From positions 1 to 64,000 of the IMG/VR virus record IMGVR_UViG_3300028735_000004: DNA of 64,000 nt; one strand, 5' to 3'. The translations under genes and the position numbers were made by a program. The DNA is from a virus (taxonomy: Duplodnaviria > Caudoviricetes). Positions 1 through 64,000 of the stretch are shown here, piece by piece. The notes beneath the pieces were generated by a model, which worked only from the letters and a program-made list of their open reading frames with translations, ran no database searches and was not told the origin of the DNA. Position 1 is the first letter of the stretch. The number at the start of each line of letters is the position of its first letter.

Positions 1-93
1 ATACCTTAACCCTTTCTCACACGAGCGCCCTTCCCTTCTCGTCCGCACGCTGGCCTACTTACACTTACGCCAGCACCCTTTGTTTTAGGAAAT

Positions 94-576
94 CTAGACG
101 ATGGAAACCTTGAAGCCAGCAGCAGTCAAAACCTTCACATCGTCGGAATTCCAGTGCGCGCTTTCTTCCTGAAACAAATCTACCTCGAAGAAAGCATCCG
201 GGTTATAGGCGAGAGTTTCCTCCGCGTCGTGAGACAAACAACCGATCTCACAACCATCTTTGGTGAATCCGCCCTGGTAAAACTCCAAGTCTCCCAGGAC
301 GAAGCTATCGACGGTCAAATCGCTTGCTTGAATGTAGATGCGTTCCTTATCGTCGTTGGAGATTCGCACGAAGGGAATCTCACCTTTACGCGCGTGCTCC
401 CAACCGTCAGGATCATAGGAGACGGAATCGTAAAAACCGTCCTTATGGAGCTCCCAGTGAAAGTTAGAGTTTTCCAACCTGCACTCTACGGTATCTCCAC
501 ACACGAGCCCAAACGTAAGGCTATCGTTGGTGCGAATGAAATCATAGAGCTTGCCCTTGAGGGTAATGCCATCCAT
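94..576 (-). CDS. Hypothetical protein in the GC-rich early-like region (~160 aa)
   Basis: Track ORF is 94..702; the Met at 576 (MDGITLKG) follows GGAG with 6-nt spacing and is the likelier start. Confidence 0.65.
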   Translation of the reverse strand: MDGITLKGKLYDFIRTNDSLTFGLVCGDTVECRLENSNFHWELHKDGFYDSVSYDPDGWEHARKGEIPFVRISNDDKERIYIQASDLTVDSFVLGDLEFYQGGFTKDGCEIGCLSHDAEETLAYNPDAFFEVDLFQEESAHWNSDDVKVLTAAGFKVSIV

Positions 577-754
577 TCTTTTCTCCGATTCTTTGGTGGG
601 AGTCGATTCTCCTACTTTCACCTTTACGGGGATACTTGTTTTTATCCTTTGGAGATAACCACCAAAATTAGGTTTCGGTTTCGTTAGCTTAGAACTCCAC
701 ACTTATACGCATACGGTTTACAAGGCTAACCGTAAACCTTTTTCGTATCTTGGC

Positions 755-818
755 CCTACTACCTTGATAGGTAATCTCTGGTAGTAGGAGACGGGGTTTT
801 GTTGTTAGGATTACCCCG
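755..818. other. Two adjacent intergenic inverted repeats (RNA hairpins or operator)
   Basis: CCTACTACC 755-763 pairs with GGTAGTAGG 780-788; CGGGGT 792-797 pairs with ACCCCG 813-818. Confidence 0.5.
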
Positions 819-829
819 AACCTATTGTC

Positions 830-1219
830 TCACCTACCGGCCTGGAGCGTGGCCAGAACCGCCGCGCGCTGCTCAGGGGTCAGAGCCGAGGCATTCTTGA
901 GAATTCGATCCAGCGACTTAGACGCGCGCTCAGCCTTCTTCTGCTCTGCCTCGGCGCGCCGCTGTTGCTCGGCCGTTCTCAGAACGATTCCACCGTCGCG
1001 ACCCTGCTTGGCCATCACTTCCTGATGATACTGCAAGTGAATGACAAGTAGATTGTAAGCCACGGGAACCGGCACCCCGAAATCCTCCGCCGCCTGCTTG
1101 GTCAGAACCGTGATCTGACGCTTTGCCCCACCGGCCAGAAAATCCTGAATCTCCGCCTCGTAGAAACCCAGGATCTCACTAGCCACATTCACCGTACGCT
1201 GCACGTTATCATTGCTCAT
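830..1219 (-). CDS. Hypothetical early protein, possible winged-helix plus coiled coil
   Basis: Purine-rich SD (AAGAGAG) upstream; GRDGGIVL resembles a wHTH wing; charged AEAEQKKAER coil; first gene downstream of the promoter array. Confidence 0.65.
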   Translation of the reverse strand: MSNDNVQRTVNVASEILGFYEAEIQDFLAGGAKRQITVLTKQAAEDFGVPVPVAYNLLVIHLQYHQEVMAKQGRDGGIVLRTAEQQRRAEAEQKKAERASKSLDRILKNASALTPEQRAAVLATLQAGR

Positions 1220-1354
1220 TGTAATACTCTCTTTCTTGTGTGTTTTTCTTGTTTGGTTGTTTCGCGGTTTTACTGTCCCGCCGACACTTTCTTAGTTAGT
1301 CTGTCAAGGGTACGTTGCGTTTTTTCTTACCGCCGTTTCCCTTCTTACCTTTCC

Positions 1355-1382
1355 AATCTAACCAGGCTCGCTTTGCTGTCAA
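1355..1382 (-). promoter_or_regulatory. sigma70-like promoter (class A)
   Basis: Minus strand TTGACA-N16-TAGATT. Confidence 0.7.
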
Positions 1383-1429
1383 GGGCTTTTTTTCTTGCCA
1401 CGTTTCCGCTTCGCTTGCCTTGCCCTGTC

Positions 1430-1457
1430 AATCTAAGACCGGGCGGGTTAGTGTCAA
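1430..1457 (-). promoter_or_regulatory. sigma70-like promoter (class A)
   Basis: Minus strand TTGACA-N16-TAGATT. Confidence 0.7.
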
Positions 1458-1525
1458 GGCCCGATTGCGTTCTTTCTTGCCAGTCGCAGTTAGCCTTCCT
1501 TCCGACCGTTCCTTACCTGGAATCC

Positions 1526-1553
1526 AATCTAACCATTGCTTGCGACCCGTCAA
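1526..1553 (-). promoter_or_regulatory. sigma70-like promoter (class A)
   Basis: Minus strand TTGACG-N16-TAGATT; shares TGGTTAGATTGG with the 1355 copy. Confidence 0.7.
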
Positions 1554-1619
1554 GCGTCTTGGCAACCTAACCTTTTTGGTAGGTAATCAAAGGTAGGATA
1601 CGGTGCGAGAAGGTTAGCG

Positions 1620-1657
1620 CAATCGAACATTGTAAGTCGCCGGGTGAGATGGGTCAA
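1620..1657 (-). promoter_or_regulatory. sigma70-like promoter (class B)
   Basis: Minus strand TTGACC-N17-TACAAT followed by GTTCGATTG. Confidence 0.7.
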
Positions 1658-1820
1658 TGTAGGCAACCAAGAAAGGTAGGATAGTGTCGGGTGATGTAGG
1701 CAGAGTGTTGGCACGCTTCTTGCATGTGGTAGGGAAAGGTAGGACAAGGTAATACAATGTGGTTGGCACGAAATTTGCATATGTGGGATAAGGTAATGAA
1801 AGGTAGGACACGCTCTAATC

Positions 1821-1857
1821 CAATCGAACATTGTATATCCTCTATCGGCCCTGTCAA
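1821..1857 (-). promoter_or_regulatory. sigma70-like promoter (class B)
   Basis: Minus strand TTGACA-N16-TACAAT followed by GTTCGATTG. Confidence 0.75.
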
Positions 1858-1901
1858 GAAAACAAGTGGTAGATGTAAGACAGTGTGTGCCGTGCTCGGG
1901 C

Positions 1902-1938
1902 CAATCGAACATTGTATGTCTTAGATCCGCCTTGTCAA
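1902..1938 (-). promoter_or_regulatory. sigma70-like promoter (class B)
   Basis: Minus strand TTGACA-N16-TACAAT followed by GTTCGATTG. Confidence 0.75.
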
Positions 1939-2070
1939 GATGTAGGCATTTACTTTTCCAAAGCATCCAAGATCGCCAATTCGTTTTGAATGGCTGCGAA
2001 TTCTAAGCACGCACAACCAAGGTGCAACACAATAGGTAGTAGATGGTAGGATAGACAGGCACAACCTATA

Positions 2071-2208
2071 TTATGTAAATGATAATATGTTTATGTAAAT
2101 AATAATATCATAATGTATTTATGTAAATAATAATATCATAATGTATTTATGTAAATAATAATATCATAATGTATTTATGTAAATAATAATATCATAATGT
2201 ATTTATGT
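2071..2208. repeat. Tandem repeat, 4 perfect 28-bp units plus degenerate flanks
   Basis: TTATGTAAATAATAATATCATAATGTAT starts at 2091, 2119, 2147 and 2175; partial copies at 2071-2090 and 2203-2208; no spacers. Confidence 0.95.
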
Positions 2209-2820
2209 GTATAATGTTATAGGCGGGTGTAGTATGTTGTAAGAGCGTGTGCGTTAGTGTGTGATATGGTGTGTTAGTATATGGTAGTGTAGTGCAATGT
2301 AGTGTCATATATGGTAAGGTAGGATATGGTAGGGTGATGTCAGGCAGGGTAGGTTAGGGGTTAGGCCCGCTCCAAGGTAAGGGATAAGAATGGGCATTGC
2401 TGGCACGCTATAGCCATTAGAAAGGGCTTTGCAGCATTGGATAGGGGAATGGATAGGGAACCTTTGAAAAGGTTTATAGGGCAATTCTGAAAGGTAGGAT
2501 AGTAGGGGACCCTTTCCTACAAGATAAGATAAAACACACAATGTAAAGAAAAGAAAGAAATGTAAGATAAGAAACACAATGTAAATAAATGTAATAAAAA
2601 GAAAGACAAAAAGTTGAAAGGTGGTAGGATGTAAGGCGACCTCCTACCCTCAAGGACAATGTAGGCAACCGTCCCATATATCGCACGGGAGAGGAGGATG
2701 TGGGCAGGTGTAGGTCCTCCCCCCGATTAAGATTGGGGCAAAAATAAATAAAAAATAAAAATAATACACACTCTCATTAAAGTTTAAATCAAAATCTACT
2801 TACCCCATCCGTCTATTTGT

Positions 2821-3085
2821 TTATTTTACTTTATTCCAAGTCCTACGAGTAATTACATCTTTAATTGTATATTTAGATACATTATACTTTTCCGCTAACA
2901 TTTTACAAGTTAAACCATTTTTATAATCTTCTCTTATTGAAGCAACACTGTTTTCATTTAATTTAACCTTATGTTTCTTTTCAAAATCTAAATCCACTAC
3001 TATATTATCAATAGTTTCAAGTTTATACCAATTGCCATTTAACTTTCGTTCTTTATTCGTTCTTTATAAAACTATTTACATAACA
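2821..3085 (-). pseudogene. Remnant ending in an HTH of the kind found at homing-endonuclease C-termini
   Basis: Manual translation KLNENSVASIREDYKNGLTCKMLAEKYNVSKYTIKDVITRRTW; 5' part broken near a TAAAGAACGAA duplication. Confidence 0.5.
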
Positions 3086-3092
3086 TAATTCC

Positions 3093-3347
3093 TCACATCA
3101 AATTCAATAATCTTTCCACCGATTCTTTATATGGCTGGAAACATTCATACTGGCAATACAGTTCAAATTGTGTTTTCATACCTATCATTGACTCTATACT
3201 TTGCATTTCTAAATATAATTTCTTTGCTATCTTCTTCTTATTATATTTTGGCGCCAAGAATGTAATTGTGTGTTTTAATGTCTCTTCAAAATAATTTTTT
3301 TTGCTGAAGAATATTGAATTCATACTCTTCCCCGTCCTCATTATCAA
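3093..3347 (-). CDS. Small hypothetical protein, C-tail family (possibly 5'-truncated)
   Basis: Ends ESVERLLNLM. Confidence 0.45.
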   Translation of the reverse strand: MIMRTGKSMNSIFFSKKNYFEETLKHTITFLAPKYNKKKIAKKLYLEMQSIESMIGMKTQFELYCQYECFQPYKESVERLLNLM

Positions 3348-4218
3348 TTAACTTTCGATATTGAGCTTTCATATCGCCTTCAATAGTTTGCTTATACTCA
3401 CATCAACACCAAATACTTCTCCACCGCAGTTAGATACGGCTTAATAATTGATTTAGTTCTGCTGCAATTGAAATTCCGCCGGCTCTCTTACCATTTGAAT
3501 AAAAATGATAATATTTTGAACGATATCCTTTTCCGACTTATTTCTTGAGATATATGCTTTTACCACACCCTCCAACAAATCTAACATATCAGCATTTGAC
3601 CATTTCCAATGCACACTATCATATTCAAATGTATGTTAAAACTCATCGTCATATATTTTTATTTTATAAGAATGCGATGAAATTTGGTATATAATTAGTT
3701 ATCGCAGTGTATTGTTTCGTCGATTTCAATATTTAAATTATGGAACATTTTATAACTTTTATCTTAAATTAATTAGTTTCTGCATTTCTTCCGCAATTGT
3801 TTGATATTTACGAATTCTTTTAAACAGCTGAAATTGTTCTTCAAATTTATTAGCGAATAAGAAGATAATGAATTTTTAAACTCCATATATTTTATCATAT
3901 TTTTGGCGATGGCTTTGTTGGAAAGATTATGTTGTTGGGCGGCGATTTACTTCTTCGTGATGTTCTTCAAAGGTTATTTCCCACATCATCAAATCGTCTT
4001 CGTAAATTGCCGAAAGATAATAAAAATCATATGTTGCGTTTTTTTCCAATTGATACCCAATCTCCATTTGAAAGCGTATAATCTGTTCGTGTTATTCCTT
4101 CTATTTGCTTTATATAATAAGAAGCCGGATAATTGGTGCATTTTATTCTGTGGCAATTCAATCTCGAAGCGTTCAATATAGTATCGCAAAGCAAATATAT
4201 TCTGTCATTGTAAGCATT

Positions 4219-4605
4219 TCATAATAAATTCTTCATTTTAATAACATAACAATCTAAACCGTCAAGAGAAAAGTTTTGTAATGTGGTTTTTTGAAAATAT
4301 TTGGTTATTAAAGATAATGCTGCTTCATCTATATAATATTTTTCCTGCTCATCGTGTATTACTTTAACGAAAAAAGTATCTACCAAAAAAGATGTAATGA
4401 TTATTTTAATTGCCGGGGAAGTGCTTAAGGTAATATCTATATAAAAATTTCTGTAAAAAGTATAAGATTTGAAACAACAACTTGTGTCAGAACATATATA
4501 GTTATGATAATTAAGTATTGATTCAGCTTTGATTTCGTGTAGTTTTTGACCACACAAACAGCAATAATCAATAATTAATTGTTCAAGAAGATTTTTTATT
4601 TCCAC
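4219..4605 (-). CDS. CxxC small protein, C-tail family
   Basis: CCLC motif; ends IKMKNLL. Confidence 0.7.
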   Translation of the reverse strand: MEIKNLLEQLIIDYCCLCGQKLHEIKAESILNYHNYICSDTSCCFKSYTFYRNFYIDITLSTSPAIKIIITSFLVDTFFVKVIHDEQEKYYIDEAALSLITKYFQKTTLQNFSLDGLDCYVIKMKNLL

Positions 4606-4662
4606 TCTCTAATATATAAATTTGTTCCATCTACATTTGAATTTTGTGTATAATATGGTCTT

Positions 4663-4947
4663 TTAAAATCTTTTAGAATTTTTTCGTTTAAATTCTGGAA
4701 TTAACTTTTCAATTTCTTCAACTGTCATATATTCCAATATAAGATATGATTGTAAATATATCATTAAATTATTTACTACATTTAAATTTCTTTCCGAATA
4801 GCATTTAATAATTTGTTTGATTTCTTCTTCCAAATAATTTTCAGAATTAAACTTTTTAAGGCCAACATCAAACACTTCGGATTTAAAATCTTCATCAACA
4901 ATATAAAATCCATTTTCTGCAGGATCAAATTTTATGTATAAAAACAT
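4663..4947 (-). CDS. CYSxRNLNV-family small protein
   Basis: IIKCYSERNLNVVNNL matches IINCYSSRNLNVAKNL of 34476..34799. Confidence 0.7.
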   Translation of the reverse strand: MFLYIKFDPAENGFYIVDEDFKSEVFDVGLKKFNSENYLEEEIKQIIKCYSERNLNVVNNLMIYLQSYLILEYMTVEEIEKLIPEFKRKNSKRF

Positions 4948-5222
4948 TATATTAATACCTTATATTTTGTAAGATTTTTTCCATAGTGAATATTTTGCTC
5001 TAAAGTTGAAATATAAAATCTTGCCGCCTCTGGAAAAGGTGTTGTATTATTTGATAAATGATTTAAACAATAAATATAAAATTCAGTATATAAAGATTTA
5101 TTATTTTTATCATTTATTATAATGTCTTTTACACTTACATTTACATTATCTTCAACGCTCCACATAATATAAGAAAGAGCTGTGATAAATCCATACTTTA
5201 ATGCTACATCAAAATTACTCAT
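4947..5222 (-). CDS. Small hypothetical protein, C-tail family
   Basis: Ends TKYKVLI; coupled to its neighbours. Confidence 0.7.
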   Translation of the reverse strand: MSNFDVALKYGFITALSYIMWSVEDNVNVSVKDIIINDKNNKSLYTEFYIYCLNHLSNNTTPFPEAARFYISTLEQNIHYGKNLTKYKVLI

Positions 5223-5575
5223 AGTAAAGCCTTAAACTTTTCAAATTTAGAAATACAATATTGAATTCTTTGTTCTGATAATTGCTCTTTTAGATCTACC
5301 ATCTGATAAACTGGATTAAGATCGAATGGTTCTCGGTGATAAACAAAAAACGCTCCTGTGGTAAAAATATACATATATATTGAATCGACCATAGACATTG
5401 ATATAATTGTATAATTATCTCCTGATAAGTAATAATCTCTATTGCAGCATTTGGTTTTATTATCTATCCACTTAGAAAGTAAAGCTCCGGTGCTATAATC
5501 TATTGATAATGTTTCATTGCATACAAAACATTTTGGTTTAGATTTAAATGAGTTTTTAAAATTCAAAAATTTCAT
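5219..5575 (-). CDS. CxxC small protein, C-tail family
   Basis: CFVC; ends KFEKFKALL; ATGA overlap. Confidence 0.75.
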   Translation of the reverse strand: MKFLNFKNSFKSKPKCFVCNETLSIDYSTGALLSKWIDNKTKCCNRDYYLSGDNYTIISMSMVDSIYMYIFTTGAFFVYHREPFDLNPVYQMVDLKEQLSEQRIQYCISKFEKFKALL

Positions 5576-5898
5576 ATTAATATTTTAAACTTTTTAATCT
5601 TATCGAATAAATGTATCACTTCTTTTAGGCAAGGTCTTTTATCAAAAACCTCAGAAAATAAAAAAATAGATTGATTATTATGCGATGTATATGCATAAAC
5701 TACAAAATTATTATTCTTAACTATATCTTTAAATAATTCTTCCGTAAAGAAATATGCTAATTTATCACTAAAATAATCTCTTTCTTTTGTTAAATAATAA
5801 TCGTGATGACTATATAAATTGCAATCCGAACAATATGCTATATACATTGCTTCAATTGGTTTTTGACATACCAAACATTTGATAAACATTTTACCCAA
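5572..5898 (-). CDS. Zinc-ribbon small protein, C-tail family
   Basis: CLVC...CSDC; ends KIKKFKILI. Confidence 0.75.
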   Translation of the reverse strand: MGKMFIKCLVCQKPIEAMYIAYCSDCNLYSHHDYYLTKERDYFSDKLAYFFTEELFKDIVKNNNFVVYAYTSHNNQSIFLFSEVFDKRPCLKEVIHLFDKIKKFKILI

Positions 5899-6127
5899 GT
5901 ATTTTTAATTTATTTGCTTTAGCCACAAGTCTTTCAATTTCATCGTGCGTTAATTTTTTTATTTTACATTCAAATATCGTTCGACCGTAGTATCTATATT
6001 GAAAAGATAAATCCTTACAATTTATTATTAATGAACAAATATTATTGAAAGTTGTTTCAGAAGTTATAATTAATTTTTCAATTCTAATTAAATCAAAACC
6101 ATTAAAAAATAATAATACTCGCAACAA
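5891..6127 (-). CDS. Small hypothetical protein, C-tail family
   Basis: Ends KANKLKILG. Confidence 0.6.
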   Translation of the reverse strand: MLRVLLFFNGFDLIRIEKLIITSETTFNNICSLIINCKDLSFQYRYYGRTIFECKIKKLTHDEIERLVAKANKLKILG

Positions 6128-6263
6128 TAAAATTGATACCCTGGAGCTATGCTATGATTGCATTTTAGACATTTATAATTAAACATAAAATATTTTAATA
6201 TTGTATCAAGGGTGTCAAAAAAACCCTAAAAAATTATTCATATCCTTAATATAACGCTTGCAT

Positions 6264-7367
6264 CTAATCTGTCAAGACCGCTTTTAGAAACTCTTTAACT
6301 GCTTTCTTCCATTTTTCTGGCAAATGCTTTTTTAAATCCAAAAAGAATGATCTGCTGGATAACTCTTCAATCAAGATATCAAAATCTAATTTAGCATCAC
6401 TTACGATCTCATCTAATTCATCGATATCTGATATTCTTTTTGATAATTCTTCTTTTATTATTTTATATGCACCTTGAAACAATTGAGTTTCTTGTGCATC
6501 TTCTTTATTTTCTCTCATACTTGTTATTAAAGCAATAATTTTCTTAAGCGATGAAGATTGTATTTTATATTTATTTAAAAACTCATTTACATAATAATTA
6601 AATTTTACAATAGCATCATTTAATTTTGGATAAAATTCAATATCTCTCAAGGGATGTATTAATTTGCCTTTTTCATTTACTGGCAATGAGTGTTGTTTTC
6701 CTTTTAAATGACCGGTTGGAGTATAATCTTTAGTTCGATGCTTTGTTCCCGGTAATCCAGCAATATAAGACTTAGTAATATATTTAATAACACTTTGATA
6801 AAAATGTCTTAGTTCGTGCCCAACAAGTGATTTTAATGTATTTAAATTATTATGAAGCATATTTAAAGATGTTGGATATTCTTTATCTACATTCATATAT
6901 AAAAATATTTGTCCTAAATTAAACGAACTGTAAGATTGCGCTGGAGTTTTGTTAGCGAGCCATACACCTTTCCATTCTGAAGATATATTATGCATTTTGG
7001 TTTTAGCTTTATATTCAAAAGCAGTTGTCAGCAAACTAACCCTAAACGCGAGACGAGGCTGGTAATCTCCTCCGGCTTTAGAAACAAAATCTTCTAATTC
7101 TTTTAATTGATATCCTAAATCTGATGGCTGTATATAAAACATCTCAGATTTACCAAATTTATTATTTTTTGATATTTTTTGACATTCTGCTTTTACATCT
7201 TCTATTTTTTTAATTCGCTCTTCATCAACGCCTTTTATTTCATAAAGCTCTATTATATCACTTAATTTTTTAGAGACTTCTGAACAATAAACCATAGAAG
7301 CCCATTCTTCGACTTCATTTAATAGCCTTGGCGCAACTTGTAATGTTCCTGCAATTTTGTATTTCAC
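6264..7367 (-). CDS. Protein with a zincin-like HExxH motif
   Basis: GHELRH motif; 367-aa ORF. Confidence 0.6.
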   Translation of the reverse strand: MKYKIAGTLQVAPRLLNEVEEWASMVYCSEVSKKLSDIIELYEIKGVDEERIKKIEDVKAECQKISKNNKFGKSEMFYIQPSDLGYQLKELEDFVSKAGGDYQPRLAFRVSLLTTAFEYKAKTKMHNISSEWKGVWLANKTPAQSYSSFNLGQIFLYMNVDKEYPTSLNMLHNNLNTLKSLVGHELRHFYQSVIKYITKSYIAGLPGTKHRTKDYTPTGHLKGKQHSLPVNEKGKLIHPLRDIEFYPKLNDAIVKFNYYVNEFLNKYKIQSSSLKKIIALITSMRENKEDAQETQLFQGAYKIIKEELSKRISDIDELDEIVSDAKLDFDILIEELSSRSFFLDLKKHLPEKWKKAVKEFLKAVLTD

Positions 7368-7391
7368 TCTTATATACTATATTAATGTAAG

Positions 7392-7757
7392 TTATACCAA
7401 TATTGATAATTTTTTAAACTTATTAATATGATATTCAACTTCCTTAGATGTTAATTTTTCATAATCCGAAACGAAGGCAACATATCTAAAAATCTCTGCA
7501 TTGTTATAAATATAAAGAGTATTCTTTGTTTCAAAATAAATTCTAAAATAAAAATCTCTATCAGTTAATTCAAGATATACAATCTCATCATAAGTAGAGT
7601 ATATATTAGCGTTATATATATAATTGCAACAACGACATTTCCCTACAGAAAATGGTTCAGTGTTATAACCATATGGATTATAATAACCATCATCATCGTG
7701 AAATGTATAATAAATATCAAAATATAATTTTTTCTTACATTTAATACATTCTAACAT
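7392..7757 (-). CDS. CxxC small protein, C-tail family
   Basis: CIKC...CRCC; ends KFKKLSILV. Confidence 0.75.
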   Translation of the reverse strand: MLECIKCKKKLYFDIYYTFHDDDGYYNPYGYNTEPFSVGKCRCCNYIYNANIYSTYDEIVYLELTDRDFYFRIYFETKNTLYIYNNAEIFRYVAFVSDYEKLTSKEVEYHINKFKKLSILV

Positions 7758-8014
7758 AATACTCTTAGCTTATCTACTTTTGTTTTAATCTTTTCTAATG
7801 TTGATAATTCAGTTGGTCCAGATATATTAATAGAACCTTTTTTACAACTAAACTCAATATTTTGATGACCTATAACCAATGAACAATCACATGTATCACA
7901 CCAATTGCTATAGTAATCTTTAAATAAATAAGTTTTAAATAAATCATAATTACAATTGCATAAACAATATAATTTTAAATCAAAATCAATAATTTGTTGT
8001 AATAATGGATTCAT
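7751..8014 (-). CDS. Cys-rich small protein, C-tail family
   Basis: CLCNC...CDTC; ends KVDKLRVLC. Confidence 0.7.
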   Translation of the reverse strand: MNPLLQQIIDFDLKLYCLCNCNYDLFKTYLFKDYYSNWCDTCDCSLVIGHQNIEFSCKKGSINISGPTELSTLEKIKTKVDKLRVLC

Positions 8015-8017
8015 TGT

Positions 8018-9226
8018 TTATATAGCCGAGTCAAAAAACCTAAATTTACCGTAAGGCGTTAAACCAATATTGCCTTGATGTAAATCTTCTCTTGATGTTA
8101 ATATTTTCATAATTATTTCTTCTATTAATTCCTCAAACCAATGTGGAACCAAATGTTTTCTGGTTTCTTCTGATAGCGCAAGCCAAAAATCTTCTTTAAA
8201 AGAATTGAATTTCTCAGAAAAATATTTAATTAATCTTTTTAAGATGACTAAAAGATTTTCATCTCCATCGTTAGCCATTTGTGTTAATTTTTCCATTACA
8301 CCTTGTTTTTCCAATTCAGAACTGATCTTATAAGATAAATTATAAATGTCAAAAAGATGATATGCTCTTGGATGTTGTTCCGAAAAATCCTTAAACACTT
8401 TCATTTTTTCAATAATATAATAATACAAATTTGAATCACTACTATCTGATATAAGATCTACATCTTTAAATTCACCAACATCATATATCATTACTTCTGT
8501 TTTGGCAAGATCTGTTTTTTGGTGTAATAATTTTTGTGTCTTTTTTGCCGCATCATATGCAAACCGATAAGTAAATACTTTTAATACTTTACCGTCTCCT
8601 ATATCAAAAGCAATACCATCTATACCTTTTCCAAGTTTGCGAGGATGTTGTTTAATAAACTTATAAATATTATATATAGTATCTTTATTAGATTGTATAA
8701 AATCAGCAAAATTCTTTGAAAAATCTTTGCTCATAGTAAAGAAATTATTAATTACATCAATAAGCCAATTATAATGAGCAATATCTGGAGTAATGGAATG
8801 AAGTTTTACAACTTCTAATAAATACAATTTTGGAATAACTGATGTGGGAAATAAAATAGAACTGCTAACTAATCCATATTCTTTGTTTGGTAAAGTAGGT
8901 TTAAAAGAAATAATATAAGAAGGTCCGGAAGGCAATATGCTTTTTACAAGAACATAATCTTTATATCTATATACTAAATTTTGTTCGCTAAAAGATAAAT
9001 TATTTTTATTCATCCAATCAATAAATTCAGCATTAGTTAGAGAAAGATCTGTTGTACTGATGTCGGTTTTTTGGAGCCAATCTCCCCTCACGGGCGTGCG
9101 TCTCTTTGTACCGACCATTGTAGCAAGTGTGTCTTCAATCCATCTCTTAACAAGATGTTCTGGATATGTTATTTGTTGAGCCAAACAAAGAAAATAATAT
9201 TCAGATATTTTATTTAAAGTATTCAT
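8018..9226 (-). CDS. Atypical protein-kinase-like enzyme
   Basis: Gly-rich loop LGKGIDG, VLKVF lysine, catalytic DLHQGN and RFFD; likely start MNTLNK at 9226. Confidence 0.75.
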   Translation of the reverse strand: MNTLNKISEYYFLCLAQQITYPEHLVKRWIEDTLATMVGTKRRTPVRGDWLQKTDISTTDLSLTNAEFIDWMNKNNLSFSEQNLVYRYKDYVLVKSILPSGPSYIISFKPTLPNKEYGLVSSSILFPTSVIPKLYLLEVVKLHSITPDIAHYNWLIDVINNFFTMSKDFSKNFADFIQSNKDTIYNIYKFIKQHPRKLGKGIDGIAFDIGDGKVLKVFTYRFAYDAAKKTQKLLHQKTDLAKTEVMIYDVGEFKDVDLISDSSDSNLYYYIIEKMKVFKDFSEQHPRAYHLFDIYNLSYKISSELEKQGVMEKLTQMANDGDENLLVILKRLIKYFSEKFNSFKEDFWLALSEETRKHLVPHWFEELIEEIIMKILTSREDLHQGNIGLTPYGKFRFFDSAI

Positions 9227-9227
9227 A

Positions 9228-10391
9228 TTAGTATGTTGGATCAAAAAATCTTAATTTGCCGTATGGAGTTATTCCTGTATTATCCGAATGTAAGTCTGTT
9301 CGAGTTCTGGTTAAATTTTTCATAATTACTTCTTCAATAAATTCTTCAAACCAACCTCTTTGTAGTTTTGTGCCTTCTTTAAATTCTAAATTATATTTAT
9401 AATACTCAAAATCTTTAGCATATTTTTTGCCAAATATTTAACTGCTACTTTAATAAACTGATCCATTTTGGGATAAAACATTTTTGCTTTTAAACTCTCA
9501 AATATATCGTCATCAAGCATTTTAGATGTTAAATCAACAATGAAATCATCGAATTTTTGCTGATCTTTTAATACATTTTGTAGTGGAATCATTTTTTCAA
9601 TAATATAATATAATAAAATAATGGAACATCAGTTTTAGTTAATTTTTCGGTGTTTTTAAATTTACCTACTTCATACATCATTGCTTCTGTTTTGGCAAGA
9701 TCTGGGTTCTTATATAATCTTTCCCAAGCCTCCATTGCATCTTCATATGCCATCTCTCGTGTGAAAATTTTAAGAACCTTATCACCTATATCTAAAGCGA
9801 TTCCATCACTACCAAAGCCTAATATTTTTGGTTGTGAAATATTAAATGCCCTTCTTATACTATTAAAGGCTTCTTGGTTTGCGTTTATAAATTCTAATAA
9901 ATCCTGCTTAAAATTATTATCAGTTATATTCACTCCAAAAAAATGATCTAATACATCAATAAACCATTTGTATGGAGCCAAATCTTTAGTGATGTGCGTT
10001 TATTGTAGTCTTACTGTTTTAAATAAAAATAATTTTGGAATATTTTTAGTAGGTAATAATAATTTTTCTTCTATAATTAAATTATTATCTAAATCAATAT
10101 TTAATTTTGGTTGAAAACTTATATAATACACATAAATATCTTCGTTAATGATGCCTTTAGGATCATCAGTTTCAAAAACAATATAATCTTTTTCTATATG
10201 CGAATATCTGTTAGATGGATATACTGTTTTACCTTTTGGGGTTTTAAACTCTTGAATGTTTTTGTTTTCCCATTCTATCATTCTTCTTTTGATATTTTTT
10301 TACCCAATAAATCCTGAAGAAAAGTATAAATAGAATGAGACCAAGATAATGATATCAATTCATAATCTGAAGCTCTAACAAACAAATCCAT
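9228..10391 (-). pseudogene. Disrupted paralogue of the kinase
   Basis: Fragments 10000..10281, 9589..9981, 9386..9592 and an unannotated tail (DLHSDNTGITPYGKLRFFD) align in order to 8018..9226. Lesions: in-frame TAA at 10000-10002, a 5-nt ATATT duplication near 9600 and two 1-nt deletions. Confidence 0.85.
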
Positions 10392-10400
10392 AATAATATT

Positions 10401-10928
10401 CTATAATAATACAAGTTTATTAAACATTTTATTTATTAATAATTTAGACCAATCTGTTATTTGTTGATATTGTGGCTTATCTATTGTAAAAAATGATTTA
10501 TTTATTTCAAATTTTTCTTTATTTAATTTATCAATTAAATTATCTATTTGGTCGATTTGATTTTTCCCAGCCACTGTATTTAATATGGTAAATTTAGATG
10601 TCAGTGCAACGGAAGTATATCTGCTTATAAAATGACTGGCTTTAATAAAATTATCATTACCGCCAATTTCTATGCTATAAATAAATGTTCCATATTGCCT
10701 GTTTTCATATACCGAATTACATAATATTCTATTAAGACGGTTGTTTGAATAAAAATATTTATAATTGCAGCATTGTTCTACTGGTTGTAAAATATAATCC
10801 TCATCGAAATATTGGTAATCATAATAATCTTCAACATAATGATTAACTGAACTATCGTGAATTAAAATAGGGTTATTGCAATCAAAACATTTAATACAAC
10901 CGTTATTATAAAATTCGTTATAATTCAT
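10401..10928 (-). CDS. CxxC protein, C-tail family
   Basis: CFDC; ends KMFNKLVLL. Confidence 0.7.
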   Translation of the reverse strand: MNYNEFYNNGCIKCFDCNNPILIHDSSVNHYVEDYYDYQYFDEDYILQPVEQCCNYKYFYSNNRLNRILCNSVYENRQYGTFIYSIEIGGNDNFIKASHFISRYTSVALTSKFTILNTVAGKNQIDQIDNLIDKLNKEKFEINKSFFTIDKPQYQQITDWSKLLINKMFNKLVLL

Positions 10929-11296
10929 ACTAAGACCATTAATTTTAAAATTTTATTATAAACATTACATACATAGTGATCTTTAATTTTTTCTAATTCT
11001 TGATCCATTAATTGATAAGTGCAAAAATGATCAGGATATTCGGCAGTGTATTTATACTGATCCCATAAACTATTACAAAGAGCTCTAAAATCGTTATTAT
11101 AAATAAAATCTGTCATATACCATAAGATATTTGTTCTAACTAAAGTTTTTTTTATTAATATATGAAAACTAACTGTATAAATAAAATCATTATAATTTTG
11201 ATAAATAGAATATACTTTTATTTCATTATCATATAAAGATTGGCAGCACCATCTACTATTTAGTTTTTTCTTACATATTAAGCAACTCTCTATCAT
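10925..11296 (-). CDS. CxxC small protein, C-tail family
   Basis: CLIC; ends KILKLMVLV. Confidence 0.75.
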   Translation of the reverse strand: MIESCLICKKKLNSRWCCQSLYDNEIKVYSIYQNYNDFIYTVSFHILIKKTLVRTNILWYMTDFIYNNDFRALCNSLWDQYKYTAEYPDHFCTYQLMDQELEKIKDHYVCNVYNKILKLMVLV

Positions 11297-11607
11297 ATGA
11301 GAGACTTATATTTTTGTAGTTTTTCAAATAAATCTTCTTTAAAAACTTCTAATTTATGTTGATTAAAAAAGATTTTCCTTTTCTGGTTGCTAAAAACAAC
11401 TATACTTTTAGGTCTGGAGATAAAATTATATTCTAATTCATCGCATAATTTTATTTTGATTCTAACAATTTCGTTAAATGAAGAGTATATTAAAAAACTA
11501 CATTGACAATCGCAACCGGAATAATATATATTAAAAAATGGCCTGCATTCAAATTTATAATCACAAAATATACAACTTCGATAAAAATCTTTGTTTAAAA
11601 CTCTCAC
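11293..11607 (-). CDS. Zinc-ribbon small protein, C-tail family
   Basis: CIFC...CDCQC; ends KLQKYKSLI. Confidence 0.75.
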   Translation of the reverse strand: MRVLNKDFYRSCIFCDYKFECRPFFNIYYSGCDCQCSFLIYSSFNEIVRIKIKLCDELEYNFISRPKSIVVFSNQKRKIFFNQHKLEVFKEDLFEKLQKYKSLI

Positions 11608-11634
11608 TTCATTATAATATAACTTTTAGTTTGG

Positions 11635-11949
11635 TTATTTTTGTAAATATTCTGCTATTAAATCAATTTCTTCTAAAACTTCCTCGTAGGTTAAAAAATT
11701 CCTATCTTGTAATAGTTTATCTATTATTAAATCACCTAATATATTTTTTTCATTATGATTTATATAAAAAGAACATTTTTTAACATAAACTTTATCGTAT
11801 AAATATTTATTGAAATAAATTCCATATTTATTATTGCCTAATTCAAAATCTATACAAAAGTAAGCATCCCTTGTATCTTTCTTAAAATTACAATTATAGC
11901 AAATTTGATAATCATCTATATTGAACAGATCATTTTTACAATCGGGCAA
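11635..11949 (-). CDS. CxxC small protein
   Basis: Cys at position 4 and CYNC; same strand and size class as the array. Confidence 0.65.
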   Translation of the reverse strand: MPDCKNDLFNIDDYQICYNCNFKKDTRDAYFCIDFELGNNKYGIYFNKYLYDKVYVKKCSFYINHNEKNILGDLIIDKLLQDRNFLTYEEVLEEIDLIAEYLQK

Positions 11950-11953
11950 TTAA

Positions 11954-12295
11954 TCATTGTAGTAATTTATACTTTATATATAATTTATTTAATTTATCTG
12001 ACAATTCAATTCCTTTATATTGATTAATATAATTGATTATAGCGGTTAGCAAAATATCTTTAGTAATATAATGGTCATAATCGTTTTTATCATACATATA
12101 AATATATACTACCTCATCTAAGCCAAATTTAATCCAATTTAGTTCAACATCTAAATCTACTAAAAATCCGCAATCGCAATAAAAAGATTTATAAGAAGGA
12201 TTTATGCTTACCGATAATTTAGAGCCGCACTTACAATGTGTTAAATTGTTCTCTATAATTAAAAGTAATTTTTCTAAATCTGATAAATAAATCAT
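11954..12295 (-). CDS. Zinc-ribbon small protein, C-tail family
   Basis: HCKC...CDC; ends IKYKLLQ. Confidence 0.7.
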   Translation of the reverse strand: MIYLSDLEKLLLIIENNLTHCKCGSKLSVSINPSYKSFYCDCGFLVDLDVELNWIKFGLDEVVYIYMYDKNDYDHYITKDILLTAIINYINQYKGIELSDKLNKLYIKYKLLQ

Positions 12296-12636
12296 AGTAA
12301 ATTTAACAATCTTTTATTTTTTTCAAAATCTTCTTTGGTGAAAGAAAGTAGTATTTTTTCAAATAAACCGGGTGGTATTGTTTGCGGAATACCAAGATGA
12401 TTGAAGAATACAGACTGAATATGTCCATAAAGACATTGGTATAAATAATATTCATCAAGTGGTGTTGAAAAAGACGATCTAATTTCAATACTATAATGAT
12501 GATCGGTATAGCGCAGATATTTTATTCTATAACATTCACAAGTATATCCTATATAAATTTCACTATGGCTCAGATAAGAATGGCATTCATAACAATATAC
12601 AATTTCTGGCAAATTTTCTAATAACTTTCGATCCAT
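12292..12636 (-). CDS. Zinc-ribbon small protein, C-tail family
   Basis: CYEC...CEC; ends KNKRLLNLL. Confidence 0.75.
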   Translation of the reverse strand: MDRKLLENLPEIVYCYECHSYLSHSEIYIGYTCECYRIKYLRYTDHHYSIEIRSSFSTPLDEYYLYQCLYGHIQSVFFNHLGIPQTIPPGLFEKILLSFTKEDFEKNKRLLNLL

Positions 12637-12666
12637 AATATTTTTATCAAAATAATATTTATATAA

Positions 12667-13047
12667 TTATAATAATAAAATATATTTATTAAAATAATAA
12701 TTTAATTTTTCATAATTGCAACAAAATTTATCCAAGAACTGAGCCTTTTCATATTTCTGACTGAATATCGTTTTATATCTATAATCATCTTTAATTCTGA
12801 TGTCAAGTATATTAGAAATAAAATAATATGAAATTTGATAGTCTTTAAATGTAAAAGTGATATCAAACAAAACCAATTCATAATCATATTCGGCAAATAA
12901 TTTATAAGTATCAAACTTAAAAGTTTGACATTGTATGCAGTAGTAGTATTCTTTATTTTGATTGTGTTTTATGCCATAGCCGCACATCGGGCATTGATTT
13001 TTAATATATAGTAAAAAGTCTATAATATACATTATGTTAATATACAA
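12667..13047 (-). CDS. Zinc-ribbon small protein, C-tail family
   Basis: CPMC...CIQC; ends FNKYILLL. Confidence 0.75.
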   Translation of the reverse strand: MYINIMYIIDFLLYIKNQCPMCGYGIKHNQNKEYYYCIQCQTFKFDTYKLFAEYDYELVLFDITFTFKDYQISYYFISNILDIRIKDDYRYKTIFSQKYEKAQFLDKFCCNYEKLNYYFNKYILLL

Positions 13048-13323
13048 TATACTATATCACCATATATTTATGTCTTAAACAATAAACATCGTGCAGCCTT
13101 AGTCCTGGTTTATGATTATTTTAGTATTTTACTATATTTATCTTTGCAGGTAAAATATACTTCTAAAATTTTAATATGTACCTGCCCAACAATTATTCTA
13201 ACAAATAATTTCCAATGTAATAAATATGAATAATATGTTTTAACTTTATCTATAAGGTGCTTGAACATAAAATATTTCCTTAAATAATATTTTCTTAAAT
13301 ATTTTTTTATATTATTATTTTAA

Positions 13324-13671
13324 TTAAAAAAATATAGAATATTTTTTATAAATGTTTAACAAATTCTCTAAATTATTTTGAGGCCATTTTAATTTTAACT
13401 CATATCTTTGATTGTTATCAAATAACAAAGAACTATCTTTATAAAAATTAAATTGTATAGTTTTATTCCAGTACAATTTAACGGATGCTTCAAATAAGTT
13501 ATAATTATTGTTGGCGGTTAATTCAAAATATAGATTTAAATGTTTATTGTTACAGAAAACTAAAAGATCTAACCAATCCAAATCTCCCACTTCCATTTTA
13601 GTATTACAGAAAGGACAATTTAAAAAATAAATATCTTTCCAATGATACTCTTTACCGAATTCAGCAATCAT
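13324..13671 (-). CDS. Zinc-ribbon small protein, C-tail family
   Basis: CPFC...CNNKH; ends YKKYSIFF. Confidence 0.75.
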   Translation of the reverse strand: MIAEFGKEYHWKDIYFLNCPFCNTKMEVGDLDWLDLLVFCNNKHLNLYFELTANNNYNLFEASVKLYWNKTIQFNFYKDSSLLFDNNQRYELKLKWPQNNLENLLNIYKKYSIFF

Positions 13672-13937
13672 CTATATTGCTTATATATACCGGAACGATT
13701 TAAAATATGTTTAATAGTTTCAAGATCTTTATTTACCCTCTCTAATCTAAAATGAGCATTTTTTAAGTTCTCTTTATTAACTAGAGCAATTGGAATAAAA
13801 GAAATAAATTCGGCAAGCTGAACTAATTCGTTAATTTGCTCTTGTAGATTTTGAACATATTGGGTGTGTAAATCTCCGGGAGAAATATCATTTTCTTCGC
13901 TTTCAAATTTTTCCGCTAACTTTAAAATTTTTGTCAT
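13668..13937 (-). CDS. Hypothetical coiled-coil protein with an N-terminal KLA motif
   Basis: Starts MTKILKLAEKFE. Confidence 0.65.
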   Translation of the reverse strand: MTKILKLAEKFESEENDISPGDLHTQYVQNLQEQINELVQLAEFISFIPIALVNKENLKNAHFRLERVNKDLETIKHILNRSGIYKQYR

Positions 13938-14414
13938 TTAATATCCTACAATTTTCTCTAAAAATTTGCGTAATCTTTTTAAATCAGCATCGGTCATATC
14001 ATCTACATAAGATATAATTAAACTTAAAATTCTTTTATTTTCTTCTTTTAAAGAATTATCTGAAGCGCCTTTAAATAATTCATTGGCGTAATCTAAATTA
14101 TTTACTAATAATTCTTCAACTTTATGTTTGACTCCACATTCTTCTGCGAGCGGTGAAATATACATTTTTGTACCAAATTTATTATTTGGAAACAATATAC
14201 TTAATCTCCATCCCAATATATTTTCTATATCTTCTTTACCAGCATATACAACTGCCAAATCAAATTCTTTACATTTGCTTAATAAAATTGGTATTTTAGA
14301 GTTTTGTTTTTCCAATACCTCTAATAGAGACTGAGATACAGAATTGTAATACACCGTAGTCAATTTGTCAATACTACAGGAGGCAGTAATATAAAATTTA
14401 GTTAATAAATCCAT
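13938..14414 (-). CDS. Hypothetical protein
   Basis: 158-aa ORF abutting its neighbours. Confidence 0.65.
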   Translation of the reverse strand: MDLLTKFYITASCSIDKLTTVYYNSVSQSLLEVLEKQNSKIPILLSKCKEFDLAVVYAGKEDIENILGWRLSILFPNNKFGTKMYISPLAEECGVKHKVEELLVNNLDYANELFKGASDNSLKEENKRILSLIISYVDDMTDADLKRLRKFLEKIVGY

Positions 14415-14423
14415 ATCTATATG

Positions 14424-14996
14424 TCAAATTAATATAATGTATTTTTTAATTTTATTTATTACTTCATCATCATTTTTAAAATTAAAATTTTTAAATGGGA
14501 TAGCGACATTTAGTTTATGCTTAATTAATTTTTCATCTTGATTATATGAAACATAAGTAATATTTTCATTATGAAAAACATTAATATGATATTTGTCGGT
14601 TCTCACATATTCTTTAGAAATATTAAAGATTAGTGGGTCTATCTCTGTAATCACTTGTGATGATATAACAAAATGCGTATTAACTGAACAATTTAATATT
14701 ACTTGAAAAGAATAACATAAATCTTTTAAATTAAGATTATTAACTCGCAATGAATTAGGCGTAATAGTTAATGGAGAATAATAGGAACTATCTATCATAA
14801 ATTTCTCTAATGTTTGAGACGCATATTTAATTCCGTAAATATCTTCACATATAATTAAATCGTCGTGTAATTCTGAAACAACATATGTTAAATCATATGT
14901 ATCTACATTAACTAAAGTCAAATCTAACTTTATAGTAATTTTAGCATTACATAAGGGGCAATTGCTATAGGAAAATAATAAATCAAACGGTTTCAT
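14424..14996 (-). CDS. Long CxxC protein, C-tail family
   Basis: CPLC...CSVNTH; ends KIKKYIILI. Confidence 0.75.
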   Translation of the reverse strand: MKPFDLLFSYSNCPLCNAKITIKLDLTLVNVDTYDLTYVVSELHDDLIICEDIYGIKYASQTLEKFMIDSSYYSPLTITPNSLRVNNLNLKDLCYSFQVILNCSVNTHFVISSQVITEIDPLIFNISKEYVRTDKYHINVFHNENITYVSYNQDEKLIKHKLNVAIPFKNFNFKNDDEVINKIKKYIILI

Positions 14997-15520
14997 TGTA
15001 ATGGGGCCAACTTAATTATTTTATCTACCGTTTGTTGTAAATCGCTATAGTTTGGTTTTATCGGGTGCGGTAAATAATAATACATATCACTTTTTTCTCT
15101 AGTTAATAAAGTATAATTATTTAAATAAAAAATTTGAATAACATAATTACCGCCAGAAGAAGTAAATACACATTTTTCAAAATTCATTAATGGTTCATAT
15201 TTTCCATTTTTATCTTGCATTATTTTAAATTTTGAATAAAATCGATAACAGGATCTACAATCTTTTATATTTTTAATCCTTAATTTAAAAACTAATTCTA
15301 ATAAATCATTATAATTTTTAACATTATTGTTTTCTATATTTAAATCAATTAACTTACTATCAACAAGTCCATAACATCCAAATTGATCATATAAAGATAA
15401 AACATCTCCATCTAATTTAAAATCTACAGTTATTTCATTAATATACCAGGAATAATTTAAAAGAGAATTACAAAATGGACAATGTTTTGGATTATCAATA
15501 TAATATTTAATATTATCCAC
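14993..15520 (-). CDS. Long double-CxxC protein, C-tail family
   Basis: CPFC...CRSC; ends KIIKLAPLQ. Confidence 0.75.
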   Translation of the reverse strand: MDNIKYYIDNPKHCPFCNSLLNYSWYINEITVDFKLDGDVLSLYDQFGCYGLVDSKLIDLNIENNNVKNYNDLLELVFKLRIKNIKDCRSCYRFYSKFKIMQDKNGKYEPLMNFEKCVFTSSGGNYVIQIFYLNNYTLLTREKSDMYYYLPHPIKPNYSDLQQTVDKIIKLAPLQ

Positions 15521-15535
15521 ATAATAATGCGGTAA

Positions 15536-16069
15536 TTATAGTAGCGATGAAAGATTATTAATTTTTTGAATTATAGATTGTTTATTTTTAAAGTTTAATG
15601 ATTTAAAATTTAAAATAGGAAAAATTATTTCTTTCTTGAATGCAGGATCATATATTGAAACAATAGTTTGATTTTGTCTTGGCAGATTTATCATTATGTA
15701 ATGTTCTTTTTCTAAATAAAATCCCAAAATTTCTCTATCCTCTACTACAGGAGAATATTTACCAATTTGTTCATCAAAAGATAAATAATTAGAAGTGCTC
15801 CAATATAAATAATCATTAACTTCTGGACAAACCTTGCATTTTAACTCAATTAATAGATCTTGATATAATTGATCTTTGAAATTAAAGAACGCTTCATTGT
15901 TTGATAAATTAATTTTAATTTTATCTTTTCTATTATCTAAAATAATCTCATCATTAATTGATTCAGACATATAATTATATTTTTTCCCAACTACCTGTAT
16001 GCTAAACCCAAATTTACTATTAAGACATACTGGGCAAATTTTATTATTTATATATTCTTTTATGTACAT
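15536..16069 (-). CDS. Long double-CxxC protein, C-tail family
   Basis: Start placed at MYIKEY (16069) by analogy to paralogues; CPVC...CKVC; ends KINNLSSLL. Confidence 0.75.
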   Translation of the reverse strand: MYIKEYINNKICPVCLNSKFGFSIQVVGKKYNYMSESINDEIILDNRKDKIKINLSNNEAFFNFKDQLYQDLLIELKCKVCPEVNDYLYWSTSNYLSFDEQIGKYSPVVEDREILGFYLEKEHYIMINLPRQNQTIVSIYDPAFKKEIIFPILNFKSLNFKNKQSIIQKINNLSSLL

Positions 16070-16097
16070 AATGAAATGCAAATTATCGCATATATAT

Positions 16098-17819
16098 ATG
16101 GAACTTTTTGATTTAGAGATGCTTTTTAAACTGGCAGCTTTGGATGTTTTTAAAGATAAAGATATGCCAAGTTGGATTAAAAATAGTCCAGCCTTTGAAG
16201 GAATGAAAGAAGTTAAAAAAGTTTTTCCAAATTTTGGATTAAGTAATTTTAGAAAAAAAATTGAAACTCCTATTCTTGATACGGTAAAGCAAAAAGCCGC
16301 CTCCAATGTAATTTATGTAATAAGCTCAAATATTCTCTACGCAAAAAATAATTTAAATTATAAAATTGAAGAACTTGAAAATTCTCCTAAAAAAGATAAT
16401 GAATTAATATCAAAATGGCGAAACGATTATGTATCACTACTATATACTCAACAAGCTCTTAATAAAATTTTAAATATTTTAAATTCTAATAAATTAAATG
16501 AAATAGTTAAGATAAATGAAAAAGGTATTATGAATTTAGTTTTTCCAGAAGATATTGTTATAAATTATAAAATAAATGACAAAATAATCAAAAAGAAATT
16601 AGCATCTAAAAACGAGAGTTTATTTAAAGTATATGATAAAGTAAAAGATGCATTAAAAGAATTTAATATTGAATTAGATAATTTAGATAAATCATTATTT
16701 ATAAAAGAATTTCATAAAGTCAATAAACCAAATAATTTAGAAATTGTGTTTAGATCAGAAAAGGAAGGCGCCTGGGATATTTGCACTATGTCAGAAAGAG
16801 GTATAACTTCTTGCCAATCCTGGGATCTAAAATACTCTAGATTTAATAATCATTTGGTTGGAAGCATTTTAAGCAAGTATGTTGGTATTATTTATTTAAC
16901 TGCTGGTAGTGATTATCAAGGCAAAGGTGAAAAAATGCACGCCAGAAGTATTGTTAATTTTGTTTTGATTAATAAAGGTAAAGAAAAAGAACCTGCTATC
17001 TTATTATCTTCAATGTATCCGATTTATAACAAAGATGTTGCAAAATTATTTATTGATGCTTTATCGGAAAAAACTAATTTAAAGATAATTGATGCAAGCG
17101 CAATAAGCAACAATATCGTAGATTCGGAAGAATATGAAAAACAAATTGCGGAATTAAATAAATTAAATCCAATGCTGCCGCCGGAAAAATTACCAATAGA
17201 GCCATATTCCGATGTTAAGTTGCCCAGAATGACAAAAGAATGGATGCCCAAAAAACCTAATATAAGAGATTATTCAAATATAGAAGATTATCAAAGGGCG
17301 TTTAAAAATTATAAAGAAACTTTAAATAAACTTAAAGAATTAAAAAAATCAGATAAATCAGATAAATTATTATCATTCTCGCAAAGGGTTTTTCAAGATA
17401 TTAATCCAACGCATAAAGTTAAAAGTATATTAGTTGATATATCGAATCAAGAAGGAAATTTTGAAAGATATGATGCACTTAGTCTGTATGTATTTAATTT
17501 AACGAATAAAATTTTAAGCTCCATTCGTAATTCACAACATTCTATTAAAATAAATGCCGATAGCCAAAATCCAATGTTTGCTATAAGATCTTTTCTTTTA
17601 AGTTTAAGTAATTTTGATAAATTAAAAAATATTTCTTTTGGTTCTTGTCAGAATATTTTTGCTGAAATGAGAAAAGACTATAGACTAAAAGATGATGATT
17701 TTGAATTCCTTTATGATTTAATTATCAATAGTATAGTGGGTCAAACCAAACATATTATTAATAACTTAACAACCTATATGATTAATAATGGTTTTAAAGA
17801 ATTATTACCCGAGGATTGA
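16098..17819 (+). CDS. Large hypothetical protein (~573 aa), inverted relative to the array
   Basis: Start MELFDLEMLFKLAA avoids overlap with 15536..16069; globular core WDICTMSERGITSCQSW. Confidence 0.75.
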   Translation: MELFDLEMLFKLAALDVFKDKDMPSWIKNSPAFEGMKEVKKVFPNFGLSNFRKKIETPILDTVKQKAASNVIYVISSNILYAKNNLNYKIEELENSPKKDNELISKWRNDYVSLLYTQQALNKILNILNSNKLNEIVKINEKGIMNLVFPEDIVINYKINDKIIKKKLASKNESLFKVYDKVKDALKEFNIELDNLDKSLFIKEFHKVNKPNNLEIVFRSEKEGAWDICTMSERGITSCQSWDLKYSRFNNHLVGSILSKYVGIIYLTAGSDYQGKGEKMHARSIVNFVLINKGKEKEPAILLSSMYPIYNKDVAKLFIDALSEKTNLKIIDASAISNNIVDSEEYEKQIAELNKLNPMLPPEKLPIEPYSDVKLPRMTKEWMPKKPNIRDYSNIEDYQRAFKNYKETLNKLKELKKSDKSDKLLSFSQRVFQDINPTHKVKSILVDISNQEGNFERYDALSLYVFNLTNKILSSIRNSQHSIKINADSQNPMFAIRSFLLSLSNFDKLKNISFGSCQNIFAEMRKDYRLKDDDFEFLYDLIINSIVGQTKHIINNLTTYMINNGFKELLPED

Positions 17820-18398
17820 AACATTTCTAATATATCTCATTAATTTTTCTTTATTATTAAAATCTATTTGAGAAAACGGCGTAAATGGAACATCTATGAC
17901 ATAAGGTTTTTCATTAGATTTGGATATTAACATTTTAGATGTATTATCTTTATAGTTATTAAACACTACATAACTGATTTTTTCATTATTGCTGTTGATA
18001 TCGTGAATTTGAAATTTTTCTCCAGAAATACCTATGTTTTTAATTAATCTTTTTTCCTCATCATATCTTAATGTATTTGACCAATACCTAAAATTATTAC
18101 AATTGTAGCATCGCACTTCTAATTTAAAAATTTCAGTATAGTTATCATAATACAATCTTTTAATCATAAAAACTATATTATCAATGTAAAGTGGTCCATC
18201 AGAAATAACTTTGTTATTTTTAAACAAAATATCAAAAGTTATATTCGGATCTTCATTTTCTTTTATAATTGTGATGGAAACCCGATCATCTTTTATTTCT
18301 AATGCGGTTGTGTTAGGAAGATCGACATCAATGGTTAGCCAACTGTTGCATAATGGACATCTTCGATAATAATAAATTAAATCTTTAATACTTTTCAT
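17805..18398 (-). CDS. Long double-CxxC protein, C-tail family
   Basis: CPLC...CYNC; ends YIRNVSILG. Confidence 0.75.
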   Translation of the reverse strand: MKSIKDLIYYYRRCPLCNSWLTIDVDLPNTTALEIKDDRVSITIIKENEDPNITFDILFKNNKVISDGPLYIDNIVFMIKRLYYDNYTEIFKLEVRCYNCNNFRYWSNTLRYDEEKRLIKNIGISGEKFQIHDINSNNEKISYVVFNNYKDNTSKMLISKSNEKPYVIDVPFTPFSQIDFNNKEKLMRYIRNVSILG

Positions 18399-18952
18399 TA
18401 TAGTAAAAATTTTCTTTTAAAAACTTTATCAAGGAATCTTTTTATATCAGATAAAGAATTATAATATGGCGGAGTAAAATCTAAAGATATTTTTTCTTGA
18501 GAAGTAGTAATAATAGTTCTATTACTTTTAAAATTACTAATGGTGTTGCAATATTGTTTATTAAACTTAAATCTAAAAAATATTGATAAAGGTGAGGCAT
18601 CGATAATTTCATTACCATTTAAATTTAATAAGAAATTATAGTAGAAATGATTTTTTTTGCACCCAACTCTAAAATTTAATTCTTTAGGCGCAGTATAATC
18701 ATATTTTTTATTAATCTCAATTGAATTAGAAAAAAATGGAACTTTAATATAGAAATCGGAATCTACATCCTGATAATCATTTGAAAATTTAAATATTAAA
18801 GAATTATTATCATATTCATTGTATAAATACCTATCTCTACCATTTACAATTATTTTATTATCTCCTCCAATCACATATGTTCTATGATTACAGATTAAAC
18901 AATTTTCAAACTTTATTGAATTATTAAATATATGATTTTTATATTCAGTCAT
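18398..18952 (-). CDS. Long CxxC protein, C-tail family
   Basis: CLIC...CKKNH; ends KVFKRKFLL. Confidence 0.75.
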   Translation of the reverse strand: MTEYKNHIFNNSIKFENCLICNHRTYVIGGDNKIIVNGRDRYLYNEYDNNSLIFKFSNDYQDVDSDFYIKVPFFSNSIEINKKYDYTAPKELNFRVGCKKNHFYYNFLLNLNGNEIIDASPLSIFFRFKFNKQYCNTISNFKSNRTIITTSQEKISLDFTPPYYNSLSDIKRFLDKVFKRKFLL

Positions 18953-18986
18953 TGAACGCTCTTAATGAAGTGTTATATATCGTATT

Positions 18987-19712
18987 ATGAAGAATGATTT
19001 GTTTTTTTTATACACTGAAGATGCACCGGGTATTTATTCAATTGATTTACTAGATGAAGAATTAGATCAGTTAAATAAAATATTAGATAAACTAAACAGA
19101 TCAAAAAATATAAACGATCTTAAGAAAAAAATAAAAAGCATTTATATCTTATCCGATAATGATTATGTGGTATCCGATATCAAGCAACAGATATATATGA
19201 ATTTTAATTTTGATAAATTTGTAGAATTAGTAGTATCTATGTCTGAGTATGATAAATCTATAAATGTAAATGAAATTATTACTCAAAAAATAACCGCAAG
19301 TCCTCCAAGAAGCATAAATAAAATATACAAAAATATTAAAATTTATTGTGAAAAATCTGATTTTAATATTGTGGACTATATAGCAAAATTATTATACAAA
19401 TATCCAGTATATAAAAATCTATTATTTCTTTTAAAAAATAATAATAAAAAATTATTGATATCTAAAATTCTTGCAGAAAAAATATATGGCGGGTGCTTAA
19501 CAAGTGTAATACATTTTATTAATCATAATAATTATAGTTTTCTATATAATTTAAACAAAAAAGATTTTATTAATTATTTTCTAAATGTTCAACCACACAT
19601 TATAATTAATTATAATGTAAAAAACATTTTATCCAGAATGTTAGATGAAGTTGAATATAAAAAATTTAATGAAGATTATTATAGAATAAATTATTACAAC
19701 TTATTCGGGTAA
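18987..19712 (+). CDS. Hypothetical protein
   Basis: 241-aa ORF filling the gap. Confidence 0.6.
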   Translation: MKNDLFFLYTEDAPGIYSIDLLDEELDQLNKILDKLNRSKNINDLKKKIKSIYILSDNDYVVSDIKQQIYMNFNFDKFVELVVSMSEYDKSINVNEIITQKITASPPRSINKIYKNIKIYCEKSDFNIVDYIAKLLYKYPVYKNLLFLLKNNNKKLLISKILAEKIYGGCLTSVIHFINHNNYSFLYNLNKKDFINYFLNVQPHIIINYNVKNILSRMLDEVEYKKFNEDYYRINYYNLFG

Positions 19713-20318
19713 TTTACCTTCTACAACTGTTTGAGCTATATTTAAAGCATCTTTATCAGATATAGATGTATTATGTACAACTTTTTTCTTAAATAAATCT
19801 AAAAGTTTTCTTGTTTCTGGACCCAAAATACCATCTACCTTACGAGAAGATGATGGTGCAATTAAACCTTCCCAAACTAAAGCGGTAAATAAGGCTTGTT
19901 GTTGTTTTTTATCTATTAACGGATATTTTGGTGGAGCATCGCCGACGACTGGTTCTACTTTTACTTGCTGAAATGATGGTTCTGGTGGAGGCGGTGGAAC
20001 AGTATCTAATTTTTCATAAATAAATTTTAATACATTATATGATGGTTCTACAAATTTTCTATAAAAATCTATTCTGGATTGTGAGACAGGCATTACTCTC
20101 CAAAAATCATACAATGCAAAATATAATGTTTTTGATGATTGATATGGATTATCAAAATCTAAAGTTAATTGATTTAAAGTATGTGGATCAATTTTAATAT
20201 TAGATAAAAACCTAGCTGCCTCATTTTTAAGAGACGCTAAATATTGCATTTTATCGCCAAATGGTTGAGCTAATTTATTAAATTTATAGGCCAATTTTAT
20301 CAATTCTGATATTTTCAT
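19701..20318 (-). CDS. Protein with a C-terminal peptidoglycan-binding-like domain
   Basis: VDGILGPETR motif typical of PG_binding_1, after a Pro-rich linker; N-terminus KLAYKFNKLAQ. Confidence 0.6.
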   Translation of the reverse strand: MKISELIKLAYKFNKLAQPFGDKMQYLASLKNEAARFLSNIKIDPHTLNQLTLDFDNPYQSSKTLYFALYDFWRVMPVSQSRIDFYRKFVEPSYNVLKFIYEKLDTVPPPPPEPSFQQVKVEPVVGDAPPKYPLIDKKQQQALFTALVWEGLIAPSSSRKVDGILGPETRKLLDLFKKKVVHNTSISDKDALNIAQTVVEGKLPE

Positions 20319-20393
20319 TGTATCCCGTATGTGATATATAATCTATTATTATGCTTTTTTATTCGCAGATATAAATTACTTTAATTTAACTAT

Positions 20394-20421
20394 TTGACTT
20401 ATACCAAAAGACCATTATATT
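20394..20421 (+). promoter_or_regulatory. sigma70-like promoter for the peptidase gene
   Basis: TTGACT-N16-TATATT, then AAGAGG SD before ATG 20448. Confidence 0.55.
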
Positions 20422-20447
20422 TGTAAGAACTTTAAAAAGAGGTAAAG

Positions 20448-21362
20448 ATGATTAACGAATATTCTTTTGAAAAATTTATTATGACTTGTTGTGAAATGCC
20501 AGAATATGAACTTAGGGATTTTATTAAAAATACTCTAAAAGAGCACGGCTTTTCTTTTGTCGAAGATAATTATGTATCAGAAAGAAAAGGATTATATAAA
20601 AAAATACCAAATTTACTTGCGGTTAGAGGTAAACCAAATGTATGCTTAGTTGCTCATACTGATGTTTGTCGAGATCATTCTGGTCATTCAAGAAAACCGG
20701 AACCAACAATAAAAACTAAATATCACTACGGTGAAAAAGAAATTATTATACAAGATAAAAATTGTAAAGTTCAATTAGGTGGAGACGATAGATTAGGTGT
20801 TGCTATAAATTTGTGGGTAGCAATAAACTCTGGATATGATTTGGGTTTGTTGTTTACAACAGATGAAGAAATTGGTGCCATTTCTGCATCAGCATTAGAA
20901 ATTCCAATGCATCATTTTGATATCTTATTGCAAGTTGATCGTGGAAACCATAGAAATCAATTAGTAACATCTATAGGTGGAGTTCAATTATGTTCAGAAA
21001 AAACTGCGGAGAGACTATTAGATATTGCTGAATTTATAGATTTACCACGGGTTCCAGTTCAAGGGTTGCTAACAGATGTATATGCTATTAAAAAAATGGG
21101 TAAATGCAAAAATGCAGTTAATATGACTTGTGGTTATCATCAAAGTTATGGATCTGGAGCAGACGAATATATAAGTGTATCAGAAGCCAGATATACAATG
21201 AAATATGTTGCAGAAATCATAAAAGATTATTATTTATATGGAAATACAGAAGATGATATCATAGATAATGAGTATATCTTTGCTGAAGAAGATTTAGAAG
21301 AAATTAGTCCTTTTACTAATGAAACCACTATCTTTGAAGAAACATTGTATCAAATTAGATAA
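20448..21362 (+). CDS. M20/M28-family zinc peptidase
   Basis: AHTD, GGDDRLG, DEEIG, QVDR and GYH metal-ligand motifs. Confidence 0.8.
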   Translation: MINEYSFEKFIMTCCEMPEYELRDFIKNTLKEHGFSFVEDNYVSERKGLYKKIPNLLAVRGKPNVCLVAHTDVCRDHSGHSRKPEPTIKTKYHYGEKEIIIQDKNCKVQLGGDDRLGVAINLWVAINSGYDLGLLFTTDEEIGAISASALEIPMHHFDILLQVDRGNHRNQLVTSIGGVQLCSEKTAERLLDIAEFIDLPRVPVQGLLTDVYAIKKMGKCKNAVNMTCGYHQSYGSGADEYISVSEARYTMKYVAEIIKDYYLYGNTEDDIIDNEYIFAEEDLEEISPFTNETTIFEETLYQIR

Positions 21363-21364
21363 TA

Positions 21365-23758
21365 TTAAATTATACTTATCTTATAAACATTAGATGATGT
21401 TTCAATACCACCGCAATGTATTAATCCGTTGCCATCTGGAGTAATTGCTAATGAAGATGCGTGAGTTGCAGGCCAGGGCATTTGGCGTTGTTGATACCAA
21501 TTAATACCATCTTTACTTCTCCAACAATCTGAAGTATTTGATCCTGGTATTGAATAACCATTTACTATCCACATATATCCACCAAATACGGCGGTCGATA
21601 TATATTGGCGTTTACTCCAAGGTGCTAAACCATCTGCTAAAACTTCGGTCCAAGTAGTTCCATCAAAACTCCAAACATCATTGTAATAAGTTCTGGATGC
21701 TGGTGTATTATGGTATCTACCTCCACCAATAATATAAATTTTATTATTAAATAATACTGGAGCATATACCATACCTCTTGCGGCCCAAGGTGCATTAGCG
21801 GTATGCAATGACCAAGTTGCACCATCATCGGAGCTAACCCATATGTCATTTTTTGCAGTAGACGGATCTGCTATATCCGTTTGCCCTCCAGCCATATATA
21901 ATTTATTATCAATTGACCAGGCCATCATTAATACTCTTGGTCCCCATCCTGCGTTAGCGGTCATTCGCTCCCACGCAGTTCCATTAAATCTCCATACATC
22001 TTGATAATAACTTCCTGCATCTAAATCAAATGGATCACTTCCTAATATATACATGTAATTTTTATGATGAGTATATGCCGGTGTGTGTCTTCTTCTTGGT
22101 TTTGCTCCCGCCCCACTTACTGGTGGATTTGCGTCATGAGCAGAAATTAAAGACCAAGTAGCGCCATTATCAGCACTGCTATAAAATTCATTAGTTGTCG
22201 TCGCAAGGCCGCTTTCCCAAGCCGCAGTTGTTGCCCAACCTCCAAATAAATATAGCGTGCTTCCTAACGAAAATAAAACGCATCCATCTTTTGGTGCAGT
22301 AGAAAAAGATAAAGCAGAATTTGTCTGAATATTAACCTGTGTCGATCCTCTTAAGTATTTACCATAAGACCAACTATATAATTTAGATTTTTCTATATTG
22401 GATAATACCCCATTTAAAACAAAGACCATTGCCAAATCACATCCTTTAAGCCAATCATTATTTGAGCTAAAAGTTGTACCTATAGTATCCCAACCATAAT
22501 AAGTAGTATTGATTGCGCTTGTTTGATCTATTCCCTCTTGTGAATTATTTACAAAAAATTGTAAAGTTCCATCTGGTTTATGTATCATGCCATAGAATCT
22601 TGGGGTTCCATCAGCAAAAATAGTATTACTTGCATTATATAATGTATAAGGTCCAGAAGGCTCAACATAATTAACAGCACTTAATTTACCATCAGTAAAT
22701 CCAGGACCAGATCCATAGACGCTGCCCTGAAGATCTCCGCCTATAGGATTGCCGGTTGCATATTGAGTAAATCTACCAGCAGTATTATTTTCTCTTGCTA
22801 CGAAGAAGAAGCTTTTACCAGAAGAAAAGACATCTTTTGAAGCAAGTTGCATATAATCATTACCATCAAAAGTCATTATAGGAACAGAATCATTATAGCC
22901 AATGGCATTAACCACATATGTTGGTTTTGCTGCATCAACAGATTGACTTAAGTGCTTCATTCCAGATCCTTGATCATTCCATTGAGATATTAAATTCAAA
23001 GATTGAGTAATGCCGGCTGTAATATCATATACTCTTGCACCAACAATGGAGGTGGGAGACCATACTTCATAACTTAATGATAATGTTTTTATTGTGCCGG
23101 AAATATTAATAGAAATATCATATATACCCGATGGTAATAAAGGAGTGATACAATCTATTTGAGTCGAGCTAATTACAGAAATATTAGTGCAGTTAACACC
23201 ATTTATGGAAACAATTGGTGAACCGGAAAAATTCGTGCCGGTTATTGTAATATATGTTCCATACATCACATCGCCAATTGATGGTGTTACAGAAGTAAGT
23301 GTAAATGAAGCCGGAGGTACAATTGAAATAGGTGGAGTATTGGGCAATCCTAAACCTGTATCAATTGGAATTAAAGAAGTAGATGATACAGTATACGTAT
23401 TTTTTGATAATTTACCTACATAAAATAAAGCCGTATAATATAATTTATCTACTGGTAAAGTTATATTCGGGGGACCAAAGTTATTTTTCTCGACGGCGGC
23501 CAAACCATTTTTGATAAATATTGTTATATCTGCAACTGTTCGATTGGTATAATCTGCAAAATTACGAGAAACCAATAACCTTAAATTATTACCTTTAATA
23601 ATTGTTGGATAATTCGGATCAGCCGCCAATCTTGCGTCAAATTCTGTGCCAGAAATTGATTCATTTATATCTAATTGTCTTATTAATGCTTCTTTTACGG
23701 CACTTGATATATTTTCATTCACAAAAATGATGGCTGGCGGAGATGTTAAATTACTCAT
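21365..23758 (-). CDS. Multidomain virion/surface protein: IPT/TIG, lectin-like and Kelch/Asp-box propeller
   Basis: LTSVTPSIG...ITITGTNF (IPT); SADNGATW, SSDDGATW and SKDGINW Asp-boxes; LYLFGG, LYMAGG and IYIIGG Kelch blades. Confidence 0.7.
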   Translation of the reverse strand: MSNLTSPPAIIFVNENISSAVKEALIRQLDINESISGTEFDARLAADPNYPTIIKGNNLRLLVSRNFADYTNRTVADITIFIKNGLAAVEKNNFGPPNITLPVDKLYYTALFYVGKLSKNTYTVSSTSLIPIDTGLGLPNTPPISIVPPASFTLTSVTPSIGDVMYGTYITITGTNFSGSPIVSINGVNCTNISVISSTQIDCITPLLPSGIYDISINISGTIKTLSLSYEVWSPTSIVGARVYDITAGITQSLNLISQWNDQGSGMKHLSQSVDAAKPTYVVNAIGYNDSVPIMTFDGNDYMQLASKDVFSSGKSFFFVARENNTAGRFTQYATGNPIGGDLQGSVYGSGPGFTDGKLSAVNYVEPSGPYTLYNASNTIFADGTPRFYGMIHKPDGTLQFFVNNSQEGIDQTSAINTTYYGWDTIGTTFSSNNDWLKGCDLAMVFVLNGVLSNIEKSKLYSWSYGKYLRGSTQVNIQTNSALSFSTAPKDGCVLFSLGSTLYLFGGWATTAAWESGLATTTNEFYSSADNGATWSLISAHDANPPVSGAGAKPRRRHTPAYTHHKNYMYILGSDPFDLDAGSYYQDVWRFNGTAWERMTANAGWGPRVLMMAWSIDNKLYMAGGQTDIADPSTAKNDIWVSSDDGATWSLHTANAPWAARGMVYAPVLFNNKIYIIGGGRYHNTPASRTYYNDVWSFDGTTWTEVLADGLAPWSKRQYISTAVFGGYMWIVNGYSIPGSNTSDCWRSKDGINWYQQRQMPWPATHASSLAITPDGNGLIHCGGIETSSNVYKISII

Positions 23759-23831
23759 AATTAAATGCTAAATTATGATAATAATCAATCAAACGAACAG
23801 ATATATTTAAAAACGACATTAAGAGGATAAA

Positions 23832-24326
23832 ATGATAGAAATTCCAAAATTTAAATTTGCATTGCGTGAAGATTTAAAAAATAATACAGAATTTTTACCA
23901 ACAAGAGCTGAACCTTTAGCTACTGGATGGGATGTTAGAGCCGCAATGCCAGATCGAAAACCTTTGATAATTAGAGCTGGCCAATATGTAAAAATACCAT
24001 TGGGGTTTAGGGCATTTTGTCCATCTAATTATTGGTATGAATTAAAACCAAGAAGTAGTTCTTTTGCTAAAAAATCTTTACACGCTTTATATGGAACTAT
24101 AGATGAAGCGTTTAATCAAGAAGTTGTTTTTGCTGCACAATACATACCTGATGTTTCCGCTATGGCAAAAGATTTAGTAATAGAATTTGGTGAGGCTATA
24201 GGGCAATTAGTGCCAGTTCGTCGTCAAGAAATGATTGTTGAAAATATCTCTAATGATGAGTTGGAAAAATTATACCAAGAAAGAAATGCCATACGCAATG
24301 GTGGATTTGGGAGTACTGATAAGTGA
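23832..24326 (+). CDS. dut: Trimeric dUTPase
   Basis: GWDVRA, PRSS, GTID, IGQLV and RNGGFGST motifs. Confidence 0.9.
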   Translation: MIEIPKFKFALREDLKNNTEFLPTRAEPLATGWDVRAAMPDRKPLIIRAGQYVKIPLGFRAFCPSNYWYELKPRSSSFAKKSLHALYGTIDEAFNQEVVFAAQYIPDVSAMAKDLVIEFGEAIGQLVPVRRQEMIVENISNDELEKLYQERNAIRNGGFGSTDK

Positions 24327-25018
24327 ATAACTTTCAAAAATTTATAAATAATATTATTGGAGATAAAAATATGCCACAGATAGAGCCGTTTGATACAGAT
24401 GACTTAAAAATACAAGCAATGAGGGTCGCCGGCGTTGCTTTACCAAAAGAACCCGAAATACCAATCATTGAAGAAATTGAATTATCTTCTGATGAATTAG
24501 TGAATGAACCTTGGATACAAACATTCACTGGTAAAAAATTCTATCCTTTAGCACCAAATGCTGATGATATAGATATAGAAGATATCGCTCACGCATTAAG
24601 TAATATGTGCAGATTTAATGGACATTCTAAACAATTTTATTCAGTTGCACAGCATAGTGTTTTAGTTAGTTATTTGTGCGATGATGTTGATAAAAAACAT
24701 GGATTACTTCACGATGCATGCGAATATGTTCTTGGAGATATCCCCACTCCGTTAAAACATTCGGATTTATTTATTAATTATGAAAAAAATGAAAAATTAC
24801 TTCAATCCGTTATATATAAAAAATTTAATTTAGATCCAAATACTCCAAAATCAGTAAAAGATGCTGATTTACTAACTCTATCTATAGAGGCCAATAATTT
24901 TATGATACCAATTAATAATGAATGGAGTTTGGTCAAATCTCCACCTATTCAGATTATTCCACTAAATCCAGATGAAGCAAAAGATTTGTTTTTAAATAGA
25001 TTCAAGGAAATATTTTAA
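24323..25018 (+). CDS. HD-domain 5'-deoxynucleotidase (YfbR-like)
   Basis: DIAHALSNMCRFNGH, YSVAQHS and LLHDACE. Confidence 0.85.
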   Translation: MNNFQKFINNIIGDKNMPQIEPFDTDDLKIQAMRVAGVALPKEPEIPIIEEIELSSDELVNEPWIQTFTGKKFYPLAPNADDIDIEDIAHALSNMCRFNGHSKQFYSVAQHSVLVSYLCDDVDKKHGLLHDACEYVLGDIPTPLKHSDLFINYEKNEKLLQSVIYKKFNLDPNTPKSVKDADLLTLSIEANNFMIPINNEWSLVKSPPIQIIPLNPDEAKDLFLNRFKEIF

Positions 25019-25814
25019 TGTATTATGTATATACAATTATAAATAGATTAAATGATAAATTATATATTGGAACTACATCTAATATTAATAGATTTAATCA
25101 GCATATAACAATTGCGGATGGTGGAAAGAAAAAATATCCAAAACATTATCAAAAAATACATGCTGCAATTAAAAAATATGGCCATAAAAATTTTGATTTT
25201 ACTATAACTAAAACATTTGATAATGAAGACGAGGCATATTATTTTGAAGAAGATATGATATCATATTTACGAAGTATGAATATCTCCATTTATAACATAG
25301 CGGGCGGCGGGAAAGGAACCGGCTCTGGAATAAATCATCCGATGTTTGGTAAAAAATTACCAAAAAAATGGAAAGAAAATGTTAAAAAATCTAGAAAAGA
25401 AATGGATGAAAAAACAAGAGAAAAACATAGAGAAAACATGATTAAAAGAAATTGGGTTGGTGAAAATCATCCTAATTTTGGCAAGCCGACGCCACAAAAA
25501 ACTAGGAAAAAAATCTCAAAATCATTAAAAGGCAGGGTTTTTTCAGAAGAACATAAACAAAAAATCGGCAAAAAACATCTTAATAAAAAAATAAGCGACG
25601 ATACTCGAAAAAAATGAGTGTAGCTAATAAAAAAAGAAAACATTGGGATGGATAAAATAATCCAAAATCCAAACTTTCAAAAAAAGATGTTAAAGATATA
25701 AGGGCCTTAATTAAAAATAATGTATCAACTACAATAATATCAAAAAAAATTAATATAAATAGAAACACCGTTCTATATATTAAAAAAAATAAAATTTGGA
25801 AAAATATCAAATGA
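25018..25814 (+). pseudogene. GIY-YIG homing endonuclease with NUMOD3-like repeats, C-terminus disrupted
   Basis: YYVYTIIN...LYIGTT, GINHP and GENHP repeats. A C-terminal HTH (KLSKKDVKDIR...KIWKNIK) is reachable only through two 1-nt deletions and an in-frame TAA at the expected G-E-N-N-P. The intact ORF is 25018..25617. Confidence 0.75.
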
Positions 25815-26062
25815 AAAAACAAGAACAAAAACAAGAAAAAAAACAAGAGAAAAAATATTATGATGTAATTATGGAGGCAGATGTTCCTTCAGTAATTAAA
25901 TTTAGAGTTTTGGCAGAAAGTCCAGAAGAAGCTGTTAAAGAAATTAAAACAACAACTGGACCAATAGAATTTAGACCATTAATAAACAAAAGAAGAAATA
26001 AAAAAGCAATTGTTTATGAAGCCGGCTCATTAATTATTAAACATTCAGAAAGATATAGATAA
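25811..26062 (+). CDS. Hypothetical protein
   Basis: ATGA-coupled start MKKQEQK. Confidence 0.65.
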   Translation: MKKQEQKQEKKQEKKYYDVIMEADVPSVIKFRVLAESPEEAVKEIKTTTGPIEFRPLINKRRNKKAIVYEAGSLIIKHSERYR

Positions 26063-26637
26063 TGGCATTTGAAATATATTTAATAGATACTGAAACGACT
26101 GGAATTGAAGTTGGTGTCGCAGAAATTATAGAAATTTCTTTATATAGATTATCCAATAACGATCAAAAAACTTGGTGCATTAAACCTATGAAATATGAAA
26201 ATATCAGTCAAGATGCATTAAGGGTAAATGGTCATAAATTAGAAGATTTAATGCATAAAACTGCTCACGGGAAAGAAACATATAAAAATCCAGAACAAGT
26301 TATTTCAGAGATAGAGAATTGGATGATGGAAGATTTTTCTACTCCTGACGATCGAATATTTGTTGCACAAAATGCGTATTTCGATAAATTGCATATGGAG
26401 CATTTATGGAAATCACACGGGTTTGAAGCAACCTTTCCGTTTGGTAGAAAATATTTAGATACTATCCAAATAGAATTATTTTTAGACTATGTAGATGGTA
26501 AGCAAAATGATTTTTATAATTTATCTTCTTTAGTTGAAAGATATAAAGTTAAAAAAGAGAAGTCCCATAAGGCTGACTCCGATACGAGAATGATGCGTGA
26601 TGTATTTTTATCACAAATTAAACGGGCACGGAAATGA
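26062..26637 (+). CDS. DEDDh 3'-5' exonuclease (DnaQ-like)
   Basis: IDTETTG, AQNAYFD, LDT and HKADSD. Confidence 0.9.
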   Translation: MAFEIYLIDTETTGIEVGVAEIIEISLYRLSNNDQKTWCIKPMKYENISQDALRVNGHKLEDLMHKTAHGKETYKNPEQVISEIENWMMEDFSTPDDRIFVAQNAYFDKLHMEHLWKSHGFEATFPFGRKYLDTIQIELFLDYVDGKQNDFYNLSSLVERYKVKKEKSHKADSDTRMMRDVFLSQIKRARK

Positions 26638-27687
26638 TAATTTCAAATAAAAAAAATTCAGTAGTGAGGAAAAAATTTTAGTAAAATTTGATTTTAATAT
26701 TTCTAAAAAATGTAAATGAACATATTACAAACTATATAAAAATGTAATAAGATGTCAAAAAATAATAATGGTAAAGACAGGTGCTGCTATGGTTTTAATA
26801 CTTTAGAAAAAGCCGGAAATAAAAATTATAATTTTAAATATATTAAACATGAAAGTTTTTTTTTGAAAAAATAGATAATGAACTAAAGCATATCTTTATG
26901 ATGGGTGGCGGGAGATGGATGTTTAAAAAAAGATGGGCTGCATATTTCTGTTCATTGGATTGATACGGAAATACTTGCATTATTTAGAGATAATATTTCT
27001 CCAAATTCAAGAATAAAATTTATAAAATATGACAACACTAATACTTTAATAATTAATTCCGTAAAAATAATGAATGATTTATGTATTCATCTTAAATTAG
27101 ATTCTTATGATAAAAAATCACATAAAATAAGATTTCCGGATATATCAGAGGATATATTGATACATTTTATAAGAGGATTAATGGATAGTGATGGGTGGAT
27201 ATCAGATCCTCTTAAAAGAAAGGGGTTGTCTTGCAGTTATTGTTCTATGTCTGATGTAATAAAAACAGAATTACAAGAATTTTGCAATAATAGAAATATA
27301 AAATCAAACATCAGTAATAATATGGTAAGGTTTGCTGTAGAAAATGCTTTTAATTTTTTAAAACTTATTTATAATAATTCTGAATATAGTTTAACAAGAA
27401 AAAGGTGCCGCGCCAAAATGTGGATGACTTGGAGAAAATATAAAAGTAATATTTTTAGTCCTACTATAAGAAAAAGGGGATACACCTACATTCCATCAGA
27501 TATACAATTAAAAAATATTTTAAATTTAAATAAAAGTAAAAGAAAATTATCCAAAAATGATATTTTAGAAATTAAAAAATTATATAGTATGAATTTTTCT
27601 CAAAAACAAATATCAGAAAAATATAATGTTTCACAAAGCACAATATGTAATATACTAAATAATAAATTTTATAAAGAGATTAAATAA
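26634..27687 (+). pseudogene. Free-standing LAGLIDADG homing endonuclease, N-terminus frameshifted
   Basis: Motifs (GWV)AGDG and FIRGLMDSDG plus a C-terminal HTH; the upstream FFEKIDNE-KAYLYGW segment is broken by indels; intact ORF 26905..27687. Confidence 0.75.
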
Positions 27688-28310
27688 TGTCAATAGAATT
27701 TTACATATTAGATACAGAGAGCACCGGACTTATTTTAAATCTACATGAAATCGTTGAGATCTCTATTATTAGATGCAGCAATAAAATGCAAATTAATAGA
27801 ACCATCAAGGCAGATTATCCAAAAAACGCCTCAATGGATGCATTAAAAATAACCGGTAAAACAATTAACGATTTATATCACGGCATTTCAAAAAAACAAG
27901 CCATTGAAGATGTAGAAAATTTTTTTGCTTTAGATGGTAAAACACCTGAACACAGAGCAATTGTGGCTCATAATGCATTTAATTTTGATATGAAATTTAT
28001 TCATCGTATGTGGGAAAAAGAAAATAAATATTTTCCAGCAAATTTATGGTTAGATACTATTCCTATGGTTAGAGAATATGCTAAAAAAACAGGCATAATT
28101 AAACCAAAAGTGAATTTGGCAGCATCATTAGATATGTTTAAAATTGCAACTAATCAAAGAATGCACTCGGCCAAAGGAGATAGTAGAGCAACTTTTTATT
28201 TATGGCAAAAATTATTAGATGAAGGTATAGATTATTTGCCACTACTTAAAAGAGTACCTCACGCGCCAGAAGAAGAAAATGATTTAATGAGCGAAATGTA
28301 TGACGATTAA
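27687..28310 (+). CDS. DEDDh 3'-5' exonuclease (second paralogue)
   Basis: LDTESTG, AHNAFNFD, LDT and HSAKGD. Confidence 0.9.
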   Translation: MSIEFYILDTESTGLILNLHEIVEISIIRCSNKMQINRTIKADYPKNASMDALKITGKTINDLYHGISKKQAIEDVENFFALDGKTPEHRAIVAHNAFNFDMKFIHRMWEKENKYFPANLWLDTIPMVREYAKKTGIIKPKVNLAASLDMFKIATNQRMHSAKGDSRATFYLWQKLLDEGIDYLPLLKRVPHAPEEENDLMSEMYDD

Positions 28311-28914
28311 AAATACAAGTTATAAAGATTTCGTAGATAAAATTAATAGACAATTAAAAATAGTAAGTGGATACTTAGAAGATAATTTATATTTTAATTT
28401 AATAAAAGGTTGTAGATTAAAACCAGTTAGTGTATTTTCAAAAAACTTTTCATATAATCCTAAATTTGAAAACATATGGATCGATGAGTTCGGAAACACT
28501 TTAAATATCAAAGAAAAAAGTATTGTTGAGAACGATAAAAATTATAAATTTGATTTAATAAAAACAGATTTATGGTTTAATAGGGATGTGATCGATATAC
28601 TACAAAATAGTTTAGTTGCCTATGTGTGCTTGGGTTATAAAAATAATACAAAGACATACGAAATACTCTGCTTGGGTATTGACTATTTTTTAAGAGGCTT
28701 TATCATATCATCAAATGAAAGTAAGATTTACCCACCATTATTGTTTAAAGAAAGAAATATTAGAAGTTTATATGTAAATCTTCAAACAGATAATATTATT
28801 AAATTAGATAAAGATAAATTTAATTCAATATTAACTTATGATAATTGTGATGGGTTAATTATTCCAAAATCTAAATTCAATTACTTAATAAATGAAATAG
28901 GAGAAAAGAAATAA
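28300..28914 (+). CDS. Hypothetical protein
   Basis: 204-aa ORF within an operon. Confidence 0.7.
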   Translation: MTIKNTSYKDFVDKINRQLKIVSGYLEDNLYFNLIKGCRLKPVSVFSKNFSYNPKFENIWIDEFGNTLNIKEKSIVENDKNYKFDLIKTDLWFNRDVIDILQNSLVAYVCLGYKNNTKTYEILCLGIDYFLRGFIISSNESKIYPPLLFKERNIRSLYVNLQTDNIIKLDKDKFNSILTYDNCDGLIIPKSKFNYLINEIGEKK

Positions 28915-29130
28915 ATGTCAGACAGAGATCGTATTATGTTAGAAGGTATAGTTGAAGATTTTTCAAATGGTAAATTTAAAGTAAAAATAGCAGAAGGTCA
29001 TACTGCTTTATGCACCTTATCCGGGAAAATTAGACAAAATGAAATTAAAATAATGGTAAATGATAAAGTAAGGATAGAAGTATCGCCTTATAATACAAGT
29101 ATGGGAAGAATATTAGCAAGATTGAAATGA
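28915..29130 (+). CDS. infA: Translation initiation factor IF-1
   Basis: EGIV...FKVK...LCTLSGKIRQNEIKIMVNDKVRIEVSPY...GRI; 71 aa; GGAG SD. Confidence 0.9.
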   Translation: MSDRDRIMLEGIVEDFSNGKFKVKIAEGHTALCTLSGKIRQNEIKIMVNDKVRIEVSPYNTSMGRILARLK

Positions 29131-29372
29131 TTAATCCTAAAATCAAAACATCAATCTATACTTATAATGTAATCCCTAAATATTTAGGATATCCAGTAAA
29201 ATTATACTTATCATTCGATCGATATAGTCATACATTACTTTTAAATCCACAAGACGATCAAAGTCGTGAGGCATTAATTGAATCTGGTGAAATAATTTTA
29301 GATCATATGGAATCTATAATAAATGATTTAAATGGGATGCCGGTATCTATGAATGATTTTGGCGTATTGTAG
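29127..29372 (+). CDS. Hypothetical protein
   Basis: ATGA overlap with infA. Confidence 0.55.
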   Translation: MINPKIKTSIYTYNVIPKYLGYPVKLYLSFDRYSHTLLLNPQDDQSREALIESGEIILDHMESIINDLNGMPVSMNDFGVL

Positions 29373-29455
29373 AAAAGATGCAGATAGATTGTGTGCTATT
29401 ATTTTAAATAGGCTTGAACTTATTTTCCCAGATGGCGCAGTAGTTGAGCATAACT

Positions 29456-29760
29456 ATGTTTAATAAAATAATTATTACCGCTAATACACATAATATATTT
29501 CTAAACATTATAGATGATGATTTTATAAAACAATATATTATCGAAAAACTTTTGGATATTCAATTTATGATTTTATATTATATATTATAAAGTGCTATGC
29601 TGATAAAGAAAAATTTGTCCAAAATATAATTTTATTTATGAGATGGTATGAAATTAAATATAAAATTACAATTAATGAGCAGATAAAAGAATATATTGAA
29701 ATATCATATGAGTTTGAAAAACTATTACCAAAAATACAAAAATATATAAATTTACTATAA
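29456..29760 (+). pseudogene. Frameshifted CYSxRNLNV/C-tail family gene
   Basis: Manual translation MFNKIII...IIDDDF then (-1 in an A-run) ...IIKCYADKEKFVQNIILFM...KIQKYINLL. Confidence 0.7.
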
Positions 29761-30070
29761 TGTTTAAATCAATAGAATATATTGGATATCTTAAAAAAGA
29801 AAATGCTCTTTATTTTAATCTATATAAAATAATAGATGATAATTTTGTACACTGGAGCGATAATTGCCACCGCGAAGCCCCGCCGCCGCCCATGTTAATT
29901 GTTATTCTTCCAGAAATCTTAATGTATCATACAATTTAATATTATTTATTCAATATTATCAAGAAAAATATAATTATTCTATTACAAATCAAATTTCCTG
30001 GTATAAAAAATATACTCCAGATTTTTAGCAATATCTTCCGGAAATACAAAAATATCTTAACATAATTTAA
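29760..30070 (+). pseudogene. Disrupted near-duplicate of 34476..34799
   Basis: Shares 26-, 23- and 30-nt identical blocks with 34476..34799; 1-nt frameshift in the GC tract and in-frame TAG at 30026-30028; ends KYLNII. Confidence 0.85.
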
Positions 30071-30074
30071 TCAA

Positions 30075-30392
30075 ATGTTCAAAAAAATTTATTATGATGA
30101 AGATAAAAAATGCTGCATTGTCGAAGATGATAATTTTTTTATTGAAAGCCAATTAGAACTTATTGATTGGCCAGAGGAATCTAATTTTAGAGAGCACGAA
30201 TTTATTCAAGGTATAAATTTAATATACGATATATATAAATCAAAAAATTTAAATATAGAAAAAAATATAGTATTATTTATTTTATACTACAATGATAACT
30301 ATAATTTTGGAACGCTTTCATTAAAGAAAGAATTAGATTTATTAAAAAATATATTAAATATAAATCTTGATAAGTATTTTAATTTTTTATAA
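30075..30392 (+). CDS. CYSxRNLNV-related, C-tail family protein
   Basis: DIYKSKNLNIEKNIVLFI; ends DKYFNFL. Confidence 0.7.
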   Translation: MFKKIYYDEDKKCCIVEDDNFFIESQLELIDWPEESNFREHEFIQGINLIYDIYKSKNLNIEKNIVLFILYYNDNYNFGTLSLKKELDLLKNILNINLDKYFNFL

Positions 30393-31316
30393 ATAAAACT
30401 TACTTGAATCAAATGTTTTATTTTCGTCATTAATTAAAGATGTTAAATTTTTATCTTTCCAAATATCATTAACTAACATCTTTTGACCATTAACTAAACA
30501 ATATTTATATACTAATCTAACTCCGTGGCTATAATCAGAATACATATCGTTATGGCTTGACGCATTTAATGGTTGAATTGGAGACCCTGTTAAATAAAAC
30601 CATCCATAAATTGCAACATTATTCGGATATGTATTTAGTGCAGGTGTATAAACAATATCTTTCTTTTGGCCGGCGACTAACATATCTAAATTTCTATTAG
30701 GATATTTCGCTTCTACTTTTTGATTGTGTTCTAAAAATCTTTTAGTTGTTCCCATTAAACTATCAGGCGGTATCGGTAATGGCTCCATCTTAAATGTAGA
30801 GCTGCTCCAAATTAAGTTAGACATTTTTCTGGTTGGCAACACACACTCGAAGGCATCACAAACTTTGCGCGCCGTTCCTGGAAGCAATGGAGTTCTAACG
30901 AAATCTTCATCACTACCTATAGATAAAAAGTCAGGAATAACAAAAAATTCTAATTTATTACTACCAACGATACTTTCTACTTTATATAATTTTCTCATAA
31001 AAGTAGGAATATTGCCTTTTAAAAATTCTGATAAAAATGCATCTTCTCTTGATGGAGAATTATTATTTATGATTGAATTATAAAATTGTGTCCCGGTTAA
31101 AAATGTATCTTGCCTTTCAGGAATTTGCAAATACTCAAATTCATTGTTCAATGCAATCGGCGGCGTTATAATTCTAATGTGCTCACCTTCTTCTGGTGAA
31201 ACTGATGTATCTCCTACAGGATGTTCACCTTCTTCCGGAGAAACATTTCCTTCTTGCGGCTCTGCGGGAAATTTAAATAATTTAACAAAATCACTAATTA
31301 AATCAAAAAATCTCAT
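30387..31316 (-). CDS. Conserved-looking hypothetical enzyme-like protein
   Basis: AGQKKDIV, VAIYGW, PIQPL and YSDYSHGVRLV blocks; duplicated VSPEEGEH near the N-terminus; AGGAG SD. Confidence 0.7.
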   Translation of the reverse strand: MRFFDLISDFVKLFKFPAEPQEGNVSPEEGEHPVGDTSVSPEEGEHIRIITPPIALNNEFEYLQIPERQDTFLTGTQFYNSIINNNSPSREDAFLSEFLKGNIPTFMRKLYKVESIVGSNKLEFFVIPDFLSIGSDEDFVRTPLLPGTARKVCDAFECVLPTRKMSNLIWSSSTFKMEPLPIPPDSLMGTTKRFLEHNQKVEAKYPNRNLDMLVAGQKKDIVYTPALNTYPNNVAIYGWFYLTGSPIQPLNASSHNDMYSDYSHGVRLVYKYCLVNGQKMLVNDIWKDKNLTSLINDENKTFDSSKFYL

Positions 31317-31369
31317 AATATTCTCCTTATTATTATAATTTAATACCTCGTTAGTCAGATATATTATGA

Positions 31370-33583
31370 ATGGCTGAAAAACAAAAAGGATCTAACCGAA
31401 TGAGCAATATGGAAAAATTTATAAAGTATGACGCAGTTTCATTTGATGATGTAATGTTATCACCAAAATATTCAGAAATTAAAAGCAGATCTGAAGTTGA
31501 TGTCAAAGTTAAATTATCTAAAAATATTGAAGCATCATTACCAATCGTTCCTTCTAATATGAAAACCATTGTGTCAGAAGAAATGATTGATATTTTTTAT
31601 CAGAAAAAATCATTAGTAGTAATGCATCGTTTTTGTTCTTTTGATGAACAGTTGAATATTGCAGAAAGATTTTATAAAAAATATGGAGCTGATGTTTTTA
31701 ACTATCTTGGTTTTTCAATTGGTGTAAAAGAAGAAGATTATAAGTATGTAGATGAGTTAGTTGAATTGGGGGTTAAGATTATTTTAATTGATGTTGCTCA
31801 CGGAGATCATAGTTTATGTTTAGATATGATTAAATATGTTGCTCAAAAATATCCAAATGTATTTTTGATTGCCGGTAATACTGCAACATACGAAGGAACT
31901 TATAGATTATTTGAAGCCGGCGCAGATATGGTTAAAGTTGGAATTGGTGGTGGATGCGCTGCAGAGGGAACAAGGGTATTAATGGCTAATGGAACCTATA
32001 AAAATATTGAAGATATTAAAGTAGGTGAAAAAGTTATCAATATGAATGGAAAGCCGGTAAAAGTTAAAAACATATTTAATAATGAAATTAAAAATGTAAT
32101 GAAGTTAAGAAACTCAATTTATTATGAAGATATGTTTTTTACCTCAAATCACGAATTTTATATAGGGGACTTATCATCTTCTTTAGTTGATACAGTTGGT
32201 TATGCTAAAACTTTAGATAAATTAACAAAGAGTGGTCAATCTAAATATAAATGGAAGGCTTTAAAAGATATTAATAAAGCATCTTTTTTAATGCCTAAAA
32301 ATATTGATTTTAATTTACCGGAAACATTTAATATAGAAATTCAAAAAAGATGTGGAGGAAACGGAAGATGGAAAGATGATATTAAATATAAAAAAGATGT
32401 CTCTTTAAAACCATCATATGAAGTAGGTTATTTATTTGGAACCTTTCTTGGAGATGGACACGCTTTTGTTAATACCAATGGTAGTAGTAAAATAGGTAAT
32501 GTTAGCTGGTATTTTCACAAAAATGAAACTCATATTGTAAAGAAAGTAAGTAAATATCTTAAGAAGATTTTCAATAAATCTCCCAAAATAACCGATAATA
32601 AAAATATTAAAACAATAAGATTTTATTACAAACCGCTTGCAGATTATCTTGCTACTTTTGGAAAGAAAGATAAAAAACATTTACCTGAAAATTTATTAGT
32701 AAATAATAAAAAATATCTTCAAGGTTTATTAGATGGATTAGTTGATAGTAATGGATATATTGAAGAAAATGGAAGAGTTAATTTAAGTAATACATCTAAA
32801 CAAATAATTGAACTTTTCAATATAACAAACTATCTATTAACGGGTGTATTCCCAAATAATCAAAAAACTAAAATTACTGCCGGTGGCCTTAAAAATTGTA
32901 ATATCGATAATGTTAAACAATCATACATATCAAGAATTAATACAACCGGAGCTAAACGACTTTCTAAAAATTATCAAGTATCAAAAATATTAGAAATGTC
33001 AGAAACAGATTTAGAACTTCCTACATATGACATCGAAGTAGATTGTGATACTCATAGTTTTATTGCTAATAATGCTATAGTTCATAATTCTATCTGCACT
33101 ACTCGTATGATGACCGGAAACGGCATACCAACATTATCATCTCTTGTTGATGCTAAAAAAGCCAAGGACGATTTTGAAAAAGCAACTGATAAAAAGGTAT
33201 TTATATTATCAGACGGCGGTGCAAAAAATTCTGGAGATGTTGTAAAAGCATTATGTTTTGCCGATATGGTTATGACCGGAAATCTTCTGGCTGGATCTGA
33301 TGAATGTCCTGGAGATATATTACTTGTTAATGGTGAAACATATAAAGCATATCACGGCTCGTCAACTCATCGTGGTAATAGAACGGAAGGTGTTAAAGCA
33401 ACTGTTAAAGCTAAAGGGCCAGTAAAAGATATCATCCAATCAATAGTTGAGGGGGTTCAATCTGGGTGCTCATATCAAGGCGTTAATAATCTTGTTGATT
33501 TAAAAAAATCTCCCGAGTTTGTTAAAATTACTCACGCTGGAATGATTGAGAGCGGATCTCACGATGTTATTGTGAAAGGTTGA
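31370..33583 (+). CDS. IMP dehydrogenase/GMP reductase family enzyme with an intein (no CBS domain)
   Basis: FDDVML, IDVAHG, IAGN, KVGIGGG|SICTTR and SDGG; extein 359 aa. Confidence 0.9.
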   Translation: MAEKQKGSNRMSNMEKFIKYDAVSFDDVMLSPKYSEIKSRSEVDVKVKLSKNIEASLPIVPSNMKTIVSEEMIDIFYQKKSLVVMHRFCSFDEQLNIAERFYKKYGADVFNYLGFSIGVKEEDYKYVDELVELGVKIILIDVAHGDHSLCLDMIKYVAQKYPNVFLIAGNTATYEGTYRLFEAGADMVKVGIGGGCAAEGTRVLMANGTYKNIEDIKVGEKVINMNGKPVKVKNIFNNEIKNVMKLRNSIYYEDMFFTSNHEFYIGDLSSSLVDTVGYAKTLDKLTKSGQSKYKWKALKDINKASFLMPKNIDFNLPETFNIEIQKRCGGNGRWKDDIKYKKDVSLKPSYEVGYLFGTFLGDGHAFVNTNGSSKIGNVSWYFHKNETHIVKKVSKYLKKIFNKSPKITDNKNIKTIRFYYKPLADYLATFGKKDKKHLPENLLVNNKKYLQGLLDGLVDSNGYIEENGRVNLSNTSKQIIELFNITNYLLTGVFPNNQKTKITAGGLKNCNIDNVKQSYISRINTTGAKRLSKNYQVSKILEMSETDLELPTYDIEVDCDTHSFIANNAIVHNSICTTRMMTGNGIPTLSSLVDAKKAKDDFEKATDKKVFILSDGGAKNSGDVVKALCFADMVMTGNLLAGSDECPGDILLVNGETYKAYHGSSTHRGNRTEGVKATVKAKGPVKDIIQSIVEGVQSGCSYQGVNNLVDLKKSPEFVKITHAGMIESGSHDVIVKG
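31955..33088 (+). mobile_element. Intein with LAGLIDADG endonuclease (378 aa)
   Basis: Starts CAAEGTRVLMANG, ends IVHN before Ser; FGTFLGDG and LDGLVDSNG motifs. Confidence 0.9.
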
Positions 33584-34476
33584 CAATGAATATTGATGAA
33601 CAAAATTATTTAAATCTTCTTAAACATATATTAGATAATGGTGAAGATAGGCAAGATCGAACCGGTGTTGGAACTAAAGCGGTATTTGGTAAGACATTAC
33701 GTTTCGATTTATCTAATAATACTTTGCCAATTTTAACCACAAGACGAATTTTCTTCAGGGGAATAGTAGAAGAATTATTATTTTTTATACGAGGAGAGAC
33801 TGATACTAAAAAATTAGAAGAGAAAGGTATTAATATTTGGAAAGGAAATACTTCAAGAGAATTTTTAGATAAAAGAGGATTATCTTACTTACCAGAAGGA
33901 TCTTATGGTAAGGCATACGGATATCAATGGAGAAGATTTAATGGCAATTCTCCAGGTGATGTTAATTTCTCGCCTAAAAATACAATTGGTGGAACAGATC
34001 AAATTACACAGGTATTACAAAATTTAAAAAATAATCCACAAGATAGAAGACATTTGGTGGTAGCCTGGAATCCATCACAACTGCACGAAATGGCTTTACC
34101 TCCCTGCCATTATAGTATGCAGTTCTATGTTTCAAATAATAATGAATTATTTTGTTTATTTAATATGCGCAGTGTTGATAGTTTTTTGGGATTACCATTC
34201 AATATTGCTTCATATGCATTATTAACTCATATATTTGCTAAACATTTAGGGTATAAGGCAAAAGAAGTTATTTGGGTTGGAGGAGATACTCATATATATT
34301 CCAATCATATTAATCAAATTAAAGAACAAATTCAAAGAACTCCGTATGAATTTCCTAAAATAAAAATTAAAAAAGATATTACTTCCATTGATGATATAGA
34401 AAATTTATCTTTTGAAGATTTTGAATTGGTGGGGTATAATCATCATCCTGCTATTAAGGCGGAAATGGCAATTTAA
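33580..34476 (+). CDS. thyA: Thymidylate synthase
   Basis: DRTGVGT, YGYQWR, ALPPCH, RSVDSFLGLPFNIASY and HIYSNH. Confidence 0.97.
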   Translation: MTMNIDEQNYLNLLKHILDNGEDRQDRTGVGTKAVFGKTLRFDLSNNTLPILTTRRIFFRGIVEELLFFIRGETDTKKLEEKGINIWKGNTSREFLDKRGLSYLPEGSYGKAYGYQWRRFNGNSPGDVNFSPKNTIGGTDQITQVLQNLKNNPQDRRHLVVAWNPSQLHEMALPPCHYSMQFYVSNNNELFCLFNMRSVDSFLGLPFNIASYALLTHIFAKHLGYKAKEVIWVGGDTHIYSNHINQIKEQIQRTPYEFPKIKIKKDITSIDDIENLSFEDFELVGYNHHPAIKAEMAI

Positions 34477-34799
34477 TGTTTAAATCAATAGAATATATTA
34501 AATTCTTAAAAAAAGAAAATAATGTTTATTACGATCTATATAAAATAATAGATGATGATTTTGAAGGAGAATATATTGGGGCGACCGGTCCGCCGCGCGC
34601 GGGCGGTGCGGCGGCAGCAATTATCAATTGTTATTCTTCCAGAAATCTTAATGTAGCTAAAAATTTAATATTGTTTATGCAAAATTATCAAGAAAAATAT
34701 AATTATTATATTACAGATCAAATTTACTGGTATAAAAAATATATTCCTGGATTTGAACAATATCTTCCAGAGATAGAAAAATATTTGAGTTTAATATAA
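34476..34799 (+). CDS. CYSxRNLNV/C-tail family protein with a GC-rich Gly/Ala/Pro tract
   Basis: GATGPPRAGGAAAA encoded by 34578-34618; ends KYLSLI. Confidence 0.8.
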   Translation: MFKSIEYIKFLKKENNVYYDLYKIIDDDFEGEYIGATGPPRAGGAAAAIINCYSSRNLNVAKNLILFMQNYQEKYNYYITDQIYWYKKYIPGFEQYLPEIEKYLSLI

Positions 34800-34809
34800 A
34801 GGATTTAAT

Positions 34810-35307
34810 ATGAAGCAATATACAGGTGGACACATTATTTATTTAATCGCAGCAATATCACAAAATGGAATACTTGGGGTAGATAACACTATTCCTTGGA
34901 AACATAAAGAAGATATGCAAAGATTTAAAAAATTAACCACTTCATCAACAGTGATTATGGGCCGTAAGACTTTTGAATCAATTGGAAAACCTTTGCCCAA
35001 TCGAAATAATATAGTTGTTTCTAAAAATGCTTATGAAGGAACACAACAAGCAAGTTCTTTAAAAGAAGCAATAGAATTATCAACATTTTATTCCTGCCCA
35101 AAAACATATTTAATTGGTGGCGCATCTATCTATGAAGAGGGTATGGAATACGCCGAAGAAATTGATTTAACAATAGTTCCGGAAGTCATTGATGCTTCTC
35201 AATACAAAGAAGTTGCAAAATTTCCATGGATTAACCCAACTAAATGGTTTATAAGAACAATGCATCAGAATAATCAATTGATGCATATACAATATGTTAA
35301 GATTTAG
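34810..35307 (+). CDS. folA: Dihydrofolate reductase
   Basis: IAAIS.NGILG...IPW, VIMGRKTFESIGKPLPNRNNIV and IGGASIY. Confidence 0.95.
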   Translation: MKQYTGGHIIYLIAAISQNGILGVDNTIPWKHKEDMQRFKKLTTSSTVIMGRKTFESIGKPLPNRNNIVVSKNAYEGTQQASSLKEAIELSTFYSCPKTYLIGGASIYEEGMEYAEEIDLTIVPEVIDASQYKEVAKFPWINPTKWFIRTMHQNNQLMHIQYVKI

Positions 35308-35930
35308 GATAACAAATCCATAATCTTCTATATTCTCCACCTATATTATATGTATTAGATATTTCCCAATCATATCTATAAAAATCTGCATTTAGAAGTG
35401 GTGTTTTTTGTATTTCAAAATCAAAACCAGCATTAGAAAGAAGTTTTTCTATTCTTGATTGTGAAGAAGTTGATGCAAAACCAGAAAAACTCTGATCATA
35501 TGCTTTTGTAGGATCTGGATCTGTATGACGTAAAAAATAATCTGTATCTGTATCAATACATTTAGTTTCTAAAATAAGAACATCTTTCAACACTTTACGC
35601 AAACATTTTATATGAGTTTCGTGATCTGTAAGATGATAAAGCAAACCGGTATCTAAAACAAAATCAAATTGACTAAGATTGTCGAAATTTGCATCTAAAT
35701 CTTGACAAATAAAATTAATATAAGGATGTCTTTTTTTTCCTTCTTCAATATTGGTGTATCTGGCATCAACTGATGTGATATCAGCTCCTATTAATCGAAA
35801 CATTTCGCCTAAATCACCAAAGCCACATCCCAATTCTAACATTCTTTTATTTTTAAAAAATCTTGACCAAATTTATTAATAATAAATCATATCTACTTTT
35901 GCGCCACGGAATATAATGATTATCAAACAT
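35297..35930 (-). pseudogene. Class I SAM-dependent methyltransferase with a frameshifted 5' end
   Basis: LELGCGFG motif I. The likely start MFDNHYIPWR at 35930 abuts the upstream stop and joins the 35842 frame only through two 1-nt deletions in T-runs. Confidence 0.65.
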
Positions 35931-36341
35931 TTAATACCTATATTTCTTATTATGATTTCTATATGGATATTTAGAACATAGCCAACAAATTAATGTCCCA
36001 TCTTCCTGATTAGATTGAGCCATTGGATAAAATTCATTACATTTTTTACAAATAATACCATCGCTTTTTCTATAAAGATAATCAATAAATACATCGGAAA
36101 CTTTTATTATTTTAGAACCAATAAATTTTTTTGGAACATTATAATTTTGACAATATTTTTCTGATAATAATTCAAATGATCCTTTAATTATCAAATCTAT
36201 TGGAACATATAAAACATACTTACCATCATCTATTCCTATAATTTCAAACTTTTGTTTTGAATCAAATGTTTGTTTATAATGCTCTACAATTTCATTATTG
36301 CTTATCTTACAAACGATAATGTCTCCTGGCTTATAATCCAT
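35931..36341 (-). CDS. Hypothetical protein with a C-terminal zinc ribbon
   Basis: CKKC...CWLC. Confidence 0.7.
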   Translation of the reverse strand: MDYKPGDIIVCKISNNEIVEHYKQTFDSKQKFEIIGIDDGKYVLYVPIDLIIKGSFELLSEKYCQNYNVPKKFIGSKIIKVSDVFIDYLYRKSDGIICKKCNEFYPMAQSNQEDGTLICWLCSKYPYRNHNKKYRY

Positions 36342-36363
36342 CTATATTTATATCAAAATAATA

Positions 36364-37350
36364 TTAGTTTGGATTTTCGTCCCAAGGCAAAACAAATCCA
36401 ATCGGTGCAAATAAACTTTCAAATATTAATTGACCTTTTTTAACTGATATGGCACCTACTCGTGATGCAGCTTCAGCGATCAAGAAAGCGGGCCAAACTG
36501 TATCTGGTGGTGAAACATTATATTGAACATCGACATATACATCTAAATTTTTAGATGGATCGTACGATCTGACATGTAATTCTTTTGGTTCTTTTCCATC
36601 AACCACTAAATTCCCCTCATAAGTATGATCTGGACTGGTGAATGGCGTTGGTTGATACCATTTCTTTTTATGAGAAATTGGACCCATATCAGGAGAAATA
36701 AATAACATTAATGCTAACCCAGTAGCAGTTCCAGCCTCCAAAATATAGAAACTTGGCTTTTCATCATCTTCATTTTTAAAACCAAGATATACCGCTATTG
36801 CTCCAAACCTTGAGTCTCCTAATCTTGCAGGAGTAATTAAATCTACTCTGGCTGGAACATATCCTAAATCTTCATCATATTTAAAAGCCAACTGCTCTAT
36901 TGACTGAAGTAAATGATCTTCGGGTTTAACGTCTCCGATAGCAGTTGTGATAGTCGTGGCTTCAGCATCTGTTTTGGCCACTGTAACTTTAACTAAAGGT
37001 AAATGTGCAGTAAAACTATGATGTGGATTTGATACTCTTGAATGTTTTGCTACTGCCACATAATATACAAAATTATCTTGAGGGCCGGCTTTTGGTAAAG
37101 CGGCATTTAAAGCATCAATCTCTGCTTGCGCTGGTCGTGGTAAAGTTAATATTTTTTGACAATTTTCATCATCAAAATTATTCCAAGTATTTAATATAAA
37201 ACCATCAATATGTTCTGGAGCAATAACAACTCTTGGATCAGGAAATGCTTTTTGCAATTTAGCGGCAACTTGATCATAAACTGTTTGTCCAACCAATTCT
37301 TTAACTGTTTTCATTGACATTTCTCCGTGGTTTTTACTATTGCTGGACAA
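36364..37350 (-). CDS. Hypothetical protein, weak DUF1365-like resemblance
   Basis: LITPARLG...YILEAG...KWYQPTPF; start may be 37314 (GGAG SD). Confidence 0.55.
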   Translation of the reverse strand: MSSNSKNHGEMSMKTVKELVGQTVYDQVAAKLQKAFPDPRVVIAPEHIDGFILNTWNNFDDENCQKILTLPRPAQAEIDALNAALPKAGPQDNFVYYVAVAKHSRVSNPHHSFTAHLPLVKVTVAKTDAEATTITTAIGDVKPEDHLLQSIEQLAFKYDEDLGYVPARVDLITPARLGDSRFGAIAVYLGFKNEDDEKPSFYILEAGTATGLALMLFISPDMGPISHKKKWYQPTPFTSPDHTYEGNLVVDGKEPKELHVRSYDPSKNLDVYVDVQYNVSPPDTVWPAFLIAEAASRVGAISVKKGQLIFESLFAPIGFVLPWDENPN

Positions 37351-37565
37351 CTTGTTTTAGCCGACATATCTTTATGAGAATAATAAACACATCTGTTGGT
37401 AGTTGGACAAAATCCACAATTACCTTCTGATGTGCATAATCCACAATTTACTTTAGTATCACAATATTTAACCCAATCTTCTTTAGGAGCATTAGGTCCG
37501 GGTCGTGATACAGTTGCGCAACTTGAAATTAAAATTATAGGTATTAGTGGTGCTAATTTTCTCAT
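37311..37565 (-). CDS. Lipoprotein with a PSI-like Cys-rich domain
   Basis: Signal peptide with lipobox ISSC; C-x5-C-x2-C-x5-CGFC-x5-C pattern. Confidence 0.65.
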   Translation of the reverse strand: MRKLAPLIPIILISSCATVSRPGPNAPKEDWVKYCDTKVNCGLCTSEGNCGFCPTTNRCVYYSHKDMSAKTSCPAIVKTTEKCQ

Positions 37566-37576
37566 ATGATCATTAA

Positions 37577-38035
37577 TTAAAGTTTATTATATAAATATAC
37601 TGTAATACCATTTTGAATTAATTCTTTTTCTATCATATCGGCTAATTCAGGAATTTCCTCAATAGATGAAGAAGAAAAATGCAAACTTCCTTTATAATTC
37701 TTAGATAATGCTGATAATTTTTTAATGCATTTTTCTAATGCCGCACTATCAACTTTATCTTCATCGTTTTTACAGAGCCCATAAACAACCCATAAATCAC
37801 TCATAAGGGCGCTATCTGAGATTTCTCCTAATTTAAAATTAGTAAAAGATTGGGACCATAATTTAAAATCTTCTTTAACTTTTGGCCATTTTTTAGATAA
37901 TGATATATCTAATTTTTTATCAAATTTTTTATTTGAAGAACAAGGAATAAAAACCATTCTCAAACCAACAAACTCTGGCATTAAAATGGTTTCATCTTTT
38001 ATTTTTAATCTACCTGGTTGTACAAATTTATTCAT
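37577..38035 (-). CDS. Divergent macro-domain-like protein
   Basis: ALEKCIKKL...SLHF...IEKELIQNGITVYLY resembles the Poa1p-like macro C-terminus; Gly loops are degenerate. Confidence 0.45.
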   Translation of the reverse strand: MNKFVQPGRLKIKDETILMPEFVGLRMVFIPCSSNKKFDKKLDISLSKKWPKVKEDFKLWSQSFTNFKLGEISDSALMSDLWVVYGLCKNDEDKVDSAALEKCIKKLSALSKNYKGSLHFSSSSIEEIPELADMIEKELIQNGITVYLYNKL

Positions 38036-38061
38036 TTTTACCTCAAAGTATATATAACAAA

Positions 38062-38721
38062 TTATATTTTTTCTATAAATTTAGATAATTTTATTTGTTC
38101 AATATTGTTATTTGTTTTTATCATATATTTATTAATTGATGAATATAATGATGTTTGCTTATCTAATGCATTTATAAAATCTTCGTGATCTGGAACTAAT
38201 GTCATAAATGTAGATGATAAATTAAAATGATACTTTGATAAGAAAGAAGAAACAATAATATTTAAATTAGATTTTTCGAGTATATAATCTATACAATTAT
38301 TTTTAGCAGAATGAGCTTCCCAAATATGATAATAAAATTGTTTAAGTCTTATTGTATCTTTATCTTTTTTATCCATTGCGTAATATAAACATAATGGGCT
38401 CAATTGATATAAATTTATATTTAATTCTATAGCGATCAATGATACATATGGTTCTAAATCAGAAATAATTAAATCTGGATTATAAGAAGATATTTCATTT
38501 CTTAACAATTTATAATTTGAATTTTTAATAGAAAAATCAGAATGTGGCTTACTGAAATTCAATAGGGCCTCTAAATTCCAATAACAATTATCACAATAAT
38601 TAGAATACCCAGCTATTTTAATTTCTATGTCTTGTCTATTCGATAATTGTAATGAATGCAAGAAATTTATTAAATTATACTTAGATGTAGGTCTATTATC
38701 AGCAGCATAAACAATCTTCAT
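38062..38721 (-). CDS. Glycosyltransferase-like (GT-B N-terminal half)
   Basis: MKIVYA start and NPDLIISDLEP motif. Confidence 0.5.
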   Translation of the reverse strand: MKIVYAADNRPTSKYNLINFLHSLQLSNRQDIEIKIAGYSNYCDNCYWNLEALLNFSKPHSDFSIKNSNYKLLRNEISSYNPDLIISDLEPYVSLIAIELNINLYQLSPLCLYYAMDKKDKDTIRLKQFYYHIWEAHSAKNNCIDYILEKSNLNIIVSSFLSKYHFNLSSTFMTLVPDHEDFINALDKQTSLYSSINKYMIKTNNNIEQIKLSKFIEKI

Positions 38722-39056
38722 TTAACTATTTGTTTTAATTTATTTTTGATACCGTGAAGAGATTTAATTCCACTTTTAGCTTCTTTTAGCAAAAAGGAAA
38801 AACCTTCATATGTTCTTAAATAATCTCTTTCTTTTTTTGATAATTTATTTCCATCTAATACAAAAACTACTTTATCGTTTTCAAACACTTTCCAACTTTC
38901 ACCTTTTGCGTTAGAAAATGTTCTTTTAACTCTAACCATTTTTGATGCAGTATTTTTTTCTTCATCAAATAATTCATAAGCAAATCTACTTAAAATAATT
39001 TTGCCATTAACTTCTTTACCATCATAATCATAAGTATCATAATCTTTAGCGGACAT
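38718..39056 (-). CDS. Hypothetical protein
   Basis: 112-aa ORF within an operon. Confidence 0.7.
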   Translation of the reverse strand: MSAKDYDTYDYDGKEVNGKIILSRFAYELFDEEKNTASKMVRVKRTFSNAKGESWKVFENDKVVFVLDGNKLSKKERDYLRTYEGFSFLLKEAKSGIKSLHGIKNKLKQIVK

Positions 39057-39058
39057 AT

Positions 39059-40267
39059 TTACCTCAATAAAGTATCAACTCCCATCACACCAGTAATCAT
39101 AGCGGATAGTATTCCATTAAATCCAGCGGCTTCTCCTGCGCAAACCATATTTTCTAAATCTGTTGATAAATCTTGACCTATATTAATTTTTGGAACATAT
39201 GGTAAAATCGTAGGGGCGTAGAAATAACCTTTTGTTTTTAAGTCTGGAACTATATTAGCAAACTTTTCTACTTCGGCAGGTATCCAATCATATTCTGGTA
39301 AAATAGAAAATTTACTTTTATACGATAGCAAGGTAGAAATCCGTTCTTTTGATATTCTATCGTTTGCTAAAATAAAAGATAACTTTCCAATTCGATCAGT
39401 TTGTTCATAACCAGAAGATGGAAAATATCGATGTCCTATAAAATTAAAAGAAACTTTATCGGATTTCCATCTTGCTTCATTAGATCTAAAAGAAGAGATA
39501 GTTAAATCAATATGATCTTCTGGTATTACCGTTCCGTTCCAACAAAATGGACCAATTTCTAAATTATCTCCAGTTATTTTACAATTAGATTTATTAAATT
39601 CTTTCATATGAGAAGTTGGCATTTCAATTTTTATACCAAACTTAGCATAATCATTATTTTCTATTAAACCAAAATCAGAATAAAATTTAGAAACCCATCG
39701 CCATCCGCTTCTACCAACACACATTAAAATTTTCTTACAATAAAATTCGCCTTTTTGCGTATTGATAATAAAATGTTTTTTTTGTTTATTAATTGAATGC
39801 ACTTCGTTATCAAAACTTAAATGTAAATTATCACGATCTTCAATTGTAGATGCTATATCTTTAATTATTAAATGAATATCTCTTGGATATAATTGAATAA
39901 AATCATTTAATATTATTTCGAAATTATTTTTTTTAAGTTTTTTTTCTAAAGATGAATAAAGCTCTTTGTCTTTAACTACTTTTAACTTTAAGAATTTATT
40001 TAAATAATTATTTATATATTTGTAAGTTGATTTTACTTTTTTATTATTTAAAATATTTGATAATTCATTAATATTATCTAAATATAACTTACCATCACTT
40101 GTTGGAAAACATCCGAGAAATCCTTCTAATGCTCTTCTTCTTTTTAATGGCGCCTTACCTAAATCAAATAATACCGTTTTAACATCTTTATATTCTGTAG
40201 CAACTTTATATGCAGCAAAACTTCCAGCAACACCACTACCTATAATAGCCAAGTCATAAATTTCCAT
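39059..40267 (-). CDS. FAD-dependent oxidoreductase
   Basis: LAIIGSGVAGSFAA Rossmann motif, LMCVGRSG and AGEAAG. Confidence 0.8.
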   Translation of the reverse strand: MEIYDLAIIGSGVAGSFAAYKVATEYKDVKTVLFDLGKAPLKRRRALEGFLGCFPTSDGKLYLDNINELSNILNNKKVKSTYKYINNYLNKFLKLKVVKDKELYSSLEKKLKKNNFEIILNDFIQLYPRDIHLIIKDIASTIEDRDNLHLSFDNEVHSINKQKKHFIINTQKGEFYCKKILMCVGRSGWRWVSKFYSDFGLIENNDYAKFGIKIEMPTSHMKEFNKSNCKITGDNLEIGPFCWNGTVIPEDHIDLTISSFRSNEARWKSDKVSFNFIGHRYFPSSGYEQTDRIGKLSFILANDRISKERISTLLSYKSKFSILPEYDWIPAEVEKFANIVPDLKTKGYFYAPTILPYVPKINIGQDLSTDLENMVCAGEAAGFNGILSAMITGVMGVDTLLR

Positions 40268-40335
40268 ATGTTTCCTTATAAAGAATTTATAACTACTATA
40301 TCATTAAAAAATAAAATAAAATAAAAAAATATTAA

Positions 40336-41019
40336 TTAGATAACTATTTTAAGCAAACGATCTATCTTGTCTTGTAAATCTTTTTGATAAGATGGCTTTT
40401 CCCCATTGCATATTTTATCACTTAATTCATAAAAATATTTTTGCACATCATTAAATGGCCACATAAAATAATAATAAGATGTTTTAAATTGTTTTACATA
40501 AGATGGTATGTAATATGTTTTTAGAAATTCAGGTAATACTTGTGTTCCAAATTGTTTTTGATCAAAATAAGCATTACAATACAATGAATACGAATACGCT
40601 TTCTTCTCAAAATACATTCTAAAAAACGCAGGAATAGGCGCTGCTAACAATAGTAGTAATAAGAACCATAAACTAACAAAAGATAATGGAAGTGCTAATA
40701 ATGCTAAAATTTGTGGAGAAAGATATAATAAAGAAAATAATACTTTAGAATATTTATTTGCGTCATATATATGAACTAACTCGTTAAGAAGTACAACTAT
40801 ATTACCTTTGACATTTTTGTTTATAAATTCTTGTGATGGAAAATAAACGTTGCTTCCTATAGTTGTAATGTAATTAGTCATAAAAGATCTGTTAAAAAAT
40901 AATAGAAATGATAAAAATTTCATAAAAACAGATTGATCTTTAAATTTTATTTTTAAATCTGGAAATTCTTTTTTACACTCTTCGACAAAATTGGTCCAAT
41001 CAGTTGTTGTCAAATTCAT
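40336..41019 (-). CDS. Membrane-associated metallopeptidase-like protein with a degenerate NExxH motif
   Basis: LLNELVH followed by a hydrophobic segment. Confidence 0.55.
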   Translation of the reverse strand: MNLTTTDWTNFVEECKKEFPDLKIKFKDQSVFMKFLSFLLFFNRSFMTNYITTIGSNVYFPSQEFINKNVKGNIVVLLNELVHIYDANKYSKVLFSLLYLSPQILALLALPLSFVSLWFLLLLLLAAPIPAFFRMYFEKKAYSYSLYCNAYFDQKQFGTQVLPEFLKTYYIPSYVKQFKTSYYYFMWPFNDVQKYFYELSDKICNGEKPSYQKDLQDKIDRLLKIVI

Positions 41020-41028
41020 TTTATACCT

Positions 41029-41403
41029 TTACTTAAAGATCTCTGCGTGCACCTGCATTGTAAGATCTGCACCAGCGTCATTATCAAATCTTGCAACAAT
41101 GGTACCGCTACTATTAACAATAGCAAAAGTTCCAGTTACAGAACCTATAGTTTGTCTTGCGGTTATATTTACCGATGTAACAGAAGGCGAAGAACCACCT
41201 TTAATAATAGCGGCAATTCTTTGAGCAGACATATCACCGTTAGTACTATTATTTTGTATTAAAAAATCTACCACTACCCAATACATCTTGTCTGGAACTA
41301 CAGTTGCATCAAATAAATTTACATTTAAAGTTGTTGTTCCAGATTCAACGCCAACAATTCTATGATAAGTTCCAGCGGTTTTGTTATCGAATAATGCTAC
41401 CAT
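41029..41403 (-). CDS. Putative small virion protein
   Basis: Beta-rich G/S/T composition; last gene of the structural cluster. Confidence 0.6.
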   Translation of the reverse strand: MVALFDNKTAGTYHRIVGVESGTTTLNVNLFDATVVPDKMYWVVVDFLIQNNSTNGDMSAQRIAAIIKGGSSPSVTSVNITARQTIGSVTGTFAIVNSSGTIVARFDNDAGADLTMQVHAEIFK

Positions 41404-41410
41404 ATTAACC

Positions 41411-43297
41411 TCAGGCTGCTGCTATTGTAGTTACAGTTCCACTTGTTCCTCTATATTTTAAAGCCCCGTCCTCAACATATAAAATTCCTCCGCCAACAGA
41501 ATTCGCAGATGGAACAGTAGTAGCATTAGCAATAAATATTACACCATCTCCAGTTGAAGATGGCATTTGTGTTGAAGTTAAGTTAGATAACAGGCATAAA
41601 GATAATACTCTTTGCCCAGAGACAACTTCCGTAGCTTCAACCATTGTTTCAGTAGTATTATGAAGTTGTATTCTAACACCACCTTTTAATCCAGTTCCAG
41701 TCTTGGCACCACCTCTTAACTGAAGAATTCCGCCGTTATTATTTGAGCCACCAGCAGATTGGGCTTGAACTGTTAAATTAGTTGTTGTTGATGAAGCATC
41801 ATTTTGTTTGATTGTTGGAGATGAAACTGAAGTATTAAACGAAACAGTCGAAACCCCAAAACCAATTTCATTATTAATAACATAAAATGCAGTTTGAGCA
41901 CCAGTTCCAATATAAACGGCACCAGTTGTTGCTCTACCATATAATCTAACATTACTTACTGCATTGCTATATGATGAGTCAGTTCCAATAAATAACTCAT
42001 CGCTCGTATTAGTTTCAAGTATTGGTAAGTCAGCAGAGTTGCTATTATTTCTAGCTCTAATAATTTTAGTATTGTTTGGGGTTCTTATATAACCATCTGT
42101 TGCTGAATTTGGAATAAATTCTAAAGGCGCGCCGAGGGTTGTTTTTCCGTTAGTTACCTTGATATTTTGAGTTGAATTATAAATTAAAGTAGTATCGCCG
42201 GAAACAACGCTGTGAGTAATGCCATAAGTAGAACTGCCTATATATAAAGTACCGGTTGTTGTTACTGTTCCGGATGTAACAAAGGATAATGTATTTGATG
42301 AGGCAGTAAATGTGGCTTTATCTGCACCACCGCCTGCCGCACGCCAATGTTGAACTGCACTGTCTAAATAGACGCCGGTATTATTATTTATGATAACCCA
42401 GGATGGATTTATGCTTAAAAATGAAGATGATGTTGAATAACTGCCGGAAGAAATTTGAACTTCTCCATCCGAACCTCCGCCTACCCCATCTCCAGATTCT
42501 AATACTAAATTACCACCATTAAATGTACTAGCGCCGTCTTGACCGTGTATCTTAAGTATATTTCCAGATCCAGTTAGATGTTGTGGTATATAAATCCAAG
42601 AATTAGATGAATTATTAGCAAATGCAAAATATTGATTAGATGGCTCGCTAAATATCCTTGCAAGTTCAACTGGAGCATCAGGATTTTTAGCAAATAAGAC
42701 ATAACCATCATTTCCGGACCCTGATTTTATTCCAGAAATTAATTTTACAGTACCACCATTAGTATTTCCTGACACTGCATTTGCGGATTCTAAACTGATG
42801 TGTTGACCACCGGCAAATAATGGATAATTAAGTATTCTTGCATCAGATCCTGTAAAAAATTGTGCCGCAGGGAGTCCCCAATACCAAGCACCTCCAGAAC
42901 TAATTCCTGCCCAATATACACCGCTAATACCATACATTATATTAGCACCAGAAGCCTTGGTGTATAAATTTGCAACTGTAGAATCGTCACCTATTGTTAA
43001 ATGATTAGATGTATCCCATTTAAGTAAGGCTGCATCAGAAGCATCTGTTCTTCTGGCCCCAATTAATGTAACATTGGCGCTCTCAAAATTTAATTTACCA
43101 TTAGAAGATGTTGTTCCAGAACCAAATTTTAAATAAGAAGAAGGTATACTGACAACTCCTGATAATCCAGTTAAATTACCAATTGTTGGAGCCGCCGCAG
43201 TAGTACCAGTACCATTAAGATCTCCAGCCAATCTAACTATACCATTAGATATTGTTGTTGCGTCTGCTACTGTTACTGGTGGTAATTTATAAGTCAT
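41411..43297 (-). CDS. Putative tail fibre/virion structural protein
   Basis: Gly/Ser/Thr-rich; LAGDLNG repeat; shares QSAGGSNNNGG with 46298..48202. Confidence 0.7.
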   Translation of the reverse strand: MTYKLPPVTVADATTISNGIVRLAGDLNGTGTTAAAPTIGNLTGLSGVVSIPSSYLKFGSGTTSSNGKLNFESANVTLIGARRTDASDAALLKWDTSNHLTIGDDSTVANLYTKASGANIMYGISGVYWAGISSGGAWYWGLPAAQFFTGSDARILNYPLFAGGQHISLESANAVSGNTNGGTVKLISGIKSGSGNDGYVLFAKNPDAPVELARIFSEPSNQYFAFANNSSNSWIYIPQHLTGSGNILKIHGQDGASTFNGGNLVLESGDGVGGGSDGEVQISSGSYSTSSSFLSINPSWVIINNNTGVYLDSAVQHWRAAGGGADKATFTASSNTLSFVTSGTVTTTGTLYIGSSTYGITHSVVSGDTTLIYNSTQNIKVTNGKTTLGAPLEFIPNSATDGYIRTPNNTKIIRARNNSNSADLPILETNTSDELFIGTDSSYSNAVSNVRLYGRATTGAVYIGTGAQTAFYVINNEIGFGVSTVSFNTSVSSPTIKQNDASSTTTNLTVQAQSAGGSNNNGGILQLRGGAKTGTGLKGGVRIQLHNTTETMVEATEVVSGQRVLSLCLLSNLTSTQMPSSTGDGVIFIANATTVPSANSVGGGILYVEDGALKYRGTSGTVTTIAAA

Positions 43298-43319
43298 AAC
43301 CTATTATAATACCTTTTTA

Positions 43320-43691
43320 TTATCTAATATATCTATGTGTGATAATAATATTTGCTAAAGGTGAAACTCCACATTTTGTACCAGAATAATATAAGCCAGT
43401 TAAATCAGGAGATCCGCTAACTGTCCAAGTACGATAAGTTAATGAACTACAATCGACATCAGTTCCTCTCATAACATAATAAATAATTGGGCCAACATTA
43501 ATATTATCTAAAGGTGATTGAGAATAAGAGGAGTAAAGATCAAAAACAATTGGAGAATATATATCTTGTATTACACTAACTGCATTATCATAAGTTCCTC
43601 TAACAATAGTATAATAACCATCGTATCCTATTGCTGGAGAAACAAAATTAGAAACGCTTAAAAATTCAGATGTAGAACCAAGATCTACCAT
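43320..43691 (-). CDS. Putative small virion protein
   Basis: Lies in the structural cluster; contains the GYDGY motif also seen nearby. Confidence 0.55.
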   Translation of the reverse strand: MVDLGSTSEFLSVSNFVSPAIGYDGYYTIVRGTYDNAVSVIQDIYSPIVFDLYSSYSQSPLDNINVGPIIYYVMRGTDVDCSSLTYRTWTVSGSPDLTGLYYSGTKCGVSPLANIIITHRYIR

Positions 43692-43700
43692 TTATTACCT

Positions 43701-45086
43701 TTATGGAACTGGTACGGAAGATCCGTCCCAAGGAGATAACGCAACAGAAGCGGTATTTGCAGAAGTTATAGCAATAAATACAACACTTTGTTTGTTATCA
43801 AAAGTGTCTAATCTGTTGCCAGCGGGTAATATTAACAAATCTCTAATTCTTCCTTTAATAAAATAATCTGCGGCAACACGATAAGCCAAAATGCATTTTT
43901 CTGCAACATATGGTTTAATAGTTGCTGGATAATTAGATAATCTTAAAGGATTAGATAGACCTCCAAGAGAAATCGTAGGACTTCCAGAACTTCCTATACA
44001 ATACATAGTTAATGCAACCCCAGTATCATAAGAAGCTGTATAACCATCTCTGCTACGATTTCCGCACCAAATTAAGCTTGATGCCGAAGTTATATCCGCC
44101 CAAACCAGTGGCCCTGAACCAGAATTAGGATTTAAAGCCGTTATCGTTGATGTTGGGGTGTAATTTGCTTGAGTAACTGCCGGAGATGATAAAATCAATA
44201 TAGCATAAGGATCGACGTCACCCGGTTCAGTATCATCTAATCTAAAAAATCCAAAATTAATACTTTGACCATTTGTTAAAGTATGGGCAAACCACCAGGA
44301 ACCATTGGCCGATGTTCCGGCAGAAGGAACGGCATTGGCGGCACTAAATTGAGAGTTGGTGCCAGCAGGAAGATTGGTTATAAATGTTTGATGATTTACG
44401 CTTCCAGCTGCACCTCTGACAACCATTCCTTTTGATGGAAAACCGTTTCCTGTTCCACCTGCTCCCGGAGGCACCGTAGCTGTACATCCGGCCTGAGTTG
44501 CTAAATAAGAAAATAATTGGGTACTTTCGCCAGATGCATCGGCACATATATAATAAACGGTCCCGGTGGTACTATTCGCAGAATTTTTAGAAAACATAAA
44601 TTCTCGTTTAAATTCTTTATTTGAACTTACTGTAATTGTCGCTCCACTAATAGCACCGGTTAAAGTTCCAGTACCATTAAATGTACCCGTTCTTGGCATC
44701 ACAACTGCCCAACCTTGATTTATTTCAGAATTCCATACATATCCCAATAACTCTCCGGTTGCGCTTGTTCCGGTTTGAGTTACACCCTCTCCTCTTAACG
44801 GAGTTCCAGTTGGTGCTGCATTCATTACAAATTTAAATGTAGACGGGCCTTGCATAACAATCCAGGCGGCAGCGGAAGTAAGACCTGATGGATAAGTATC
44901 ATTTAATGGGTTAGCATTCGTTCCCCAGCTATCATTATTATTAGTTCCAGCAGAAGTTTTTGTTGTTCCGTCGCTATGAGCCACAGTATTCCAACCGGCA
45001 GCTTTCATAACTCTTGTCATCTTCCAAACCATATTGAAATAATTAGTTCCACCCCAATTATAATTTGCTGCTATTGCATTAGCCAT
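43701..45086 (-). CDS. Putative virion structural protein
   Basis: G/A/S/T-rich 461-aa ORF; AGGTG SD. Confidence 0.65.
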   Translation of the reverse strand: MANAIAANYNWGGTNYFNMVWKMTRVMKAAGWNTVAHSDGTTKTSAGTNNNDSWGTNANPLNDTYPSGLTSAAAWIVMQGPSTFKFVMNAAPTGTPLRGEGVTQTGTSATGELLGYVWNSEINQGWAVVMPRTGTFNGTGTLTGAISGATITVSSNKEFKREFMFSKNSANSTTGTVYYICADASGESTQLFSYLATQAGCTATVPPGAGGTGNGFPSKGMVVRGAAGSVNHQTFITNLPAGTNSQFSAANAVPSAGTSANGSWWFAHTLTNGQSINFGFFRLDDTEPGDVDPYAILILSSPAVTQANYTPTSTITALNPNSGSGPLVWADITSASSLIWCGNRSRDGYTASYDTGVALTMYCIGSSGSPTISLGGLSNPLRLSNYPATIKPYVAEKCILAYRVAADYFIKGRIRDLLILPAGNRLDTFDNKQSVVFIAITSANTASVALSPWDGSSVPVP

Positions 45087-45095
45087 TATTCACCT

Positions 45096-46298
45096 TTATA
45101 CAATCATCCATTTTGTTCCATTATATACTAAATTAACCGCAGAATAATTAGTTGAAATAGTATAAGTAGATATGGTATCAATTAACTTGCCATTACCATT
45201 TATGATAATATTATACGCACTTGCACTGCCGTTAGCATCTTTAATTATATAAGATTTGCCAGTGGCGGGAGATGCCGGTAATGTAATAGTAATGCTTGAT
45301 GCTAAAGTACCAACAGATATTATGTAATCTGTTGTAAGAGCGATATAATTCGATGTAACAACTGTGAAGTTCAAAAGATTAACTGGAGTAATAGTTGCAT
45401 CAGCTGCATAAACTTTAATTCTTGACATAGAGCATAATACGCCATCATTGGCGGCTGGAGATACATTCTGTATTCTTATCTGTGTTTCATATTTAGCATT
45501 ATACGCAGGTAAAGAAACTAATACGGTTTTATAATCAGAATATGAAGATGTTGTTGTTAAAGTAGATCCAGACACAACATAACCGTCTGTAATATTATAT
45601 AATCTAATCTCTGCTGTTTGACCAGCAGTTGCCTCAAAAATTACCTCAAATTTAAATGTAGTTCCTATTGGATAATCGGCCGCATTCACTACTACAGAGC
45701 CAATACGCATAAAAGTGTTGGAACCAGTACCGATATTAGAAAAAGTGCCAGAAGAAATATAAAGATACTGATAACCATCTCCTACTGAAAATTGGCTTGT
45801 AAAATCTGATGGCGTCCAGCTTGAACCATCATATTGCAAAAATTGATTTAATGTAGGTGGTGTAGATGATACTGGAGTATTTTGAATTCTAATGACTGTT
45901 TGAGAAGTTAATGTTCCCGATAAATCTCCAGAAAAACTTAGACTTGATGGAGCCCAATTAGTTCCATTATAACTTAATACTTGGCCTATAACTGGAGGTG
46001 TTGCTGAAATTGGATGATTTTGAATGCCAATTACTGTTTGAGAAAATCCACTACTATACAAATCTCCAGCAAAAATAACTCCAGTCGTTTGTAAATTATA
46101 TATTAATTTATCAATAAAATCTAATCTTTCTCTAACTGTACCGTATGTTCCACTTGGTTTAACACCCAATTCTGCTTCAACCGAAATTATGGCATCCCTT
46201 AATTGATTAATAACATCTGCTGTCAAAGAAGTGATATTATTAACAACTTTTGGTAAAGTGGCACTATTATCTATACCTAATGGATAAACGGTTGCCAT
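45096..46298 (-). CDS. Putative tail fibre, paralogue of 46298..48202
   Basis: Start MATVYP; FAGDL and FSGDLSG repeats; shared C-terminal ITLPASP.TG..YIIKD..G...GNGK.ID domain. Confidence 0.7.
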   Translation of the reverse strand: MATVYPLGIDNSATLPKVVNNITSLTADVINQLRDAIISVEAELGVKPSGTYGTVRERLDFIDKLIYNLQTTGVIFAGDLYSSGFSQTVIGIQNHPISATPPVIGQVLSYNGTNWAPSSLSFSGDLSGTLTSQTVIRIQNTPVSSTPPTLNQFLQYDGSSWTPSDFTSQFSVGDGYQYLYISSGTFSNIGTGSNTFMRIGSVVVNAADYPIGTTFKFEVIFEATAGQTAEIRLYNITDGYVVSGSTLTTTSSYSDYKTVLVSLPAYNAKYETQIRIQNVSPAANDGVLCSMSRIKVYAADATITPVNLLNFTVVTSNYIALTTDYIISVGTLASSITITLPASPATGKSYIIKDANGSASAYNIIINGNGKLIDTISTYTISTNYSAVNLVYNGTKWMIV

Positions 46299-48202
46299 TA
46301 TACCACGCTCCATTGGCTTCCGGTATAAACTAATGATACAGAAGCATAATTAACATTTATTATGAAAGTGGCAGACCCATCTATATTTTTGCCGTTTCCA
46401 TCAACAGTAATATTATTTGTTTGAGATCCTCCGGCAGTATCTTTTACATAAATTACTCTTCCTGTTTGTGGTGATGATGGTAAATATATTGTTATAGGTG
46501 CGCCTAAAGTTCCAACTGAAATTAAGTATTCGGTATTTGAAATATTATAATTAGAAGTTGTTGAAACTATATTAACAACTCCGGTTAATGGAGACCAATA
46601 GCCATCTTGATAGATATATAATCCAGATGCAGCATAACCATCTTTTCTAAGATATATAGAACCTTGTTGTGGCGTACCAAAAGGAACTCCGGTACCACTG
46701 CTAATTGTAGGTTGAGGATTAGCAAGACCTCCAACACCAAAATATACAGCGTTTAAATAACCATCTTGTAATCTTGCGCCTTCGACAGATGCGTTAAATA
46801 AAGATACATATCCGTCAGCTCCAGAACCAGTTTTAGCTCCTGATTTTAGATTTAAAGAGCCGCCATTATTATTTGATCCACCTGCACTTTGGGCAAAAAT
46901 ACTAAAATTTGTACCAGATGATGATGAATGAACTTTTTGACCTATACTTGGAGTAGTAACAGCATCGTGAATTTCAATTTGCGGAGTAGAGCCACTTGTT
47001 AAAGGCCAAAACCTTAATACTTCTTGAGCAGACCAATTTAAAAAGTTTAAATAAGCAGAGGTATATATACTTGCACCCTGATATGAATTTAAAGATATAT
47101 TATATCCATCTACTTGAGTAGCCCAACCATAAGATGGGTTATAATCTCCAAATAAAAGAGATCTGGAAGATTGAGAGATAATATTTACTTCACTTGCTAA
47201 AGAAGCGGTAGAAAATCCTTTCCACAAACTTTTAGCAGATCCATAATATTTTGTTTTAATATATCCGTCAGTTGGATATGAAGAAGGATTTCCGTTAAAA
47301 TCTAATAGAATTGCTTTATACGCACCAATGTATTGATTAGTGTTATCAATCTTTAATGTTTTAAGAGAATTATTTGTATCAGCAAAATTTACTGTCCTGG
47401 TTTGAATATATCCGTCATTGGGTGCGGATAAAAATACCTCATACCCAATTATACATGTAGCCCATCCGGTAGATAAATTATCATCACCTATATATAATCC
47501 ACCAACATCATCTTGAGAAATAATATTTGCATTTCCAAAAGCATTAACTCCTCCCCACATAACTTGACGAGAAAAGATATTATCATTTCTCGGGCTTTGA
47601 ATGGCCGGAGTTGTGCCGTCATAGACAACGGTATCACCAGGCAATTGTAATGGATATATTGAAGCCGTTGTTGCCGGAGCCCACTGATAACCATCATATT
47701 TTAAAATTTGATTTAATGTGGGGGACGTTGATGATACGGCAACTCCTTGAAGTTTAACTACGCTTGGATTGGGGTAAGTGCCACCAAGATCTCCACCTGC
47801 AGAGCCTGATGGAGTTGTAGATAAAGTAGTAGGAACCCACTGAGATCCATTATATTGTAAAACCTGACCGTTTGTAGGAGTGGTGGGTGATATTAATTTT
47901 CCCCTCAATCCTATAACAGATTGGAAAGTATCTATGCCAGTTAAATCTCCAGCAAAAGTAATATTAGAGCCGCCGCCGCCTCCACCACCACCTGAAATTG
48001 ATGCTATTAATAATTCCATAGCATCTAATCTATGTCTTACGGTGGTATAAAGACCGGAGGGTTTAACTCCTAATTCACCTTCAATTGCAACAATAGCATC
48101 TCTTAATCTATTAATAATCTCTGCATTAATATTTGTGATACTATCGAATACTATTGGTAATGTAATAGTATCATCTATACTTTGAGGATATACGGTTGCC
48201 AT
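46298..48202 (-). CDS. Putative tail fibre
   Basis: MATVYP N-domain, poly-Gly linker, GGDLGGTYPNP repeat and shared C-terminal domain. Confidence 0.7.
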   Translation of the reverse strand: MATVYPQSIDDTITLPIVFDSITNINAEIINRLRDAIVAIEGELGVKPSGLYTTVRHRLDAMELLIASISGGGGGGGGSNITFAGDLTGIDTFQSVIGLRGKLISPTTPTNGQVLQYNGSQWVPTTLSTTPSGSAGGDLGGTYPNPSVVKLQGVAVSSTSPTLNQILKYDGYQWAPATTASIYPLQLPGDTVVYDGTTPAIQSPRNDNIFSRQVMWGGVNAFGNANIISQDDVGGLYIGDDNLSTGWATCIIGYEVFLSAPNDGYIQTRTVNFADTNNSLKTLKIDNTNQYIGAYKAILLDFNGNPSSYPTDGYIKTKYYGSAKSLWKGFSTASLASEVNIISQSSRSLLFGDYNPSYGWATQVDGYNISLNSYQGASIYTSAYLNFLNWSAQEVLRFWPLTSGSTPQIEIHDAVTTPSIGQKVHSSSSGTNFSIFAQSAGGSNNNGGSLNLKSGAKTGSGADGYVSLFNASVEGARLQDGYLNAVYFGVGGLANPQPTISSGTGVPFGTPQQGSIYLRKDGYAASGLYIYQDGYWSPLTGVVNIVSTTSNYNISNTEYLISVGTLGAPITIYLPSSPQTGRVIYVKDTAGGSQTNNITVDGNGKNIDGSATFIINVNYASVSLVYTGSQWSVV

Positions 48203-48259
48203 TTAAACCAAAATTTTAGCAGTACTACATAAATGCCAGAATTTTAGTATGAATAGTAA

Positions 48260-48697
48260 TTAAGATAAAATCATTAATTTTTCAAATTTTTCAATAATAT
48301 CTCGTACTATATCAAATTCTATATTATGTATATAATATCTTCTTCCCATAATCATACGGTTTTGAGAAATATAATATACATCAAAAGAACGAATATTAGG
48401 TTTAGTTAAAAATTGCGACATATCACCGTAAACAGTAGAGTTGGATTGTTTATTAAGAATTCTTATCGGAACAGAAACAGAAATCTTCTCATCAAAATCT
48501 AAATTCTTTTTGCATAACCTTTGAAAATTATTGCTTATTTGATAACAATATCCTAATGTTATTTCATTAACATAAAAATGATCTTTAAGGCGTGTTTCCA
48601 ATAAATCAAATAATATATTTATGTTGCTATTATATAATTTAATAGATTTAATACTGTTAATATATTTTTGTAAATTAATATCTTTATGTATTTGCAT
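48260..48697 (-). CDS. Hypothetical protein, C-tail family
   Basis: Ends KFEKLMILS. Confidence 0.65.
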   Translation of the reverse strand: MQIHKDINLQKYINSIKSIKLYNSNINILFDLLETRLKDHFYVNEITLGYCYQISNNFQRLCKKNLDFDEKISVSVPIRILNKQSNSTVYGDMSQFLTKPNIRSFDVYYISQNRMIMGRRYYIHNIEFDIVRDIIEKFEKLMILS

Positions 48698-58173: not shown

Positions 58174-58475
58174 CTAAACTTTCCATCGTATTTAGGGCCG
58201 ATGATATTGGCCATTAATTTTTCGTTTTTATAAACTTCTTTTTTAAATGACGCTATATCTTGTTTTAATTTTTCTTTTGATTCTTGAGCCCCTAATTCTA
58301 CTTTACCCTTACCAGACCCACCACTTATTAACTTTTTTACAGGAATACCAGGCGTTCCTTCTTTTTCGCAATGAGGACAAAAATTAATTTCTGCTTTGAT
58401 AGAATGAAATTCCTCAAATTCTCCGTGATTTTTTTCTTTATCTGGATTTAAACATTTGTATTCATAAGTTGGCAT
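58170..58475 (-). CDS. FmdB-family zinc-ribbon protein (second)
   Basis: MPTYEYKC...CPHC...KKLIS. Confidence 0.8.
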   Translation of the reverse strand: MPTYEYKCLNPDKEKNHGEFEEFHSIKAEINFCPHCEKEGTPGIPVKKLISGGSGKGKVELGAQESKEKLKQDIASFKKEVYKNEKLMANIIGPKYDGKFR

Positions 58476-59173
58476 TATTTTTCCCTATTAATCCAATCAC
58501 TTTCCCATATTGATATAACCTTGTATCCAGCTTTTTTCAAAATTTTTTCTTTTTTAATTGTTCTTTTATACAATTCTCCGAAGGTAGTGCCGGTTTTGCT
58601 ATTTATTTCGTTTTTATCATATATTTTAGGATTTCCGTGCCAAAAATCCCCGTAAAATTCATAAACTGTATTGGTTTTAGAATCAAATCCATCTACTTTA
58701 TATTTTTTATTATTTATCTCTAATATTGTTTGCCTATTTTTCTTTGGTATTTTTAATGAATTCAACCATAATGTTTCTATTTTAGATATAGATTTATTTG
58801 AACATCTTGGACATCCTTTGCCTCTTAAATGATTTCTGGCAATTTGTTCAAACACCCCATGAATTAAGCATTTTATATTAACTTTTTTATGAGCAGATAA
58901 ATAATTTACCAAACTATAATCATATTTATTTTTATGAATTTTTTGAGCCGCGTTAATAAACTGACTATTTGTTTTTCTTTTAGTGCCATAGCATTTAGGG
59001 CATCCGTGACCCGCCAAATGATCTTTTGCTATCTGCTCAAATAATTTATGTTTTTTACATCCAATTAAAATTCTGGATCTTACGCCTTTATACACTACGA
59101 AAGTATAAATGTATTGATTTTTATGAATTATATTCGCTCTTTCAATAAATTCTTTTTGAGTTATTTTTTTCAT
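58475..59173 (-). CDS. Putative homing endonuclease (Zn-repeat DNA-binding units plus a PD-(D/E)xK/Vsr-like nuclease)
   Basis: Two F..A..IH..KY.Y...C..H..F.Q....HL.G.GCP.C repeats; KVDGFD...VYEFYGDFWHG. Confidence 0.75.
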   Translation of the reverse strand: MKKITQKEFIERANIIHKNQYIYTFVVYKGVRSRILIGCKKHKLFEQIAKDHLAGHGCPKCYGTKRKTNSQFINAAQKIHKNKYDYSLVNYLSAHKKVNIKCLIHGVFEQIARNHLRGKGCPRCSNKSISKIETLWLNSLKIPKKNRQTILEINNKKYKVDGFDSKTNTVYEFYGDFWHGNPKIYDKNEINSKTGTTFGELYKRTIKKEKILKKAGYKVISIWESDWINREK

Positions 59174-60540
59174 TAATCACTTAAATAAGAACTAATATCG
59201 TCTGGATTTGATCCTTCAACAAATTGTTTATCTATCATAGCGCAACAAGATAAATCTTTATGAAGCTTAAATGCACCAAGCTCTGTTCTACGAGATTTGA
59301 TTAAATGAAGGCTTACATCCGTACATTCTTGTTCATTTTTACGCTTTTCTATTTGAATAACGAAGTTTGCGTTGTGGGCTATCTGTTTGCTTCTTGAAAT
59401 ACGATGCAATCCTATGGCAGTTTCTCCAGGCTTTGGTTGTCCTATATTGTTTAACTGAAATGCACTTAACATAACAACATCGTGCACCCTACCAAATTCG
59501 TGAAGTTGCTCACTAATTTTTGCATATTTTAACCAATCCTCTGTTTCGGTACCTTCATAATCCATTAAACCCAAATAATCGACTACAACAACAGATGGTT
59601 TTCTTCTACGCATACAAACATCATTAAATATTAATTCTATAGTTTCAATGGTTGCGCCACGAGGTACATCAACAATTTCTAAATCATAAGGATATCGATC
59701 TATAAATTTAAGCGCCTCTGACATTTTTGAACTTTCTTCATCATCTAATTTGGCGTCTCTAATTTTTTTCTGAGGAACCATAGCCAATCTTGAAACCATA
59801 CGATCTTGACAATCTTCTAAAGGCATCTCTAAAGAAAAATATAATACATCACAACCTTCTTTAAAATTTTGCTCCATCTCTATAGTGTTGCCCTGAAGCC
59901 ACATATTGATAGCCATATTCATCAATAACATAGATTTACCGGAGCCGGTTTCGCCACCTATCAGCATTAACTCCCCGTTCCTTAAGCCTCCTAATGTAAA
60001 ATCTAACCAGCTCAAGCCAGTCAATGTACCGATACCAAAATTAGGATTTTCTAATTTAGCTCGATATCGCATTTTAAAATCTCTCAAACCTTCTTTTAAG
60101 GTAGATTGATTATATGCTTTAACACTATCTAATCCTTTAATATTTTGTAAAGTATTTTGAATTTCATTGACATTTTTACTAATATTGATTTCGTTAGATA
60201 AACTCTCTCTTAATTTATTTAATAACTGCTCTGAAAATCGATTTTTAAATTTTTCAAGATCATGCACATATTCGGTGTCATCGTATTGAACTTTATCTAA
60301 CTGATCTAAAATATCATTTATATATTTAATAAATGTTTCATTTTTTGACGCTAAGGCTTTTTCTTTTAAAATTCTATTTGTTGGAACATTTTTATATATT
60401 CTTAAATAGTCAATTACAGTTTTTGCAAATCTTAAATATTTGGGTGCAAATATATTTTCTTTAAATTGACTGGCAAACTCCAAACCATATTTTTTGTTTG
60501 TTGTTAATACTTTAAGAATAACTAAATCTAAGTCGTGCAT
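59173..60540 (-). CDS. dnaB: DnaB-like replicative helicase
   Basis: GETGSGKS, YFSLEM, VVVDYLGLM, SAFQLN and IAHNAN. Confidence 0.9.
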   Translation of the reverse strand: MHDLDLVILKVLTTNKKYGLEFASQFKENIFAPKYLRFAKTVIDYLRIYKNVPTNRILKEKALASKNETFIKYINDILDQLDKVQYDDTEYVHDLEKFKNRFSEQLLNKLRESLSNEINISKNVNEIQNTLQNIKGLDSVKAYNQSTLKEGLRDFKMRYRAKLENPNFGIGTLTGLSWLDFTLGGLRNGELMLIGGETGSGKSMLLMNMAINMWLQGNTIEMEQNFKEGCDVLYFSLEMPLEDCQDRMVSRLAMVPQKKIRDAKLDDEESSKMSEALKFIDRYPYDLEIVDVPRGATIETIELIFNDVCMRRRKPSVVVVDYLGLMDYEGTETEDWLKYAKISEQLHEFGRVHDVVMLSAFQLNNIGQPKPGETAIGLHRISRSKQIAHNANFVIQIEKRKNEQECTDVSLHLIKSRRTELGAFKLHKDLSCCAMIDKQFVEGSNPDDISSYLSD

Positions 60541-60558
60541 TATGCCTCGTATATATAC

Positions 60559-61599
60559 TTACTGTTTAATACTTTTAATATCTAATTTATCATTATATAA
60601 TGTAATAATCCACTTTCCAATTCCTTTAACAATATCTCTATCTTTTGTTTCAATAAAAATTTTAGCAATTTCGTGTTTTAAAATTGGAATATCGACTTGA
60701 GCATTTGGTTCTGAACTTTGTGGATCCATTAACGAAATAGTAGGATTTTTACCATCATTATTATAACTCAATAAAGTATATTTATTTTTAATTAAATAAT
60801 CCTTTATTAATTCTTTAAACTTATTGTTTGCCTGAGAAATTGCAACCCTATGATCTTTTGCAAAAACTGGTATAATCTCAACTCTTGACATTAAGCTTTC
60901 TATACTGCCTTTTATGGGACCATCAAAAGCCTCTACTGGATTTGGCGAATTACTACACAAAATAGTCGGAAGTTTATTTTGAGATCTGTTTCTTAAAATA
61001 TGCTCAAGTGTTTTTCCAAATAAATCGGCAGTATTTGCTGTTCCAATATAACGACTATCAAATTCATCTATGACGAGAAAATCTATAGTCATCAATTCTC
61101 TTCTTGCCGCATTAACCTCATCATCATATGTGGTTAAAATATTAACAATATCAGTTAATGTTGTATATAGACAAAGATAATTTTTATGACAAGCTTTTTT
61201 AAGAATAGATGTAGATGTTAGTGTTTTACCTACTCCGTGTGGACCCGCAAGACATATAGATTTTCCATCCATATATACTTTATCTAAATCTTTAACTGTA
61301 TCTAAATAAATTTTTAATAATTCTTTTGGCCCAACAAAATCCTTTACATCTTCAAGATTATTTGGCATAGAAAGGTGCCAATACTCTAAAGGTATATTAC
61401 TTTCAAAATATCTTGTAAAGGCCGTTATTTTTACGCCACAATCTGGACAAACGCCTTCATTTACCTGTTCTATTGTTTTGAACTTTTTTGCCGAACAATT
61501 TTTGCAACTCTGAACCAAGTCCAATATCTTGTTGTGCAACTTGCGATCCGGTATGTTGCATAGCGCCTTCGCTCTTGATATTAATAAACGGTAATCCAT
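60559..61599 (-). CDS. DnaC/IstB-like helicase loader ATPase
   Basis: N-terminal CKNC...CPDC; GPHGVGKT; LVIDEF; R..NKLPTILCSN. Confidence 0.85.
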   Translation of the reverse strand: MDYRLLISRAKALCNIPDRKLHNKILDLVQSCKNCSAKKFKTIEQVNEGVCPDCGVKITAFTRYFESNIPLEYWHLSMPNNLEDVKDFVGPKELLKIYLDTVKDLDKVYMDGKSICLAGPHGVGKTLTSTSILKKACHKNYLCLYTTLTDIVNILTTYDDEVNAARRELMTIDFLVIDEFDSRYIGTANTADLFGKTLEHILRNRSQNKLPTILCSNSPNPVEAFDGPIKGSIESLMSRVEIIPVFAKDHRVAISQANNKFKELIKDYLIKNKYTLLSYNNDGKNPTISLMDPQSSEPNAQVDIPILKHEIAKIFIETKDRDIVKGIGKWIITLYNDKLDIKSIKQ

Positions 61600-61933
61600 A
61601 TTCTACTTTCCTAAGTCCGTCAGGTTGATGAGTTTTTAATTTTTGTTCTATCTCTGCTTTTTCTAATTCTATATATTGTTTTTTAAGTTCCGCTAATTTT
61701 GGAATATCTTCTGGTTTGACTGCTTTTTCTTGTATTTTATCTATTTGTTGAACAACATAATCAAATATTTTATAAAACATAACATCATCTAATGTTTTAT
61801 TAATAACTATAGTAGATGCGTTTGATAACGATTTCAAAATACTTTTATTATCTGACCAACTTATAACTTCTCCAGATAATTGAACTCCATTTTTAAAAAC
61901 AACTAAAACTTGCTGGCCTTGTTTTGGTGTCAT
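61457..61933 (-). CDS. Hypothetical protein
   Basis: 158-aa ORF, ATGA-coupled to the upstream gene. Confidence 0.65.
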   Translation of the reverse strand: MTPKQGQQVLVVFKNGVQLSGEVISWSDNKSILKSLSNASTIVINKTLDDVMFYKIFDYVVQQIDKIQEKAVKPEDIPKLAELKKQYIELEKAEIEQKLKTHQPDGLRKVEYGLPFINIKSEGAMQHTGSQVAQQDIGLGSELQKLFGKKVQNNRTGK

Positions 61934-62541
61934 TTTAAAGTATCCAAAATATTTAAATCAAAACCATTTAAAATCAATTCATCAAATAGTTTTTGATATG
62001 GTTTTGCCGAAGAATAATCATTGCCTTTTTTAAGAAAGGCAAGATCTCCGTATGTAATTATATCAGCGTTGTATTTATCTATAATTTGTTTATATTTAAT
62101 AGATATCTTGGTGGTCCGATCTATTTTATTTTGCATTAAAAATTTAAACTTATAATCATTCACCAAATCTAAATTAGTCAAATATCCTATTGATGTAATA
62201 CGCTTTTTTCTTTCTTTAACTTTATCTTGAAATATCCAATCAATATAATTTTTTAATACTTGTGGATCCCTACTAATCATACTCGCAAGTTTTTTAAATT
62301 GAAATACCTCATATGATTTTGAAGGAGCTGTATTATTAAATTTAAATGTATAATCTAAATTATAATATTCTTTATACTTTAAACAAAAATAACCAATAAT
62401 ATGAGTTAAGCTCCATTCTGATAAAGGTTTTTCTTTTATTTCGGAAAATTGTTGAAAAAACTTTTGATATGCCGGTGATATTTGTTCGTTTAATGATAAA
62501 TTCATTTTTTTATCTTTCATCTTTAATCCAATGAACCTCAA
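61930..62541 (-). CDS. Hypothetical replication-cluster protein
   Basis: Lies between the SF2 helicase and the loader. Confidence 0.7.
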   Translation of the reverse strand: MRFIGLKMKDKKMNLSLNEQISPAYQKFFQQFSEIKEKPLSEWSLTHIIGYFCLKYKEYYNLDYTFKFNNTAPSKSYEVFQFKKLASMISRDPQVLKNYIDWIFQDKVKERKKRITSIGYLTNLDLVNDYKFKFLMQNKIDRTTKISIKYKQIIDKYNADIITYGDLAFLKKGNDYSSAKPYQKLFDELILNGFDLNILDTLK

Positions 62542-63997
62542 AACCAGGCTCTGAAGAATAAATTTTATATCTAATTTTAGAGTGATTTCTTAAATATTTT
62601 GCATCATCAAAAAAATCAACTATTGCTACTTGATTTTTACCAGGATATTTTCTGATAACTCTACCTACTCTTTGTAATGCTTTAACTGTGCTCTTGCCAC
62701 CACTTGCTAAAATTAATCCAGATAGACTTGGAACATCTACGCCAATATCATATATCCTTGAAGCTATCACAACATCAATTTCTTTATTTAGTAATTTTTG
62801 TTTTATCTCATCTCGTGTTTGACTATCATCTTTACCAGATAGTAGCGCACATTTCAAATGAGGAGATATAAGTTTATATAAAATATCTCCGTGCTTAATT
62901 GTATTAAAAAGCACAAGAGTTTGATATCCTTTTTCTTTAAGTTTAATTGCATATTTTAAAATTAAACCATTTCTTTGCATATTTTCAACTATATAATTTT
63001 GATATACAGATTGATAAGTGCGTCCTTCCGGATCTAATAATGGAGCTACTTTAACAAATCTAATAACTGGTTTTGCTAAAAATTTTCTATTAATTAATAT
63101 CGAGGCTGGAATATCCATTATATATTTTCCAAGAATAGCCTCAATCATTAAATCTTGATTGTCATCTCGCCAAGGAGTTCCACTTAAACCATAGATATGT
63201 TCTGGATTAGAATATTTATAAATTTTTTGAATTGTATCACAGGCACAAATATGACACTCGTCTAAAAGATGCACTTTAACTTCTTTTAACATTTTTAAAA
63301 TATCTGCATATTTTGTTTTATCAACTTTTTCATCTTCATCATTGTCAAGAAGAATATCTTTCTTTTTAATACCGAGAGCTTGGCCTACTGTCCAAATACT
63401 TGCTATATTAAATTTGGCAATTTTGCATTGACCATCGCCTATTATACCAACCTGATCTTCTCCAAAAATTTCAACAAATAATTGATAAAATTGATATAAT
63501 AAATCTTTACCGATAACATATAAAATTGTTGATTTACCAAAATGCGCTGTCATTAATGCGGCAATTAAACTTTTGCCTGCTCCAGTGGCCGCCCTAATAA
63601 TTCCACGATCATATTGTTTTATTTTATCTAACACTTGCAGCTGATAATCATAAGGCTCTTTACCTATTGATTTTAATTTATCAGTAATATTTAATGGTAT
63701 GCCTACACTTTTGGGTTTTGAAATGTTCAAAACCTGAACCTCCCTACCATTTTCTTTATAAAAATCAATAACCCTTTCGAGCAAGCCGGATGGAAAAACT
63801 AATTTATTAGTTAATATTCTCTTAATGCCATCCCATTTATAAAATTTTCCATCTGGGCCATAAGTTCCCCTAAATGCTGGTGTATATTCTGCGCCTGCAA
63901 CTTTAAAAGAAAGATGTTTATCTAAAGATTTAAGAAAACTCCAATCTTTTTCTCCATCTATTTTGCAATATTTATTATTAACTAATATAGTAGCCAT
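62510..63997 (-). CDS. Superfamily 2 helicase (UvsW/ResIII-like)
   Basis: AATGAGKS, LDECH, GLSGTP, IYDIGVDVP and QRVGRVIR. Confidence 0.92.
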   Translation of the reverse strand: MATILVNNKYCKIDGEKDWSFLKSLDKHLSFKVAGAEYTPAFRGTYGPDGKFYKWDGIKRILTNKLVFPSGLLERVIDFYKENGREVQVLNISKPKSVGIPLNITDKLKSIGKEPYDYQLQVLDKIKQYDRGIIRAATGAGKSLIAALMTAHFGKSTILYVIGKDLLYQFYQLFVEIFGEDQVGIIGDGQCKIAKFNIASIWTVGQALGIKKKDILLDNDEDEKVDKTKYADILKMLKEVKVHLLDECHICACDTIQKIYKYSNPEHIYGLSGTPWRDDNQDLMIEAILGKYIMDIPASILINRKFLAKPVIRFVKVAPLLDPEGRTYQSVYQNYIVENMQRNGLILKYAIKLKEKGYQTLVLFNTIKHGDILYKLISPHLKCALLSGKDDSQTRDEIKQKLLNKEIDVVIASRIYDIGVDVPSLSGLILASGGKSTVKALQRVGRVIRKYPGKNQVAIVDFFDDAKYLRNHSKIRYKIYSSEPGFEVHWIKDER

Positions 63998-64000
63998 TAT

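What the first reader, a model, noticed from the sequence alone, without database searches (positions are those of the whole stretch)
1355..1938. Six tandem leftward sigma70 promoters in two sequence classes
Seen: three TTGAC[AG]-N16-TAGATT units (1355, 1430, 1526) and three TTGAC[AC]-N16/17-TACAAT-GTTCGATTG units (1620, 1821, 1902), all on the minus strand and aimed at the two GC-rich genes. Established: tandem strong host-RNAP promoters lead the first-injected DNA in T7 (A1-A3) and T5, where they can help pull DNA in and soak up polymerase. Inference: this is the immediate-early entry region. The invariant 9 nt downstream of the class B -10 element could be an operator, a discriminator or the 5' end of a family of short RNAs.
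Basis: partly seen in the sequence, partly recalled or inferred. Interest (0 to 1): 0.68.

Follow-up and report, generated by a model that had tools for sequence, protein, structure and literature searches.

The report
Tandem early promoters of huge phage
These six repeats are real-looking start signals for the host's RNA polymerase at the head of the early region of an uncultured 244-kb phage, a familiar design (as in phages SPO1, K and T7); only a fixed 9-letter tail on three of them is unexplained.

Summary
Observation confirmed: six minus-strand TTGAC-N17/18-TAnnnT units at 1355-1938; 20,000 shuffles gave at most 2. A 91%-related phage keeps the class A hexamers while spacers change, has one more unit, and has intact a seventh that is broken here (1307). 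A distant relative (31% protein identity) repeats the layout: AT-to-GC step, polar CCTACC array, 16-nt-spacer promoters, same winged-helix first gene. The array heads a 19.6-kb region with 18 co-oriented promoter-like sites against 1, plus tRNAs and orphan genes. Contig depth over at least 18.7 kb of it is about twice the genome body, which fits a long direct terminal repeat. This is indirect: no read ends were available. Best reading: an SPO1/phage K-type host-takeover module driven by host sigma70, possibly of a deltaproteobacterial host. T7-like DNA pulling is unsupported. The class B tail covers the discriminator and start site, is invariant in four copies and forms a 13-bp dyad; an operator is possible, a short-RNA family is not supported. 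Side find: a hairpin with a fixed 15-nt loop follows the first gene in three lineages and recurs in other large phages. Earlier scan notes flagged the GC step and polar motif in this genome only. Verdict: new member of a known kind.

The parts
1902..1938 (-). Class B promoter B1 (TTGACA-16-TACAAT plus 9-nt tail); start of a 56-nt block (1861-1916) that recurs at a fourth class B unit outside the window
1821..1857 (-). Class B promoter B2 (TTGACA-16-TACAAT plus tail); spacer 10/16 identical to B1
1620..1657 (-). Class B promoter B3 (TTGACC-17-TACAAT plus tail)
1566..1597 (-). Hairpin between the two classes, at the purine-skew switch; its loop holds GATTACCTA, a variant of the conserved loop at 764-778
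1526..1553 (-). Class A promoter A1 (TTGACG-16-TAGATT)
1430..1457 (-). Class A promoter A2 (TTGACA-16-TAGATT), preceded by an A-rich tract near 1478-1470; its -10 overlaps an orphan TTGACA at 1431
1355..1382 (-). Class A promoter A3 (TTGACA-16-TAGATT), A-tract near 1396-1388; spacer differs in the relative but stays 16 nt
1280..1307 (-). Relic seventh promoter: -35 intact, -10 (TACAAT) lost in a 13-nt deletion; intact in relatives L004/L005 and run X3
830..1219 (-). First downstream gene, 129 aa, predicted winged helix (1-81) plus long helix; five distant homologs found
755..788 (-). 9-bp hairpin with loop GAGATTACCTATCAA (764-778), kept after the same gene in two distant relatives
94..576 (-). 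Second GC-rich gene, 160 aa, no family or fold assigned
1573..2628 (-). Polar CCTACC array, 12 copies (GGTAGG on the + strand: 0 in the 61 kb right of 2760; 0.6 expected by shuffle)
2082..2215 (.). 28-bp AT-rich tandem repeat; two and three copies fewer in other assemblies; the contig-depth step is first visible across it
2739..2740 (.). GC change point (about 41-50% to about 25%); candidate edge of the terminal repeat

Best explanation
The six units are strong promoters for the host's housekeeping sigma70 RNA polymerase. They head the immediate-early (host-takeover) module of a ~244-kb AT-rich phage, and that module most likely lies in a ~19-kb direct terminal repeat beginning 0.2-0.8 kb upstream of the array. 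On entry, host polymerase fires them in tandem into a winged-helix gene, orphan genes and tRNAs, and further promoters of the same type carry transcription through the module; later genes probably switch to a phage sigma factor. The two classes are two lineages of promoter cassette that multiply and drop out by local recombination. The class B tail (-6 to about +3) is held by selection, most simply as discriminator and start-site sequence. Shown: sequence, conservation, unit gain and loss, strand bias, depth step. Inferred: activity, timing, terminus, host, role of the tail.
For: Far above chance. Hexamers and 16-nt spacing kept while spacer letters change in L004/L005; one extra unit and one restored unit there. 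Same layout in a relative at 31% protein identity; a matching promoter precedes the homolog in three more contigs. 18 sense against 1 antisense sites in the 19.6-kb region, 13 against 12 in the body. The module's consensus also lies upstream of groES, clpB, dnaK and tRNA genes in bacterial genomes, 34 of 80 listed titles being deltaproteobacterial types. Run X1 contig depths 52.8, 49.5, 52.3 and about 49.6 (by subtraction, for a 14,252-nt contig of 32% GC) against 24.8 for the body; X3 6.4-6.8 against mostly 3.3-4.3. Phage sigma factor at 56792-57421. Precedents: PMC3896407, PMC9241854.
Against: No transcription start was measured. Contig depth is not a copy number, X1 may be the source sample, and shallow runs X2 and X5 show no clean step. 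GC bias could contribute to the step. The bacterial matches are largely orthologous promoters, so not independent, and the pattern was built from the module consensus. The full six-unit array and the exact class B tail were seen only in near relatives.
Confidence: 0.75

Rival explanations
1. The class B tail completes an operator: CAAT-N5-ATTG is a 13-bp dyad overlapping the -10 and start site, bound by a dimeric phage repressor, plausibly the winged-helix product of the first gene. Class B would then be shut off after the first burst while class A stays on. Compatible with the promoter reading.
For: Tail 9/9 identical in all six pairs of four copies while spacers share 4-10 of 16 and the next 20 nt share 5-8 in five of six pairs. 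First gene predicted as a winged helix, pLDDT 87. A distant relative has a promoter-like site with the similar tail GTAGATTG.
Against: One arm of the dyad is the -10 hexamer itself, so only 4 bases make the symmetry. The centre is also invariant, which a dimer operator does not need. Four contigs with the winged-helix homolog lack the exact tail. Fold matches are middling (best Z 7.7, rmsd 3.0, 74 aligned) and show no function.
Confidence: 0.2
2. T7-like entry: the promoters sit at the leading end and host polymerase transcribing from them pulls the genome into the cell.
For: Tandem strong promoters within about 1 kb of a candidate end, after a short-repeat array. Transcription-dependent entry from A1-A3 is established for T7 (PMC13128918).
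Against: No T7-like RNA polymerase gene follows: the largest ORF found in the region is 680 aa with no Pfam match. Earlier scan notes describe a baseplate, which suggests a contractile tail (not checked here). With a terminal repeat the array is at both ends, so its position does not show which end enters first.
Confidence: 0.15
3. The promoters are real, but the region is an internal variable early island with no terminus nearby; the depth step comes from GC bias or from a second phage sharing the module.
For: The step follows the GC step closely; X2 and X5 show no clean doubling.
Against: Depth stays at 49.5-52.8 over contigs of 32-50% GC and is 2.03 times the body on average, which a smooth bias would not readily give. 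A second phage would need an identical 18.7 kb at equal abundance.
Confidence: 0.2
4. The class B tails are the 5' ends of a family of short RNAs, or starts of short peptides (ATG TTC GAT TGG; the three copies are in one 138-codon frame, 1550-1966).
For: Invariant 9 nt at the expected start; a 56-nt block is identical at two sites, and both copies share two changes in run X3; spacings of 81 and 201 are multiples of three.
Against: Downstream sequences are unrelated in three copies; the 56-nt block has no stable fold (z +0.88); no terminator in 1-5000; no Rfam match. Relatives lose the ORF's start codon and carry 10- and 11-nt insertions; 8 of 13 listed changes alter residues.
Confidence: 0.07
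5. Assembly chimera: a GC-rich piece of another genome joined to the AT-rich body.
For: Abrupt GC step at 2739 and a depth step nearby.
Against: Single contigs cross the GC step in X1 and X3; ENA and JGI assemblies agree with the window; a distant relative shows the same step.
Confidence: 0.02

Closest known systems
[quoted passage not shown] 1998)
   Same: Large phage, cluster of small early genes under host-type promoters, long terminal repeat (inferred here), phage sigma factor for later genes (SPO1's from my own knowledge).
   Different: No sequence match to cultured phages; module about 19 kb against 11.5 kb; GC-elevated head; six or seven promoters stacked before the first gene; 16-nt spacers.
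Staphylococcus phage K (Kayvirus) long terminal repeats (PMC9241854)
   Same: Earliest transcripts come from the terminal repeats, from host sigma70-type promoters.
   Different: Measured by RNA-seq in K, only inferred here; different clade and probably a Gram-negative host.
T7 early promoters A1-A3 (PMC13128918) and T5 pre-early promoters
   Same: Tandem strong host promoters near a genome end; a short-repeat array upstream, as at the T7 left end (own knowledge).
   Different: No T7-type RNA polymerase follows; transcription-driven entry untested; long rather than short terminal repeat.
PeSL cassettes of T4-type phages RB49/phi1 (PMC2839356, PMC4122927)
   Same: Repeated early-promoter cassettes among orphan genes; units gained and lost between close relatives.
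   Different: No terminator stem-loop attached to each promoter; units are stacked in one intergenic array.
Jumbo phages with long direct terminal repeats: vB_PcaM_CBB 22,456 bp (PMC5259590), XacN1 66 kb with tRNA genes (PMC5852040)
   Same: A repeat of about 19 kb carrying tRNA genes is within the known range.
   Different: No relationship to these phages was shown.

Membership tests
Housekeeping sigma70-type promoter | -35 TTGAC(A) and -10 TAnnnT at 16-18 nt | tested here: met
Housekeeping sigma70-type promoter | Hexamers and spacing kept in relatives while spacer letters change | tested here: met
   class B hexamers covered only by near-identical strains
Housekeeping sigma70-type promoter | Same pattern upstream of bacterial housekeeping genes | tested here: met
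   (groES, clpB, dnaK, tRNA); hits not independent
Housekeeping sigma70-type promoter | Transcription start 5-9 nt downstream, made by host holoenzyme | not testable with these tools
   needs dRNA-seq or in vitro transcription
Long-terminal-repeat early module (SPO1, phage K) | Region present twice per genome (2x coverage) | tested here: inconclusive
   2.03x in X1, about 1.6x in X3, no clean step in X2 and X5; contig depths only
Long-terminal-repeat early module (SPO1, phage K) | Fixed physical ends from read starts | not testable with these tools
   no raw reads served
Long-terminal-repeat early module (SPO1, phage K) | Small orphan genes under many co-oriented host promoters | tested here: met
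   18 against 1 sites; gene and tRNA lists
Long-terminal-repeat early module (SPO1, phage K) | First region transcribed after infection | not testable with these tools
   uncultured phage
T7 A1-A3 transcription-driven entry | Single-subunit phage RNA polymerase gene after the early promoters | tested here: not met
   no ORF over 680 aa found in the region, and that one has no Pfam match
T7 A1-A3 transcription-driven entry | DNA entry depends on host transcription | not testable with these tools
   needs a rifampicin entry assay
PeSL cassette | Promoter joined to a terminator stem-loop | tested here: not met
   0 terminator-like sites in 1-5000
PeSL cassette | Repeated cassettes at indel borders between relatives | tested here: inconclusive
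   one unit gained and one broken; no gene swap at a cassette border shown
Repressor operator | Conserved dyad over the -10 and start site | tested here: inconclusive
   CAAT-N5-ATTG in four copies, but one arm is the -10 itself
Repressor operator | Specific binding by a regulator | not testable with these tools
   candidate winged-helix protein only predicted
Short non-coding RNA family | Shared body, fold and 3' terminator | tested here: not met

The most novel reading that the evidence does not exclude
The array is the switch of an undescribed immediate-early circuit in this huge-phage group: the winged-helix protein made from the first gene reads the class B dyad (or the polar CCTACC sites) to silence half of the promoters, and the fixed-loop hairpin that follows the gene in three lineages is an undescribed RNA or DNA signal of the same circuit.
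Probability: 0.18. Interest if true: 0.62.

Novelty: new member of a known kind. Interest (0 to 1): 0.36.

Why it matters
If right, it fixes the orientation, probable end and first-expressed genes of an uncultured huge-phage group with no cultured relative. It shows that promoter pattern, GC step and contig depth can locate a long terminal repeat in metagenomic data, and the promoter consensus hints at a deltaproteobacterial host. The design itself is textbook. Added value lies in the class B tail, the winged-helix first gene and the fixed-loop hairpin, each cheap to test.

Tried and rejected
No whole genome held. No DNA match of 1-2800 among cultured phages; helicase hits only about 25% identical. 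IMG/VR searches with both GC-rich genes, alignment A3, the 367-aa gene and the class B pattern found nothing. The class B pattern in metagenomes gave 8 hits: one is this phage, the others fall into four unrelated sequence contexts with single copies, taken as chance. No RNA holder listed. An adapter-like loose end at 2717 in run X2 is one shallow contig and is not counted as a terminus. The 138-codon ORF 1550-1966 was rejected as a gene. By eye, the tail does not match rRNA boxA or known LexA boxes (own knowledge); its likeness to the tRNA T-loop is not backed by a stem. ESM Atlas gave no usable hit for either gene; Foldseek had no match at E<=0.001. Five other large phage records had no stacked class A array by exact pattern. 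The myxobacterial-virus preprint had nothing on promoters. The primary SPO1 paper was not held. The pair count on alignment A4 is biased, because loci were picked for having stems; one search is the fair test.

Full report
Observation. Class B (-35 at 1938, 1857, 1657) has TACAAT and the tail GTTCGATTG. Class A (1553, 1457, 1382) has TAGATT followed by G. Five spacers are 16 nt and one is 17. Neither class pattern occurs elsewhere in the window. In 20,000 dinucleotide shuffles of 1220-2000 the most co-oriented sites was 2, against 6 observed.

Setting. The window is the reverse complement of part of a 243-kb contig. Its body is about 25-30% GC and encodes helicases, a primase-like match and a sigma factor. 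No cultured phage is close. GC rises abruptly at 2739. Reading leftwards from there come a gene-poor stretch with 12 polar CCTACC copies (1573-2628; none on that strand in the 61 kb to the right), a 28-bp tandem repeat of variable copy number, the class B units, a hairpin at the purine-skew switch, the class A units with A-rich tracts upstream of two of their -35 boxes, and gene 830-1219. Beyond the window's left edge the contig continues with tRNA genes and small orphan genes. Across this 19.6-kb region there are 18 promoter-like sites in the sense direction and 1 against; the 61-kb body has 13 and 12. One of the 18 is a fourth class B unit with the same 56 nt that follow unit 1938.

Conservation. 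A relative with 91% identity in the first gene (L004/L005) keeps all three class A hexamer pairs and the 16-nt spacing while spacer letters change. It has an extra class A unit with a TTGCGA -35. The orphan TTGACA at 1307 is a full promoter there: the window's lineage lost its -10 in a 13-nt deletion (also run X3). A distant relative (31% identity, L029/L030) shows the same order: AT-rich body, GC step, ten polar CCTACC copies, purine switch, two 16-nt-spacer class A-type promoters, the homologous gene. Three more contigs have one such promoter just before the homolog.

Host type. A pattern drawn from the module's consensus (TTGACA, 16-nt spacer ending GTGST, TAKATT) was scanned in GTDB. Of 80 listed titles, 34 are deltaproteobacterial types (Binatia, Desulfobacterales, Syntrophobacterales, Myxococcales), and many hits lie upstream of groES, clpB, dnaK or tRNA genes. 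This shows the pattern is a normal housekeeping promoter and hints at the host group. Many hits are orthologous, so the count is a lead only.

Terminus. In run X1 (probably the source; its 1833-nt contig has the same length and span as L003) contig depth is 52.8 over 58-1890, 49.5 over 1887-2119 and 52.3 over the next 2342 nt leftwards. The body contig starting at 2179 has 24.8. Subtraction at position 1878 gives about 49.6 for the contig that follows the fourth class B unit, which is 14,252 nt long and 32% GC. The weighted ratio is 2.03 over at least 18.7 kb. Relative X3 shows about 1.6x; shallow X2 and X5 show no clean step. A long direct terminal repeat explains this best, with one edge within about 1 kb of 2150, perhaps at the GC step. 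Contig depth is not a copy number and no read ends were available, so this stays an inference (about 0.7).

Mechanism. Host sigma70 polymerase would load on the stacked promoters as soon as the DNA enters and read into the first gene. That gene is predicted as a winged helix plus long helix (pLDDT 87; best structural match Z 7.7, rmsd 3.0 over 74 residues). No intrinsic terminator lies in between. Stacking gives a strong early burst, and gain and loss of units suggests redundancy. The class B tail spans -6 to about +3. G at -6 is shared by 13 of 18 sites and fits the sigma discriminator contact (established knowledge). The tail is 9/9 identical in four copies whose spacers share only 4-10 of 16, so it is probably under selection. 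Discriminator and start-site tuning is the simplest reason. A repressor site is the main rival, because CAAT-N5-ATTG is a dyad and a candidate reader is next door, but one arm is the -10 itself. Short RNAs or peptides are not supported.

Comparison. [quoted passage not shown] Repeats of this size are known (CBB 22,456 bp; XacN1 66 kb with tRNAs). It shares tandem end-proximal promoters with T7 A1-A3 (PMC13128918) but lacks the polymerase gene, and DNA pulling is untested. It shares cassette turnover with PeSLs but lacks their terminators.

Side find. A 9-bp hairpin with the loop GAGATTACCTATCAA lies 40 nt after the first gene (755-788). Two distant relatives have the same loop on different stems after the homolog. 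Of 91 IMG/VR stretches with the 15-mer, 13 (10 distinct stems) have a flanking stem of 8 bp or more, against 0.15 expected with shuffled flanks. Most are large phage contigs. Rfam had no match and a text search found nothing relevant. It deserves its own study.

Verdict. Real, conserved and well explained by a known design: new member of a known kind, interest 0.36.

Noticed in passing
window 755-788 (-); L029 10520-10553; L245 about 10447-10480; L007, L034, L042, L047, L064, L072, L079, L084, L091, L113: Hairpin with fixed loop GAGATTACCTATCAA on freely changing 8-10 bp stems; follows the winged-helix gene in three lineages; 13 of 91 viral matches have such a stem against 0.15 expected; no Rfam match. 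Candidate undescribed phage RNA or DNA motif.
   Followed up: partly
window 1573-2628; L029 7249-8931: Polar CCTACC array between the GC step and the class A promoters in two distant phages. Could be an end-processing, replication or Chi-like anti-nuclease signal; untested.
   Followed up: partly
window 1485-1508 against L004 202-225: A 24-nt segment between promoters A1 and A2 is inverted in the relative (23/24 identical).
   Followed up: partly
window 1861-1916 and L001 about 13502-13557: 56-nt direct repeat at two class B promoters about 4.2 kb apart; in run X3 two contigs share the same two changes, suggesting concerted evolution.
   Followed up: partly
window 713-745 and L001 about 12871-12903: A 33-nt hairpin-forming repeat (88% identical) occurs twice in the early region.
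   Followed up: no
window 1-87: This stretch is a separate high-depth contig (125.8) in X1 and a JGI locus also ends here, so it probably has another copy; none was found in the 17 kb fetched.
   Followed up: partly
L027 857-15424: Seven tRNA genes in the early region, four of them Leu (three CAA, one TAA), and a tRNA-His with a 46-nt intron.
   Followed up: no
L246 5093-9976 (IMG/VR 361-kb record): Another large phage has seven co-oriented promoter cassettes with near-identical spacers and shared downstream sequence near its contig end, PeSL-like.
   Followed up: no
window 2821-2997 (-): 58-aa ORF with weak helix-turn-helix matches (best E 0.0016), just outside the GC step.
   Followed up: no
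window 12637-12701 and 13285-13353: Weak (about 75%) AT-rich matches to the 28-bp tandem unit in two other intergenic gaps.
   Followed up: no
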